Notes: a model not told the origin generated them from the sequence alone. Counted from the stretch's first letter, positions 1-64,000 are shown. The stretch is DNA of 64,000 nt from Perkinsus chesapeaki ATCC PRA-425 (GCA_013115145.1 JAAPAO010000080.1:1-64000); one strand, 5' to 3'. Program-made: numbers and translations.

Positions 1-520
1 AGAGAGCAGTCCGATTACGATCCAGAGAGGAGTCGAGATTCCCTAACAAGGCCGCAATGTCGTCAGGATACATAAAGCCGACATCAGCGACCGTAGCCAA
101 CCCATCGTCGGATCCCGAAAGCTCCTGGCAAATGGAAGCCCACAAAGAATCATCCACCTTGGCCTTAGCACGAAGAGCAGATATGTCGACCTGGGCAGCC
201 TCGATTCTCTGGGAAAGGTTCGACACGGACATAAAAAAAATGTTGTATTCGCACAAACTTGAGCCAAACTGTTGCAGATATCGGAGCGACTGCATAGTGA
301 TTCAAGTGCAGATACACAATCTAGCTCGCACATCCAATTGTGTGGCAACACAAATAGACAAATGAGGAACCGACTCCGGCTCGAACTGTTACAGTTCAAC
401 TGTACCTCCAAGCACTTCGTGCTTTCCAAGTCAGTACGCCATCATCTAACTTGGGAACTCTACAGCGGAAGCCTTGAACAGGAAACTAATTCCGAGTATC
501 AAATCGTGCATATAATTTAA
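1..520 (+). CDS. possible 3' part of a hypothetical gene
   Basis: Overlapping ORFs 57-365 and 272-520 could be joined by a short intron ending in ttgcag. No recognisable motif. Confidence 0.2.
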
Positions 521-3500
521 CCATTTCGTTGAAGTTATCTTCGACCCCGAAACCGCGAGCGTAGTCGAAGCCCAAATGCGAAAACTCTGCCAAGTTGTTG
601 TCGCTCCTTCCATCTCGCCATGAATGAATCTTTGCGTCCTCTTCCAGCATCGCAATGGCCTTGGCAGTGGCCGCGTCGACCGTCGAGGTTCGTCGCTTCT
701 TTGTCGCCGGTTTTGCTTTGTTCTCGAAAAAATCTGTTAGCGTCTGCTGGTTCTTATCGCCTGTTGTTGAGGCACTCGCTTGTTCCCTAGCGTGAACCCG
801 CACGGCAATTCCTGCACCACGAATCCGATGTACTTCCACGCCTTCCAAGAGGCCGATCGCTAACGTCGCGATATCGTTCTTGGTCGGTGTGATAGGACAG
901 GATCGACTCCACTGATAGCATGCCCCGATTCCCATGAACTTGAAGGGTTCGACCCAGTCATCGGGAGCCAGATAAAGCCTAAGAATGACCCTCTCCGGTG
1001 AGAGTCCTTCCAGCAATGGCGTCACTTGCGCCACAAGAGCCTGGACCAGCTGCCTGGCAGACTCGGGTGTCACATTCCGGATCCCGAAGTTCTTGTCGGC
1101 GCTGACTGTGGAGATATCGGTAACCAAGTCATTCCGATAATCCTCACCGCGAGCATTGGTAAGCATCCTCTCAACGGTTTTAGCCCCGAACGACTGGTTC
1201 AATGCGGGTACCAAGTTAGGGTCCAACAAGTCACCAACCGTAACCAGACCGAACTCGTTCTGTAATTTCTCAAGCGTGCGATAGCCGACCTGTGGCAGCA
1301 TGTGCAGAGGCAACTCAGCCAGGAATGCCCTGTTATGGAGGACCCTCACACCTTTCGGTTTGGCCTGTGTAGTGGCAATCTTAGCAAGAACATGGCTGTC
1401 TGCGATTCCGACTGAACACGGCAGGCCAGTCGCTCGGGTCACGGCTCTTTGCAGTGCCTCAGCTACAGCGGCTTCGTCCGAGTAACTACAGTCCCCAGAC
1501 ACATCGACGATGGCCTCATCAACGCTTTTCGCCACGACTCTGTCAAGCGTCCCTCCACCAACAACAGCCATCAATCGAAGCATCTGTTTCCATGCAGTAT
1601 TGCACTGCGTCAACAACTCGCTGGTGACAGGGATCTTCTCCAGGTCCGGACACAAGTCTTTCACCTCGGCAAGCCACATGCTCCCAGAAACACCATACTT
1701 CCGCGCTGCATAGTTCGCGCTACAGATTTCGCTTCCGCGGCCCATACCAGAAACAACAGCCATCGGTCTTGGTGACTCGGGAACGCCCGTCGCCTGCAGC
1801 TGAGCTACACAAGCGAAGAAACTGTCGAAGTCGCAAAGCATGAACCGCCTGTTTGTTTCTGGTTTCGGCTCTCGATGACGCTCGCACTCCTGCTGAAGCT
1901 CCTCCACAACCTCGGCTGCGACTTCTCCTTCTGACCACAACCCTTCGGCAGGTTGGCATTCTTCGATAAATTGGCGGAATCGCCTCCGCCATGTGCCAAG
2001 GAAATGTAGTCGGCTGCTCGCGAAGAAGGCATCGACCGCACCCTTAGTGTGCCCAACGGATGCCCCCGCAGGCTGACAAGTAGCGAGGACGCTCTTGGAG
2101 GTTACCGGGGGATCTTGGAGCTCGAAAGCCGTGATAGTTATCATGCCGACCCTTCCAAAGGACGACACCATAGGCGCAGCCATCTGTTGTGCGGTAGCAA
2201 TAATATTATCCAATGCTGGCATCGGGCACCGGCGACTCTTTGTCTCATAGGTCGCCGTTGCCTCCCGTCCCAAGGCCACACACAGGCTTTTGGGGTACTG
2301 AGGTGCACGTGCTTTGACACGCTCGATGACATCCTTGCTCAGGGACTCGATCCAAAAGCGTATTTTATCTACTTCTTTCAGGTACGGGCGGAATATTTTC
2401 GATGCACTCACACTGCCGGCTTTAAGGGATTCAGAGTCCTTCACGCCCCTGGCGTTCTCAATAGGGTCCTTCCCTCTCGAGGCTAGCTTCAACCAGGATA
2501 TCAGATCTGCGTGGACCGGGTCTACGTCCAGCTCGTCGATAACCGGCCAGATTTCTGCACATTTTGTGTCACCAGTAAGCCAGGGAATAAGCTTTTCAAT
2601 GTCTTGGAAGGTTGCTCGGCCAACTCCTCTTAAAGATTTCACTTTCACCTCGGACATGAATTCGAGTATCTGACCAGGAGCTGCTGCCCGCCCGCAGAAA
2701 AACGAGAAACCTCACCTTGCTGTCACTCAAAGCCGTGACTGCATCGGGCTTATTCAGGCCGCACGCAAGCTTCGCCAACTGACGGTTGCTAGCTATGCCC
2801 GCGGACATCGTGAAAGACGTGACGGCTTCGACCTCCTTTCGAAGCCGCTCTGCCCAAATAGCGCCTTCCTGCAGGGCCGCATTGCCAACCTAAAATGGAA
2901 TATGAGAGGCTCTGCGAAAATAATGCAAGGCAGTTTCGTTTAAAGTCACAAGGGAGAAATAGCAGACCCAACCTGAAAGAGCGAATCCGTACTCGGTACT
3001 AGAGCCCACTCAACTAAACTCGGTATTAGAAGCATGATCACTCAAATCAGCTAAGTCAAACTGACTCCAGATCATGCGAAAATATGATCCATGGTTCATC
3101 GGAAGCAATCAGTCAGGTTACCGTACTGAAGAGTTAATCGACACCAAGGCTATCATTTTCTATCCATCAATTTCTCTCCGGAGGTGCAACCAGCCTAGCT
3201 GGAGGTTTCCTAATGTTTTCCATACGTAGTCTGCCAACGGAATGCGCTTTCAATCTATGCAAAGCGCATTACAGACTTCGCTCGGATAATGTCAAGTCCT
3301 CATCTGGGAAAATGATATGCACGACAACATAATGTTGCCAACATAGCCTCGGTTCATGAGGCTGTGGAACGTCTCCCTGCGTGAGGTGCCTCGGTTTGAT
3401 TTGTATCACGGTAAGCTGATTCCCGTTCTGCGATAGTTTACTCTCCCCATTTCCGCGTACAGTGTCAGCTCAGTGGGGTCACCGACGCAGCCGTTGAGAA

Positions 3501-4786
3501 CGTGTACCATTTGTTTGCGAAAGACCGACCAGAATTCCGGGCCCACAAGAAGGAAAACCAGGTCTCAGTGGAATGTTGGCTAATCTCCCGTTCTGCAAGG
3601 GCAGCTCACGCGGAGCGACCATTTCTATAAACGAGGTCCACTTATAAGTGGCACTTACACTCATAATGAGTAACCTATCATACAAAGCCTCTTGGCCCGA
3701 GGCCTCAAACTTGGTATACCGGATTCAACACGTCACCGTTTAGTGGTTACCAGAGACGCGTCAAGTTTCCGGCTGTATTGGTTACACTCTGTTGTTCGCC
3801 GGGGCTTAACCAAACCCCTAGCGAAACCGGACTAGGCCCTACTCTTCTACTCGAGAAACCGGTTGGCAGTTTAACCGCCAGCCGGTTTCTCTAGTATCCG
3901 CCGCGCGTTTAACCGCCGCGGTTATCGGCAGGGCTTTCAAGAGCACCACTTCACCTTGTAGTCTACTCGAGGCCACAGGCATAAACTGTCAGATACCTCC
4001 GCTGTGCACCAGGCGTGCTTAACAGACATGTGTTGATGAAAGTGACCCTGTTGGGTTTCTCAGATACGAGATTCGAAATTATGGCGGCAGAAAGGTCCGT
4101 AGGAGTCTTGCAAAGTACCACTTTGAATCGCTATGCCGTCTGTAACCCATTTGGTCTTACCTCACCACCCACCCACTTAATCCCCTCAGGCATTTGCTCC
4201 TGTTGTTCCTCTCCACAGAGAGACGTAAGATCAACGAAAACCTCATCAATGCTGGCACGCTCTAACGGTGCCGACTCCGGAAGTGCAGTACGGAGAGCAC
4301 GCATAACTGATGTGGTAGATTGACAGGATTACTCATGAACCAAGAGGTACCTTCCTCGCTTGCATCTCGATATCGATCCAACGAGACTCTATACCGATCA
4401 CGAGGTTGACCTGGCGGAGGGCCATTAGGTAAAACTTCACCAGTACCAACGTCCACCACTTCAACGTGTGCACTTCTGGCTCCAGCCTTCTCCGCAATGG
4501 AGGTGGAAGCTCCACGCTTGACCTGAGGCCAGCTATGAAGACCATCTATCCGGATCGAGTTCCGAACAGACGTGATACTTCAGCGAACCAGACGTGGACG
4601 TACCCCGGGAATCTTCCTTGCAGAGTAATCCACAGCCAAAACCATGTCCCACTGTGACACGACAAAAGGCACCGAACTCGGGATACCAAGACGGCGGCGT
4701 TCGACTTGAGCGTAGAAGCAGTCGAGGTCGAAGAGCGCTATGACGGGGGGTACTGCATGTGATGACCGAGTTTCAGGAGAAGCCAT
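486..4786 (-). CDS. POLH/REV1: Pol eta-REV1 double Y-family DNA polymerase fusion (~952 aa, 5 exons)
   Basis: Exons 4786-4604, 4522-4351, 4306-4161, 2889-2716 and 2669-486 join through GT-AG introns with matching phases (2859 nt). Pol eta motifs: IALFDLDCFYAQVE, AVDYSARK, RVSLDRYRDAS, ERASIDEVFVDLT, SAGIASNRQLAKLACGLNKP. REV1 motifs: FFASSRLHFLGTW, LCDFDSFF, SEICSANYAAR, SVDEA, VSADKNFGIR, EPFKFMGIGAC. Confidence 0.88.
800..2040 (-). other. REV1: REV1 deoxycytidyl transferase module of the fusion gene
   Basis: N-digit SRLH motif, DFDSFF, SVDEA, and PAD signatures VSADKNFGIR and KFMGIGAC typical of REV1. No BRCT domain visible upstream. Confidence 0.85.
2110..4786 (-). other. POLH: Pol eta-like module (palm, fingers, thumb, little finger) of the fusion gene
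   Basis: Catalytic D in DLDCFY and DE in ASIDE. LAKLACGLNKP matches Pol eta. Thumb (EFMSEVKVKSLRGVG) and little finger (SVSASKIF...WIESLSKDVIER...KSRRC) lie at the start of the last exon. Confidence 0.85.
3848..3921. repeat. two adjacent hairpins sharing a GTTTAACC loop, inside a 1.27-kb intron
   Basis: gagaaaccgg (3853-3862) pairs with ccggtttctc (3882-3891) within a ~20-bp stem. A second ccgcg...cgcgg stem spans 3901-3921. gtttaaccgcc occurs at 3869 and 3907. Confidence 0.6.
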
Positions 4787-5311
4787 ACGCGACGTCTAAT
4801 AATGTGCGAGCGACATGACAAGTTCGCAAATAACGAACACAAACCAAAGCAATGTGATAAAATCTATACTAATGAGAACTCGTCTGGCTCAGAAGCAGTG
4901 CTCCTTCCAGCATGCTGGTTTCGTTGCCGCATCAGACCATCCACTAAATCGGCTGTGTCTTCCCACGTTGCTTCTAACAAGTCAGGGACTGCGCATTGTG
5001 CCTAAAAGCAGCGCTCTCAACCTGGAAAGCCACTCGAGCTCTTCTTTGGTACCTGTGATGGATCTGGGAATGGTCTTAGTGTCGCTAGCAGCTGATCGGA
5101 GGTGCTAAGGCCGGCTGATTGGACAGCATGCAGGTAACTAAATAGCAACCTCTCAAGTAGCAGCTCGGATACATGAGCAACTCACTGGTCAAGTATCGCA
5201 TCACTCAGCGAAGAGGAGCTACTGGCTGAGACGTGATACACCCAAATGAGGCAAAGCCAATCTAGAGCGCTCAGCTGTGACGTGACGCCATCTTTCACGT
5301 TGTGAATAGTA

Positions 5312-6334
5312 TCAACCTAAATGGCGGAAGTCTAGAGGAGGGTAAATGCGAGAATATCTTACCTCTGCCACGTCCGGTGAAGAAGCTTCTGAACCCCAGG
5401 TCTGTGAGTCGATACCCATACCATCTCTAACCAATTGCTCCACGAAGTTGTCCGTAGTTGTAGGCGTTAGAGGTATAAGCCTCGAGATGCCGTCAGGGTA
5501 TCCAAACATTAGGCAAATATTCTCCCATATATCTTGGAGGGACCCCTGATATGCTACGCTCAATAGTAAGCTTCGTCGAGAACTTACCCTGATAGGCGAG
5601 CGGCTATATCCTGTATTGACGGCGGAGATGAATTGGGAGCAGTCCCCGCTCCACACCCCATCCGAAGCCATGATCCCTCGCACCATCGGCCGTGGGTCAC
5701 TAGCCTCCCTATTTGCTATCATGTCGGCGACCACTCTTCCAGGTTCATTATTGAACTCTGTCATCGTGTCTACGGGCTGCCCAACGGGAGCATCGACCTC
5801 CCACCCGGGGGCACCCTCGTCTCCCAGCTCCTCCACGTCCCAACCGTCCTCGATGATGTCGGCGCCGGGACTTGAACCTGCGCCAATATTCTGACTATGA
5901 GCGGGCTGGGCTGTGGAGGATCGCGGCTGCCTAGGAGGAGCTTGTCCTGTCCCATTTCTGGTAGACCCGGAATTGGCACATGCGTTCTTCTGGGTGTTCG
6001 TGGAGGGCATTTCCTCTGCCTCGATGGCCAAGTCGTCGACATCCCATCCACCTCCAGCCGATGGCGGCTGCTCGAACTGCGGTAGGAGAGCGCGAGTTGG
6101 CTCCGCGGGCTTCGGCTCCGGCGCCCGAACCTTCGGCACTATCACCGGCATCTTCGCCTGGCCTTCCGCGGGAGCATCACGTGATGGCGCTAGACTGGGC
6201 ACTGCGCGGGAAGGAGGTTCAGTAAGACTCCGCTCCTCCACCAACTGATCGGCCAGCCGCTCTGCCGCGCTTGTTGCCTTCTGTGCATGACCGATGGCGG
6301 AATATAAGGCACTAAGTGTAACTGATGTTGACAT
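5312..6334 (-). CDS. hypothetical intronless protein (340 aa), Pro/Ala-rich with three GW[DE]V[DE] motifs
   Basis: Long uninterrupted ORF. GWDVDD, GWDVEE and GWEVDA lie in a disordered-looking middle region. Confidence 0.6.
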   Translation of the reverse strand: MSTSVTLSALYSAIGHAQKATSAAERLADQLVEERSLTEPPSRAVPSLAPSRDAPAEGQAKMPVIVPKVRAPEPKPAEPTRALLPQFEQPPSAGGGWDVDDLAIEAEEMPSTNTQKNACANSGSTRNGTGQAPPRQPRSSTAQPAHSQNIGAGSSPGADIIEDGWDVEELGDEGAPGWEVDAPVGQPVDTMTEFNNEPGRVVADMIANREASDPRPMVRGIMASDGVWSGDCSQFISAVNTGYSRSPIRVSSRRSLLLSVAYQGSLQDIWENICLMFGYPDGISRLIPLTPTTTDNFVEQLVRDGMGIDSQTWGSEASSPDVAEVRYSRIYPPLDFRHLG

Positions 6335-6400
6335 TTCGAAAAAGAACTTAGAATTTCGCGACTGTTGACTTGGCTACAAAACTCTGGAGCACAAGGGAAA

Positions 6401-8743
6401 CTATGTATAGGTGACATGAAGTGTTATAAACCCTACAGTGCTCTCATCGCTCATGACCACAGCAGAAGTCTCCGCGCATGTCGTATCAATTGGCTGCAGG
6501 TCGATCAATATCTCTTCGGCTATGCCTCGCCTGGGGTGGAGCACCTGGTGAGAATGCGTACTCGTGAGAGTATGCTCGGCCGGCCCACCGTGTGTCCTGT
6601 GCCGATCACTCCCCAATCTTCCACTTGTAGACTAGCCAGAAGTTCCTCTTCTGTGGAAGAGCCGACCAAGACTTCCACTGGATGGGCATCGGTAGCGGGG
6701 TCCTCGGGTAGATGTATATCCTGAATGGAGCCGGTCGTCTTTGAGGCGAGACGGACGGAGACTGCCGAAGGATCAGGGTCCGAGACTAGGTCGACGTCTT
6801 CAATTGAGAGCAAACGGAACACAGCGGTGATTAGAGGCGTGGAGGAAGCGGCAAGCAAGACCTGACAAACGCATTCCAGACATAGGGATTGAGAGTGATT
6901 GGAGATCCCTATCGATTAGAATGGTGAAGAGAACATCGCAGCGGCTACTTGACACTTCACAACGTAACCCGAAAGTTTCCGACCAGATCGCATCCTGCGC
7001 TTTCACTCAACTCACTGCCTTCCCTGATGGTAGCTTGAGGGAGCTATCGCTCATAGCATGCCTCCAAAGTGGCACTTCCATTCGCCCATCTACTATGGTG
7101 ATCTGGATACCCTCAGACTCTGCTACCACGCTGTCAGGGCTTAGGACCACTACACGAACTTCGTCACCTGAGGGACACTCAGCGGCAAGAAGGGCAGCGA
7201 CAGCGGTAGTGGAGGAGGGCGAGCGAGTTGCTGTACCTGCTTGGCACTCAAGTCCATCCTCCAGTGGAGCCTCCCATCCAGGACAGTCACTCCACACTAC
7301 TTCGGGTGATGTCCAGGACACCCCTGTGGTGATGTTTATCAGCTGGGAACGAAGCTTTAGCTCTGCCGAGGCGAAGACTCGCATTCCTAGCACCCGACCG
7401 TTTTCTGTAGCAACCGGGCCATCCGCCTCACTTGGCAAACCGCTACATTCCGACATGGAGAGCTTCCAACGGCGGCTACTAGTGTTTGTGTGGATAACCG
7501 AGGGAAAGCTATCCTGACGCATTAGACTGGCAGGATGGGTAGGCTCCCCGAAATTGTCGACATCGAACCACGTAAGGTCGTATCTGAGGCTGCTATGGTT
7601 AAGCACGCAGTGATATAGTGAAAGTGAGGATCGCCATATTCCAGACCAGCCAAAACTAAGGCTACTCGTGAACTTTAGGAGAGCACCAAAGTGGTACGTG
7701 CATTCTCCTCGAGCTTTCAGATCCTCGAGGCTACTTTCCACCAGAAACGGCTACAGCGTGGATGATGACATATCCACAGCCTCCCTTCCCCACTTAGTGG
7801 CTATTCCTGTCGAGATGTCCGGTTTAACGAACGTTGCTAGTTCCTCAAATGCTCCTCGAAGATTGTCAAACTCCTTCTCAAACTGCTCCAACCGATCCAT
7901 CGACTGCAGATTGGACTCTAGTAGCCTCAACATGCGCTCTCTCAGTGTTGCTCGCCGACCATCACACTCCGTCACCCCAGACTGCGGCTCATTCAACATA
8001 CGATGTGTTTCGCTACCGCCTGAAACGAGCTAGCTTTGCGTGGAGTTCTGCCTTACCCATCCGCTGCACATCATCATCGCCAGCCGTAGTAGTGCTCGCG
8101 GATTCTATATTCCACTTTCCTATAGCCGCGCCCGGGGGAACTCTAGGTGGCCTCATCGATGGCTCAATGATAGCTCGCGGTATCGGTCCCCGTTCCACTA
8201 GCAACACAACAGGCGAGGAGCCTTTGTCGCCAATTAACAGCACATGCGAATGCAATGGATTCTACCAAGAGGATGGTCATGCTATCACCAACCATGCTAT
8301 TATAAAATGCATCTTCATTCGTCGTCGATCGCCCAAGCTCTATTGGGCAGCCACAAGCCCAAGCTGCAAGTGAGTCCAGCGCAATGGAGAAAGCATTCTC
8401 GACAAAGTGTTGACTTCCGACCGCCTGGAGACGTCCGTCGACAATCGCCGCAAATAGCCGCTCCACACGCAGCACAGTTATAAACCGTCCCAGTGTGAGG
8501 GCGAGGGAGGAAGGCGGTGAGGGTAGCCAGAAGGCCTATAGAGGAATAATATCGATTAGCTCGTAACCGACAGTCACCTCTCTGGCGCCGAGGTAATACA
8601 AAATCTGCCGCGCCACAGTCTGAGCAGCTTCCTGTCAGACAGCCTGGCACCCGAAATCGATAGGGGCTCTGGGAGCTTGCAGCATCTTCACTAACATGGT
8701 CTGGGGACCGGATCACGACATCCTCGATCTTCGCCTCGGGCAA
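6401..8743 (-). CDS. multi-exon protein with N-terminal FYVE-related Zn finger and possible C2-like domains
   Basis: Four CxxC pairs (CSDC, CAAC, CGDC, CREC) in 8315-8743, a coiled-coil segment at 7751-7999 and beta-rich ORFs at 7007-7741 and 6520-6858. Joining these into one gene is inferred. Confidence 0.45.
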
Positions 8744-8762
8744 CTGCAGTACGGGCGATACA

Positions 8763-9342
8763 CTAAAGGAAAGCGAAGATGATGCTTACTACTTGCTCGG
8801 GAACGAGGCCACAACAGGTGATTGCCTCCAGGAGCTTCCTCTGGGATTCGCTGTGTGGCTCTTCGCCAAATAGCCTATCTACCCCCAATGGCAGCCTCGA
8901 GCTCATATTGATAAGAATGCCCAACATACGAGCATCTTCACTATAAAACGCCTTACGAATGGCCTCCTCATCGGCACTACACTTCTCAAGCAGGCGCATC
9001 ACTACAGCGTGATGGTGACCGACCACGGCGTCGCCCAACGCGGGGCTTAGATCGCCTGTCTCTTTTAATGCACCAAGTAGGCATTGACAGCTAAGCTCAT
9101 CGCCCACCCTACTGCACTCTACTATAGCTGCCCGGACAGCATCATCAGTGAAAGGCAGTGGTACCAAGTCCAACAGACACCGCACAACACTGGGATAGCC
9201 AACCACTCTAGTGAGGATTTCCTGTGGGAACTTCCCCTTCAGCACATAGTACTTTATCTCGCTCTCATACACTACTGGATTCTCCAATGCTTTCTCCAGA
9301 GGTGTCAGTCGGGCAGTGATGTCAAAGCTTGAACTGGCCATG
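8763..9342 (-). CDS. hypothetical protein with degenerate ankyrin-like helical repeats
   Basis: 209-aa ORF (likely start MASSSF) with LGDAVVGHHHAVVMRLL-type segments. Confidence 0.5.
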
Positions 9343-9401
9343 GACTGAAAAGAGAGATACCACTTGATCACAGTCGACAGTGACCACAGCATTGCCCAGC
9401 A

Positions 9402-11259
9402 TTACAACAGCCGGCTGCAATATATTACACTCCCTATTACCTTTATATCCTTTAAATATACCCCTGCCAAGATTTCTCTCATCCGTCTCTCCTTGATCGC
9501 CCTATCAATCAGCTTGAACCCCACCACACTGCCCCGAGCCAACATCTCGCACGATATCCCACGTTTAGTGACGGCGACCACATCAGCTCCTCCAGCGATT
9601 AAATACTGCATGCAGATGACGGCGTCCGCTTCAGCTGCCAGGTGTAACGGTGAGATGCCCTGGCCTCCACCACCGATGGAAAGGTCAAGCCCGTTGTTCA
9701 CCGCCCATTTCACGAGCCTATCACTGCCCTTGCGGACGGCAAGATGTAGCGGAGCCCAGCCGTCCACGTTAAGAGTGTTTGGCTCTGCTCCGTGCTCTAA
9801 CAGTAAACCGGCGATCCGCGGCAGGTCAGCGCCATCAGTTTGCTTTAGTGAGAACAGCACGTGGAGGGGGGACGTCCCCAAGGAGTCAACGGCGTTAGGA
9901 TCCGCCGAAGCCCTCAACAGGAGCTGGCAAGCATCGAAATCCGCATTAGCCGCTGCTATGTGAAGTGGACTGCCGAGAATCCCTCCTCCTATACAAGGAT
10001 TGACCTTTATGTCAGTCAATAGGTAACTGACAATACCGACATCTACAAGTATCCTTTTAAGCATATCCTAATCGACGACGAAGCCTAGCCCATATATATT
10101 ACCGTATAGTATCGAGCCTTCTCTCTCTAACTGCCAGAGTGAGCGGAGTCATGCCATTGATGTCCAGACAGTTCTCCATGCCCAGTCCTCTTAGACCCTT
10201 GGCCACTCCAAGATGGCCTTTCAAAGAGGCTAAATGCAGGCGGTTGCGACCCTTAGCATCGACGTCCCTCAGATCAAAGGGGGCTTTAGAGATCCTTATT
10301 AGGAATTCACGCAGAGGGATATCGTCACCATCCGCGAGACCTTCAAAAATGGCAAAGAATTCTCGTAGGTGAGAGTTGCACCTACACGTACCAATTCCGC
10401 AGATTCACCCTCCCCGAAGATTCTACCTAGCGAGCTTCGGCAGGGCAGGTGAGGCATAGCGGAACCACTCCAGAGACAGCTCCGATAGTGTGGGCTTCAA
10501 GCGGCGGAAGCCTGACCGAAATTGCTACTTGAAGACCATCAATCTGTTAGGTACTTCCTGGTAAAGCTGTGAAGGTATTGCTACATATATCAAGGGTATG
10601 CAAGGCCGGTAAGTAGCCAATCCCTCTCGGCAGCTCCTCGATAAGATTACTTTCCAAATGCAGTACTCGAAGGCTTCGACAGTCCCCAATAGTGGAGGGT
10701 AGGGAACGCAGACGGTTATTACCAATTGATAGAACCTTCAATAACAACAGCCTATTTTCCACGCGTTCTATCGGACTGTTTCCGAGCGCAACGAACCCTG
10801 GGAACCCCTCAACGCCGTGTAAGTGCCCACGGCCTCCAATGCCTCCAATCGCCCTAGTGCTTAGTACCTTTAGAGTATCCCTAAAGTGATAGAGAGCTTC
10901 GCCAGGGATACACTGCAGGTTGTTATGTGAGGCGTAGAGCTCTTGGAGGTTAGACAGTACACGGAGATCCTCGATGGAGGGAAGGGCCTCTAGTCCCTTA
11001 TCCCGCAAGTCGAGAACACTGTATGATCGGCTGGCTTCTCTGCGTGAAGATATCTCGCCGTGGGGTAGGGGATCATACTCAGTCGAGGCTGTGCTGGTCG
11101 ATACTGAGTAGGGGGGCTCTCATGTGTGGGTTAGGTGCTGATTACCATAGGGTATCCTTTCTTGATTGAATGATAGGAGGCCAGAGGAGACCGCGGAAGA
11201 TTCTCCCTCGGCCTCCGCTATGAAGCTGCTGTTTGCCTGTAGGGCGGATGAAGCTAGCA
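9402..11259 (-). CDS. leucine-rich repeat plus ankyrin repeat protein
   Basis: LRR motifs (LSNLQELYASHNNLQCIP, LKVLSIGNNRLRSLP, LRVLHLESNLIEELP) at 10547-11008. Ankyrin repeats (RNRLHLASLKGH, GSPLHIAAANAD, GWAPLHLAV, ISPLHLAAEAD) at 9402-10300. Start uncertain. Confidence 0.75.
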
Positions 11260-11436
11260 TACTACTAATGTACTGATATATGTCCTCTAGGAGACGCTAC
11301 AAGCTGGGGTAGCTGATCGTACCCAAGTTGACATCTTTCTTGCAATTTGACCTAAGTGCAAGAAAAGTACATTCTTGAATCTCCTGCTTCTGAGACTGCT
11401 GTGTCTTACTGAATTCTAGTGTGTCCATCCTTTCCT

Positions 11437-14400
11437 ATGGGATGCGGTGCCTCATCTTCATCATCAGCTAATGTAGTGCAGCCCGCCCAGCCACAAGAGG
11501 TACTAGTAACTAGCTACACTGTGGCGACTTAATCTCTCTCAGAGCACTGCCAGAGAGGCCGCTGCAGGGGACGGTGTAAGTCGATTGAATTGAATATAGC
11601 ACGTAAGAGCTTGATTTATAGGGCGCCGAACCCAAACACCATCAAAAAGATAACAAGGGCGATGCTGGTAAGCCGGGTTGTTACGTCAACCAATATACAG
11701 TCATTTTAGGTGGATCTGAGCACAACGGCGACAACGGGCCTGAGGAAGATGCCCCTAAGGTCGGAAGATGGTTAATTGATCTGTCGTATAAGCGAGTTAT
11801 CTAGTCTACCGCTCCAAGGCCTCGAAGGGCTGGAGTATCGGCACAAACAGTGTCAGCTGAGGATAGGAAGAATTTCAAGAAGCCGGTGTATGAAAAGGAC
11901 GAACTTACTAAGGAGATGCTACTCGATATTATAAAAACTAACGAGCGACTGCAGGTAGGGCTCAGCGGAGACCACAGTGTAGAGGGGATCAGGTGCTCTT
12001 CGGCAACTTGGACGAAGATGGCACTACAGACGTCATTATGGCGATGTAAGGGATCAGCTTGTCTTGGCGATATGTCACTGTTTGCAGGTACGCGAGGAGC
12101 TTCAATCCCGGAGAGATTCTGATAAAGCAGGGAGATGAGGGTGATGCATTCTGGATAGTTGAAAGTGGCCAATATGACATCTACGTGTATCGGCCTTCAA
12201 AGGACGGATCGAAAGAACCCGAAAAGCAGCCGGACGGCTCCCCTCCATTGGGAGACAAGGTCGATATGAATATCTTCGAGTTTAGTGCACGGTTCGAGCT
12301 TGGATACGCAGGTTCTCAGCTGCACTAAAGGCGCCTGTTTTGGTGAACTCGCTTTGATGTACAACGCTCCGCGGGCAGCCACAGTCAAATGTACGGAAGC
12401 TGGCAAGGTACTCGTTGGCGGGAGCGTTGATTACATAATAGAACAATGCAATTCGATGTGATGAGTTTATCGGGGCAATAGTGAAGTGTCAGGCCTGGGG
12501 GCTGGATAGGGAATCTTTCCAAATGATGGTCACAACCGCGGAGTCCACTAAGAAGAAGAAATACGAGGACTTCCTTACTTCGGTAGTAGCAAAGCCCCCT
12601 CCGCGTCACGGCCTTACCGCCTCCCCGAAAAGGTGCCGATATTGAAGGATCTGAACCACTTCGAGATTGCCCAGCTATCGGATATGCTCGATGCACAGGA
12701 TCATAAGTCTGGGGACGTCCTGATGATGCAAGGAGATGCAGGAGACAAGTTGGTGCCTTCGCAGTAGAGATCGCACAGTCAGACTCCTGAGCAGTTTCTA
12801 CATCCTGGAGTCTGGAGAGGCGAAGGCCTGTCTGACTGGAGAGGATGGCAATGAAGTTGTGGCAAAAGTCTACAATACTCCAGGAGAGTATTACTTCCGA
12901 ACTGGCCGTCTCGGGTGTCAATCTTGTATCCCAGTTACTTCGGGGAACTGGCGTTGTTGACATCGGCGCCTAGAAGGGCTACGGTCTATGCTTCGGGGAA
13001 TGGGTGCCGAGTGTTGGCCTTGTCGAAGGATAAATTCGACCGGGTTCTGGGGCCAATTAAACCTAGACTGCAGGCTAAAATGAACGAGGTGCCGCCGACG
13101 AAGATGAGATGTGGAGCAGTTTTCCATTGCCTACTTTTAGTACCCTCAATATGCGGAGATAATTAAAAGCCAAGGAGATGATACCCCTAAAGCGACCCAT
13201 CCTGAAGCTGGTAGTTGGTGCAGAGGATTACAGCTGGAAAAGCTCTGCTGTTTAGATTCCATGAGCGATCTTGGCCAGTCGGATGATGATGAGGAGGTAG
13301 CATAGGCTTTGTTCTTGTGTGGGAGAGTCGTATGGCAGGAAGCCCCCAAGGAGCAGAAGACTAAGCTGGACGTTTTGTTGCAGAATGACCCCAACGCTCC
13401 CAAGGACTTGGGCTCAGTTAAACGTCGACGCTCTGGCGTGTCCGCTCCGCAGGTGGGTGGTGGATTGAGGTTAAATGGATATTGAGGGGAAGCATGCTTG
13501 GGGCCGTCAGGTAACACAGTATGAGGCAGAGCACTGGGAAAAGCCCGTATTCGATAAGACGCCTGAAGAGAAGGATACTATAGCTAAGATGATACAGGAC
13601 AACCCAAAGCTTCAAGTCGTCTGCTGCTGCTGCCTGTCCCATGACCCAGCATCAAAACTTCAGGTTCTATTCGGACATCTTCAACCGGACGCGGTTACTG
13701 ACATCATTATGGCAATGGTAGTACCCTCTGCTGGAATCAGCCGTAACTCAATCCGAGGCGGTGATGTATCTGTTTTTAGTATCCCAAGTCCGTCGAGACC
13801 GGCACTGATGTCATTAAGCAGGGAGATGATGGTGATGCATTCTACATAGTCGCTGAGGGGTCCCTGCATGTCCATGTGAGGCGGCCTGGAGAGGCTGAGA
13901 GTACCAAAGGCGCCAAGGTATCCAGATCGGATTCATCCGCCGTTTTCGGAGCTCAAGCAGGTTTTGGAATTGGGCCCTGGATCTCTCTTTGGTGAACTGG
14001 CGCTCCTTTATAATGCTCCTAGAGCTGCGACAGTAACAGCAGTCAAAGACTCTAAGGTTGGCATGGATCAGCTGGTGGTGACATGTGAAGCTACTTGATC
14101 TCAGTTGTGGGCTCTCGATGCGGAGAGCTTCAGATTGATGCTTAGGACAGCCCAGGCTGTTGAGCCGAAAGAAAATGAAGAATTTGTTCATAGTTGTGAG
14201 GCATTTGCGAAGCTTAACAGGTAACTGTGGCGTATTCGTCCCCAGTGGATTTTAGTCGGATGGTGATGCGTGCTGCGGTGTGGCGGATAGATGGTTCAGG
14301 TTTGAACGAGCAGAACTCTCCACTGCTCTTGAGCGAGATCTTTTTGATGCTGAGGAGGTGTTTGCACAAGAAGGAGAGACAGCTGATCGAATGTTCATAT

Positions 14401-14760
14401 TGGAGGATGGCGAAGCTGTAGCATTCGATAAAGATAATAATGTAAGATAATCTCCAATGAGACGCATACCCTGGGTTATCAATGCAGGAGCTGGCTCGAT
14501 ACTCGAAGCCTGGAAGCGTCATGGGAGAGGTCGGATTCCTGTCGACTGAAGGGAAGAGGACAGCTTCGCTGAAGGCGATCGGAGAAGGCTGTTCAGTTTT
14601 CACTTTAGACAGAGAAGCCTTCGGCAGGTAAACAGTGCAGTTGGACGAGGCCATGATGATGGTATCCTTATTGCTTTAATTTAGTATGCTCCAACCTCTC
14701 GAGGAGGATATGAGGGAGGCAGCGAAGAAGTACGAGTACAATCCGTTATTGGAATCCTAG
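11437..14760 (+). CDS. PKAr: cAMP-dependent protein kinase regulatory subunit-like protein, internally duplicated (4 cNMP-binding domains)
   Basis: Starts MGCGASSSS. Inhibitor motifs RRAGVSA (11823) and RRSGVSA (~13428). Phosphate-binding cassettes FGELALMYNAPRAATV, FGELALLTSAPRRATV, FGELALLYNAPRAATV and MGEVGFLSTEGKRTAS. Ends KKYEYNPLLES* with no kinase domain. Confidence 0.85.
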
Positions 14761-15210
14761 ATTTACTTGCACATTTCCATGATATTTTGCCCGTTGTTAT
14801 CGTCTATTGAGTGTTGAGTACCATAGATTCAGTAAGGAGGTAGGCAGCGAGACAGAGAACCATGAACCGGAGTAGCTACACGTCAACACTTTGTGCATAC
14901 ACTCCATCCATGTGCCGCGAAATAAACACACGGTACTTGGTACTAAGCTTGATTATCAGAATAGCACCTGGACTCTGCCGATGCGATACTGGACATAAAT
15001 CAAATGAAAGGCGAGCTACTTGGCCTTCCCTAACCCTGAGAATGGCATGCATGCTCGTTGACTATCAACGATCGAGTAACTTGGAGTGTTGGAGTTGAGA
15101 ATATCTTTGCTATATCTACTGGCCCCTAATGCTGCGGAATCGCGACCATGATTCCCATTTCGTAGCGCCCCTGTCCTGAGGAGAACAATCCAAGATGAGG
15201 AGACTTCGTG

Positions 15211-15252
15211 AGGTCTGCATCAAACGATCTGAAGATCGTTTGATGCAGACCT
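15211..15252. repeat. perfect 20-bp inverted repeat (2-nt loop)
   Basis: aggtctgcatcaaacgatct-ga-agatcgtttgatgcagacct. Confidence 0.9.
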
Positions 15253-15640
15253 TGGTAGTTGCAAGCGCCAAGCTATTTGGGAAGCGTTGGCTATTCTTAT
15301 CGCGACGCGGCTTTGGCTTCCGAAGCTGCCGCAGTTCTTTACGGTCAAGTGCTGCAGTGACTCTCGCGCTGCACTCGGTGCCCTGATGTCTTTCAAAAGC
15401 CGTAGTTCCGGTTTGGTGAAGATTGCTCAGGAGCTCGCTCTTGACTGTGCCTTATCAGGCAGATGGTTCAATTTGTCGTTTGAGCACCTTCCGGGCACAT
15501 TGAACGCCGATGCTGATGCTTTGAGCCGTTTGTCTGGAGGCTATGACATTCCACTAATTCTCCGTGCAGTTCCGCGTCTGGCGTGTCCGGCAAGAACGCC
15601 GGATTCTGGTTTTTGGCGTGTTCCCTCCAGTTTCCCCTAA
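15233..15640 (+). pseudogene. RNase H domain fragment of DIRS-type pol
   Basis: QAIWEALAILIA...CCSDSRAAL...EHLPGTLNADADALSRL. This frame is closed upstream by a stop at the palindrome centre. Confidence 0.75.
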
Positions 15641-16045
15641 TACATTATGTGTTCTGCCATTTCAGGTTTTTTTTGTGTTTTCTTTCATGACGTCTGAGTA
15701 GCCACACTTTTTTTCCGCTTTCTCCTAGGGCTTGTTCAACATCGTTGACAGCAGTATGTTGTCTGGAACCTGGTCTCTGGTTTGCCTTTTTTTTAGGTGG
15801 TCTTTCTTGCTTTTTGTCCGAAGCTTTCCGTCACTATTTGCATGGACTTGCACCGCGTGCAACGGACTGTTGGTCTGTTAGCTTGTGTGCTCGAAACGGA
15901 GTAAGCTTTGGTTCATTGGGTCAATCCGGGCTAAGGCTCCCTTCAGAGATTGTTCTCCAGACGATCTTCGAATCGGCGATGCCATTCTCGCCTCGCATGG
16001 GGTTCTTTCAGATCTGCGGCTTTCTTCTAGTTTCGGACAGTTTTC

Positions 16046-17281
16046 GTGATGGCAGCTCCTCCTCGTCGACGTGCACAAACCTCCCGTGGGAACGCTTCGG
16101 CCGCGATCAGTCTGGTTCAGGCCCATAATCGCGATAAGCTGAATCGCGTCGTCAAGCGTTTCCGGGGGATGACATACGCTAAGTCCACCAAATCTACTAT
16201 GTCTGTTCGAATGCGTCTCTGGTCCAAGCTTGCTGATGGTATTGGTGTTCCCGTCGTCCCTCTCTCTGCTTATGGTGTTGAGACGATATGTTCGGTCTTG
16301 CGTGCCGCTGGCTATCGGTCTGCTATCAACTATCTCAACTCTGCCATTACGCATAATCGGGATAAAGGCCATACTCCTGATGCCAGCACTGAGGCGGCGA
16401 TTAAGAGAGCGAGGATGGCGTGCAAAAGGAACCTTGGTCCTCCTAAGCGCATGAGAGGTATCAGCCTACAGGAGCTTCGCACGCTATCGCGAAAGCTAAA
16501 TGGACTCCATCCGAAGCATCGTATGGGTGGTTACTTACTGGCGAGCTGGTTCCTCTTGCGATGCTCTGAGTTACTGGCCTTGAATATGGAGCACTTGGTA
16601 TTTGACGAAGCTGCTAAGATTGTCTCCGTTACCATCGCTTCAAGCAAGGTTGATCAGGCGGGGTTTGGCTGTGTCAGATCTCATGGTTGTCTTTGTTCCA
16701 AACCGATCGACCCGGACGCTGCCATTTGCCCCTTTCATGTTATTTGGCATTTGGTGTTAACACGCAAGCGCCAGCGTGCTTCTGATTCCTCCCCTCTAAT
16801 GATAAGTCGGAAAGGGGAGTGGTTCCAGAAGAAAGAGTTCCTGGATTGTTTTCGTGAAGATGCACGGTCTTGTGGTCTCGCCATTTCCGAGAACGACAAG
16901 CTGGGGACCCATTCATTCCGGCGTGGTGGTGTTCAGTTACTGGCGAGCAGCGGCGCGGCGTCCAGGGACCAACTCAAACGTTTCGGCAGGTGGTCTTCGG
17001 ATTGCATCGATCGGTATCTTGAAGATGTGCTGATATCTGATAGTCATATGTATGCCGCAAGAGCGGTAAGGCAGGACAGCGTATTCCCTGCGACTGGGGA
17101 GTCTGCTGGTGGAGCACAGGATGGACGTGCTAACGCCCAGGCAGATTCCGTTTCTGACAACACATCGTGTTTGGTGCATCGATGTCCTGTGACGCCCCCG
17201 CGGAAGAAGAGCAATTGGTTTGCTCACCCGCTCACAGGATGGATTCGCAGTGATCTTTCGTCGAGGATATCTAGAAGATAG
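16046..17281 (+). CDS. tyrosine recombinase (411 aa), retroelement-type
   Basis: Catalytic set R (FLLRCSE), K (SKVDQ), HxxR (THSFRRGG), W (FGRW) and Y (DRYL). N-terminal core-binding segment YAKSTKST...RLWSK. Confidence 0.9.
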   Translation: MMAAPPRRRAQTSRGNASAAISLVQAHNRDKLNRVVKRFRGMTYAKSTKSTMSVRMRLWSKLADGIGVPVVPLSAYGVETICSVLRAAGYRSAINYLNSAITHNRDKGHTPDASTEAAIKRARMACKRNLGPPKRMRGISLQELRTLSRKLNGLHPKHRMGGYLLASWFLLRCSELLALNMEHLVFDEAAKIVSVTIASSKVDQAGFGCVRSHGCLCSKPIDPDAAICPFHVIWHLVLTRKRQRASDSSPLMISRKGEWFQKKEFLDCFREDARSCGLAISENDKLGTHSFRRGGVQLLASSGAASRDQLKRFGRWSSDCIDRYLEDVLISDSHMYAARAVRQDSVFPATGESAGGAQDGRANAQADSVSDNTSCLVHRCPVTPPRKKSNWFAHPLTGWIRSDLSSRISRR

Positions 17282-18119
17282 CCCTGTATGTCTTTCAGCA
17301 GTTCTACACAACGTACGAGTTGGTGCTGGTCGTTCATCTGGTCCTGGGCATATTTGCCAGCGGTCGATTGACGACTGGATATGTATATGTGCGTGTTATG
17401 TATAACCATATATATTGATGTCTATCTTGAACCGCTGATGCATTAAAATGTATAGCGGTGTCTGTGCGACTAACTCGATCCGCTGGAACCAGATGATTAC
17501 CCATGCGAACTTGTAGCTGTTGTGTTGATTGAGGATATGCTCGCGAAGGCAAAGATACTGTATTAACGCAACGTGCAAGATCCCAATGCGTTAAAACTTA
17601 GTTTATAGTCATGAACGCTCTTGCATGATTGATTAAAAGAGTTAGGCATACTGGCTGCTATGCGTCACTTTTTCAAGAACCTAATTTGGGATGTAAGCGA
17701 AGACGGTCCAATTGCATTCCTGCCTTCTTGCAGTAGTCCAACGCAAAAGCTGAAGGAAGATTGGCAGGGGGCGGCTGCGAAATGTTATCAACGATTGTCC
17801 GGAATACCTGACAACACAGGACGCGGTGAAAGCTAGCGTGGAATAACGGATCCAACCTGTGTGCACGTGACCCTTTTAACTCGAACTGGTATCTCATGAT
17901 TGGCCATCAGTTTTTCAATAAGTTCATAACACTCCTCCTTGGAAAGGCCTAAACCGACTTTGGCAGATGCCCAGTGGCGCTCTCTTACCTTTAGCTTCGC
18001 GATCATCTGATACAGCTTTGGCGATTATTGGATCACTGTCGGTTAGATTATTCAGTAACCCACGCGCCTGGGCATCGCGTAACACGTCCAAAGCCATTGC
18101 AAGCTCACCCGAACTATTT

Positions 18120-20909
18120 TCACCGGAGAGTCCTTAGACTTCTTCCCACCACCGCTGCTGTGCCTGAGATGTCTACCTCTAAACCTGCGAGTTCCCACAA
18201 CATCCACCTGCCGCCATGCTTCTTGGACGAGGGCGGGGACTTTATGAAGCTGCTGTCGCTCGGAACAGCACGCTGCGTCTTCTGTGGCGCCGGCGTGTCC
18301 GCGAAGGGACTGCCGGTGACCTTGCTGTAGCGCCCTCCGTCAATATCGCTGAGTGTCGCGTCTGAGCAGTTAAGTCCGGAAGGAAAGCTCGGAAGCATAT
18401 CTCACTCAAGTCAGCTCCGGTCACATTGAGGTACTTCGACTTGAAACCTGAGAGCGCTAATGGAGCCCCGACCTCGTCAGATTGGCTTCACCAATGTTGA
18501 ACTCAGATGCCCGGTTCTCCTTGTTCCTCGACATATCTTTATAACGCGAGAGCTCGTCTTGTAGTCTGCCTATCTCCCTCTTAAGGTCACTCACTTCTGC
18601 ATGCAACTGACCACAGAAATCATTAAACATCCAAAGCATTTTCCAACTATCCCTACTTTGCCGACAATTTTGTTTTTACTGCTCGCCTCAGTGACCGACA
18701 TATTTATATTCAACAACTTCTCCTGACACCCGCAATCCCTGTCTGGTCTTCTGAGCCCACAACGCACTCACCTCGGCAGCCCTCCGAGCCTCTTCTAAGG
18801 CGTCCCTCTCGGTCTTTAGCGATGCTATTTCGTGATGGGCATCATCCAGTTGCTGAAAGCGGCTGTGACAGGAACGCTCAAATAGCAACTCATTCTAGTA
18901 CCTCACGGAGATCCTCAAGTTCTCTGTTCTTGCGCACCATAGCGGCCGCCGCGCTGCTGTCACCCCCATCGCTCTGACTGCCGGCTAAGAACCACTTCAA
19001 TACGCGCACACGCCCAAAGGCGCATCGATAAATTACTCGTGCTCTGCTTGAGATGAGACAAATTAGAAGTCTTTCCCACCTGCACGCCAGCCTTGCTCGA
19101 ACCCCCTTTATAAAACATCACTACTTGCTCCTTTATTGCTCTTCCCTCGGCAGCTGTCTCCGCCAATTCTGCCCTATGAATCGCCTGAATGGCTTCCTTC
19201 TTTGAAGCCTCCAAATCCATCCTCAAGGCACTCTCTCTAGCAACTATGGTGTCCTTTGTCGCCATGGCCAAGTCTCGCTCCTGACCCGTCTAATCTACCA
19301 GCAACCTCAGCATCCTTACGTGCTCAACGTTTCTAAGCTGCTCCTGGAGAACCTTTAACTCTGACCTTTCCGTAGTGAAGGAGTTCAGCTCGACCCTACA
19401 CGGGTAGCAGGTCCGCAACGCCGGACATTGGCAACTCATACTGCAGCATTTGGTTCTCTTGTGCCGCACTCTGGAGGGCCTCCTCCATCTTGTCAATATG
19501 AGCTCTCAGCGCCTCAGTCTCTGTCACCAGCATGGACTGCTCCTGTCCGAACAAACTATCTACTGCGCTGCAGCACCCACGCACAGTACTTGGTTCTGCG
19601 CTTCAAAGTGAGACTTCATCGACTCCAGCTCCTAACACAGACGTCGTGATGGTCGTAGATATCTTGCTTACCTCTTTGGTCTCCTTCAATGTCGAAATGG
19701 TCGTCTCGAGCTCTTGCTTGGACTACCAAGCATTGAATACTGTCACCTTAGTGCCGCTGGCCTAGTACCCGACGCAGCCTCTCCTCGGCCGAACTGAGCT
19801 CATTCTGGGTTCGCTTCAACTCAGCAGTTCTGCCCTCAAGTCGGCGGCTCTGAAAGGCACCCCGTCTAGGCATCGACCTCTGGCACCGCCTACCAACTCA
19901 GCAACCTTCGGATCCGGCCCGCGGCTGGCTGACGCAGCTGTGGCCTGACCACGGTGAGAGTGCTAATGGGACTGCTCGGCGGCGTATCCTACAAGTGATT
20001 CGTTCTCGGCTCTCAGCTTCGACAGGGCCGCCTTGAACTGGCCTTCGCTCACTTTATAGCTTTCAATATCAGCACGAAGACGCTTGGCTTCCTGAAACAC
20101 CCTACAGTCCCTCTCTGACAGCCCTGCCATCCAGTAGCACTTCCTCCTTCTGCTGCAGCCTAGTGCCAGCGTCTTGCAGCTTCCTTTCAACAGACTCGAG
20201 CTTCTCTCGAACTCTATCGACCTCAGCCGAGCTTACTCCGGTGTGGATAACACGAGCTGGAGAATCGCCTGAGACCATTCACGTTTTCCCAATGCCCTTT
20301 CTAAATCCTCGCCTCGCTGTGAGGCGTGCTGCTGCTGGTGTCCATGCAAGCCGCTCTGATCCATGGCCGACATGTTCATGCTCTAAACGCACCATTACTC
20401 AACACACAGTGTCGCTCAGTACTACCGAAGCCCTGTTTACGACCTGAACTCGCGGCAGCTGGTTGACGGGTTGGCCGTTCTGCTTGTTGTTGCTGCTGTT
20501 CTGTGATGTTGTTGTCTGATGCTGCGCCCCTGTAGTAGTGTAATGCGGCAGCTGCTGGTGTTGGGCGTATTGCGGTGGCCTCGGGGATAGGTGGGAAGTT
20601 GTATGATGAGTCGGCGGAGCGTTGCTCATGGAAGACATATTATTCTGAAACCAAAAGATGCCATCTCAGTTGACTCTTCATCCGATTCCCTACCGCGCTG
20701 CCATTTACTGGCGCGTACTGCCTGACATAGTTGGAGCTCGGAACCTGCCCCGACACGCTTCTGACCGGCTGCGGGTGCTGTTGCTGCTGTTGGATGTAGT
20801 GGACGCCTCCACCTCCTGGGACGGCCGACTGGAAGTGCTGGAGATGCTGACCAGATTGTGTGACGTAGGAGTTGCCTGGGTGACGATAGAACATCGGGTA
20901 GCTGGACAA
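18120..20909 (-). CDS. multi-exon coiled-coil protein with Q/P-rich N-terminus
   Basis: Series of short heptad-rich minus-strand ORFs (e.g. LHAEVSDLKREIGRLQDELSRY, LKTERDALEEARRAAE) separated by GT-AG introns. Ends approximate. Confidence 0.6.
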
Positions 20910-21359
20910 AATGTGAATCGTAGGGCAAACCCCTTCCTGGTGGGGATCAATCTAGCGGAGCGAAGCGGTTCAACTCGACCATTTTCTCACGGCATACAGA
21001 AACGGCTGATGTATTACTGAATGCTCAAATGTAACCGCGGGAGCTGAAGCTTGAAAAGATACAAACCGAGCAGTCTACGGCTCGAGCCGCTTCCTTTGTG
21101 AGATTACCATCGTTCCATTAGCCTAGCAATAGTAATACCAACTCCGAAGTTAATTCCACTACCTCCACCGTCTCGGGTGTAACCAGATGCTCGTAGACTT
21201 CTTGAGATGGATCACTGGACCGCCGCCGATGGGGGGATATGGAGCCCGCTGCTTCAGTTCCGTCAGAAGACAGTGCAGCACAACACGGATCAACAGCGTC
21301 AGACCTCGAGGGAAAATGTCAAAAACGCGCATAGGGACAGCAAATTGTGTGACGAAAAT

Positions 21360-21417
21360 TATACCACACTTCGCACAACTCGTAACCTAACTAGGCGTTG
21401 AGGGGACAACAACCCTT
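21360..21417 (+). promoter_or_regulatory. candidate upstream snRNA-type promoter element of U3
   Basis: 58 bp upstream of U3 are identical in both copies, and identity ends abruptly beyond that point. Confidence 0.4.
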
Positions 21418-21618
21418 GTCGACTGTACTCGAACAGGATCACTTATGTAGTGATTTCCTTTCGTTCACAAGAGTACTCTTGACAAAACCCTAAACCGTGA
21501 TGATGATATGTATACCACATCCACTCGGAGGTTTAGTCCACAATAATAATAATTGTGCGACTTCGATGAGTTTAATACTTCAACAGAAGTTACGGATGTT
21601 GGTAATACTGAGCGGTTA
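21418..21618 (+). ncRNA. U3: U3 snoRNA (copy 1)
   Basis: The 5' sequence GTCGACTGTACTCGAACAGGATCACTTATGTAG resembles U3 boxes A'/A. Box C' TGATGA at 21498, box C CGATGA at 21564 and box D CTGA at 21608. Terminal stem AACCG/CGGTT; length ~200 nt. Confidence 0.85.
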
Positions 21619-21774
21619 ACAATTAGTGAATCATTTTTTTATCGCTGTTATGGTTCTCGCTGGTTGCTCGTAAAGGAAAGCCCAAATTATCGAATGTTGG
21701 TATATTTCTTTTACACATTCACGCTTAAATTGCCGAGTATCACCATTTTTCATCACCTGTAATCTCCACGCTGG

Positions 21775-23610
21775 TCATTGGATAAGAATATACGTCCAAC
21801 CGCCACTCCTAGTACAACCTAAAGCCACCAAAGTCTGCTGCATCACAACAACTCCCAGTAGAAGCACTACAGAGAGGAAAAGCTCCGCTGAATATGTCAT
21901 AGCGACAAGCATTGCCATATATGCCAATATTAAATTGATTGAGAAAAGCAATACAAGAATCATCTTCCCTCTGAGGGTCGATCGGCTAGTACCTGACAAC
22001 AGACTAGGATTGAACCTGGCGTGGCGCTTACTTAGACTGTTCTCGGTTCTCTTGCGCAGTCTCATGGATGCCTCTGCGACTATACCGAGGCAGAATACGG
22101 CCAACATTCCCAAGGCGAACTTCAAGCGGGTATTCAGAACTAGGGGGTGAAGGAAGAGAATGATGCAAGTGCGGTGCTCCGACCAAAGGAACCTTCCAAG
22201 CAGGTAACACAGCAAAGCGCCGGCGGAGCAGCAGCAGCGCTTACTGAAAGCCTGACATAATCATATCCGTCGAACTTTCACAGAAATTATCCTCCTTAAC
22301 TGTTTCTTCGGCGGTGACATCGATGGAGCTGATCCCCGGCGGGCACCTGAGCTGCAGTAAAGGCCGAGAGTACAGAGAAAACACATGCCTCAGAGCGCAG
22401 TCCGGGTTCATCTTTCCCGGGCTCATATCGCAGAGGTCCGACTTGCGGAAATCCCAACAAACAGCATTCTCCGCCGGGCATCCTTCAGGAGGGGTCATGC
22501 ACCTCAGCCAGCAGTAGACCTGTCCTGAGGCATCCACGAGCAAAGGTTATTGGCATCTACCTGTCCAGCTGCACACTGGCTCAGCATTCTCCGTGATTGG
22601 AACGCCTGAGGTGCCATGAAGAACTGCTGATAGGCAAGACCGGCAGAGTTGATGGCTGTTGGAGGAGCCATCATCATTCGCCCGAATACAACTCTGGGCC
22701 CGGACGAGCCATCAGCAGGTACAACAACCTGAGCGATGGATGGCGAGTTGCCGAGCTAGGCTTGGCACCTTATGAAGGGCAGCGGTGACGTCGATGCCTG
22801 GGGCCAACCAAGACCGAAGTGCCTCACCAAAAATAACAACCAGGGAGTCGCCAGTTCCAGGCAGCTCCACGGGACCTTCCGCGAAATGTAGGGCTTTATC
22901 GCCTAAGCAGATACCGACTGCTACCATAGGAATGCTGCTGGAGCTGACCTCTTGGCAAGGACAGAAGAAGGAACAGCCCCATGTCGGCGTGCATCTCCAC
23001 AGGCTCCTCCTTCTCCACTGCATCTCCGCTGCTGCTGCTGCTGCTGTTGACAGGCTTCTTATACAGATTCCAATGGTCAAGATGATGCCGTCCACCATCG
23101 ACCGCGATAATCTCGGCAAGTCTGGATAACCGTTGCCCGACCTCAAGCGTCACATGAGGTTCATAGTCCCCTACCAACAGGGTAACATCCAGCTCCTCGG
23201 CTAAGCGCTGCGATACCTATCAAAGCTACTACCATTCCAGAGACTTAACGAAAGTTCACCTTTTGCATCACAGAATCGACCGTGAGAATGTCTGTCAGTG
23301 AAAGACAGTCCGGGACTTGCGAGGTTTCCCCGGCATATAGAGCCAGCGTTTGCTTCGTCTCATCGCGGAAGCCAAAAATAGTCTCTTTGCATTCAGTCGT
23401 TAATTGATTAGTAATGCGTGCTCTAGCACTGGTGAACTCAGCGGGGATGCCCGTTACTATAAAGGTGCCTCTTGTCAAGGCTGCCTTATCAATGGCTGCC
23501 CCGTGGCCTATACTACCGTACTCTACTATACTGCCCCAGCTGGCCTTTACGGCCAAGGTGATACCCAACAGGAGGCGCCGTCCTGTTGCATGGACCATGA
23601 AAAGTAGCAA
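21775..23610 (-). CDS. Ctr copper-transporter family protein with N-terminal signal peptide, 2OG-Fe(II) dioxygenase-like domain and Cys-rich linker
   Basis: Ctr TM2 motif LAYMAMLVAMTYS (MxxxM) and TM1 KFALGMLAVFCLGIVAEA. Upstream exons encode MHADMGLFLLL, SLVVIFGEALRSW and ALHKV (HxD...H) plus CWLRC/CP/CWD. Exons are joinable by short introns, one of them only ~31 nt. Confidence 0.75.
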
Positions 23611-23750
23611 AACTAGATACTGAACAGCATCAGCTCACCCTGGCATTGATATACTTAACAAAACGCTGTAGATGAGCGGTGAGACTTGGTGAAAGCTGAA
23701 GGGGACGTGAAGGCTATAATGTAACAGGATGTAAGTCAACTTGAAAAGGA

Positions 23751-26700
23751 TCATAAATCGCTCAACGAAGATACAAAACATGTCGGGTCGAAGGCTCTAC
23801 CGCCGGTGCTTCCCGCATCGCTCCTGGCATCATCAGAGTCTCTTCTCGGCCTAGACATCCACTGGATAAGTCGATAACTAGAACCGAGACGCTGGAGCAG
23901 CATAAGTGTCCCCGGAACATGGATCAGAGACTCCAATGTCTCCTCGGGGACAGATCTGGAGGGGCCTACCTGAAGAGGATCTGATTTAGACATACATCAC
24001 TCGGGCATTGCTCTAGCATCAGTAAAGTCCTCGTAATAAAGTACTTGGTAGTTATACCAAGATGTCATATCGTTTAACGATAGCACAGAATATTACATAG
24101 ACCTTACCAAAAATTCTGATATTAAGAATTAGTTACACCGTGACGCGCCGAGGCTGCCAGGAGGTCGTAGCCTACCTTCACTTTACGGATAACCTCCGAT
24201 GGCCAGTCAATTTCAATATCAGCCAGGATCTCTGTGTCTTCGTGCCATACGATTCTGTGAGTCTGGCGCACTTGCCCTTGAACAAGGCAGTAACGTGGCG
24301 AAGACTCTCCTCTTGCGGCTCTGAGAGAGGAATTGTCGAGAAGGGGCGCCACCGATCAACCCATCACCCTTTTTCTGCTGCTGGCAGGCCTTGGCAATTG
24401 GCGGCCAGTAAGTAGTAAAGCTGGTCACGATCGAAACCAACAGGGCCTACTAGAGGCTCGCTCAACCTGGATTGCTGACAATAACACAAAGCCATGCAGT
24501 CGAGGGTCTACCCGTTGTTATTCCCGAGAAGTATAGAGCCTGCTGGCCACGATCTAGCCAGGGTGCCCGAGCAAACAGCAGTGCCAAGCTGGAAAAGAGA
24601 CACTCATCGGGCCAACGAATACTAGGGGGAACTACCTTCCCTGTGTGGTCCATGAAGATGCACTCTTTCTTGTCCTGTGGTCCGTATGCATAGGCGATAA
24701 TCACAGCTTCGTCACTTTGCAGCTGAGGCGACTGTCTTGGCCGAGATGGAGCACTCTGGCAATGGAGACTCTCATTAATTACGTGGCGAGTGATAAAATT
24801 AGGTGTCCATGCCGGGTGGTAATCAAATTAGAGCCCCGAGTCAACGGCTCAGCTAAGTCATACCGGATCCCCCTCTACTACCCGCAATGCATGCCTCTGA
24901 AGCGGCCCGCTACTCGACATAACATGACGCCTTTGGACCTACACGAGGAAGCCCATCCAAGGAGGAGAATCGCCGTTGTCCCACTGATTGTGCCGTCTTG
25001 GGAGTGACCGACCTCCTCGCCGATGGAAGCCTGCCGAAGGAATGCCTACCGCGAATGAAACTCCACCTACCCAGTCGACATGGACCTCCACGACGCGTCC
25101 AGTGGCTTGCTAGTGTGTTGGGCCGATGATGGCTTGGAGCTCTCGAGCTGAGACTGCAGCCTGAGGAAGAGCCGCTCTCGGATGGGTTGCATCAAACTGT
25201 CCCACCCTTTCTTGATGAGCTCGAGCTCACGTAAGGCTTCTCTGGCGAAGGTTGCCTAGAGTATGATGACGCTCCGACAGTAACAGTTGATAGTCCTACA
25301 GCTAGCTCGGCCCTCTCCAACATATCGCTGACACTACTCGAAGACGGTGACAGCAACGTCATTTACTAGTTTGGCAAATCACTGAGATATTGACTGAGCT
25401 AAGCAACGCAAGCCGGCAGAGAGTGCACAAAGGCTGCATCAAGCAAACATCATTCCTCTTACCACAGAAGACATGTCACTACAGGGTACGTAAGGGGCAT
25501 CACTATTGGGAGTGCTCAAAGGCCGAGATGAAAGTGCTCTACACGCCTCGATGCTACCGGCTTTGCGGGCTATGTCCACCGCCGTTTCGCCGTAACTATG
25601 CCCAAGAACCACACATCCGCGAGGACACCCCGGCGAGGGGTGATGAAAAGTGCGGGGGAACACACAGTTCGTAAGGCCCTACCTGTTCCTCGTTGAGACG
25701 TCCGCCCCGTATTGAAGCAAGAGCTCCAACATTGGTAAAGACTGGTTCCTTCGACATGCTATCATGAGAGGCGTATCCAGCCAAATATCTTTGCGGTTGA
25801 TATCAGCCTTAAGCCTGAGCAATCGATACTGAGGAGCTCCAAGTGAAAACTTATAATACTTTAGAAGGGTTTCCACTGTTCGAACATGACCAGCGTTCAC
25901 GGCGACAGCAAGTGCACTGGAACCGAGGGAATTCGTGGCCGCTACCTAATGACCAGAACATGATGAGGCGCCTAAATATCGAGATTTCTGCTACTGTGGC
26001 ACCCCTTTGCACGAGCAACTTGCACATCTCTGAATGACCTTCAGCGGCCGCCACCAGTAAAGGACTTTGCCTCGTGCGATCTTGGATGTTAGGATCAGCC
26101 TTCGCATCAAGAATCTTGCGCATCTGAAAGAATCCCGCAATTGCACAAACCCTCTCTCATCTATCCAGGATAGACAATTTTTGTGTTCTATACCACACTT
26201 CGCACAACTCGTAACCTAACTAGGCGTTGAGGGGACAACAACCCTTGTCGACTGTACTCGAACAGGATCACTTATGTAGAGATTTCCTTTCGTTCACAAG
26301 AGTACTCTTGACAAAACCCTAAACCGTGATGATGATATGTATACCACATCCACTCGGAGGTTTAGTCCACAGTAATAATAATTGTGCGACTTCGATGAGT
26401 TTAATACTTCAACAGAAGTTACGGATGTTGGTAATACTGAGCGGTTAACAATTAATCAATAAATTTACTTTTCGATTATCTTAATTCCGCAATGGATTAA
26501 CGGTGGCTTTTCTCTCATCAATTAGCCATATTATATTTATAATTTATCATCCTACATAATATATACTGTATGTTTTTTATAGTAAGTCTCTATAACGACA
26601 AGTATGTTTTTCTTATGCCTGTTGGATATAGTCATCATACACAGCGGCGATACGCCTGGTAAGTAGGGTATACGATCAGAAAACTTATTGACTAAGAGAC

Positions 26701-27473
26701 GATTGTGGTTGATTGGATTGAACATCAGCAAGAAGATTAAACACGTACGTCTGTGATATTCCCAGTTCTTGCCGCGTTGTTGATATCTTCAAATGCGATA
26801 CTTATTTTTTGAGACCCTTCTTCAACGCTACTGTCTGGTTGTACGAGAACAATCCTCCCGGTATGCACGTCATGATCAGGTAGCTGCGAGCTGAAATAAG
26901 AGTTATGGCATTCAACTGTGATCATCTAACGCTAAGTAGGATTCACCTTCGTAGATCACAACAAACCAAGTGCAAACAACAACCGCGTCACAAGGACTCT
27001 GCGTATTGATAAGACCAAATTGGAATCCGGCGCCGTGCGAGAACATACATCCATTCGCTCGGTACTCGTAGAGGTATACAAAAATCACACGGCGTTCCCG
27101 TTCTGGAGAACTGGTAATCCAGTGGGTCGTGATAATTCGCTTGTAGCATCTTGGCTTTAGCCGTTAGTAGTGAACCTACGAGCGAGACTGCTCTCTATGG
27201 AGCTGTTTGCTATCTAGCACGATACGCTAAAACTAGCGTATCCCAATGAATAACAGCTGGTGACTGGCTAGTGATCTTACCCGAGAAAAACTTCGGTTCA
27301 CTATCAGCTAGGTCAAATGCAGCTGGTTCAAGCGTAGATAATCTGACGATCCCAGACGGGGGAGAATCATACTGGGTGGCTTTACATCTAAACATATAGC
27401 CCGTTTTCGGGTGCTTCTGGGCTGGGTTTACCGTAGGTGGGGATCCGCAAATTTGGCGAGAATTAGTGACCAA
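23751..27473 (-). CDS. multi-exon ankyrin-repeat protein
   Basis: INNAARTGNITD|MRKILDAKADPNIQDRTRQSPLLVAAAEGH and DTPLMIACRRNQSLPMLELLLQYGADV. Both ends uncertain. Confidence 0.7.
26189..26454 (+). repeat. 266-bp direct repeat, copy 2
   Basis: Partner of 21360-21625. Confidence 0.95.
26247..26447 (+). ncRNA. U3: U3 snoRNA (copy 2), antisense within an intron
   Basis: Identical to copy 1 except at two positions (26280, 26372). Confidence 0.85.
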
Positions 27474-29241
27474 AGCTCGGCTGCGCTTCCTGTATTACAC
27501 ACTTGCCGAAATGCCGAAAGATCGACGTACCTAACCCGAAGTAAAGCCGTGAAGGAACCGAGGACACTCACATGAAAAGGTAAGTGTAGTCATCCCTGTA
27601 GCTCCTCCCCAGGCGCCTCGCACTACTGGTTAGGGCCGTACCAGTAGACAGATGATAAAGAACTACAGTTCCACCCAACGGGAAGCACTCGCGGTACCTG
27701 TGCCGGAGTGTTCAATTCACACTTGTGCACCAAGGAAGTCAGTTACTCATAGCCTAATGGTAGCTCACTGTCAGCAACTGGCCTTAGCAGCCTGCGCGGC
27801 TCGACTGTTCGTGAACGACTATTCTCGAAGTAGCAGTGGAGATGGCGCGGTCGAGATTGGTGTGATATATGCGCCCGCATGGTTTCGAAAACGCAAGTCT
27901 CTGAAAGTTTAGCCTCTGCCTTTACTTTCCCTCACCCAGATCGCCTCTCCCAATGAGACCGTACTAGTTAATCAACTCAATACACACTTGCGGGTTTCTA
28001 GCAGAGACGACTGCGTTGGAAACCAGGACTACAAATAATCCATAAATAGGACTACCATAGAAGCGGAAATTACAGAACAATTTTCGACTGCAATTTATTG
28101 CCGTCACATCCGCCTAGCATTCCAATGAACTATCTGCTAGCTGCCAGCTCTCCCGGGGACAGGTTACAGAACCCTGATGGATAGAGATCTACAGCATGCG
28201 TCGAATCCAACGATCGACGGCCTCTGTGTAGGAACCAAGCCTAGGAATGACTCATTGTCAACGCATGCTGCTTTTCGGGACCGAACTCATAAATTCAGGC
28301 TATAGCAGCGCTGAATGGCCATGATACAGATAAGATGACCAACAAACTCATAGAGGACTGGATAGTCGTACAGAACTTCCGCTTCCATCGCAAAGAAAAT
28401 AGGAAACGATGATGATGACAGTAGGACGACAGCTCAATCATTTGGGCATCGGTAATAGAGGATTCTCACAGATTCCTCAGCCTCAAATACCGAGTTACTT
28501 TTACGGCATTCACACACATCCAGGAAGCGCGTGGCTCCTGCAGCAGTGCGCTCCAATGATAACATTACACGGCTTTATACTAGTGAAAGAATTGAAGGAC
28601 CGTCAATGGTACAAAATAACATTATAATTAGCCCTTCGGTCACACGGGAGACACGATAACTACTCATTCGTGCCCATGATGATGTACAACATTACAAATA
28701 AGGCGTGGGACTTGGACAACATCTAACCGATTACTGTAATACAGCGACGGTTAAACAGCAGAGGAAAAATAATCCGCATATAAGCAGCAGGCTGCAAGCC
28801 CACTCAAGCCTACAAGCGGTAGAGGAAAATCATTATCCACGAGCACTAGTATGCTCAATGTCACCTATCTAAACAACTAGGTCTTTTATAGATGACGACT
28901 TGTACTGCTAGTTCATTGGGTCACGAGTACTAGAGGCTGGCATTAAAGCAGTAGTAGATACAATGAGCATAGCGTGTCGCCTTTGCCGTAGATAATAGAC
29001 TACTATATGATGATTGTGTCAAGATAGACAAAGTATGTCAAAAAATGGGAACAGCTCCTTCATTATCGTGCATCATCATCGTCATTCAATAGAAATTACT
29101 CATTCGTCAAATCTAAATCACATCCCATAGCTTCCATCCTAGCTAAAATATCCTCATCAGAATCACAGTTACAATCTTCTGTGTCACATCTTCCTTTCTC
29201 CCTAATAGACTTTATACATACTACAACCAGAACTCATCAAC

Positions 29242-30209
29242 TCACCCTTTTAACCGACGGTAAGAGGATGTAGCTGATGCTGCAGCACGATATCCACGTG
29301 AACTACTCCTGTCTGGTAGACTATCCATATACTCTTCCAGATCGTAAATAGTCTCAGATCTGGTGCACCACTTTATATTGATTCTCACACCAACTCCCCT
29401 CTCCCACCTTTCCCTTCCATATCGAGGCCGAGAGGGCTCAGTTCCCATGAGATGAGCCATCTCCTGGAGGTCATCAGGAGATGAGTAGGTTTTATCACGC
29501 AGTGCCGAATGACCGTCAAAGTTCTTCAAGACACATTCTGATCAAAGTAAGCATTAAAACAATTTCGTCCATTCGACGAACCTGTCTCAAGAAGGATTCC
29601 CTGCCATTCAGTTGGTTCTCCATAAAGTGACAATTCTTGGTCGGCCACTACACCATCCCGTGGGAAAAGGTTTTTAGATTCAGAGAATGGTGAAAATGAA
29701 CGGGACGGCGGCTTCGACTCATCAGAATTGCTTTCTGCTCTGATGCAGAAACGAACGCGAACAGTGGGTTCGAATCGCACGCTTGACTTAAGCGAGAATG
29801 CCCCCACTGAATGACGGCTCTTGGCGGGGGGAGATGACGCTACAGTGGACGGACTGAATACAAAGATGGCCATGATCAATATTTCATCGCCATTGTTTTA
29901 TTACGTTTTGTCCGCACAGAAAGACAACCATCCATCTTTGTTGCAGCAGCAGGTACACTCTTCTATAGGGCTCTCATCTGAAATAGGACGATACTCACCA
30001 AGCAGTGGACCACCTGAACCGACGCTGCCAGACTTCTTCAACCCCAATTGTTCCGTCGAAATGCCCTCCCTATTCTCCCTTACCATTAGATATCCAAAGT
30101 CCCTTGAGTTGCACCATATTACTATCATTATCGAATGCCTTGGCAGGTCTCCTATAATGAGCAGATGACATGACGCAACATTAACAGCGGCAGGCATTAC
30201 ATTGCACAA
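29242..30209 (-). CDS. hypothetical lineage-specific protein, possibly secreted
   Basis: Three consecutive minus-strand ORFs with a hydrophobic N-terminus. No known motif. Confidence 0.35.
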
Positions 30210-30678
30210 TCGCCTATCTCGTCAGTGAACCGGCGGGCTTTTACGTTAGACTTCCAATAAGACGAAGAAGACGGCAGAATGGATGACTTTATTAATGTGG
30301 AATTTGCTTCTTGGGAAAGCATGACATCACAATGGATTACGCAACACAAGCGACAAGATCATGCGCGCGCGTTCGGCAATTTAGCGCGCGCCCAGTTGAT
30401 CGATTTCCACTAACACCACAATTGACTGCGCAAGCCTATTAGTTCAGTGTTCCGAGGGGGTTGATAATGGACATTATCTTGGATGACGGGCATAACCGTG
30501 TAAGCAACTTGATAGTAGTAGTGATAATAAAGGATACAACAACAACGCATAGAAACGGCGGCTTGGGGCGGCAGCAGCGGCGGCGAGGCATCACCAACAA
30601 CAGCAACATTCGAAGCCGTGGTGGGCGACGTGGCAATGGCACTCGCTGCTCCGCGCAGAGCTACTGAACAGCAACACC

Positions 30679-33488
30679 TTAAGAGAACTCCTTAACCGGG
30701 GCCGTCTCCTGCCAGAACCGACGGAAGAAATCGAAGAATTCGGCTGAGGTGCTGACCTTGTACCTAAACGACGGCAATTCACAGGCACGCGGATGAGTGC
30801 TTGCATTGTTACGGTGTAGGGTTGATTGGACGGAGATGGTCCTTTCTAAAGGTCTTCCTCGTTTTATTGAAATGCTCCTTTGCACTGTGGATGTCCGGGC
30901 GATCGTTATCCTTTGTGCGAGGTGACGAAGTTAGATGAACTGCCTTGCCTGAGGATGACAAACGACGACGACGGCGTGCAATTTCTTCACAGTGCGATTA
31001 ATCATACCATTTTTCCACACGCAGATCAGCAGAGGCTCCACCTTCCTTGGAGTAACGTAGCACCTGCATCACACGCCAATGAGAACAGTCCCGGGTTCAA
31101 GGAAGGACAGGTACCTTTTTTGTTCGTCGAATAAGTGCCGGCAAAATACCTTAGTATCCGGCTGGGGCTTGGGCTCCTCCTCTCCCTGCATAATGTCCAG
31201 TATGGCCATGCCATCCTGACCGTACCTACCAACACCCACCATCAGCTACTAACAAACAGCAACAACTCCGTACAAACGGTAAACTGCTTTCCTGGACGGA
31301 ATGCCCTGTTTGACGAAGTCCTGGGACAGCTTCATCCGCGGTTGACCATTGAGTTCCACCAGCTTGTATCTGCACCACAGCAGCAGCAGCCTAATACCAC
31401 GCTGACTATCATGACTTCTTACACCATGCCGAGAGCAGGCTGTGCTTGGCAGGTAACGAGATTGGTACCGATACCAAATGAATCGATGGAATGTGGCTGG
31501 TCATGCAGTGACAGTAGCACGGCCTCATTGATGTCGTTGGATGCGACAATACGCGCTAACAGAGATAACAAAATACAAAGCGATCATCGTTTAGCGCATG
31601 GGTAAGCTCACATCGGGCGATGAACTGGAACCCTTCATCGGCGAAGGCATCAGCAGCGGTAGAGAACACCTCTCGAGCTCTCATACTCAGGTACCTGATG
31701 GTAGCGATCATGTGATGACGTTATGGTCAAATATCCTTGAGTCCTAAATTTGGTAATCGAAGCGCTAGGCAACTGCAAACCGCCAAGTGAGAAATATCCA
31801 GCACGATTTTGATGTATCCTCTGAACTCTCTCCTCTCATCAACATATGTCGGCGACTGACAATGTCACTGCGCCACGAAACTCCGACTTACGCAAGATCG
31901 CCGCTGTCGAGCCGAATGCCGACAGCTTGGATTTTGGCGAACCTCCAGAGACCGAGAGCAACACTGAGGTAGTTGGGTACACCGGATACGATGGTCTCAT
32001 AGGTGTCAACCAGCGCCAGGAAATTAGTAGGAAAAGCTTGGGCGTAACGGATGAAGGCCGCAAGCTCACCGTCATTACAGCAGTTGACCTGAGAAGAAGA
32101 ATCTAGTGAGAACGAAATGGAGGACCTACATGGAAGCCGATAGCTTCACATAGCTCCTCTCGGGCGCTGATGCAAGCTTGCTCAAATTCATGAGTGTTCA
32201 CCTTTGCCGACAGGGAATTGACTGAGGAATGATGCCGCCGTAATGCAGCGTAGCAGTATTACGATCAGGAGACTTCCTGGTGTCCTCCTCGAGATCGTCA
32301 AGGGAATGGAAGCTATTAACAAAGGCGTGTGCGTGAGTGCCGGCAATAGGGATGCCAAACACGTTACCAGCCTTCACATTCGAGGTACCTGGACCACCAC
32401 CGCGGTGAAATGCAGCAGAAGGCAGTCCGATGGGAAGTACCGTCGAAGCCACCGACATAAGCGTAGCGGCTGGCCGTGAGGGCGGCGTCGGGGCCTTGAG
32501 CTCGTCGAGCGCCGAACTCTAAAAGCTGGGCGTCATCGCCTGCTACGATACGGAAGCGAGCAGCTTGTGTCGCCACCTGAGGAGACCGAAAATGCCGGCA
32601 ACAAGTCCCGAAGGAGCCGCGAGTACCAAACACGGGAAGTTGACGAGGTTAAGAATAGCCGTCTCCATCAGCTGGCAGACAATGAGGGGGCCGGACACCC
32701 GCAGCACTGGCTCACGGGGGAAGACAAACTGATCGAAAACAACTGCTCGAAGGAGGCGGGCTACACCGGAATGTTGCTACGTCGCCTTCTCGGACGGCGT
32801 CAATAGTTACATCACTAGCGTCGAGCGTTAACAGATACTGGAAAAAATCTGGGTCGGCTTCGGGCATTTGGCTCTGTAAGGGAGTAATGAACCACACATG
32901 GCAACGTCCACCTTACCTGGAGATAGTCGATGTGAAGTTGAGTGAATCGGAAAGTATTTACATATCTCACTACCTCATCGATACCTATATCAACAACAAC
33001 TGAACATGGGGAAGGCTGCCGCCGTAGGCGCTACCGGCACAGACTGTGAATTCGCCACCGAATGGACACTTGCGGAAATAGGCATCGAAAACGGCATGCT
33101 CCTTATCTTTACCAGCTTTCCTGATGAAGACGAAATAACGGCGAGAATGGGTGAGTAAGGCTACCAGTAGGCGTAGGCCATCGTGATCTGATATAGATCG
33201 GTGAAAGTGGCCTCGATGATGTCAGAATGAGGTTCGCCCATCTGACTGTCACATCGACAGCGAGAGAAAGCATGACCATCACAAGCTGAGAGGACATCTT
33301 ATCAACCTCTTCAGTATCTTCCAGCTTCAAGCTAAGATATCCTTACGAGATTCGCACGCTGCATAACCCCTTGCAATATAGGAGCTGCTTCTTTCTCGAT
33401 GAGCTTCTTCCTCTTCCTCCGTCCCACAGCTCCCTTTAAGACCGGGGATCTGCAGCTCGGCTTTACCCTCGCTCACTGGTGTTGACAT
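30679..33488 (-). CDS. NAPRT: nicotinate phosphoribosyltransferase
   Basis: Spliced motifs [103 protein letters not shown] and C-terminal YKVSTS...APVKEFS*. Confidence 0.93.
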
Positions 33489-33740
33489 AGTTTGCGGCAT
33501 TGCTGGTGATATAGATCAATCGACCGTCGACAAGGCGGCGGAATATAAAGGGACGGTGGCTACTGACTGAAGCACAACTCCTCCTTCATGAACTACAACT
33601 CAACACTACCGCCTTTACTTCATAAAATAATAATTCGGTTAACTAGGAGCAATCCCCTTAAGTGCTCAGAGCTCTACACCGTACGTAGTCGGGGAACTAC
33701 TTGTACTGCCGTCATCCATGGTGTCAACTAACCACCGTCA

Positions 33741-36007
33741 TCATGAGCTCGCCTGCTCCCTACCACCACTACTACCTTCCGACTCCGCGCTGCCATCCTT
33801 GGCCAGCCCCCAACCCTCCTGCTGGGGCGATCCAAACCGCACCGATAAAGCGCTTCGGCTCCCTCGTTTTAATACCTGGTGGCCCCATTTATGGCCGCAC
33901 ACAATGAGACTGTCCCACTTTTTTCCGCAATATCTCGGCGATGGTTGGCCGTGTCCTTGGATCGGGATCTAGAATCTTCTTCACGAGGCTCCTGGTGGAG
34001 GGACTCACATGCGGAGACATATACGACATCATCATGCTATAAACCTGGAGATGAGTTCCGTCACTGCGCCACAAAATTAGTGATCCTACCTCCGAAGGAG
34101 AGGACTTGTCCGTTACCATACTGAGACCAATATTGCAATCGAGCTCCCACATGAACCTGATCGGCATTGCCTCCGGTGCATTGAAATTGCTACTGAAGTA
34201 CTTTCCAGAGCACATTTCAAATAGAACACATCCCAGCCCCCACACATCCCCAGGCTTCCCACACTCCGCCGAGCACAGCATCTCCGGTGACATATAGCAA
34301 TCGGTACCTATCAGACCCGAATACCTGATGCACGATAACAACAAGGGGCATGCCTTACCAACTTGTACAGAGTCGCTGCTACTGGACACAGCAGAGGCGG
34401 CAGCTACTTTACGGTAGAAAGCCAGTGGTTTCTTGAGGGTCTTCTTGAGGCGTCCTCCTCCCCCACTCCCCCGGCTGCCCCTTTTCTCTATCTTATCGCG
34501 CTTGCAAAGGCCGAAGTCACCGAGCCTAACGTCACCGTTTTCAGTCAGGAAGACATTTTGTGACTTAATGTCTCGGTGTATGACATTCTGGGAATGGAGG
34601 TATTGCACAGCCTAAAAAGGAGACAATTTGCACAATCGGTCCCCGGACGATAAGCAGTCTACGACAGTATTACCTGACAGAGCTGCTTGAACCATTTAAG
34701 CACCATAGCCTCTGTCATATCATCAAAGTTGAGTTCGACTTGCTGCTTTACATCACCTAACCCATGCCCACCGTCTCTTCCACTACTCTCCTCCCCTTCA
34801 CCCTACTACCGTTGGAGCAGTACTCCATTAATATAAAGAAATACACCTTAACTCCCCACAGTGTGTGTTCAACGTGTATAAAGTCATCTATGTAGGATAC
34901 TATATACCTACAAACCACAGCTCAGCTTTGCTAATGACCTAGATGGACTGGCTTCACCTGTGGTGCAGTCTGACGAGCTCCTTGGCCTCTGATGAGAAGC
35001 TATCCGCCTCTGTTACATTCGAGACCTTCAAACCAGCAAAGGCTGTTCTACACAATCGCTGTCTCCCCTACCGCAATTTTCTTCGCGGCGAAGAGCTCTC
35101 GCTTGTCACTCGCCAGAGACAGCAAATACACTTCACCGTATCCTCCGCTTCCTGAAGCCATCGAAGCTTTTGTCCAGGCAACTGCAATGCTGCCTTACCA
35201 AGTCGCCTTCGAGCTTTATAGTGTCCGCTGCATAACCAGCATTTACACCTGAAGACAGCTATTGTCTCAGCCATCAGCAGCAGCCTGGTACTGTTTTCGG
35301 CAAAGCAGCTTCACCGAATAGGCACAGCCCATAAGGCTCATGCCAGTAACAAGCGCGATTGCAGCGATCTCCGCGGCCGTCAGAGATGGCCCTCCACGGT
35401 CTCCATGAAGGCCTTGGTCAGAACTAAAGGGGTACCCCCTGTGCCACAACAACAACGATGACTGCACTTCACCTCTGAGAAGCTGCTGTATGGCTCGGAG
35501 CTGCCCCTCCACACAGTGAGTTGCAGACAGAGTCCGCAAACTCAGGGCCTATGTCAACGGCAATGCGCCATAATCCACAGTGGCTACGTTACCCCATTGG
35601 AACCGCACATTAGCCGCCCCTGTACTGGGCATGGCCGACTGCTGCTGAGCACCACCAAACGGCTTTGCAACTGCCGATGGTACGCTGGCAGCACAACGGT
35701 AAGGTTGAGGTGCGGCTAGGACCGAGGGGGCGGAGGCCTAATAAATAAATCCAAGGGAGACAGTAACGCTTGTTTTCCAACCAGTATATCATCATCGCTC
35801 CGAGAGGAACGCTCTGCACTGACCAAGGCCACGGTAGACTGCAGGGCAGCCAGCGCGGCGAAGCCAATAGCAACGTGCCAGCGAAGACCGGTGGCCCACT
35901 GCGGCGGCCCAGGTAGCGTCACTACCGCTGGGTGGCTGGAGCGATTGATATCATGCATTAGAAATATAACTGCAGATCGTCTCCATATAGCAGCAACGCT
36001 GCTCATA
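33741..36007 (-). CDS. Ser/Thr protein kinase, NEK-like
   Basis: GSGGYGEVY, FAAKKI, YLHSQNVIHRDIKSQNVFLT, LGDFG, GTDCYMSPE, DVWGLGCVLFEM, RPTIAEIL. Kinase core ~33741-35150; the upstream extension to ~36007 is tentative. Confidence 0.8.
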
Positions 36008-36031
36008 CCAGTGGTGAAAAGTTGGACATGA

Positions 36032-37081
36032 TTAATAGTATGGGGCACCAAAAACACATTCCTCGTACTCGAGCTGTTCGGGGGACCGTCTCTCGTCAAC
36101 TCTATTGAACCGAGGATGAAACGGCGGCTTCAGCATCTCCTTGACAGCTTCGGGTAAATTCAAGGCCTCAACTTCGGTGGTATCAGTGTACCTACTCCAC
36201 ACCCTCCCATTGGCCTCTCCTTAGCATTACTACCCCCTTGCATAGGCACAGGTTGCCGGGGCGTACCGTAACAGAATTGTCCTTCTGGTGTGTGGTCCCA
36301 TCCACGGCAAAGTGCCATGCAGTAACGCTTCCGAGAACAACACTACATCGCCGGCCTTCATAGCTGGTTGAACCTATGAGGACTTAACTTCCCCATTGCC
36401 TATAGCCCTATTACGAGCATGTCCCGTATGGCTGGATCGACGGCATGACATATCTCAGGCGTTATGGGGAAGCTGGCTTTATGTGAGCCAGGAAGGGCTA
36501 CGAAGCCTCCTGCACCTTGGGGCATATCAGTGATAGCAAATGATACTGTTATTAGACTGCATCTTATAGAGGTATTATCAACCGACCTACAACAATAATA
36601 ATACCATACTTTGCCCAACAATATCGTAACTATTAACCCATGCTGGTCTATAATAACACTGTCCGCTCACGAACCGACAGTATAGTAGAGAGGAGGCTCC
36701 AAAGGCAAGAAGGAACAGCCTTTGATGAATATACTAAACCATTTCACCGACACCCCTCAGGAGAGTAATAACTTCAATTTGGACGGCCGCTGAATGATAT
36801 TGAAGTTAAGCTTCTCGAAGGGAAGTTGAGTAAATTGAATTCGCTACATATCATAATAATAGAGCTAGTATTCGGTAAATCAAGTAAACGCTTAATGCGA
36901 CCTTATAGACCGTTGCCTTACGTATATTGGACAGGATGGTTGATATCACCACAAGGTAATAACCGTCCACCGTGAAGATCGAAGCCTTCCCCTCCAGCAC
37001 ACTGCTGGAAAGCAAGCGGTCGATGATCAAGCCGAAATCCCTGCACTCGTAAGATACCCATAATCTTCGCAACGGTAGCAC
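36032..37081 (-). CDS. phytanoyl-CoA dioxygenase (PhyH) family Fe(II)/2OG oxygenase
   Basis: VSFAITDMPQGAGGFVALPGSHKASF, KAGDVVLFSEALLHGTLPW and C-terminal LKPPFHPRF. 5' exons uncertain. Confidence 0.75.
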
Positions 37082-37876
37082 CTCACCACACAGCTGTTCT
37101 ATAACATCGATTAGCCGTGGATGCTGTAAGAGTGCGGTGCAAAATTGTGGCCACTCTTGAGTCCAAACCTAAAGGACTCGGCGAACCAACGATAGCCCGG
37201 ACTGTGAGCAACCTGCAAGATTTTGCCATAGTCTGATCGACCAGAATCCCCTTTGAAAAAATCACTATGTGCTGTGGTGACAGCCGTGCCGCGTGTAACG
37301 AAATGAGACGAGTATCTAATACCACTAGGGTACTTCAATGATAACACTTCTTGCCTACTTATCAAACAAACCATTTACCTTGAATATTTGGTCGTCGGAT
37401 AATATATTGCGAAGCACTATGAACCCACAGCTATCAAAGATCATCCGCTCCGTGACGGAGAGTCCACCTGGGGGAGCCACCGGTACCATTCCTTGGATTA
37501 CAACTAGTACTGCGGCCAACTAGCCCATAACGCAACCGGATCTATTTATTGATAGTAGTTGTTAAAACCTGGTATAGGGATATCAGCCATAGGCCGAAAT
37601 GGTGGGAAAAATAAGGTATAAAGGTTACCTTGAAATGCATGCTGCAACGCATAAGACCATGGTTACTAGCCGTTTAACAATCAGAAAATTACAACCAGGA
37701 GAGAACCTGTATAACCGTTGCTAGGATCCTACACCGTAAATCATAAATGGCAATGTTACTGACACGTCCAAACGTGTCGAAATAAACCCATGGGAAATAG
37801 TGATACGCCGATGCCATTACTGTTACTTATAGTAACCGAGGACTACAACAAATAGACCTAGATCGGGACGCTATAA

Positions 37877-38584
37877 CTATGCAGCGGGCTTATCAACAAC
37901 CGCATTGTTGTATTGCATACTTGAAAATAGCCTCAGGCATTGAAGCAGATCTTGTATGTCATCATTTGTACTTCCAGAAGTCGTTGATGGTGTACTGAAG
38001 CCTCCTTCAAACTTGCTGCTTGTTGAGTCGTCTTGAACCACTGGTGCAGAGTTCCTTCGACGACCTTCGATGGGACCTTGAACGCCTCCCTTGCGGGGCG
38101 GCGGAAGGGCTGAGGATGTAGGAGGGTTTGGAAGAAGTCCGAGATTTGTGGAACCTCGGCCTGACGATAAGATTCGATACTGGTTTTCAAAATATGCCGA
38201 GTAGGGGTCGCTGGTTTGCCCGACAGCATTGCTTGGCGTAATATTAGCATCATAAGCATCAATAAAAGTATCCTTAGTGCCAACAGCCAATCTGAGCTCA
38301 TCTAAGGTGTGAGCAAATGAGCATTTAGGATTGGAGCAACCGGGTTTAATGCATAATTTGGTTTTGGTAAGGTCCGGCTTCATGTTAAGCTCGTCTACTG
38401 AATGAGCAAAGGCGCACAACGGACCATGTAAGCAGCGGCCTCTAATGTAATATTTGCAGACTTGGGTCTTGTACATACGTTTCTTGATACCAGACCACTC
38501 CTTGGAGACATCAGCCAGGCCAACCTCGGTATCATCGAAAGTACCACAGGAACCTCCATATGATGGACTCATGGTGTGAGACAT
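37877..38584 (-). CDS. tandem CCCH zinc-finger RNA-binding protein (intronless)
   Basis: YKTQVCKYYIRGRCLHGPLCAFAH and TKTKLCIKPGCSNPKCSFAH. Likely start MSHTMSP; the ORF stays open upstream to 38971. Confidence 0.85.
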   Translation of the reverse strand: MSHTMSPSYGGSCGTFDDTEVGLADVSKEWSGIKKRMYKTQVCKYYIRGRCLHGPLCAFAHSVDELNMKPDLTKTKLCIKPGCSNPKCSFAHTLDELRLAVGTKDTFIDAYDANITPSNAVGQTSDPYSAYFENQYRILSSGRGSTNLGLLPNPPTSSALPPPRKGGVQGPIEGRRRNSAPVVQDDSTSSKFEGGFSTPSTTSGSTNDDIQDLLQCLRLFSSMQYNNAVVDKPAA

Positions 38585-40511
38585 AATGGTGGATTGAAAA
38601 TTAGGCTGTGACCCCGCCTCAGACTGTGACACGGTTACGGTCACGTCTAGTGGCGACGGCGCACAAGTGTGCGCGTGTAATCTCCACCGGCAGCCGATCA
38701 CAAGCACAGTCTTGGAATAAAGATGATACACCGGGCCACCCTTTCTACTGTATAGGGTAGAATGCGCGAATGAAATATGGGCGATAGCCCTTTGATGACC
38801 AATTTTCATGTACCGTGACGGCGCTGGGAGAGCTGTCTCGTCTCCACTAAACCGGAAGCCGCTGGTTTTTGAAGGAACAGGTATGACCATGATTTCGCCT
38901 ATCCGCTGCGCGAAAACATTGGCGGTCAGGAAGTACCACGTATGAAACACAGAGGTAAGGTTAAATACCAAGAGATTTAGAAAAATGAGGGTTTTTTGGG
39001 GAACATATCGCCACCAGATTCACGAGGGATCCCCCTAGCCGGTGGATACAGCGCGGATGGCTCAGTGATCCTTCTTAATTTACCCTGGGCCGATAAACTC
39101 GCTGACTACAGTAGCACTTAGTGACGTACTGAAGTCCTTAGAGAAGTATCTGCCAGGCCTGATCTGAAGACTGCGTATTTACCCAAATCTCTTGGCCCTT
39201 GATCGCACGTTCGTTTGTGATATTGTGAGCGATTCGGACTGCGTGCGTTAATTTTCTCGCGCGCCATATCGTTCATCAGCGGAGCCGCACAATCCCACGT
39301 CCGGCCCCACTTAGGAAAATTAATACTCAATAGGACACAATTTGACGATAAGTGACGCCCAGAGACCGATGTCACAAGCGTCCTAATTAAGGACTGAAAT
39401 GATAAGGCAATTTCAGAATAGATCGCGTTCATTAGGGGCCCTCCCCTTGTGGGTTTGGCTAGGATGTTGAGACATTAGGAACTGAAACTAAAGATGTACA
39501 GGAGGAGACGACTCACTACGTTGCGCCGAACAGTTGCTGGTTCGAAACTCGGTGAATTTGTTTTTAAACGATTTTTTTGCGTTGCAGAAAAACATTGATT
39601 AGAAGCGCTTTATGCGAAGTTTGGACTCCCCTAAAAGCCGGCGTAATATCCTGCTTTCGCAAGCTCTGGGGTGAGCGGTTGCATGCCATACCTAATAGAA
39701 TCAGCCGTCTAGTAACACAGTGTATGGAGGAGTCCACCGTTGACCTCGTTGATAAGGCCACTGAGCCAACAGCAGCCTTTTAGTCAGTCGATAAACGGGA
39801 TGGCGGGGACTCCTCTACGACAACAGATGACAAATTACTGCCGTGTGGACCTTTTGCTTGTTATATACCCTCTTTTTGGCTGTTGGCTGCTTCGACCACC
39901 TGTTGAGTACATTACCTCTTTACAGGCTAGCTCCGTGACCTATCCCCATGTCATTGATCAATTGGGCTGCAGTGCGCTCAGAAGGCATTACCGTTCCCTA
40001 TTGAAACATATATCGATTTCTTCCAGCTCTCTATAGAGAACTTCTTTTGTTGTAGTTAACTCTATTCTGGATTTACTTGGTCATATTGCAAATTAATCTA
40101 GTTACATTCGTAAATTATTATTGATGAATTTCAAATCAATTTCTACAATCAACAACAATCGTTGTAATATCCTCTCTCCAAATCGTTCCCAGTATTATCG
40201 ACGGCTTCCAAAAGGGTATCTCGTAATCTCATTCTACCGTCACGAGCTACCCCCCAACTGGTACCAAATCGCTCAGCTGTCATAGGACATGTCCTGCCCT
40301 CGACAACCACAACAACCACTAATTACCTTTATATATCATCAACCCCGTAGAAGGTAGCGTGAAGTTACATAGAGGAAAGTACAGTAGTTGAACGGCTGCC
40401 AGGCGGCGCTAATAATTGTCGATGACTAGCACGGAGGGGGTGCTACATACGCCCTGGCGTAGTAATAATAGGTGTAGTATTGCCGTTGTAAGTTTTATAG
40501 TGTTTCATATT

Positions 40512-41198
40512 ATGTCTGATCCCTCATCCACAGCAACACCAGCTGCTGCTTCGCCCTCCTCAGCTGAGCAGCCGCCTGATCGTGTGTCCCCTCCCCCTAC
40601 CAAAATGGACGATACAATCGACATTTTCCTGCGCCCCGAGTACCGTCATTTGACGTTCGTTAATAAGGAACAGGCCGAATATACCAACCTGTCCTACTGG
40701 CAGCGGATCAAGATGAACCCGCAAGTCATCTTCGAGTCCTGCCTAGGTCGTGCCGTGTCCTCCTACGTCATGGGCGGTGCTCTCGGGCTCCTCATGGGCG
40801 GCTTCTTTCACACAATGCAGCCTATCGATGTCGATACTACTCTGCCGTTCCGTCAGCAGGTTCGTCAGGCATATAAAGGATTTGGGGAGGCATCAGTGTC
40901 GATGGCTAAGGGATTCGCAGTGGTAGTATTCGGGGGAGGCTGGCTTCGCATTTAACTTTTCGATTGACGTCTTTTTTAGTGTGGCGCCGTTTATTCCGGG
41001 GTTGATTGTTTCGTGGAACGTGCCAGAGGGTCTCACGATCTTAATAATTCTATTTATGCTGGTTGCCTAACAGGCGCCGCTCTGGCCTACAAGGGAGGCC
41101 CTCAAGCCATGGCTATGGGCTGCGCTGGCTTTGCAGCCTTCTCCATTGTGATAGACTCCTTTATGTCCACTGGTGACAAAGATGTGCATAAATGGTAA
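40512..41198 (+). CDS. TIM22: mitochondrial inner membrane translocase TIM22 (Tim17/22/23 family)
   Basis: [24 protein letters not shown]...KGFAV|[55 protein letters not shown]. Intron 40923-40979. Confidence 0.88.
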
Positions 41199-41602
41199 TG
41201 TACAGTTGTTGTTGTTATTCTTCACACACTGCTATTGTTTCTGTGCAATATTACTGACACCACCTCTAGTAACAGCAGCATTGTTTCTCCTTATCACTTT
41301 ATCAGGATTGTTGAGTTAAGCCATCAATGATGGCCCATCATTTACTCTTACACAACATATTAATAATATCACAACGACGACAACATTCGTAAATGGTCAA
41401 ATTCCGATGATAACGATAAACATGTTAACGACGATTCATGATTACGATTAGGGAAAGGCTGCTTCTTCGATCTTACCACCGTTCCGGGACACCATCCCTG
41501 CGGGGACCAGATAATCTGAGGCCGGGAAAATACGGCGCGGATCGGTGCCGCCTGTATTACGATTGATCAGAATCACTACTAAGTCGACGATTATGTCCAT
41601 GA

Positions 41603-43331
41603 CTACAAGGAGGCCCACTGGGCTTCACCGACACGGGAACGGATACTGGGGCGAAACGGGCACCCTGACAGAAGGACAGGATGCGACAGACAGGACTTCA
41701 GGGGCTTACCACACATAATTCGGAAATCAACTGTCGACGGTTTGCTGCTTTCTGTCGTGAAGCTCGAAGAGATTTGCGGCTCTGGGCCGGAAAGATTCAT
41801 TTGAGGTTGATATACAACTCATTACCTTGGCCTCCTTTGTCATCTGGAATTCTTTTGCTATATCCATGGCTTGGTCAAAACAGCCACATATGTGTGACAT
41901 TTCCAACAGTTGTGGTACTGTCGCATTTTTAAGCCGCGCTATTGTATTGCACATCTTAAATAAATACTACACAGAGCCGTCATTGTTCCTACACACCTGT
42001 CGTAGTCTTTGATCTTCCCTGAAGCAATCGGATATAATTGCCTTCAAACGGGCTCGTCCAGCTTCTCCTAAGCGGACCTTAGCCTCCCCTGCTCCTGCTA
42101 CTGCGGCTCGAGATGAGGCGCTTGTCCCCTATATCCAATCGATGACCGATTCCCAGTGCCTTAAATTGCTTCTTACCTCGTTCGCATCGCTGCAGGGCGT
42201 CGAATTGGTTCTGAGTGGTAGTCTCAGAGGAGCCTGTTGATGGAGCATAGATGAATCAAGTACGGCAAGGCATACCTTAGACTTCGCCCGCGATTCGAAT
42301 GCTTTCAAGTCGTCGATGAATTCGTCCAATTCGCTTGGCAATTGTGACGTTTCCTCTTCATCTCGGTGAACTAAGGGAACGGTGAGGTAGTGAAGCGGTG
42401 CTTAGGGTGGTGCAACAAGGGTACCAGGGAATCCCAGTGGATTCTCTATGCCAGCTGTGCGGCGTGGGGATTCATGTCGAATAGCTAAGAGACTTGTGAT
42501 GACGGGAGAGGCGTCTCTCTTACACAGGGAAGGGAAAAGGTTACCCCACTGGTGGCTCAAAGGGCTTCCTGCTGAGAAAACTTCGTCAAGGGCCGAGCTC
42601 CGCGGGGTAGAGAGGGACAGAGGGACCTATTCAAATCTCACCGTAAACCTCACCGATGATCATCGCCCACCTCCCCGACTTCGGGGAATAACGCCAAACG
42701 AAGGTAGCTGGAGCTGTCCAGCTCATGGCCGGACATCGACGAAGAGGAAGCAGTAACAGTTCTGGTGGAACTCGGGCTGCAAAACGTGTCGTTTCCAGGG
42801 GACGTTCGCTGTCTTTTCGTATCTAGTTCGAGGCCACGGTGCCGAATGGTCGATAGAGCACGCGTTACTTGGTTCCCCTAGTGGGCAGGCGCTCGATTGG
42901 GATGTGGCGCTCGATGTATCTAATAAGGAGATAGATCGAATTAGTGTCCAGGATAGCAAGCAGAAGTAGGGAATAAACTTGTCATGACCGGGGATCGACC
43001 CATAGACCTCTAACGAGACAGCCGTAACCCCTAACCATGTCCCCACGCAATCCCTTGCGTGCGCACGTACTTTGAGTTGACTGTAGTGTAGCCAATGCGG
43101 ACAGTATAGCGGTTGGCCTAAAATCCACAGAGCTCTGCAACAAAACTTTAAAGGCCTTACCGGGATGGCTCCATTCGGCTGAGTAGCGATTCTATGGGCA
43201 CTTGTGACATTCCAAGGACAATCACCACTTGCTGTTTTTGAGCCGTCAAACGCGCTCGTCCCAATAATCGGTACGAACGCCCCTCCTCCTTCACCAGCGT
43301 AGTGGTCGTGATGCTGCTGAGCAGTGTTCAC
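41603..43331 (-). CDS. hypothetical multi-exon gene(s)
   Basis: Several minus-strand ORFs flanked by splice-like signals. No motif recognised. Confidence 0.25.
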
Positions 43332-43402
43332 ACCGATGGACGCGGTTTTGTTAGACTGTTAGTTTACTTTGGGGCGGTGCCCTTTTCTTTTTATCACTCT
43401 GA

Positions 43403-46335
43403 ATGAGCGGCGGCGGCCCCCAGCCGCCTTTTAACAGGCAATTCTCGGCGTCATCGACAACTGGGACGGACAATGTCACACAACAACAGCAGGAGGCACC
43501 AGACCAACAACAACCACCACGAGATAACCTCAATCGGTCTATATCACAGCAAATGAATACCAACAGCCAACAGCAGCAACAACAACAACCTGGGTGCTAC
43601 TATCCCCCGCCTCCACCGCAGGGTTTTACTGGTAGCTCCGACATTGGGGTAGGATATCCAGCCACTCCCGGTGGTGTCTATGCTATGCCTACTAATAGTG
43701 GAGGGCATTTCATAATGGCACCTTACCCTATGGGAGCCTATGGACCTGGGAATGGTATGATGGCCGGCGGCCAGGTGATGGGAAACATGTTGCCTAATAA
43801 TGCTGGACAACAACAACAACAGCAACAAGGTGGAGGAGGACGTGGATTCCGTCCTAGGGGAGGGATGCAACAACAACAGCAACAGAGTAGTATAGGGGGT
43901 AGCAGCTCAGGGCTGACTGCAGTTGGGCGGTGGTGTCAGGATCGCATCATAGGCGGGGCGGGGCTGGTGGTACTAACAACAGGCAATTAGTACACTTTGA
44001 TGAAGGCTTGGCTGCCACAGAGGAAGTGGATCGTGCTATTGTAGCGGCCCTAAAGCAGCCCCAACATAGACGTCTTCTGCTTGAAGTGGAACCAGCCATA
44101 CGGAGGATGGTGAGCCTGCGTACTGTTGATGATGAGAGTAACTGAGCCTAACGGCAGATCACTGATACCGACTCCGAGCGTCTCAAGCTGACAAATCCTT
44201 TGGGAAAGTACCAGAGGATGCTCATCCACAAACTCGGTGACTACTTCAGGTGAGCTCTTTTGATGCCCCCAGATGCTCATTGTTGTTTTTGACTCAGGAT
44301 GGACCGTGAAGTTGACTACTCTAATGGATCGGATATGAGCACTGTGACGTTAGTACGCACCCAGCACACCCATGTGCCTAATACGATCCTGGAAGAGCTA
44401 TGCCGTAGCGCCATGGAACTGGCGGAGATGGAGGAAAGCGGAAAGCCGTGGCCGTTCGTAACTAGGCAACATCATCAACAACAAGAAGCAGAGGAGGCAA
44501 GCGAACAGCAGCAGGTCACGGCTCACTCGGATGAAGGGGCCCAGTGTGAGGTACGGTATTCGGCTTTGTTCCTGTGTGATGGGATTCTCAGGGCGGCGTA
44601 GACTCGAGCGGCGATAACCAAGTTGGTGAAGGCGGCGGCCGCGGCACTTGCAGTGAGGGAGATGCTTATGGCGGTGAAGCTAGGGGTGCTAGCTTGGTGA
44701 GAGAAGGGAAGTCCACAACAGAGACGTCGGCAAAGCGTGGACATGGGTTAAAGATTTTACGCCGAGGCCCGGGGTCAAAGAACAGGAATGTCCGGCCAAG
44801 CAGGGCGACTGACGAATCCTCGAGTGATGAGGGCGGGAAGCACTCGGAGGCGATTCTTTTACATAACCTGCCGGTAAGATACGCGAAAGGTTGATTGAGG
44901 TACCTTGTCTCTTAGGTTGATCAACGCGAAGAACATTACAACAAGATACGTGCCCAGATATTCGAGAAGGAGGACAGCACTCCGTTGCCGAGCGGCAACC
45001 AGGACGCCGGTGTCGCCACGTCATCGATGCATGACGGTGGCCGAAAGCACATCCCTAAGGGAACCGATCTGGACGATCCGGAGTACCATATCCGTAGCGA
45101 GCCTCGTGGCGACTTTAATTATCCTTATTAGTTACAACCGGCAAGCAGTGTCAATTATATCACAGCTTGGTCGAGTGCAGCAGGCTCCACCCACGATGCT
45201 TACTGATCCGGCAGCTTATAATGCAGCCTTCCCAGCACTTGGTGGTGCAGGAGGAGGAGGGGGGCTCGGAGTACTGCCACCACCGCAACAAGATGAAGAT
45301 AGAAGACGAGATGTTCGAAGAGGAGGAGGAGGAGGCAAGAAGCAACAACAACAATATAGGCAACAACAGCAGCAGCAACAGCAGCAGCAGGTTAAGCCGT
45401 ACAGTGGTAGTGCGCCACCGCCGATGTCACCTTATTCCCATGGTATGCTTCCACCGTCTATGGTGCCTATGCAGCATGGTGGAGGGGCAGGCGGCGGTGA
45501 CTCTAGTGGGGGCGGCGCGAGCTCTCATGGTTCTAATGCTGATGCAGCTACGATCGCAGCCTTCCAGCAAGGCTATATTGCGGCCACTATGGCAGCAGCA
45601 GCGGCGGCCCAGCAACAGGGGGTTGTGTGGAACCCGATGCAGGGCGCTGCTGCTGCGGCGGCGGCGGTGCAGTTCCAATACCAACAACAGGAAGGAGGAG
45701 GGGGCAGTCTGTTGCCTAATCCCGGAGGGGGTACTCCTCCTAAATTCCCCGGCTACTTTCAAGGTGGCATGCTGCCACAGCAACAGATGGAGAGCGGCCC
45801 GTGGGGATCTAATACGGCAGGATCGCCTAGGAGGGGTGCTAGAGGCAGTGCCAACAACAACACTAGGCACGGCAGTTTTCATGGTGGGCATAGAGGGAGA
45901 GGCAGTGGTGGTGCCAGCTCCCACGGGTCAGCAGCAGGAGGAGGCAAGAAGGCTTTTAATGAAGGTGCTAGGAACGTGACAGGGCAGCAGCAGCAGCAGC
46001 ACCTGGCTGGTGGGCAGCACGGCAATGACCAGCAACGCCAGACTAGACAGCAGCAGCAGCAGCAGCAGCGGCTCAACGGCTTGGGATCCTCCCAAGGTAG
46101 TGATTTGGGACCATACGAGGATCCAACAGCTGGGCCAACGACGACGACGGCCACACACCAAGCAATGGCTTATGGTCAGTTCGGTGTTGGCAACAATAGG
46201 GGGGCCATACAGCAGCAAGTGCATCAGCAGCAGCAGGCTACCAATGTAGCTGCTGCCGAAAAGGCCGATGTCAATACAGCTGCTGCTGGGGAATCAACAG
46301 CGACCACCGCTGCCGATAACAAATGCAACAACTAG
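43403..46335 (+). CDS. R3H and SUZ domain RNA-binding protein with Q/G-rich low-complexity regions
   Basis: R3H-like LTNPLGKYQRMLIHKLGDYF (~44185-44250) and SUZ-like LKILRR...DQREEHYNKIRAQIFEK (~44745-44980). Long Gln/Gly/Ala-rich tail. Confidence 0.75.
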
Positions 46336-46723
46336 TATACGGTGGGGGAAGGACGGGGGCGATGATGCAATGACGGTGGACACGAAGGTTTTTCTATCTC
46401 CCTCCTGCTCCCTCGGGACAATGTAGCCTTTTGTCCATGAGGCTGCTGCAGAGGAGTGTATCTGAGGCTGCAGGTGATAGCTTCTTCTTCCGCCTGTTAT
46501 TGCCGACCACCCCTATTTCCCCGTCCACCCTCATCAGCTACTTCAGTGGTTGCTGTTGCTGTTGTTGTTGGCATTGTCATCTTCTTGAACAGTAAATATG
46601 TACTATAGGCTAGTTAATAGTTAACAATCCCCTCCGCCTCCGCCCCTCTCCGTCTCCATCATCTCACCTGCCTCTGATGCAGATCCTGTTGCGGGTATGA
46701 TGATGTGCATACGGTTCTTCGAC

Positions 46724-46838
46724 GATGCTGCTGCTACTACTACTACTGGTACTGATGCTGCTGCTACTACTGGTACTGATGCTGCTGCTACTACTGATGA
46801 TTATAATGATGCTGCTGGTACTGGTGGTGGTGGTGGTG
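46724..46838. repeat. compound trinucleotide minisatellite
   Basis: About three copies of gatgctgctgctactact(ggtact) followed by (ggt)n. Confidence 0.8.
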
Positions 46839-46982
46839 TTTGAGACATATAATTGCACCATCCCTTCCGCCGCCTCCGCCCCATTGATATTATTAACCAA
46901 CTTATCCCTTAACTCTGTTACTAGTGTTCTCTTGTCAATACCACAAAGTAATCGCTCGTGCTGCCATCGCTGTAGACAGCAG

Positions 46983-48324
46983 TATGACTCAGTCCACTAC
47001 ATCGACCGACAGGCGGACGGAAGACCACCTCCCGCCACAGTTGGCCACACTTGACGATGTCGAAGAATCACTGAGGGCCTTTCGGAGGGAAGTGAATGCT
47101 AAACTGGAATCGATCCACAGAAAGGTAGGCGACGACGTATAGTAGTCGATGCGGTCGAGCTGGCAGCAGGTGGACATGCTACTGAAGCAGCAAGACCTTT
47201 GCTATTCCTCACCGGCGTCATCGGCAAGCTGGCCGCATCACATCACTCCAGAAGGGCCCAGGGAATTCGTACTAGGTAGTTTGCCGTGCTGTGAAGGACG
47301 GGTGCCATCGGTCTGACAGGCAATCGAGAGCTGCTCACGGGAGTAGTCCTCTTCCTTGCCCAAGCTGATGTTGTCCATCTCGGTATGGCATCCACGCTCA
47401 CAGCCGTTGCTCTGGGTGTCGCACAACAACAACAGCAGCAGCAGCAAATGCACGAAGGCGGATTCAACAGTGGATACCTGCTGCTCTTGCCCCACATTCG
47501 GGTGGGCCAGCTCTCCTATCTCGAGGGCTTTACAATCCTGCACTATGGTCGCGTCTCACTCCAGTGAAATCTGTGTCTGTAAGGTGCCCTCGCAGAATAG
47601 CAGCCGGTTCCCCTTCCAGAAGGTGGACTGGCAGCAGGTCCGCTCCCTCACCATCAGCTCGACCTCCCTAGTCTGGATTAAAATGCACGCCATTGCCACT
47701 GGCCGGGCAGCTCTGGTTCTGGACGCCCCGATGGACTTCCGCCTCTGTCGACTACAACGCATCTGCATCAGTCCCGCTACACGGAAAAGAGATACCACAC
47801 AATCGCAGAGAGCAATGCAGGTGGTGCTTTCCCCTCGACCCGATCGACTAGCTGCCAGCGATGCCTCCATACAGGTGCTGGTTCGGTGCATGCTTTCCCC
47901 AGCTGCGAGGTCCCTCACATCCATCTGGGTTCATGTCCCCCCTGAGGTGCCTTACATACAGTGAGACCCTGTGGAGCCCTCCCCTCAGGTTAACTGCGAG
48001 TCCGCTGTCACCGCCTTGGAGCCGCCCAGGAGGCCTCTTACCTACCTGGGCTTCCTGCCGGACGCCGGCCTGTGGAACGTCGGTTCGGACATGCCATCGT
48101 GGCCACTCAGTGCACGTTGGGTTCACCCGGCTATTGTCAACTCGCAAGCCTCTCTGAGGTGTTATTCACTGTTGATCACCTCCCTGCATTCCACCGCCGC
48201 TCTTCAGACGTGTCCAACTCAACGGCGTGATACTCTCGAACATAACCTCCTTCGGAGGAGTGTCTGCCCAAGAGAACTTCGTGGACAGAGTGGTGCAGGT
48301 GAAGGCCTTCTAGCAGCCTTCTAG
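46983..48324 (+). CDS. hypothetical multi-exon gene
   Basis: Plus-strand ORF pieces with splice signals (e.g. HRK|gtaggc). No motif recognised. Confidence 0.25.
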
Positions 48325-48329
48325 TAGCC

Positions 48330-49313
48330 TCATGAATGATAATTAGGCGATGGCCAAGTTGGAGGCATTGGAGAGCCTTTCGTTAGTGCTCCGGTTCCCC
48401 GATGGCAGCGGCCAGACGGTCGAAACAATGTCACTGTTGAGGCTGCGCATGGCACATCCAAATCATGTTTACCTCTGCCAACGAAGGCAAGGCAGGTCCG
48501 GCCCGTTGTTAAGGTGAGCCGGGCGGGGGGGAGGCCTGCTGTTATCCCATAGTCATCAGTTTGACGCTCGGAGCAGCTCGTGATGAAGAACACAACTTGG
48601 AGACAGATCGAGCACTAGCACACTACAGCCGTATCCAGCAGTGGACCGGGAGAAGCGTGTACATCTCAGAGATGTAGCCCACACCGTAACCGACAGCATC
48701 ACAGTCCGCTCCCAGGGGACTTTTCCTGCCATCGGGACACAACGGCTCCGGGGGGACTGGTCGTGATGCGACGGCGATGGCCCAACAGCCTGTTGGCCAA
48801 CAGGCGTCGGGCCGTCCGCAAAGCAGCATGCCTCCATCTTTGTTGCTCCCTAAATGGTGAGGGTATCGATCGCCATTGAAGTTTAATCGGCGCTTTCAGG
48901 GGTGAGCTGCCGCAGCCCACGCAGCAGCTATGGGACGAAGTGATATGTTTAGCGGTGAAGCGTCTGCATGATAAAGTGAAAAGTCGGACGCAGAGGTCGT
49001 TGGCCCCGATAGCCACCGAGCTTAGACGGGCTATCGCAAGGCAACATTGATGCTACCATATGCTTCCCGCATGTTTCATAATAGTTAAGCTCTTTGTGTT
49101 GCTCATAGAAGTGCTTTTCTGGTGACCACAGAGCCAACCTGTGAATGCTACTATGACCACCGCAAATATCTCGCTCGAGAGACTCGATCTTTCGGCACTA
49201 AAGGATTCAAAGGAGCCCTCCTCTGAGTGCCCTCCTCCACCTCCCACCAGCCCCAGAGAAAGCGACACTCCATTCAGTAGATACGTGTTAAGAATGAGAA
49301 ACATACGAGCCAC
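48330..49313 (-). CDS. hypothetical multi-exon gene
   Basis: Minus-strand ORF pieces joinable by short GT-AG introns. No motif recognised. Confidence 0.25.
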
Positions 49314-50139
49314 CGCAGAGGTGTTTACATCATCATCACCACGAAACTAATTCTATACAGCGATAGTCAGGCACTTGGTAAAATAGAAGGTTGTAAAACA
49401 GTTCCGTATGCAAATCGATTTAATCGACCTGTCCCTTACTCCACGGGAAGTGAGCGAATCGGCTACAGTTTCCGGAGAGCGATTCTCTCAGGATCAGATT
49501 GGCCTTCACGGCGGGAGGAAATTAGGCGAGTCGAAGGGCAAGCTGATTTGCTCCAGCGTGCAGGGTAACCATATCGTGTTGGTATGGTGAACAAGATGGC
49601 TTATAGGTTTACACAGTCTACACGTTCAGTTCATAGGCCTGCCCCTCGGGTTAGTACCGATGGCTACGAGGCCGACCGGTCACAGCTTGCCCCCTGCAAC
49701 GGAGCTACTTTTGATCCTTTTAGTGATACTTTGTTTGCTTCTGTTGTTAAGGACAAGCCAGATTATGTTTTTAAAGATAACGGATGCGAATTCTAGTCCG
49801 ACAACAAAGCTTATGCGAGGCCGACACGGTGATTTGTGTTGCGGAGCTGTTGGCTTGCGTTTAAGTACATATTTTGAACTCCTTGAACGAAACAAAAGGT
49901 GTAATGAAAGAGCAATCACAGCGTGCAAGGGGGCTCGATGGCCAACCACCATCTGCGAGAGGGGGCTTCGGAGATTATAATAGTTATTATTATCGTCGTA
50001 GTCAACAATGAAAATTATAATGTGTGCTCAGGAGGAGTGCGCAGCTTGACGGTGACAGTTTCTAATTGTCTTCAATAGGCGATTCCCGTGTTCTGACAAG
50101 TGCCGGGAGGGTGTTATATTAGGGCCTTGTATCGCTATT

Positions 50140-51000
50140 GACCCACGTTTACAGATGGCTGGTATACCTGATACACACTAATGAAAATAGATCATACAGG
50201 CCTTATTACAATCAGGCTTGCGGACAACGCAAGTGGACAACAGCGTACTGCCATGTCTATTATTCACGACGGAGAGGAGGGAGTCATCTGAGGCGAGAGA
50301 GAAAATGCAGCCGTGGGCGCCACTGGGTGACTCTTCTAACTGGTAGTGGTGATGGAATCGATGAGGCGATTCAGGCAGTCCCCGGCAGGAAGCACTTCGA
50401 CGACTGCCTCGACTGTGGAGAGGCAGGAAGTGTCGCCCAACAGTTCGGCCATTTTAGCCATCATTTCCGCGGCAACTTCAACAAGTTCTTTGGGACTAAA
50501 ATGCGGCTAGAGTAACGATCTTCAACGGGAATGGTCGGGCTTACGGATCGTGCTTAGCATACTTCAACTGACGTGTGATCTCAAGTAACACTTTAGAGCC
50601 AGCGACATCTTGGGCCACTTTAAGGAAATCAGGGCAGGAGATCAATTCCTTCAGGAAGCGGCAGACGTCCGAGCTGAGGTCAGCGTGGTGCTGCCGAAGG
50701 AGGAATGTAGCCTACGGATCGGCGTGGTGGCAGAGCTGCTGTATGAAATAGTTGCCGTAGCGGTCTGTGGCCAGCTCGCGAATCTTAGGTAACGATTCCT
50801 CTACAAAGGATCGGATCTCATCGGGTCGAGCATTTCCAGATGACAGATGGTCCTGTGAGAGAGAGCATGACCCACTCAGTGTTGCCAATACTTACCTGCA
50901 GTAGTCGGGAGCCTGCTCCTCCCAAAGCAAGAGATACAACACGACCGGACAGTGTTGCTCCGGAGTCCTTCCTTCTCTGATTGCTGCTGCCACTCGTCTT
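50140..51000 (-). CDS. possible RNase PH-fold exosome-core-like protein
   Basis: RLLQVSIGNTEWVMLSLTGP and TVEAVVEVLPAGDCLNRLIDSI weakly resemble Rrp41/Rrp46/Mtr3 segments. Confidence 0.3.
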
Positions 51001-52474
51001 ACGGCCTGCCACCTCCTTTCGCCCAGTGGACTTCACAGCAGCTCTTGTTGTTGGGGCGGCCTGCCGTCTACGGTGGGCATCCCTATGCTGTTGCTCCTGT
51101 TGCTGCTGTTGCTGTTGCTCCTGTTGCTCCTGTTGCTGCTGTTGTTGTCGTGCTCCAATGTCATAGTTTCGGACTAAAGTGGTATCCGTAAAACACACTG
51201 CATGACGGCGAGGAAATACAAATTTCCGAAGTTGCATGCAGCTGGCCGAGTATCCAAGCTTGCTGCTGCAGGAGAGCCAGCTGTTGGACCAGATCATGCT
51301 CCGAGCTGCTCAGCAATGGCGCAAGCCCACCCGAAGCCGCGGACTGAGCGAGTGTATGGAACACGAACACGATAAGGCCTCCCCCGGCGCTCACGCTGAT
51401 AGGACAGTCCCAAGGGTAACAAGTAAGCGGCGATGTCCCTGTTGGCATCGAACCATTCTGAAGTAGCATTGATGATGATGACGACTGTTGCTGATGATGA
51501 TGCTGTGGCGGGGCGAGGTCACCGATGGTACTTTCTGAAAGCTGAATTTCAAGTCATTACCCATTGCAAGCCACCTTTAGATTTTTGTAGGGTGCTAGTC
51601 CTATACTCTTCCGAAGAGCTTCCCGAGGAGTCCTCCCAACTAGACACGGAGCTTTCTGAGAGAGAGCGCTGCCTATTGCTCGAGCCGGCTGGAAGCGGCG
51701 GCGGCACCAACGGGAAAATAGGCGGCGAATCCAGTAGACTGAACCTGCCACTGGAACGTCTCACTCTCGCTGAGGTAGTGGCCGCCCTACGAGTTGGAAC
51801 CGGGAGCTCGGAAGGGGATACTATCGGGCATATTTCCACCGGGTGCGAGCTCAGCTAGGCCGGGGAAAGCCCCCTGTGAAATTGTGTGGTCTGAGTGCTG
51901 CGGGAAAAGGCCTGGTGGCAACTGAGCCTCGTCTGCCTTATTCTGGTCGGTTGTCTGTTGAGTGACAAGTCTAGATCAGCAGGCGTATGGTTCCCACCAT
52001 CGGGGCTATTGGAATGCCACGGATGGTCCCCTCGGCGGTAGGATAGTCCAAGAATGGGTCAGGAGTTGGGGCGAAGGGGGAGGAGGATCTGCGCAAGCTC
52101 GGCTGGACCAATAGCTTAGCTCGTCGTAGGCTCACCGCCAGGTCATGCTGGAGAATTCTCTACCGGCGATAACGTCTCGGGAGTCGTCTACGCCGCCCTG
52201 TACGGGATCGGTCTCTTGGCCGGAAGGCGAAGCGAGCATCTTGAAACACTTTACTTGAGAGATTTCGTTGAAGTTCCAGGGAGCTATGACAAACTCAAAA
52301 CAGATGCGCCGCAGCAGCACTGCTGTAGCGTCATCGTTTTACGAAACTTATCAATCAACTACATTCACGTCGGGAGAGAGAAGGGCCGACAGGAGGCAGC
52401 TGTCCAAGTGTTCAGGGCTATATAAGGGGAGAAGGTGCAATGAGATAATAGGACGTGGGAGACAAGATAGATGC

Positions 52475-55400
52475 TCAACCAAGATGCAATGGACGATCTG
52501 CCAGGGGGCCGCCACCGTTACCACCACCGACAGTAGACTCAGCGGGTGGCTGGTGACGCAGTATAAGTGTACTGGATTCTAGCGGCCGCCAACGACCGAC
52601 ATCAACCTGGTGAATGAGATGATTATGATGGTGACGAGAGGTGACTCACTTGAGTGTCATCCATTTTAATAAATGTACATGAAGTTGTGTCGGAGTGTAG
52701 CAGTCGCCATCGTGCAAGTTCAGTTTCTGACACCCCTAGCTTCTCGCCTGAAAGCGGCACCATATGTGACTTTGGTAGCGGCGGGTACGTTACTAATCCT
52801 CCGCTGAATTTCGCTCCCTGAAATTGGGCCGCAAGGAAGATTGACGAAAAAAATATGCCCGAACAGGGCACTGCCGTTACGAGTAGCGTGGACCCTGAGA
52901 AGGAGGCAGAGTCGGAGGGGAGGCCTCCTGGGCTGGCAGCAGAGGCCCGCGGATGTACACGGGGATCACTTCTTCGTTCTTCTTCTTTTCCACACTCTCT
53001 TCAATTCGGAGGTAGTTCCCATCGACCCGGCCCGAGAAGATATCGACCTTATCGGCACACGGCAGCTCGGAGACCCGCATGTCCTCGAAGGCCCGTGACG
53101 AGGGGTCTTCCGAGTCCAGTCTGAAAGGTTAGTCAGCGGTGGTGGAAGGTCGAGAAGGATACTCACAACATAATAATCTTCCGCTGGGGGTGCTCCGAGG
53201 TACCTTGACAAGGCGCAGTAGTTACCATGGCTCGAATGCCAGATTGAGTCGCGAATGTGACCTGAAGAAGGTTAGCACACCCCGATCACCAAGTACGTAC
53301 GTTGGCCTCCTTGAGAGCATCCAAGGCTGACCCGATAGCTTCGGTCAGCTTCTCCTCCGGGGACGGCCACACCACGGTGGCCCCTATCTCACGAGGGCCG
53401 TCGAATCTGGTATCCAAGATCCGCAGCATACAACAAGTCGGACGCTTACGCTCGACACATCAGCGGCATCGCTTCTGGTGGCAAATTGGAAGGCCTTTGC
53501 AAAAACACTAAGTGCAGCGTGGGGTGCCTGGACAGCAATGGTGAGAGCCAATAGAAGAGAGAGGCGTTACGCGAAGGGCTCGGTGGTAGAGAAGGGTTCT
53601 CCTCCCCCCTTGGCCAACTCGGACAGATCGAGACGGACACTCGCAGTGGCGCCACCGGCACCAGACTCTAGTGGTATCATGAACGGATCGTACGGGTACC
53701 TGCAGAGAGCTTTTAAGCAAGGCCTGTGGACACAATAGGAGCTGTTACATATAAAGCATGCAGCCGGGGAGCTGAGATAGAGCAGCGGGCCTAACAGGAC
53801 ACCAGGCGTTACACTGCCGAGGATGTGTAGCCTACACAAGTGGCGAAGGATTTTTGCTGTCTCTGTTAGCTGTCACTAAATTAGCAATGGCATCGTATAA
53901 GGGTATGCGAACCTAAGGAAGGCGAAATATCTGCCTGCCTGGTGACGGCATCTTACATCCACCAACATATCGTGCTTGCTGCAGCACGGCTTGGTTCCTG
54001 CCACTACTGGCGGCGGCGGCGGAGGGGGCGGAGCGGGGAGCATATCTGTCTCTTTGGCGTACATTACACCGGGGCCGTGCAAAGGCGTGAACGGGTCATG
54101 CACCACAAAGGATACAGGCGCCGAGTGCTTCAAGACCTCAAAATAGTCGGGTAACTAATCGGGTTGCCGGTAGAGAGATTGAGGATAGATCACCGCCGCC
54201 GCTTTACTGTGTTGGCTCCTTCTTCGTACCACTGCACCACAATGACCTCCCCATCTGCTATATTCCTCTCGTACCTCCCAAGGACATCCTGAGGAAGAAG
54301 AGAACAGAGTGAGAACTACTGATGCGACGCTTTACATTGAACCCGGACTTTTTCATGTCCCCGAGGGCATCCACTTCGATGGCAACGCCGTTGCGCTCGA
54401 GGAACCTGATAGGCCAGTGCATGCCAATCAACCTCGGAAGAATCTTACATCTTCCAATCTGTCCGCTCCTCCAGGTTCACACTGCTCTTCCCCGTCTCCG
54501 AATCCCGACGATATTTACTATTGAGGATATAGCTGAGGAGTTTCGCACTGTATCCCCCGTGAACCTAACGTGGCTGCTCACCGAGCGGCCCTGACCATCC
54601 CCGCAGGGGACGGGGTTATTGTGGCAGTTGTTATGAAATTAAGGGTGGAGTTGAAGATGTCGAAGTAGCGCAGTATCACCAGACGAGATTTTCTGCCCAA
54701 GTGGATTCCTGAGAGGCAGATGCCGTCACCGCCGAGTCAGTGGTGCTGTGTTCTACCGGCGACCGACTTGCGCCCGAATTGATCTGGAACTTCGAGCTTA
54801 GGCACAGCCTTCTCATCAGCTAGCATCATGATCATCACAGGTCTCGGTACTTGGCCAGCTAGACAGTACACTGTTAGTCCCTCCTCCTCGTTACTGCAGT
54901 CGAGGTCCCTCCTACCTAGGGGATGCTCTCGGCAGGCGCTGCGAGGCAAACACATGCCCAGGAAGTAGCCGCCGATAACCTCAGTGAACCTACGTGGTAA
55001 TTGACAGCTCGACTCATTCACAGCAGCGCTCTTACTTTATCGTCGATGCTTCGTTCGATGATGGGCTGCCATCCACCCTACCAAGCTGGTATATCTTCGT
55101 GGCTTGGCTTGGCGGTGATTGCCCCCCGCCGCCGCCGTTCGGTACAGCACTGGTGTGTCTAATGCCAGGAGTGTTAGGAAGATTATCAACCTGAAAATGA
55201 GGACGGTGGCTTGCTATAGAACTCATCGGGTGCTACCAAGGTGCCGGAGCTGACGATAGTGTGAGTGGTCCCAGCCGGCAGCCCGGGCTCATTTGGGTTC
55301 TTAACCAGCGCGTCCATAACTGAGAACAAATGAAAGGTGGGCAGCAGCGTCAGTTTTCCTTAAGGCGTTTTTTCTCACCTTGATCCACCACAGTGGCTGG

Positions 55401-58400
55401 ATTCCAGACGCCCTGGTGGGATAAGAGCTGCACTAGGGAGATGTTGGATAGGCAGACAACGCTAACGTCAAACAGCTGGTCCACAGGCTCCCCCTGAGAG
55501 AACACTCCGGTAGGTAGAATTCATCCGTCGCGGACTACCTCTGGACTGCTGCCTTCTTCGGAGGTTCCTTTAGCGCTAGGATTCGAGGAGGTACCTGACG
55601 GATGTATGAGAAGGAATAGTGAATCGGGCCCCTACTGGTTGGAGTGTTGGTCGAAGCCAATAGGCGACGATAGAGATGTGGATTAACCTCTGACAGCGAG
55701 CAAGGCTTCATTACCCAGTCCAGTGCTGAACGCCTAACAAGCAAGCCAGTGGAGCCAGAGAGAGAAAATATTGAGCTTGGAAATATCTAATGCCCTTCGA
55801 CATAAGATTCTTACCTTATATAGACGAGTATGTAAGCGCTATGAGTTTTATACGTCCGCCCTTGAGAAGTCAGAGAGGAGCGTCGACCAGCGGAGCGAAA
55901 TGGTTTAGGAGACTCAGTCGACGCAACGAAGGGATTGTCCAGCTCGACTGGGCTCGGGCCGCCAAAATTATCGTCAACCTGACAAGGCCAATACCCACAC
56001 TATGTAAGAGTGCCTATATTAACACAGTACTATTGACTATATAGGATTTCAATGATAATATCAAAAGTCAGTTTTCGGGTTTCGGGTTTTTGTAGTATGT
56101 CCTTACTAAGGGAAAGTTATATGCTAATATAGTACCGTTATGTAAAGCTAACAATGACGTAGAAGCCACCGAACCATATCAGCTTACCGCGGCCTCTTTG
56201 GATACTCGTGTGACATTCTCATCATCAAAGCGATACCTAACAAGGAGAAGTTACCATTGGACGCTTTTGAGGTTCATCACCATTTATCTTCTCCTCCAGA
56301 CTGACCCAGCTCTGGCCGGACAAAGGCATAGTAGTGGCCACCGTAAACGTTACCGTTATGGACCAGCACTGTGTGGAGGACATACTCACTATCGGCTGGA
56401 TCAGATGGTGGTTCATAGAGCTACAGTGAGGAGGATGTTAGGGGGGCAGCGAGAGGATCGCCGTCGTACATAGGGGGACATGTCCAGAACGTCTCCGAAC
56501 TGGAAGTACTCGTTCACCTTCTGCATATCCATGGTATCCATTGAAAAACAAAAACGCTTCAGTTGAACAGTGAACACTGGTGGCATCGACAACAGCCTGC
56601 CAAGGATCAGAATCGACCTCTTATCAGATACCCCTACCTGAGCCCCTTTTTCGCTCGTTGCTTTCCATAGCCCTCCGCCTCGTATCTACACAGCAGTAAG
56701 GTGATAACAGCATGCCAGCTGCTAGTATTATAGTATTACTTGTCATCGCCATCCATAACCTCCGTCTGAAAGTACTCCTTCAGGGAATCCTCCACCGAGC
56801 CAAGCGGCTCGCCGGTCAACGATAAAACGTTGAGCTGAAGGCAGTGGAGATATATAGTAGGACCAACTACTGAAGCGGCCTGGCCAAGCCTACTTGCAGA
56901 TCGTAAAAGACTTCCTCTTTGGTACTCTTATAGTCGACATCCATGCACTCTATGTAGTTCTCCAGCTTGCCGACGAAAAGATCTCGTATGAGCTTGTCCG
57001 ACTTGGACGGCTTCAGCATCTGGCAAAGATATCAATATCCTCCTCAAAATGACCCCTCACCTCCTCCAGTTTGTCACACAGAAGCCGAGAGAGCTCCTGG
57101 GCATCCTGTTGCGTGAAGAGGTCAGCTGTGTCCCATCCGAAGGCCCTCACCAGAGCCTCGGAGCTCACGGCTTTGCTGCTACCGTTGCCGTCCTCCGACG
57201 AGGCTCTCGAGACTCTCCCTGCAGCAGACCAAGTCCACCACATCACCGGCGGTCTGCCTACCGTTCATCCCGCGGGAGGACTCTGATGGCGGAGGAGTCT
57301 CCAGAGGATGCAGACCTCGCTCCAGTTGAAAGAAGACGCTCTGCAGCGCCAGGACGATCTGGAGGCCGTTCGATGTCGACCGGCTCGGCGAAGAGGGCTG
57401 AGGGAGCAGCTTTCCCGTGTCCGCTGCCAACGTCGAACAGTACCTTAAGGAAGGCGACCTACAGCAGCAACGAAAGCTAGCGAGGCTTCCTACACTATCC
57501 GACGGAATTGCGGTATGAGGAATAAGCTCTGCAGTAGGCCATTGAGGTAGCACGTGGCACCAAGATTCTCCAGGCCAAGATAAGGTATAATCGGACCACC
57601 CAAGTCTGGCCTATTCCCCTGAAAACAGGATCACAATCTCCATTGGCAACCAGCCCGTACCGAAGACTCCACGCCCAGTCTGAGTGGGCGAGCCATGGCC
57701 CGTATAAGGAACCGACCATGATTGTCAAGCCTGAAAGCGAATGCCTCGCATCAACCTAAGATACCACCCCCCTTACCAGCCCTCATCCATCAGCTTGGAT
57801 ATTCCCGGTGAAGAGCGGCAGTCGTGATGGACCAGATTCCGCCATCCACTGAGGTAGAAAAGCACTACTGGAATATAGGCTTAAAAATTGCCCATTAATT
57901 TCACCGTAATGGATACGCTGGTTAATCCTGAGAACTCCGAAAACAACCGGGAATTTGCCGAAGTCCGACAGCCGAGTTTCATTGGCAACGAGCGCAGACG
58001 AGCGGGAAACGGTGTAGTGGAGAGGGCTCACCAGTCAGAGCTTTGATAAGTAAAAGCTTTACGATCCTGACGGAACGCACTCTTCTCTGGTCTCCTGAGG
58101 CAGAGGTCATCAAAGTGAGCTCTGGAGAATCTTTCGCTCACTTAAAATTGACCAGACTGATTGTGAAGTTGACAAAGCGCAGCGACCAGTGGTCCGGGAA
58201 GTATCTAAGGGCAGAACTTGGTCGGGAGAATCTTGCCTGCGTTGGAGTAGTACCGTCCAGGCTCTGAGCCAAGTCCTCGTTTCTCTGGTGGAACAATCTC
58301 GAGGAATGCCCCAAGACTGTAGTCCAATGCGTTACGACAACATTCATTGGTACCGCAGGGATACACAAGCAAGCGGTAGCCAAAGCACCTATACAGCAAT

Positions 58401-59317
58401 AATAATGTAACAACACTGCAAGCAAATTGTAAGAATATGATATAGTACAATTTCTATTATATCGATTTTTCCCATCGCTGGCAGCTGTTGGTTAGAAATT
58501 GTCATTCTGCCGACAGGTGCCAGTAGAGCTGACTACGTAGCCTTGTGAACTTGTACATAGTCTAGTAAGTCTACTACCCTTTGAACCATGATAGATCTAC
58601 TCCCCCGTACAGCCAAGTGGCCCTCACTACCTTCGCAGTATTACTAGAAGTGCACTACACAACCTTCCATATACCTACCCAGCGTTCTCTATCTCCTTCG
58701 ATCTCAATGAACTCTTCGCTTTCCTGTTTTTCTCAGCGCACATATCCACCCACATTTCCAACTCCCCTTCCCTCAACGGTGGCAGCTCCCTCGCACTCTT
58801 GTCATTTCCGTCACCATCCCCTCCTGCCCTCGAGTCGTCATCTTCCACCTGCCCGCTAGCTTCCGACGTTACACTAGCGATGTCCTCCGCCTCCTCTGAA
58901 GTATCCTCTGGTGTCGGCGACGATCCTCTTCGATCATCGGACACTCGAAGGATCCTAAACACAAGTTGGCTCCATCCATCCATCAGCAAACACCGCAGCG
59001 TTCTACTTCGCTGGCGGCTCGCCAAGCTCCTCCAGCTCCACCATGCCATCTTTCATCCCCCTCCCTAACTGCGGCACATCTTGGCTTGTGGCCAGTAGGA
59101 GACCCTCCTCATCCCGTTTGTGTTGCCCGGCTGCCCCGCCGCTGTCCCGCTTGTCTTGCATTGTATTTAATTCATCCCGTTTATCAATACCTCTCTTTGT
59201 AGGGGAAGGATGAGGTCCCGTGATGTCAGCAGCCACCTTCCCTTTACTATCAGGTATCCGAGGTCGACGCTCGTCTCCAGCGGAGGTCATAGCAAGGGCT
59301 ATCACTGACCAAGCCAT
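52475..59317 (-). CDS. USP7: USP7/UBP12-like ubiquitin carboxyl-terminal hydrolase (MATH + C19 + C-terminal UBL region)
   Basis: MATH segments YRLLVYP...LGAFLEI and FTYQSSDW. Cys box GLENLGATCYLNGLLQSLF; AFGWDTADLFTQQDAQEL; LSMPPVFTVQLKRF; His box YVLHTVLVHNGNVYGGHYYAF; RFDDENV; SAYILVYIR. 5' end tentative. Confidence 0.9.
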
Positions 59318-59965
59318 TCCATGTCCTCCTCTGACTCCTACTTAACACAACAGCATCGGCCCGCGCAACAGTGATGGTAAAAGAAACGAATAGTGTATAA
59401 AATGCTTCTGTAATTTATAGCTTGTAAATGAATTCTCCTTCCTTGCTGCTGCTGTTGCTGTTTATCCCCACTTCCTCTTAGCTGCACCATAACCATCCTT
59501 CATCCATCCTCCTACCTTCTTGCCACCCTTCTTAGTGTAGTCCCATGTCACCTACCACACATAGATACATCCAACCCTCTCAAAAAATCTATGACAGAGT
59601 AGGAAATAGTCCAGTCGACACCACACTATTACTTTAATCATAATGCTGTATATCGTTTAATAATGAAAAGATATTATTATTTCATTATTAAGTATATTAA
59701 TATTGATGTTGTGATACTTCTAGATATATTACTCTATTATACCATCATAATTTATAGTATCCATCATACATAAAATAATGTGTACTATTTTCGCGACACC
59801 TGGCCCTAAGCAGTCTACAAAGGTGATGGCGAGATTTCAGACCCCAATCCAGGATGGCTGATAGATACCCCAAAACCGTATTCAAAGCCTCCATCATCAT
59901 CCCTCCTCACCTCTCCCCCGTGCTTTATCTTATCTCCCGTTGTCGCATGGGTAACTTCACCGGGG

Positions 59966-62900
59966 CTAGCTGTCGAATAGGATGACGTCGAGTAGCTGTT
60001 CGTCGTGGTTGTAGTAGGGCTGACATATCTAGGCCCTGAGCCACCTACACACTCCTGGGCTCCTACCGGTATGATGATGAGCTCGCCGAGGATGAACGCG
60101 GAGCAGCGGCGGTCGAGCTACTGCTGGTGTCCGGCGCCTTGGCTGAGTAACCGCCTCCTACCCTGCCTGGGATTACGCTGGGACCGCTACCGGGAGACCG
60201 GGGAGATTTCGGAGTAGAACTGATAGAAGAATAGGAAAACCTCAGCCGTCCATGTCCTACTGCCTACTTGCCAACGCTACTAACAGGAGCAGATGAGGGC
60301 ACTGAGCCCACTCGACCAGGCGAAACTCTAACCTGAAAACTCCAGATCATTTAGAGAGAGCTCATCACGGCCCTTACATCGAAAGAGCTAGCTGTGACCG
60401 AAGGGGTGCTGGCAGCTGATGAGTACCGAGACTGACCTCCGACACTACTAGAGCCTCCTCCGGCCTGACCAGTGTGGAATGATCGGGAACATTGAGATGA
60501 CTACCTACCGTGAAGCCGGAGGGCTGAAAGCGTGTTGTTGTTGTGCCTGCCGAGGGTGTAGCCTTGGCTGCTATCTCGTCTCTTTCTCGCTGTAATCTGT
60601 AGTACTCTGTCGTATAGGTATCATTTGTCTCCCAACTGCCCAAGAGGGTGAATTATGAGCCCATATCCATCGCACCAGCTCACCTATCATCCGAGTCCGG
60701 GTCCACAGGCGCTGCCTTTATATCGGCTATTCGCTGAGTCATCAAAGCTTCCAACTGAACAGGTTAGACTTGGCCACACTTGGCCGAGTCGCCGAGGGCT
60801 CACCTTGTCAGCAGCGGCCTTCAGCTCCTTCAACTGCGCCTGCATTTGCTGCTTCTCGTTCTTCATCTGCTCTATTCTGTCATGGAGCACCGATACCTAC
60901 ATACGATCTGACGAAGGAGCGGTATGACACCAACCTACCTCATCCTGCTTTGACTTCACTTTAGTCTCTGCATCCTCAGCCTGTTGCTGTGCCTCCGATG
61001 TCTCCTGTGCCTTGGCGTCCAGTTTAGCCGCCTCCTCCTCATTCTTCGACTTCAGTCGGTCATACTCCTGCCAACCAAATCAGCAGCCTCTACCTCCTCC
61101 TCCTCAGCCGCTCCCACCTTCATAGTCTGCTTATGTGCATCCACTTCCCTATCGAGATTGCGCTTCTCCTGGTCAGCATGGGCCTTTGCCTCTGCCAGCT
61201 TGCTCTGCTGGTCCTCCTTATCAGCCGTGGTATTAGCCAATGCCTACTGCCGCCATACTCCCCCAGCCTGCTCTTCCTTGCCTACCTCTCTCGTCTTCTG
61301 GTGTTCCCCCTGCTCCTTAGCAGTCGCCGCCTTAGCCTCATCTGTCTGCCTTCTAAACCCCTATGAACAGCCATATCCCTAGCAACCCCTCCTCCTCTCC
61401 CTGCCCACCTCAATGCCCTTCTGCATTGACTCCACCTTCCCTGCTAACTTCCCACCATCCTTCTGCGCCTGTGCTGTTGCTTTTTGCTCGGAATTTATCT
61501 CTTTCTGTATTTGAGAGATATCTCCCTTAAGATCTACCCAACCACCACTTCACCATCCACAGACCCCTTCCCACCTACCCTGCAGTTCCTTCTTCAACCC
61601 ATCCCTCTCGGTCACCGCCTCCTTAGCCGACTCAGCCGCAGCGGCAGTCTCCCCTTCCTTCTCGGCAATCGCCGTCTGCCCTGCCTTAATACCATCCTCA
61701 GCAGCCTGCCTCGCCTGCTGATTCTCCTCCAGTGCCTGCAAAACGCATCAACCCGCGTCGCTTCGCTCCGCCGTCCACCCACCTGCTTCACTTGGTTCAG
61801 TTCCATATTAACCTTATTCAGCTCCTCACTAGCCGCTGCCGATTTCTTCCTCAAATCAGCTATAGCAGCTTGCGTCCTACACCACCAACACTCACCCTCC
61901 TTCTTATTGCAATGCCTACTGTTCTGCGTGCTTGCTCAAGCTTGCCGCATTCGCCTCAGCCACACTCGCCTCATTATTGATACTTGCCAGCTTAGCCGCC
62001 TGACCACCGCCGCTGCCTATGCTCATCACCCCCACCACTCCGCCTACCACATCCTCCTTCTCCTGTTGGGCCTTCTGTAACGCAGCCTTCTGCTGCACTA
62101 TCTCATTGTCAGCCTCATCGATCCTCTTTCGCATGCCAGGCAAGTCCGCTGTCTCTTGCTTCAACTTCGCTATATTATCCTCAGTCTCCTTCAACTGACA
62201 CCACCATCACACCCCCACTACTACTCCCCTCCACTGCCACCTACTTTAGCCTGAAGATCGGCGCTATCCTGATTCAACTCGTTTAACTGCTGCTGGAGGC
62301 TGTCCATATCTTGTGTTACACCCGGCAATGCCTGACCAATAAAAGATCCTCGTAATCGTCAAGTTGCAGCAACAGAACTGAGGAGGTCGAGGAGCCGATC
62401 TATAAATAATAGAAAGCTAAAGCACATGACTAACTTCAAAAACCAGAGCCACGAACACGGTGGTTACCTCTACTATATACGAAAGGACGATCAATTGTTA
62501 ACTAAACACACCATCCCCTCCTGGCACTACATTAGCCCTCTCGGCCACAGCCGCTGCCATATCCTCCGCTTGCTTCATTTCATTCTCAGCCTCTTCAGCA
62601 TCCAAATCAATCTGCTGTCTCTGACACCAATTCCCCATCTCCTCCTCCCTCCCAGCCTTCCCCCTCCTCACCACTCTCATATCCGCCCTTTGCTTAGTCT
62701 TAGCTTCAGTAGCAGCATCCTCGGCTGCCTTGATCTTCCCTATAGCGTCGTCTCGGGCGTCCAACGCCTCCTTCAACTGTGCCTGTATCCTCCAGCCCTA
62801 CCACTCCCTCATCCCCACAAAGCACTACCTGCAATCCCTGGATTTTCTGAAAGTTCTCGTTCCCGCCAGCGGCGAACTCCTTATTAGCCTGCTCCTCCTT

Positions 62901-64000
62901 CTCCAGTGCTTTCGTCAACTACAATGCATCCTCCACTCCACCCCACTGCGCTCCTCCTACCTGCAGCTTCTCCCGCCGGACCCTATCCAGATCCCGTGTT
63001 ATAGTATTCCTCATCTTCTTAGCATCTTTGGCAACACCCTCCGCATCCTTCTTGCGCTGCCGATCGACCTTAGATACCTCCTCTGCCCTCTTCTGCTCTG
63101 TTTGAGCGTCCTACACATTACTATGATACTTCCGCCGGCAGCAGCAGCAGCCCCGATCGCTGCTACCTCCACCATCCTTTTAGCCGCAGCAACATCCTCC
63201 TTCTCAATCACAGCCAGCAGCAATAATCTATCCCTATCATGCCGAGTACTGTCCAACAACAGCATCACCTACTACCGCAATACCATTCAACACCCCATAC
63301 AGCAGTCCATCACCCTACCTCCCTCTTAGCCTTCCTCTGCGTATCAGCTAATGCCTGTACCCTACTTCTATACTGTGCCTTGATAACAACACCATCCATC
63401 CCAGCAGCAGCGGCCATGACCACCTAACTACCTCTAGCTCCTGCATAGCCCTGGCATGGTCCCTCTCCTGCTTCACTGACGCTACTTTATCCTCCACTCT
63501 CCGAAGCTCTATCAGCTCCTTACCAACCCCCTCCTCGTATCTGCCCGCAATAGTTCGCCACTACTCATAACAACATAGCCGAGCAACACGTAGCGTTGTC
63601 CAAATTGAGCGACATCTACCTCCAGGGCAGCGCGTGATTCAGTTGACCCTCTCTCCCCCTCCTACTGCCGCACAAAACTAGTGAAGGCCTCGAGCTTCGG
63701 CCGTAGGCCGGCACTGACCTTGCCAACTGCTTTACTGAAATCCTCCACACTTACAAAAATTTTCCTAAAGGCCAAGTAGAGTTCATGGTACCTAGGACAC
63801 TCTCAGCTTCAACAGCAACAGGAAGCCTCTAGTACTTCCCAAGGGGCATCGAATCGCTAGCAAGCTCAGCAGCTGCCGTTGCTAGCTTATCATCACATAA
63901 ATCAAGGTTACGGCAAAGCTGCTCCCATTGGTCTCTGAAACATGCCACTTTCCAGGCACCACCTGACAACATAAACATTACCCTCACAGCAGCTCCATGG
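59966..64000 (-). CDS. large multi-exon Ala/Glu/Lys-rich coiled-coil protein (5' end probably outside the window)
   Basis: Many short heptad-rich exons (e.g. KETEDNIAKLKQETADL, LEENQQARQAAEDGIKAG). Confidence 0.7.

What the first reader, a model, noticed from the sequence alone, without database searches (positions are those of the whole stretch)
486..4786. Single polypeptide carrying two complete translesion polymerases: Pol eta fused to REV1
Seen: five exons splice with canonical GT-AG junctions and matching phases into ~952 aa. The Pol eta thumb and little finger lie in the same uninterrupted 2.2-kb ORF (486-2669) as the whole REV1 module, so the fusion does not rest on a speculative splice. 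Both modules keep their metal-binding residues (DLDCFY/ASIDE and DFDSFF/SVDE), and REV1 keeps its template-evicting N-digit SRLH. Established: Pol eta and REV1 are separate proteins in animals, fungi and plants, linked by RIR-CTD contacts. Inference: this is a covalent two-active-site lesion-bypass enzyme that could switch polymerases intramolecularly. I know of no such described architecture but could not search for it.
Basis: partly seen in the sequence, partly recalled or inferred. Interest (0 to 1): 0.92.

Follow-up and report, generated by a model that had tools for sequence, protein, structure and literature searches.

The report
Natural Pol eta–REV1 fusion polymerase
This Perkinsus gene really does join two different DNA-damage-bypass polymerases (a Pol eta-type and a REV1-type enzyme, both apparently intact) into one 952-residue protein, and the same fusion is kept in dinoflagellates, so a partnership that animals, fungi and plants run through protein contacts is here hard-wired into one chain.

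Summary
Five minus-strand exons (4786-4604, 4522-4351, 4306-4161, 2889-2716, 2669-486), all with GT-AG borders, give a 952-aa product.

- **Module 1** (aa about 11-408) matches solved Pol eta best. It keeps the catalytic acids and the equivalents of human Q38 and R61.
- **Module 2** (aa about 435-855) follows a 26-aa linker and matches solved REV1 best. It keeps the N-digit SRLH, the G-loop KFMGIG and the catalytic acids.
- **The tail** carries a PIP box (QQTLTDFF) and KKRR. No BRCT, UBM or REV1 C-terminal domain was detected.

The fusion is not an artefact. Contigs from another sample's runs span the junction without a difference. Two further Perkinsus-type species keep the same open frame. 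Distant metagenomic relatives (about 37% identity) encode the whole fusion in one uninterrupted ORF. Transcriptome-derived proteins (one from Polykrikos kofoidii, one unlabelled EukProt sequence) and an Effrenium voratum genome model carry it too. Vitrella Pol eta stands alone, so on this sampling the fusion looks confined to perkinsids and dinoflagellates.

Both modules are under strong purifying selection. Seven literature searches found no description of the architecture, and a dinoflagellate DNA-repair review lists REV1 and PolH as separate genes.

Catalytic activity, single-chain expression in Perkinsus and intramolecular switching remain inferences. I rate it a new variant of a known kind, interest about 0.68.

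The parts
4604..4786 (-). Exon 1 (aa 1-61). It holds the start codon, the start of the Pol eta-type palm with DLDCFY (aa 20-25, nt 4729-4712), and VSQW (Q45, the equivalent of human Pol eta Q38).
   Evidence: Pfam IMS hit at E 4.7e-06.
4351..4522 (-). Exon 2 (aa 62 to about 118). It encodes the Pol eta-type fingers, including GVKRG (R64, the equivalent of human R61) and the RYRDASEEV motif.
   Evidence: The exon matches P0002 colinearly.
4161..4306 (-). Exon 3 (aa about 119-167). It encodes the palm segment with the catalytic pair in ERASIDEVF (D139, E140).
   Evidence: Pfam IMS at E 0.0035 for ORF 4131-4304, which overlaps this exon. Motif position. The motif is conserved in the fused homologues.
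2890..4160 (-). Intron 3 (1271 nt, GTAAGA...TTTTAG). It is unusually long and carries a 24-nt near-palindrome at 3848-3896.
   Evidence: The orthologous intron in L002 is only about 170 nt.
2716..2889 (-). Exon 4 (aa 168-225). It encodes the end of the palm and the start of the thumb, with the Pol eta-type motif LAKLACGLNKPD (aa 205-216).
486..2669 (-). Exon 5 (aa 226-952 plus the stop at 486-488), one uninterrupted ORF. It encodes the rest of the Pol eta thumb, little finger 1, the linker, the whole REV1-type module and the C-terminal tail.
2118..2414 (-). Little finger (PAD) of the Pol eta-type module (aa 311-409).
   Evidence: Pfam IMS_C at E 2.8e-09. The AlphaFold model shows the beta-alpha-beta-beta-alpha-beta fold with pLDDT about 80-93.
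2043..2120 (-). Inter-module linker, 26 aa (LQDPPVTSKSVLATCQPAGASVGHTK). It is poorly conserved but always open in frame.
   Evidence: pN 0.29; low pLDDT.
1935..2042 (-). REV1 N-digit region. SRLH is at aa 444-447 (nt 2015-2004). Its Arg pairs with the incoming dCTP and its Leu evicts the template G in solved REV1.
   Evidence: It aligns to human FYSHSRLHHISMW and yeast YFAHSRLHHLSAW. R-L is invariant across the fused family. pN is 0.036.
1140..1835 (-). REV1-type palm, fingers and thumb. DFDSFF is at aa 505-510 and SVDEAI at aa 607-612 (D609, E610).
   Evidence: Pfam IMS at E 5.5e-28, and thumb motifs below Pfam's own score cut-offs. The best solved-structure hits are REV1 entries 3gqc and 2aq4, E about 1e-24. 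Motif positions.
780..1124 (-). REV1-type little finger, with the G-loop KFMGIG (aa 802-807, nt 941-924) that holds the flipped-out template G in yeast REV1 (KYMGMG).
   Evidence: The alignment to 2aq4 is. The K..G.G pattern is conserved in the fused homologues that cover this region. Position.
726..749 (-). Canonical PIP box QQTLTDFF (aa 866-873), followed by the basic KKRR (aa 882-885, nt 701-690).
   Evidence: The motif is visible in the sequence. P. olseni and the third species have QQTLTDFL and QRTLTDFL. PCNA binding is inferred, not tested.
495..674 (-). C-terminal tail of about 60 aa, specific to Perkinsus. Three helices are predicted at low confidence and there is no family match.
   Evidence: Pfam finds nothing even at E up to 10. 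pLDDT is about 40. Relatives outside Perkinsus carry one or two CxxC...HxxxH fingers at this position instead.

Best explanation
The locus is one real gene of a Perkinsus species. Its product is a 952-aa chain with these parts, in order:
- a complete Pol eta-type Y-family polymerase core (palm, fingers, thumb, little finger; aa about 11-408);
- a 26-aa flexible linker;
- a complete REV1-type core (N-digit, palm, fingers, thumb, little finger with G-loop; aa about 435-855);
- a Pol eta-like recruitment tail (PIP box and a basic cluster).

Shown here: the architecture, the intact catalytic and specificity motifs in both modules, purifying selection on both, and conservation of the fusion in perkinsids, dinoflagellates and unnamed relatives.

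Inferred mechanism: the single C-terminal PIP box (in relatives also UBZ-like fingers) brings both active sites to PCNA at a stalled fork. The Pol eta module can then copy UV dimers and similar lesions, and the REV1 module can insert dCMP opposite abasic sites or bulky G adducts using its own Arg as template. The primer end passes between the two sites of one tethered molecule rather than between two proteins held together by the RIR-CTD contact.

The REV1 part has lost the scaffold domains that dominate REV1 function in yeast and vertebrates. It is therefore probably kept for catalysis, and the covalent link replaces at least the Pol eta-REV1 contact.
For: **Gene model.** The CDS is 2859 nt with GT-AG at all four introns and a single stop, and it is colinear with P. 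olseni P0002 over aa 1-949.

**Two modules in one ORF.** Pfam finds IMS_C at ORF residues 86-184 and then IMS at 279-433.

**Module identity.** Module 2 matches REV1 entries 3gqc and 2aq4 at E about 1e-24, including the N-digit and G-loop. Module 1 was tested on the orthologues P0002 and P0005. It matches human and yeast Pol eta at E 1e-18 to 1e-28, against 1e-11 to 1e-13 for Pol iota. Every named relative of module 1 outside Perkinsus is labelled Pol eta, an Eso1-type acetyltransferase or left uncharacterised.

**Fold.** The model of the intron-free homologue P0005 has two well-folded cores. Its top solved-structure matches are REV1 (TM 0.75 by target) and Pol eta. The model of the window's exon-5 product gives a folded little finger 1 and REV1 core.

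**No chimera.** Contigs of another sample's runs, X4 (1131-2502) and X5 (486-2502), cross the junction; the only difference is a 1-nt deletion at 1184 in X5, far from it.

**Conservation of the fusion.**
- Three Perkinsus-type species keep it.
- L001 and the P0005 contig encode the whole fusion in a single uninterrupted ORF.
- A profile search found more than 12 clusters at the 50% identity level with the fusion. They include two transcriptome-derived EukProt proteins (P0050 from Polykrikos kofoidii and the unlabelled P0048) and the Effrenium voratum model CAJ1332901.1.
- Both DxD and S.DE sites, the R-L of the N-digit and the G-loop are conserved across the family, with one partial model as an exception.

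**Phylogeny.** All fused REV1 modules of perkinsids, dinoflagellates and the metagenome clade fall in one clade (SH-aLRT 99) inside REV1-type sequences. All module 1 sequences fall inside the Pol eta-type clade that contains Vitrella's stand-alone Pol eta. Monophyly of module 1 is not rejected (p-AU 0.27).

**Selection.** Between the window and L002, pN is 0.12 for little finger 1, 0.036 for the N-digit and 0.06-0.08 for the REV1 core, while pS is about 0.77 (saturated).
Against: No RNA run holding this locus was listed for this species, so the splice junctions and the single mRNA in Perkinsus rest on homology and on transcripts of other genera.

There are no biochemical data for either site.

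The relative position of the two modules is not predicted with confidence (pTM 0.46-0.50), so nothing structural supports a direct hand-off.

The Perkinsus N-digit segment and tail are modelled poorly.

The Perkinsus proteins lack the UBZ-like fingers seen in relatives.

One dinoflagellate model (P0051) has GLDE instead of SIDE in module 1 and lacks its N-terminus. That may be a gene-model defect or real decay in that lineage.

Symbiodinium seems also to have a stand-alone PolH, so the fusion need not be the only Pol eta in every lineage.
Confidence: 0.8

Rival explanations
1. There is one gene but two proteins. The continuous ORF is separated in vivo into a free Pol eta and a free REV1 core. 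This could happen through an internal spliced-leader trans-splice site or promoter, through internal initiation, or through proteolysis in the linker. The fusion would then be a co-expression device rather than a two-headed enzyme.
For: Perkinsids and dinoflagellates trans-splice their mRNAs (general knowledge). The linker is the least conserved and least ordered part of the protein. Dinoflagellate linkers reach about 300 aa. No Perkinsus RNA or protein data were available.
Against: No homologue has a stop codon or frame change between the modules, including the intron-free ORFs and the transcriptome-derived proteins. In this window no Met lies between little finger 1 and the N-digit (sequence), and in several homologues the linker is only about 10-25 aa. 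The only PIP/NLS/UBZ tail follows module 2, so a released Pol eta module would lack any recognisable recruitment motif in Perkinsus.
Confidence: 0.1
2. The fusion is real but only one module works as a polymerase. The other would be kept as a DNA- or partner-binding scaffold, in the way that REV1's catalytic activity is largely dispensable for bypass in yeast and vertebrates.
For: It is established that REV1's main role elsewhere is non-catalytic. P0051 has a variant GLDE in module 1. Perkinsus module 2 reads DFDSFF/SVDE where relatives read DMDCFF/SCDE.
Against: Across lineages about 35% identical overall, both modules keep their carboxylates. They also keep residues that matter only for catalysis or specificity: the equivalents of Q38 and R61 in module 1, and the N-digit R-L and G-loop in module 2. 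Non-synonymous change is low in both. The REV1 part has lost exactly the domains that carry its scaffold role, which leaves catalysis as the obvious reason for keeping it.
Confidence: 0.08
3. The fusion is an artefact: an assembly chimera or a read-through of two neighbouring genes that merely look fused.
For: The public P. olseni model has obvious local errors.
Against: Contigs of another sample's runs cross the junction cleanly. The same frame is found in three Perkinsus-type species, in several unrelated metagenome assemblies and in Trinity transcripts. The linker is 26 aa with no stop.
Confidence: 0.02

Closest known systems
REV1 (deoxycytidyl transferase) of yeast and human, solved cores 2aq4 and 3gqc
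   Same: Module 2 has the Y-family core and the REV1-only features. These are the N-digit with the Arg-Leu pair (SRLH), the G-loop in the little finger (KFMGIG against yeast KYMGMG) and the catalytic Asp/Asp/Glu. The predicted fold of the homologue P0005 matches 3gqc with TM 0.75 by target.
   Different: No BRCT domain, UBM or C-terminal four-helix domain (REV1_C) was detected. The place of REV1's N-terminal region is taken by a whole Pol eta core, and the tail carries a PIP box.
DNA polymerase eta (RAD30/POLH/XPV)
   Same: Module 1 matches solved Pol eta best. It keeps DxDCF(Y), SIDE, the YR.AS.EV and LAKLACG.NKP motifs and the equivalents of human Q38 and R61. The C-terminal PIP box plus basic cluster, and the UBZ-like fingers in relatives, resemble Pol eta's own tail.
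   Different: In the chain, the tail is separated from the Pol eta core by an entire REV1 core. Perkinsus has no zinc finger. The internal motif after the little finger (GPQITSFF in dinoflagellates) is absent in Perkinsus.
Pol eta-REV1 'polymerase bridge' on PCNA, via the RIR-CTD contact (yeast and mammals; for example PMC5041468 and PMC8560953, listed)
   Same: The same two enzymes are brought together at the same clamp, which is presumably the function the fusion hard-wires.
   Different: In yeast and mammals the link is a reversible, non-covalent contact that also serves Pol iota, Pol kappa and Rev7. Here the link is covalent with 1:1 stoichiometry, and the CTD that would bind the other partners is not detectable.
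Schizosaccharomyces pombe Eso1 (Pol eta fused to the Eco1/Ctf7 cohesion acetyltransferase; named in PMC4493104)
   Same: It is a natural fusion with a Pol eta core at the N-terminus of a longer protein. Relatives labelled 'N-acetyltransferase eso1' appear among the module 1 hits.
   Different: The partner in Eso1 is an acetyltransferase, not a second polymerase, so Eso1 has one polymerase active site.

Membership tests
REV1 (catalytic core) | Y-family palm, fingers, thumb and little finger whose best match is to REV1 | tested here: met
   phmmer against PDB gives REV1 entries 3gqc and 2aq4 at E 7e-25 and 3.5e-24, ahead of DinB/Dpo4 at 1e-17 to 1e-18. The module falls inside the REV1-type clade of the tree.
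REV1 (catalytic core) | N-digit with the Arg that templates dCTP and the Leu that evicts the template G | tested here: met
   AFFASSRLHFLGTW aligns with yeast YFAHSRLHHLSAW and human FYSHSRLHHISMW. R-L is invariant in all fused homologues.
REV1 (catalytic core) | G-loop in the little finger that holds the flipped-out G | tested here: met
   EPFKFMGIGACYQWSRS aligns with yeast EPPKYMGMGRCDSFSRS. The K..G.G pattern is conserved.
REV1 (catalytic core) | Catalytic Asp, Asp and Glu | tested here: met
   D505 and D507 in DFDSFF, and D609 and E610 in SVDEAI. These columns are invariant in alignments A2 and A3.
REV1 (full-length protein) | N-terminal BRCT domain | tested here: not met
   There is no BRCT hit in the exon-5 product or in the fused homologues. 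The N-terminus is a Pol eta core and the protein starts 19 aa before DLDCFY. Canonical REV1 sequences in the same searches do carry PF00533 or PF16589 (P0006).
REV1 (full-length protein) | UBM motifs and the C-terminal domain (PF16727) that binds RIR peptides and Rev7 | tested here: not met
   Pfam finds nothing in the last 103 aa even at E up to 10, and finds no REV1_C or UBM in any fused homologue. A canonical REV1 (P0007) scored REV1_C at 2e-16 in the same kind of scan. A very divergent CTD cannot be excluded, because the tail model has low confidence.
REV1 | dCMP transferase activity | not testable with these tools
   This needs a primer-extension assay.
DNA polymerase eta | Y-family core whose best match is to Pol eta | tested here: met
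   Tested on the orthologues. P0002:1-425 matches human Pol eta at 2e-20 and yeast Pol eta at 1e-18, against Pol iota at 6e-13. P0005:1-400 matches human Pol eta at 5e-28. The window's own exons are colinear with P0002 at 79% identity over the whole protein and 85% in module 1. Module 1 falls inside the Pol eta-type clade with Vitrella Pol eta.
DNA polymerase eta | Equivalents of human Q38 and R61, which contact the templating dimer and the incoming nucleotide | tested here: met
   VVSQW aligns with human AVVQY, and GVKR with GVTR. The Q is kept in all fused homologues but one (P0045 has S) and the R in all. The role of these residues is taken from established Pol eta structures, not tested here.
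DNA polymerase eta | Catalytic Asp/Glu triad | tested here: met
   D20 in DLDCFY, and D139 and E140 in SIDEVF. They are conserved in fused homologues, except for GLDE in the partial model P0051.
DNA polymerase eta | C-terminal PIP box and UBZ zinc finger | tested here: inconclusive
   A PIP box QQTLTDFF is present, but it lies after the REV1 module. Perkinsus has no zinc finger. Relatives have one or two CxxC...HxxxH fingers, modelled as beta-beta-alpha. No Pfam zf_UBZ hit was found, only a weak zf-WRNIP1_ubi hit in P0051. Binding was not tested.
DNA polymerase eta | Error-free bypass of cyclobutane pyrimidine dimers | not testable with these tools
   This needs biochemistry or genetics.

The most novel reading that the evidence does not exclude
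Before perkinsids and dinoflagellates split, the TLS polymerase-switch network was rebuilt. The REV1 catalytic core was cut loose from its scaffold domains and welded between the Pol eta core and Pol eta's PCNA/ubiquitin-binding tail. The result is an obligate two-active-site bypass enzyme that works as one chain with both sites active. REV1's scaffold part may survive as a separate gene without a polymerase domain; an unchecked lead from this scan (s1-226196) points that way. If so, this would be a natural experiment that separates REV1's catalytic role from its scaffold role.
Probability: 0.45. Interest if true: 0.8.

Novelty: new variant of a known kind. Interest (0 to 1): 0.68.

Why it matters
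How a stalled replisome chooses and exchanges translesion polymerases is still argued over ("tool belt" against "polymerase bridge"), and so is why REV1 keeps a catalytic site that seems almost dispensable.

This fusion bears on both questions. Selection has tied Pol eta and REV1 together covalently, at 1:1 stoichiometry, with a single recruitment tail. It has kept this since before perkinsids and dinoflagellates diverged, while discarding REV1's scaffold domains and keeping every catalytic hallmark. That is Rosetta-stone evidence that the two enzymes act at the same site. It also argues that REV1's dCMP transferase activity is under selection in its own right.

The fusion offers a compact natural construct for structural and single-molecule work on polymerase hand-off.

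It also matters for annotation. Public records call these proteins simply "deoxycytidyl transferase" or "unnamed protein", and a dinoflagellate review counts the two halves as separate genes.

Tried and rejected
- **RNA evidence in this species.** Both run searches listed no RNA run that holds the locus. The two RNA runs with the species label held none of the sampled words, and the one that was laid (X1) held nothing on the stretch. Splice junctions therefore could not be confirmed by reads.
- **Assembly chimera.** Rejected.
- **Rfam scan of 1-7000.** Nothing reached threshold.
- **Protein Atlas look-up of the exon-5 product.** It returned only generic Y-family clusters and nothing about the fusion.
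- **C-terminal 103 aa of the Perkinsus protein.** No Pfam match and a low-confidence model, so its nature (ubiquitin-binding, CTD-like or other) stays open.
- **Stand-alone Pol eta or REV1 in Perkinsus.** None appeared among the hits. Those searches score only the 8000 candidates sharing most words, so this is weak evidence of absence.
- **Taxon of the about 37%-identical metagenome clade (P0004, P0005, P0043-47) and of P0056/P0059.** It could not be named. The contigs carry eukaryotic neighbours such as DBR1 and MoaE, but no labelled relatives turned up.
- **One origin for all fusions.** The AU test that holds P0056/P0059 module 1 together with the other fused module 1 sequences was marginally rejected (p 0.033). 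The matching test for module 2 did not finish. I therefore do not claim a single origin for all fusions.
- **Literature.** Six full-text searches and three papers read found no description of a Pol eta-REV1 fusion. The library lacks most subscription journals, so this is not proof of absence.

Full report
**1. What is in the sequence**

The minus strand between 4786 and 486 carries five exons: 4786-4604, 4522-4351, 4306-4161, 2889-2716 and 2669-486. The four introns are 81, 44, 1271 and 46 nt long and all begin GT and end AG. The joined CDS is 2859 nt and translates to 952 aa with a single terminal stop.

The last exon is one uninterrupted ORF of 727 codons. In that ORF Pfam places a Y-family little finger (IMS_C, E 2.8e-09) at residues 86-184. 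A second Y-family palm/fingers domain (IMS, E 5.5e-28) follows at 279-433, and thumb motifs at 448-510. ORFs overlapping exons 1 and 3 hit the N-terminal and central parts of IMS.

So a little finger, which ends a Y-family polymerase, is followed in the same open frame by the start of another polymerase. The only correction is that the first thumb helix of module 1 lies in exon 4.

**2. Identity of the two modules**

Module 2 (model aa about 435-855) finds solved REV1 first: human 3gqc at E 7e-25 and yeast 2aq4 at 3.5e-24. DinB-type enzymes follow at 1e-17 to 1e-18. The alignments include the two features that define REV1's protein-templated mechanism:
- the N-digit: AFFASSRLHFLGTW against yeast YFAHSRLHHLSAW and human FYSHSRLHHISMW;
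- the G-loop of the little finger: EPFKFMGIGACYQWSRS against yeast EPPKYMGMGRCDSFSRS.

The catalytic acids are D505/D507 and D609/E610.

Module 1 could be searched as one piece only through its orthologues. P0002:1-425 gives human Pol eta at 2e-20 and yeast Pol eta at 1e-18, with Pol iota at 6e-13 and Pol kappa at 8e-10. P0005:1-400 gives human Pol eta at 5e-28. The alignments pair VVSQW with human AVVQY (Q38) and GVKR with GVTR (R61). They also show the Pol eta-typical RYRDASEEV, ERASIDE and LAKLACGLNKP motifs. A word-based search with module 1 returned, outside Perkinsus, proteins labelled DNA polymerase eta or Eso1-type acetyltransferase, some uncharacterised proteins, and no other polymerase subfamily.

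After module 2 come a canonical PIP box (QQTLTDFF, aa 866-873), KKRR (882-885) and a tail of about 60 aa with no family match. No BRCT, UBM or REV1 C-terminal domain is detectable, although canonical REV1 proteins in the same scans show them.

**3. Is the fusion real?**

- **Assembly.** Contigs of another sample's runs cover 1131-2502 (X4) and 486-2502 (X5). The only difference is a 1-nt deletion at 1184 in X5, and both cross the junction at 2040-2120 cleanly.
- **Close relatives.** The window comes from a Perkinsus species. P. olseni has an annotated 918-aa orthologue, labelled 'deoxycytidyl transferase', that aligns with aa 1-949 at 79% identity. A third species (Logan contig L002, about 80% identical to both) has the same exon structure and the same open frame.
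- **Distant relatives.** P0005 (937 aa) and the L001 ORF 2108-4957 are about 37% identical over both modules. Each is encoded in one uninterrupted ORF, so no splice is needed for the fusion at all.
- **Wider survey.** A profile of four fused proteins searched against 1.84 billion representatives found more than a dozen 50%-identity clusters with two non-overlapping polymerase cores. Three of them are labelled or transcript-derived: P0050 from a Polykrikos kofoidii Trinity transcript, P0048 from another EukProt Trinity transcript, and P0051, which is Effrenium voratum CAJ1332901.1. The Trinity proteins are transcript-level evidence for one mRNA in dinoflagellates.
- **Outgroup.** The chromerid Vitrella brassicaformis has a stand-alone 601-aa Pol eta that matches only the module 1 part of the profile.

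**4. Conservation and selection**

Across the fused family the following are conserved:
- both DxDxF(F/Y) and S.DE sites;
- the module 1 Gln/Arg pair, except that one homologue (P0045) has Ser for the Gln;
- the N-digit core, SRLHF(L/M)GTW, with R-L invariant;
- the K..G.G loop.

The exception for the catalytic sites is the N-terminally incomplete Effrenium model, which reads GLDE in module 1.

Between the window and L002, synonymous sites are saturated (pS about 0.77), while pN differs by region:

| Region | pN |
|---|---|
| Little finger 1 | 0.12 |
| N-digit | 0.036 |
| REV1 palm to thumb | 0.08 |
| REV1 little finger | 0.06 |
| Linker | 0.29 |
| Tail | 0.23 |

Neither module looks like a decaying remnant.

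In a joint tree, all fused REV1 modules of the Perkinsus, metagenome and dinoflagellate groups form one clade (SH-aLRT 99) within REV1-type sequences. All module 1 sequences lie within the Pol eta-type clade (99). Holding them as one clade is not rejected (p-AU 0.27). This fits a single fusion before the perkinsid-dinoflagellate split, though the tree was a quick one and its backbone is weak.

A further pair, P0056 and P0059, also joins a Pol eta-type core to a REV1-type core (N-digit SRLSF). It branches apart, and the joint clade is marginally rejected (p 0.033). It may be an older or a separate fusion.

**5. Structure**

AlphaFold on P0005 with 15 aligned fused sequences gave mean pLDDT 78. 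The model has two well-formed cores (1-392 and 477-831), a helical N-digit (405-439), a disordered stretch (835-877) and two small beta-beta-alpha units at the CxxC...HxxxH motifs. The pTM of 0.46 shows that the relative position of the modules is undetermined. Foldseek against the PDB put human REV1 (TM 0.75 by target) and human Pol eta at the top.

The window's own exon-5 product (17 sequences in the alignment) gave a folded little finger 1 and REV1 core, but a poorly defined linker, N-digit start and tail.

**6. How it most likely works**

*Shown:* one chain, two complete and conserved catalytic cores of different specificity classes, and one recruitment tail at the far C-terminus.

*Inferred from established knowledge of Pol eta, REV1 and PCNA:*
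- The PIP box (plus UBZ-like fingers outside Perkinsus) docks the protein on (ubiquitylated) PCNA.
- The Pol eta module handles UV dimers and similar lesions.
- The REV1 module inserts C opposite abasic sites and damaged G.
- The flexible linker (26 aa here, up to about 300 aa in dinoflagellates) lets either core engage the primer end.
- The covalent link thereby stands in for the RIR-CTD contact used elsewhere.

REV1's scaffold domains are missing while its catalytic hallmarks are intact, so the REV1 part is probably retained for catalysis.

Dinoflagellate versions keep a GPQITSFF-type motif just after little finger 1. From memory this resembles the internal PIP-like motif of human Pol eta; I did not test that. 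If it holds, the REV1 core may have been inserted into Pol eta's tail rather than simply appended.

**7. Rivals**

- Separate proteins made from one gene, by internal trans-splicing, internal initiation or cleavage. This cannot be excluded without Perkinsus RNA or protein data. It is disfavoured because the frame is always open, the linkers are short, and the only recruitment motifs follow module 2.
- One inactive module. This is disfavoured by the conservation pattern.
- An artefact. This is effectively excluded.

**8. Known or new?**

The proteins are in public databases under uninformative names. Six full-text searches and three papers read gave no description of a Pol eta-REV1 fusion.

A 2019 review of dinoflagellate DNA-damage responses lists REV1 and PolH orthologues as separate entries. 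In its Table 8 the S. minutum models 017537 (a PolH hit) and 017539/017542 (REV1 hits) have near-consecutive identifiers, as expected if one fused locus was split by the gene caller. The same table lists another, stronger PolH hit (015189), so a stand-alone Pol eta may coexist with the fusion there (PMC6680887).

The nearest described precedent for a fused Pol eta is S. pombe Eso1 (Pol eta plus acetyltransferase), which has a single polymerase site.

I class the finding as a new variant of a known kind: two well-known enzymes in an apparently undescribed, anciently conserved covalent arrangement.

I could not check it. If true, it would complete a fission-plus-fusion story.

Noticed in passing
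window 2890-4160 (intron 3), palindrome at 3848-3896: Intron 3 is 1271 nt, while the matching intron in the related species is only about 170 nt (L002, about 5595-5764). It contains a 24-nt near-perfect palindrome that occurs nowhere else in the window. It may be an inserted element.
   Followed up: partly
proteins P0056 and P0059 (ENA/JGI metagenome contigs of 7-9.6 kb): This is a second group of Pol eta-type plus REV1-type fusions. It has an SRLSF N-digit, a long acidic linker and a different Cys/His-rich C-terminus. It branches apart from the Perkinsus and dinoflagellate fusions, and the AU test marginally rejects one clade (p 0.033). It may be an independent or an older fusion.
   Followed up: partly
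proteins P0057, P0163 and P0052: These are other tandem Y-family proteins. P0057 and P0163 pair a Pol eta-type core with a very divergent second Y-family core, and P0057 also has a RanBP2-type zinc finger. P0052 (1958 aa) has two nearly identical REV1-type cores, which may be a tandem duplication or a gene-model artefact.
   Followed up: no
P0002 (public P. olseni model) compared with window aa 528-548 and aa 667-684: The public P. olseni protein lacks two conserved REV1 segments that the window and L002 both encode (…AVVSGMGRGSEICSANYAAR… and …LHNRAFLAELPLHMLPQ…). These are probably false introns in the public annotation.
   Followed up: partly
PMC6680887, Table 8 (Symbiodinium minutum gene models): Models symbB.v1.2.017537 (listed under PolH) and 017539/017542 (listed under REV1) have near-consecutive identifiers, as if one fused locus had been split. 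A separate, stronger PolH hit (015189) suggests a stand-alone Pol eta as well.
   Followed up: no
alignment A2, linker region of the dinoflagellate proteins P0048, P0049, P0050, P0051 and P0197: Immediately after little finger 1 these proteins keep a GPQI(T/S)xFF motif, followed by a linker of up to about 300 aa. Perkinsus and the metagenome clade have lost both.
   Followed up: no
window 5312-6334 (minus strand): There is a 340-aa, Pro/Ala/Ser-rich ORF just upstream of the polymerase gene on the same strand. The orthologues start where this gene model starts, so the ORF is not part of the gene. It was not analysed further.
   Followed up: no
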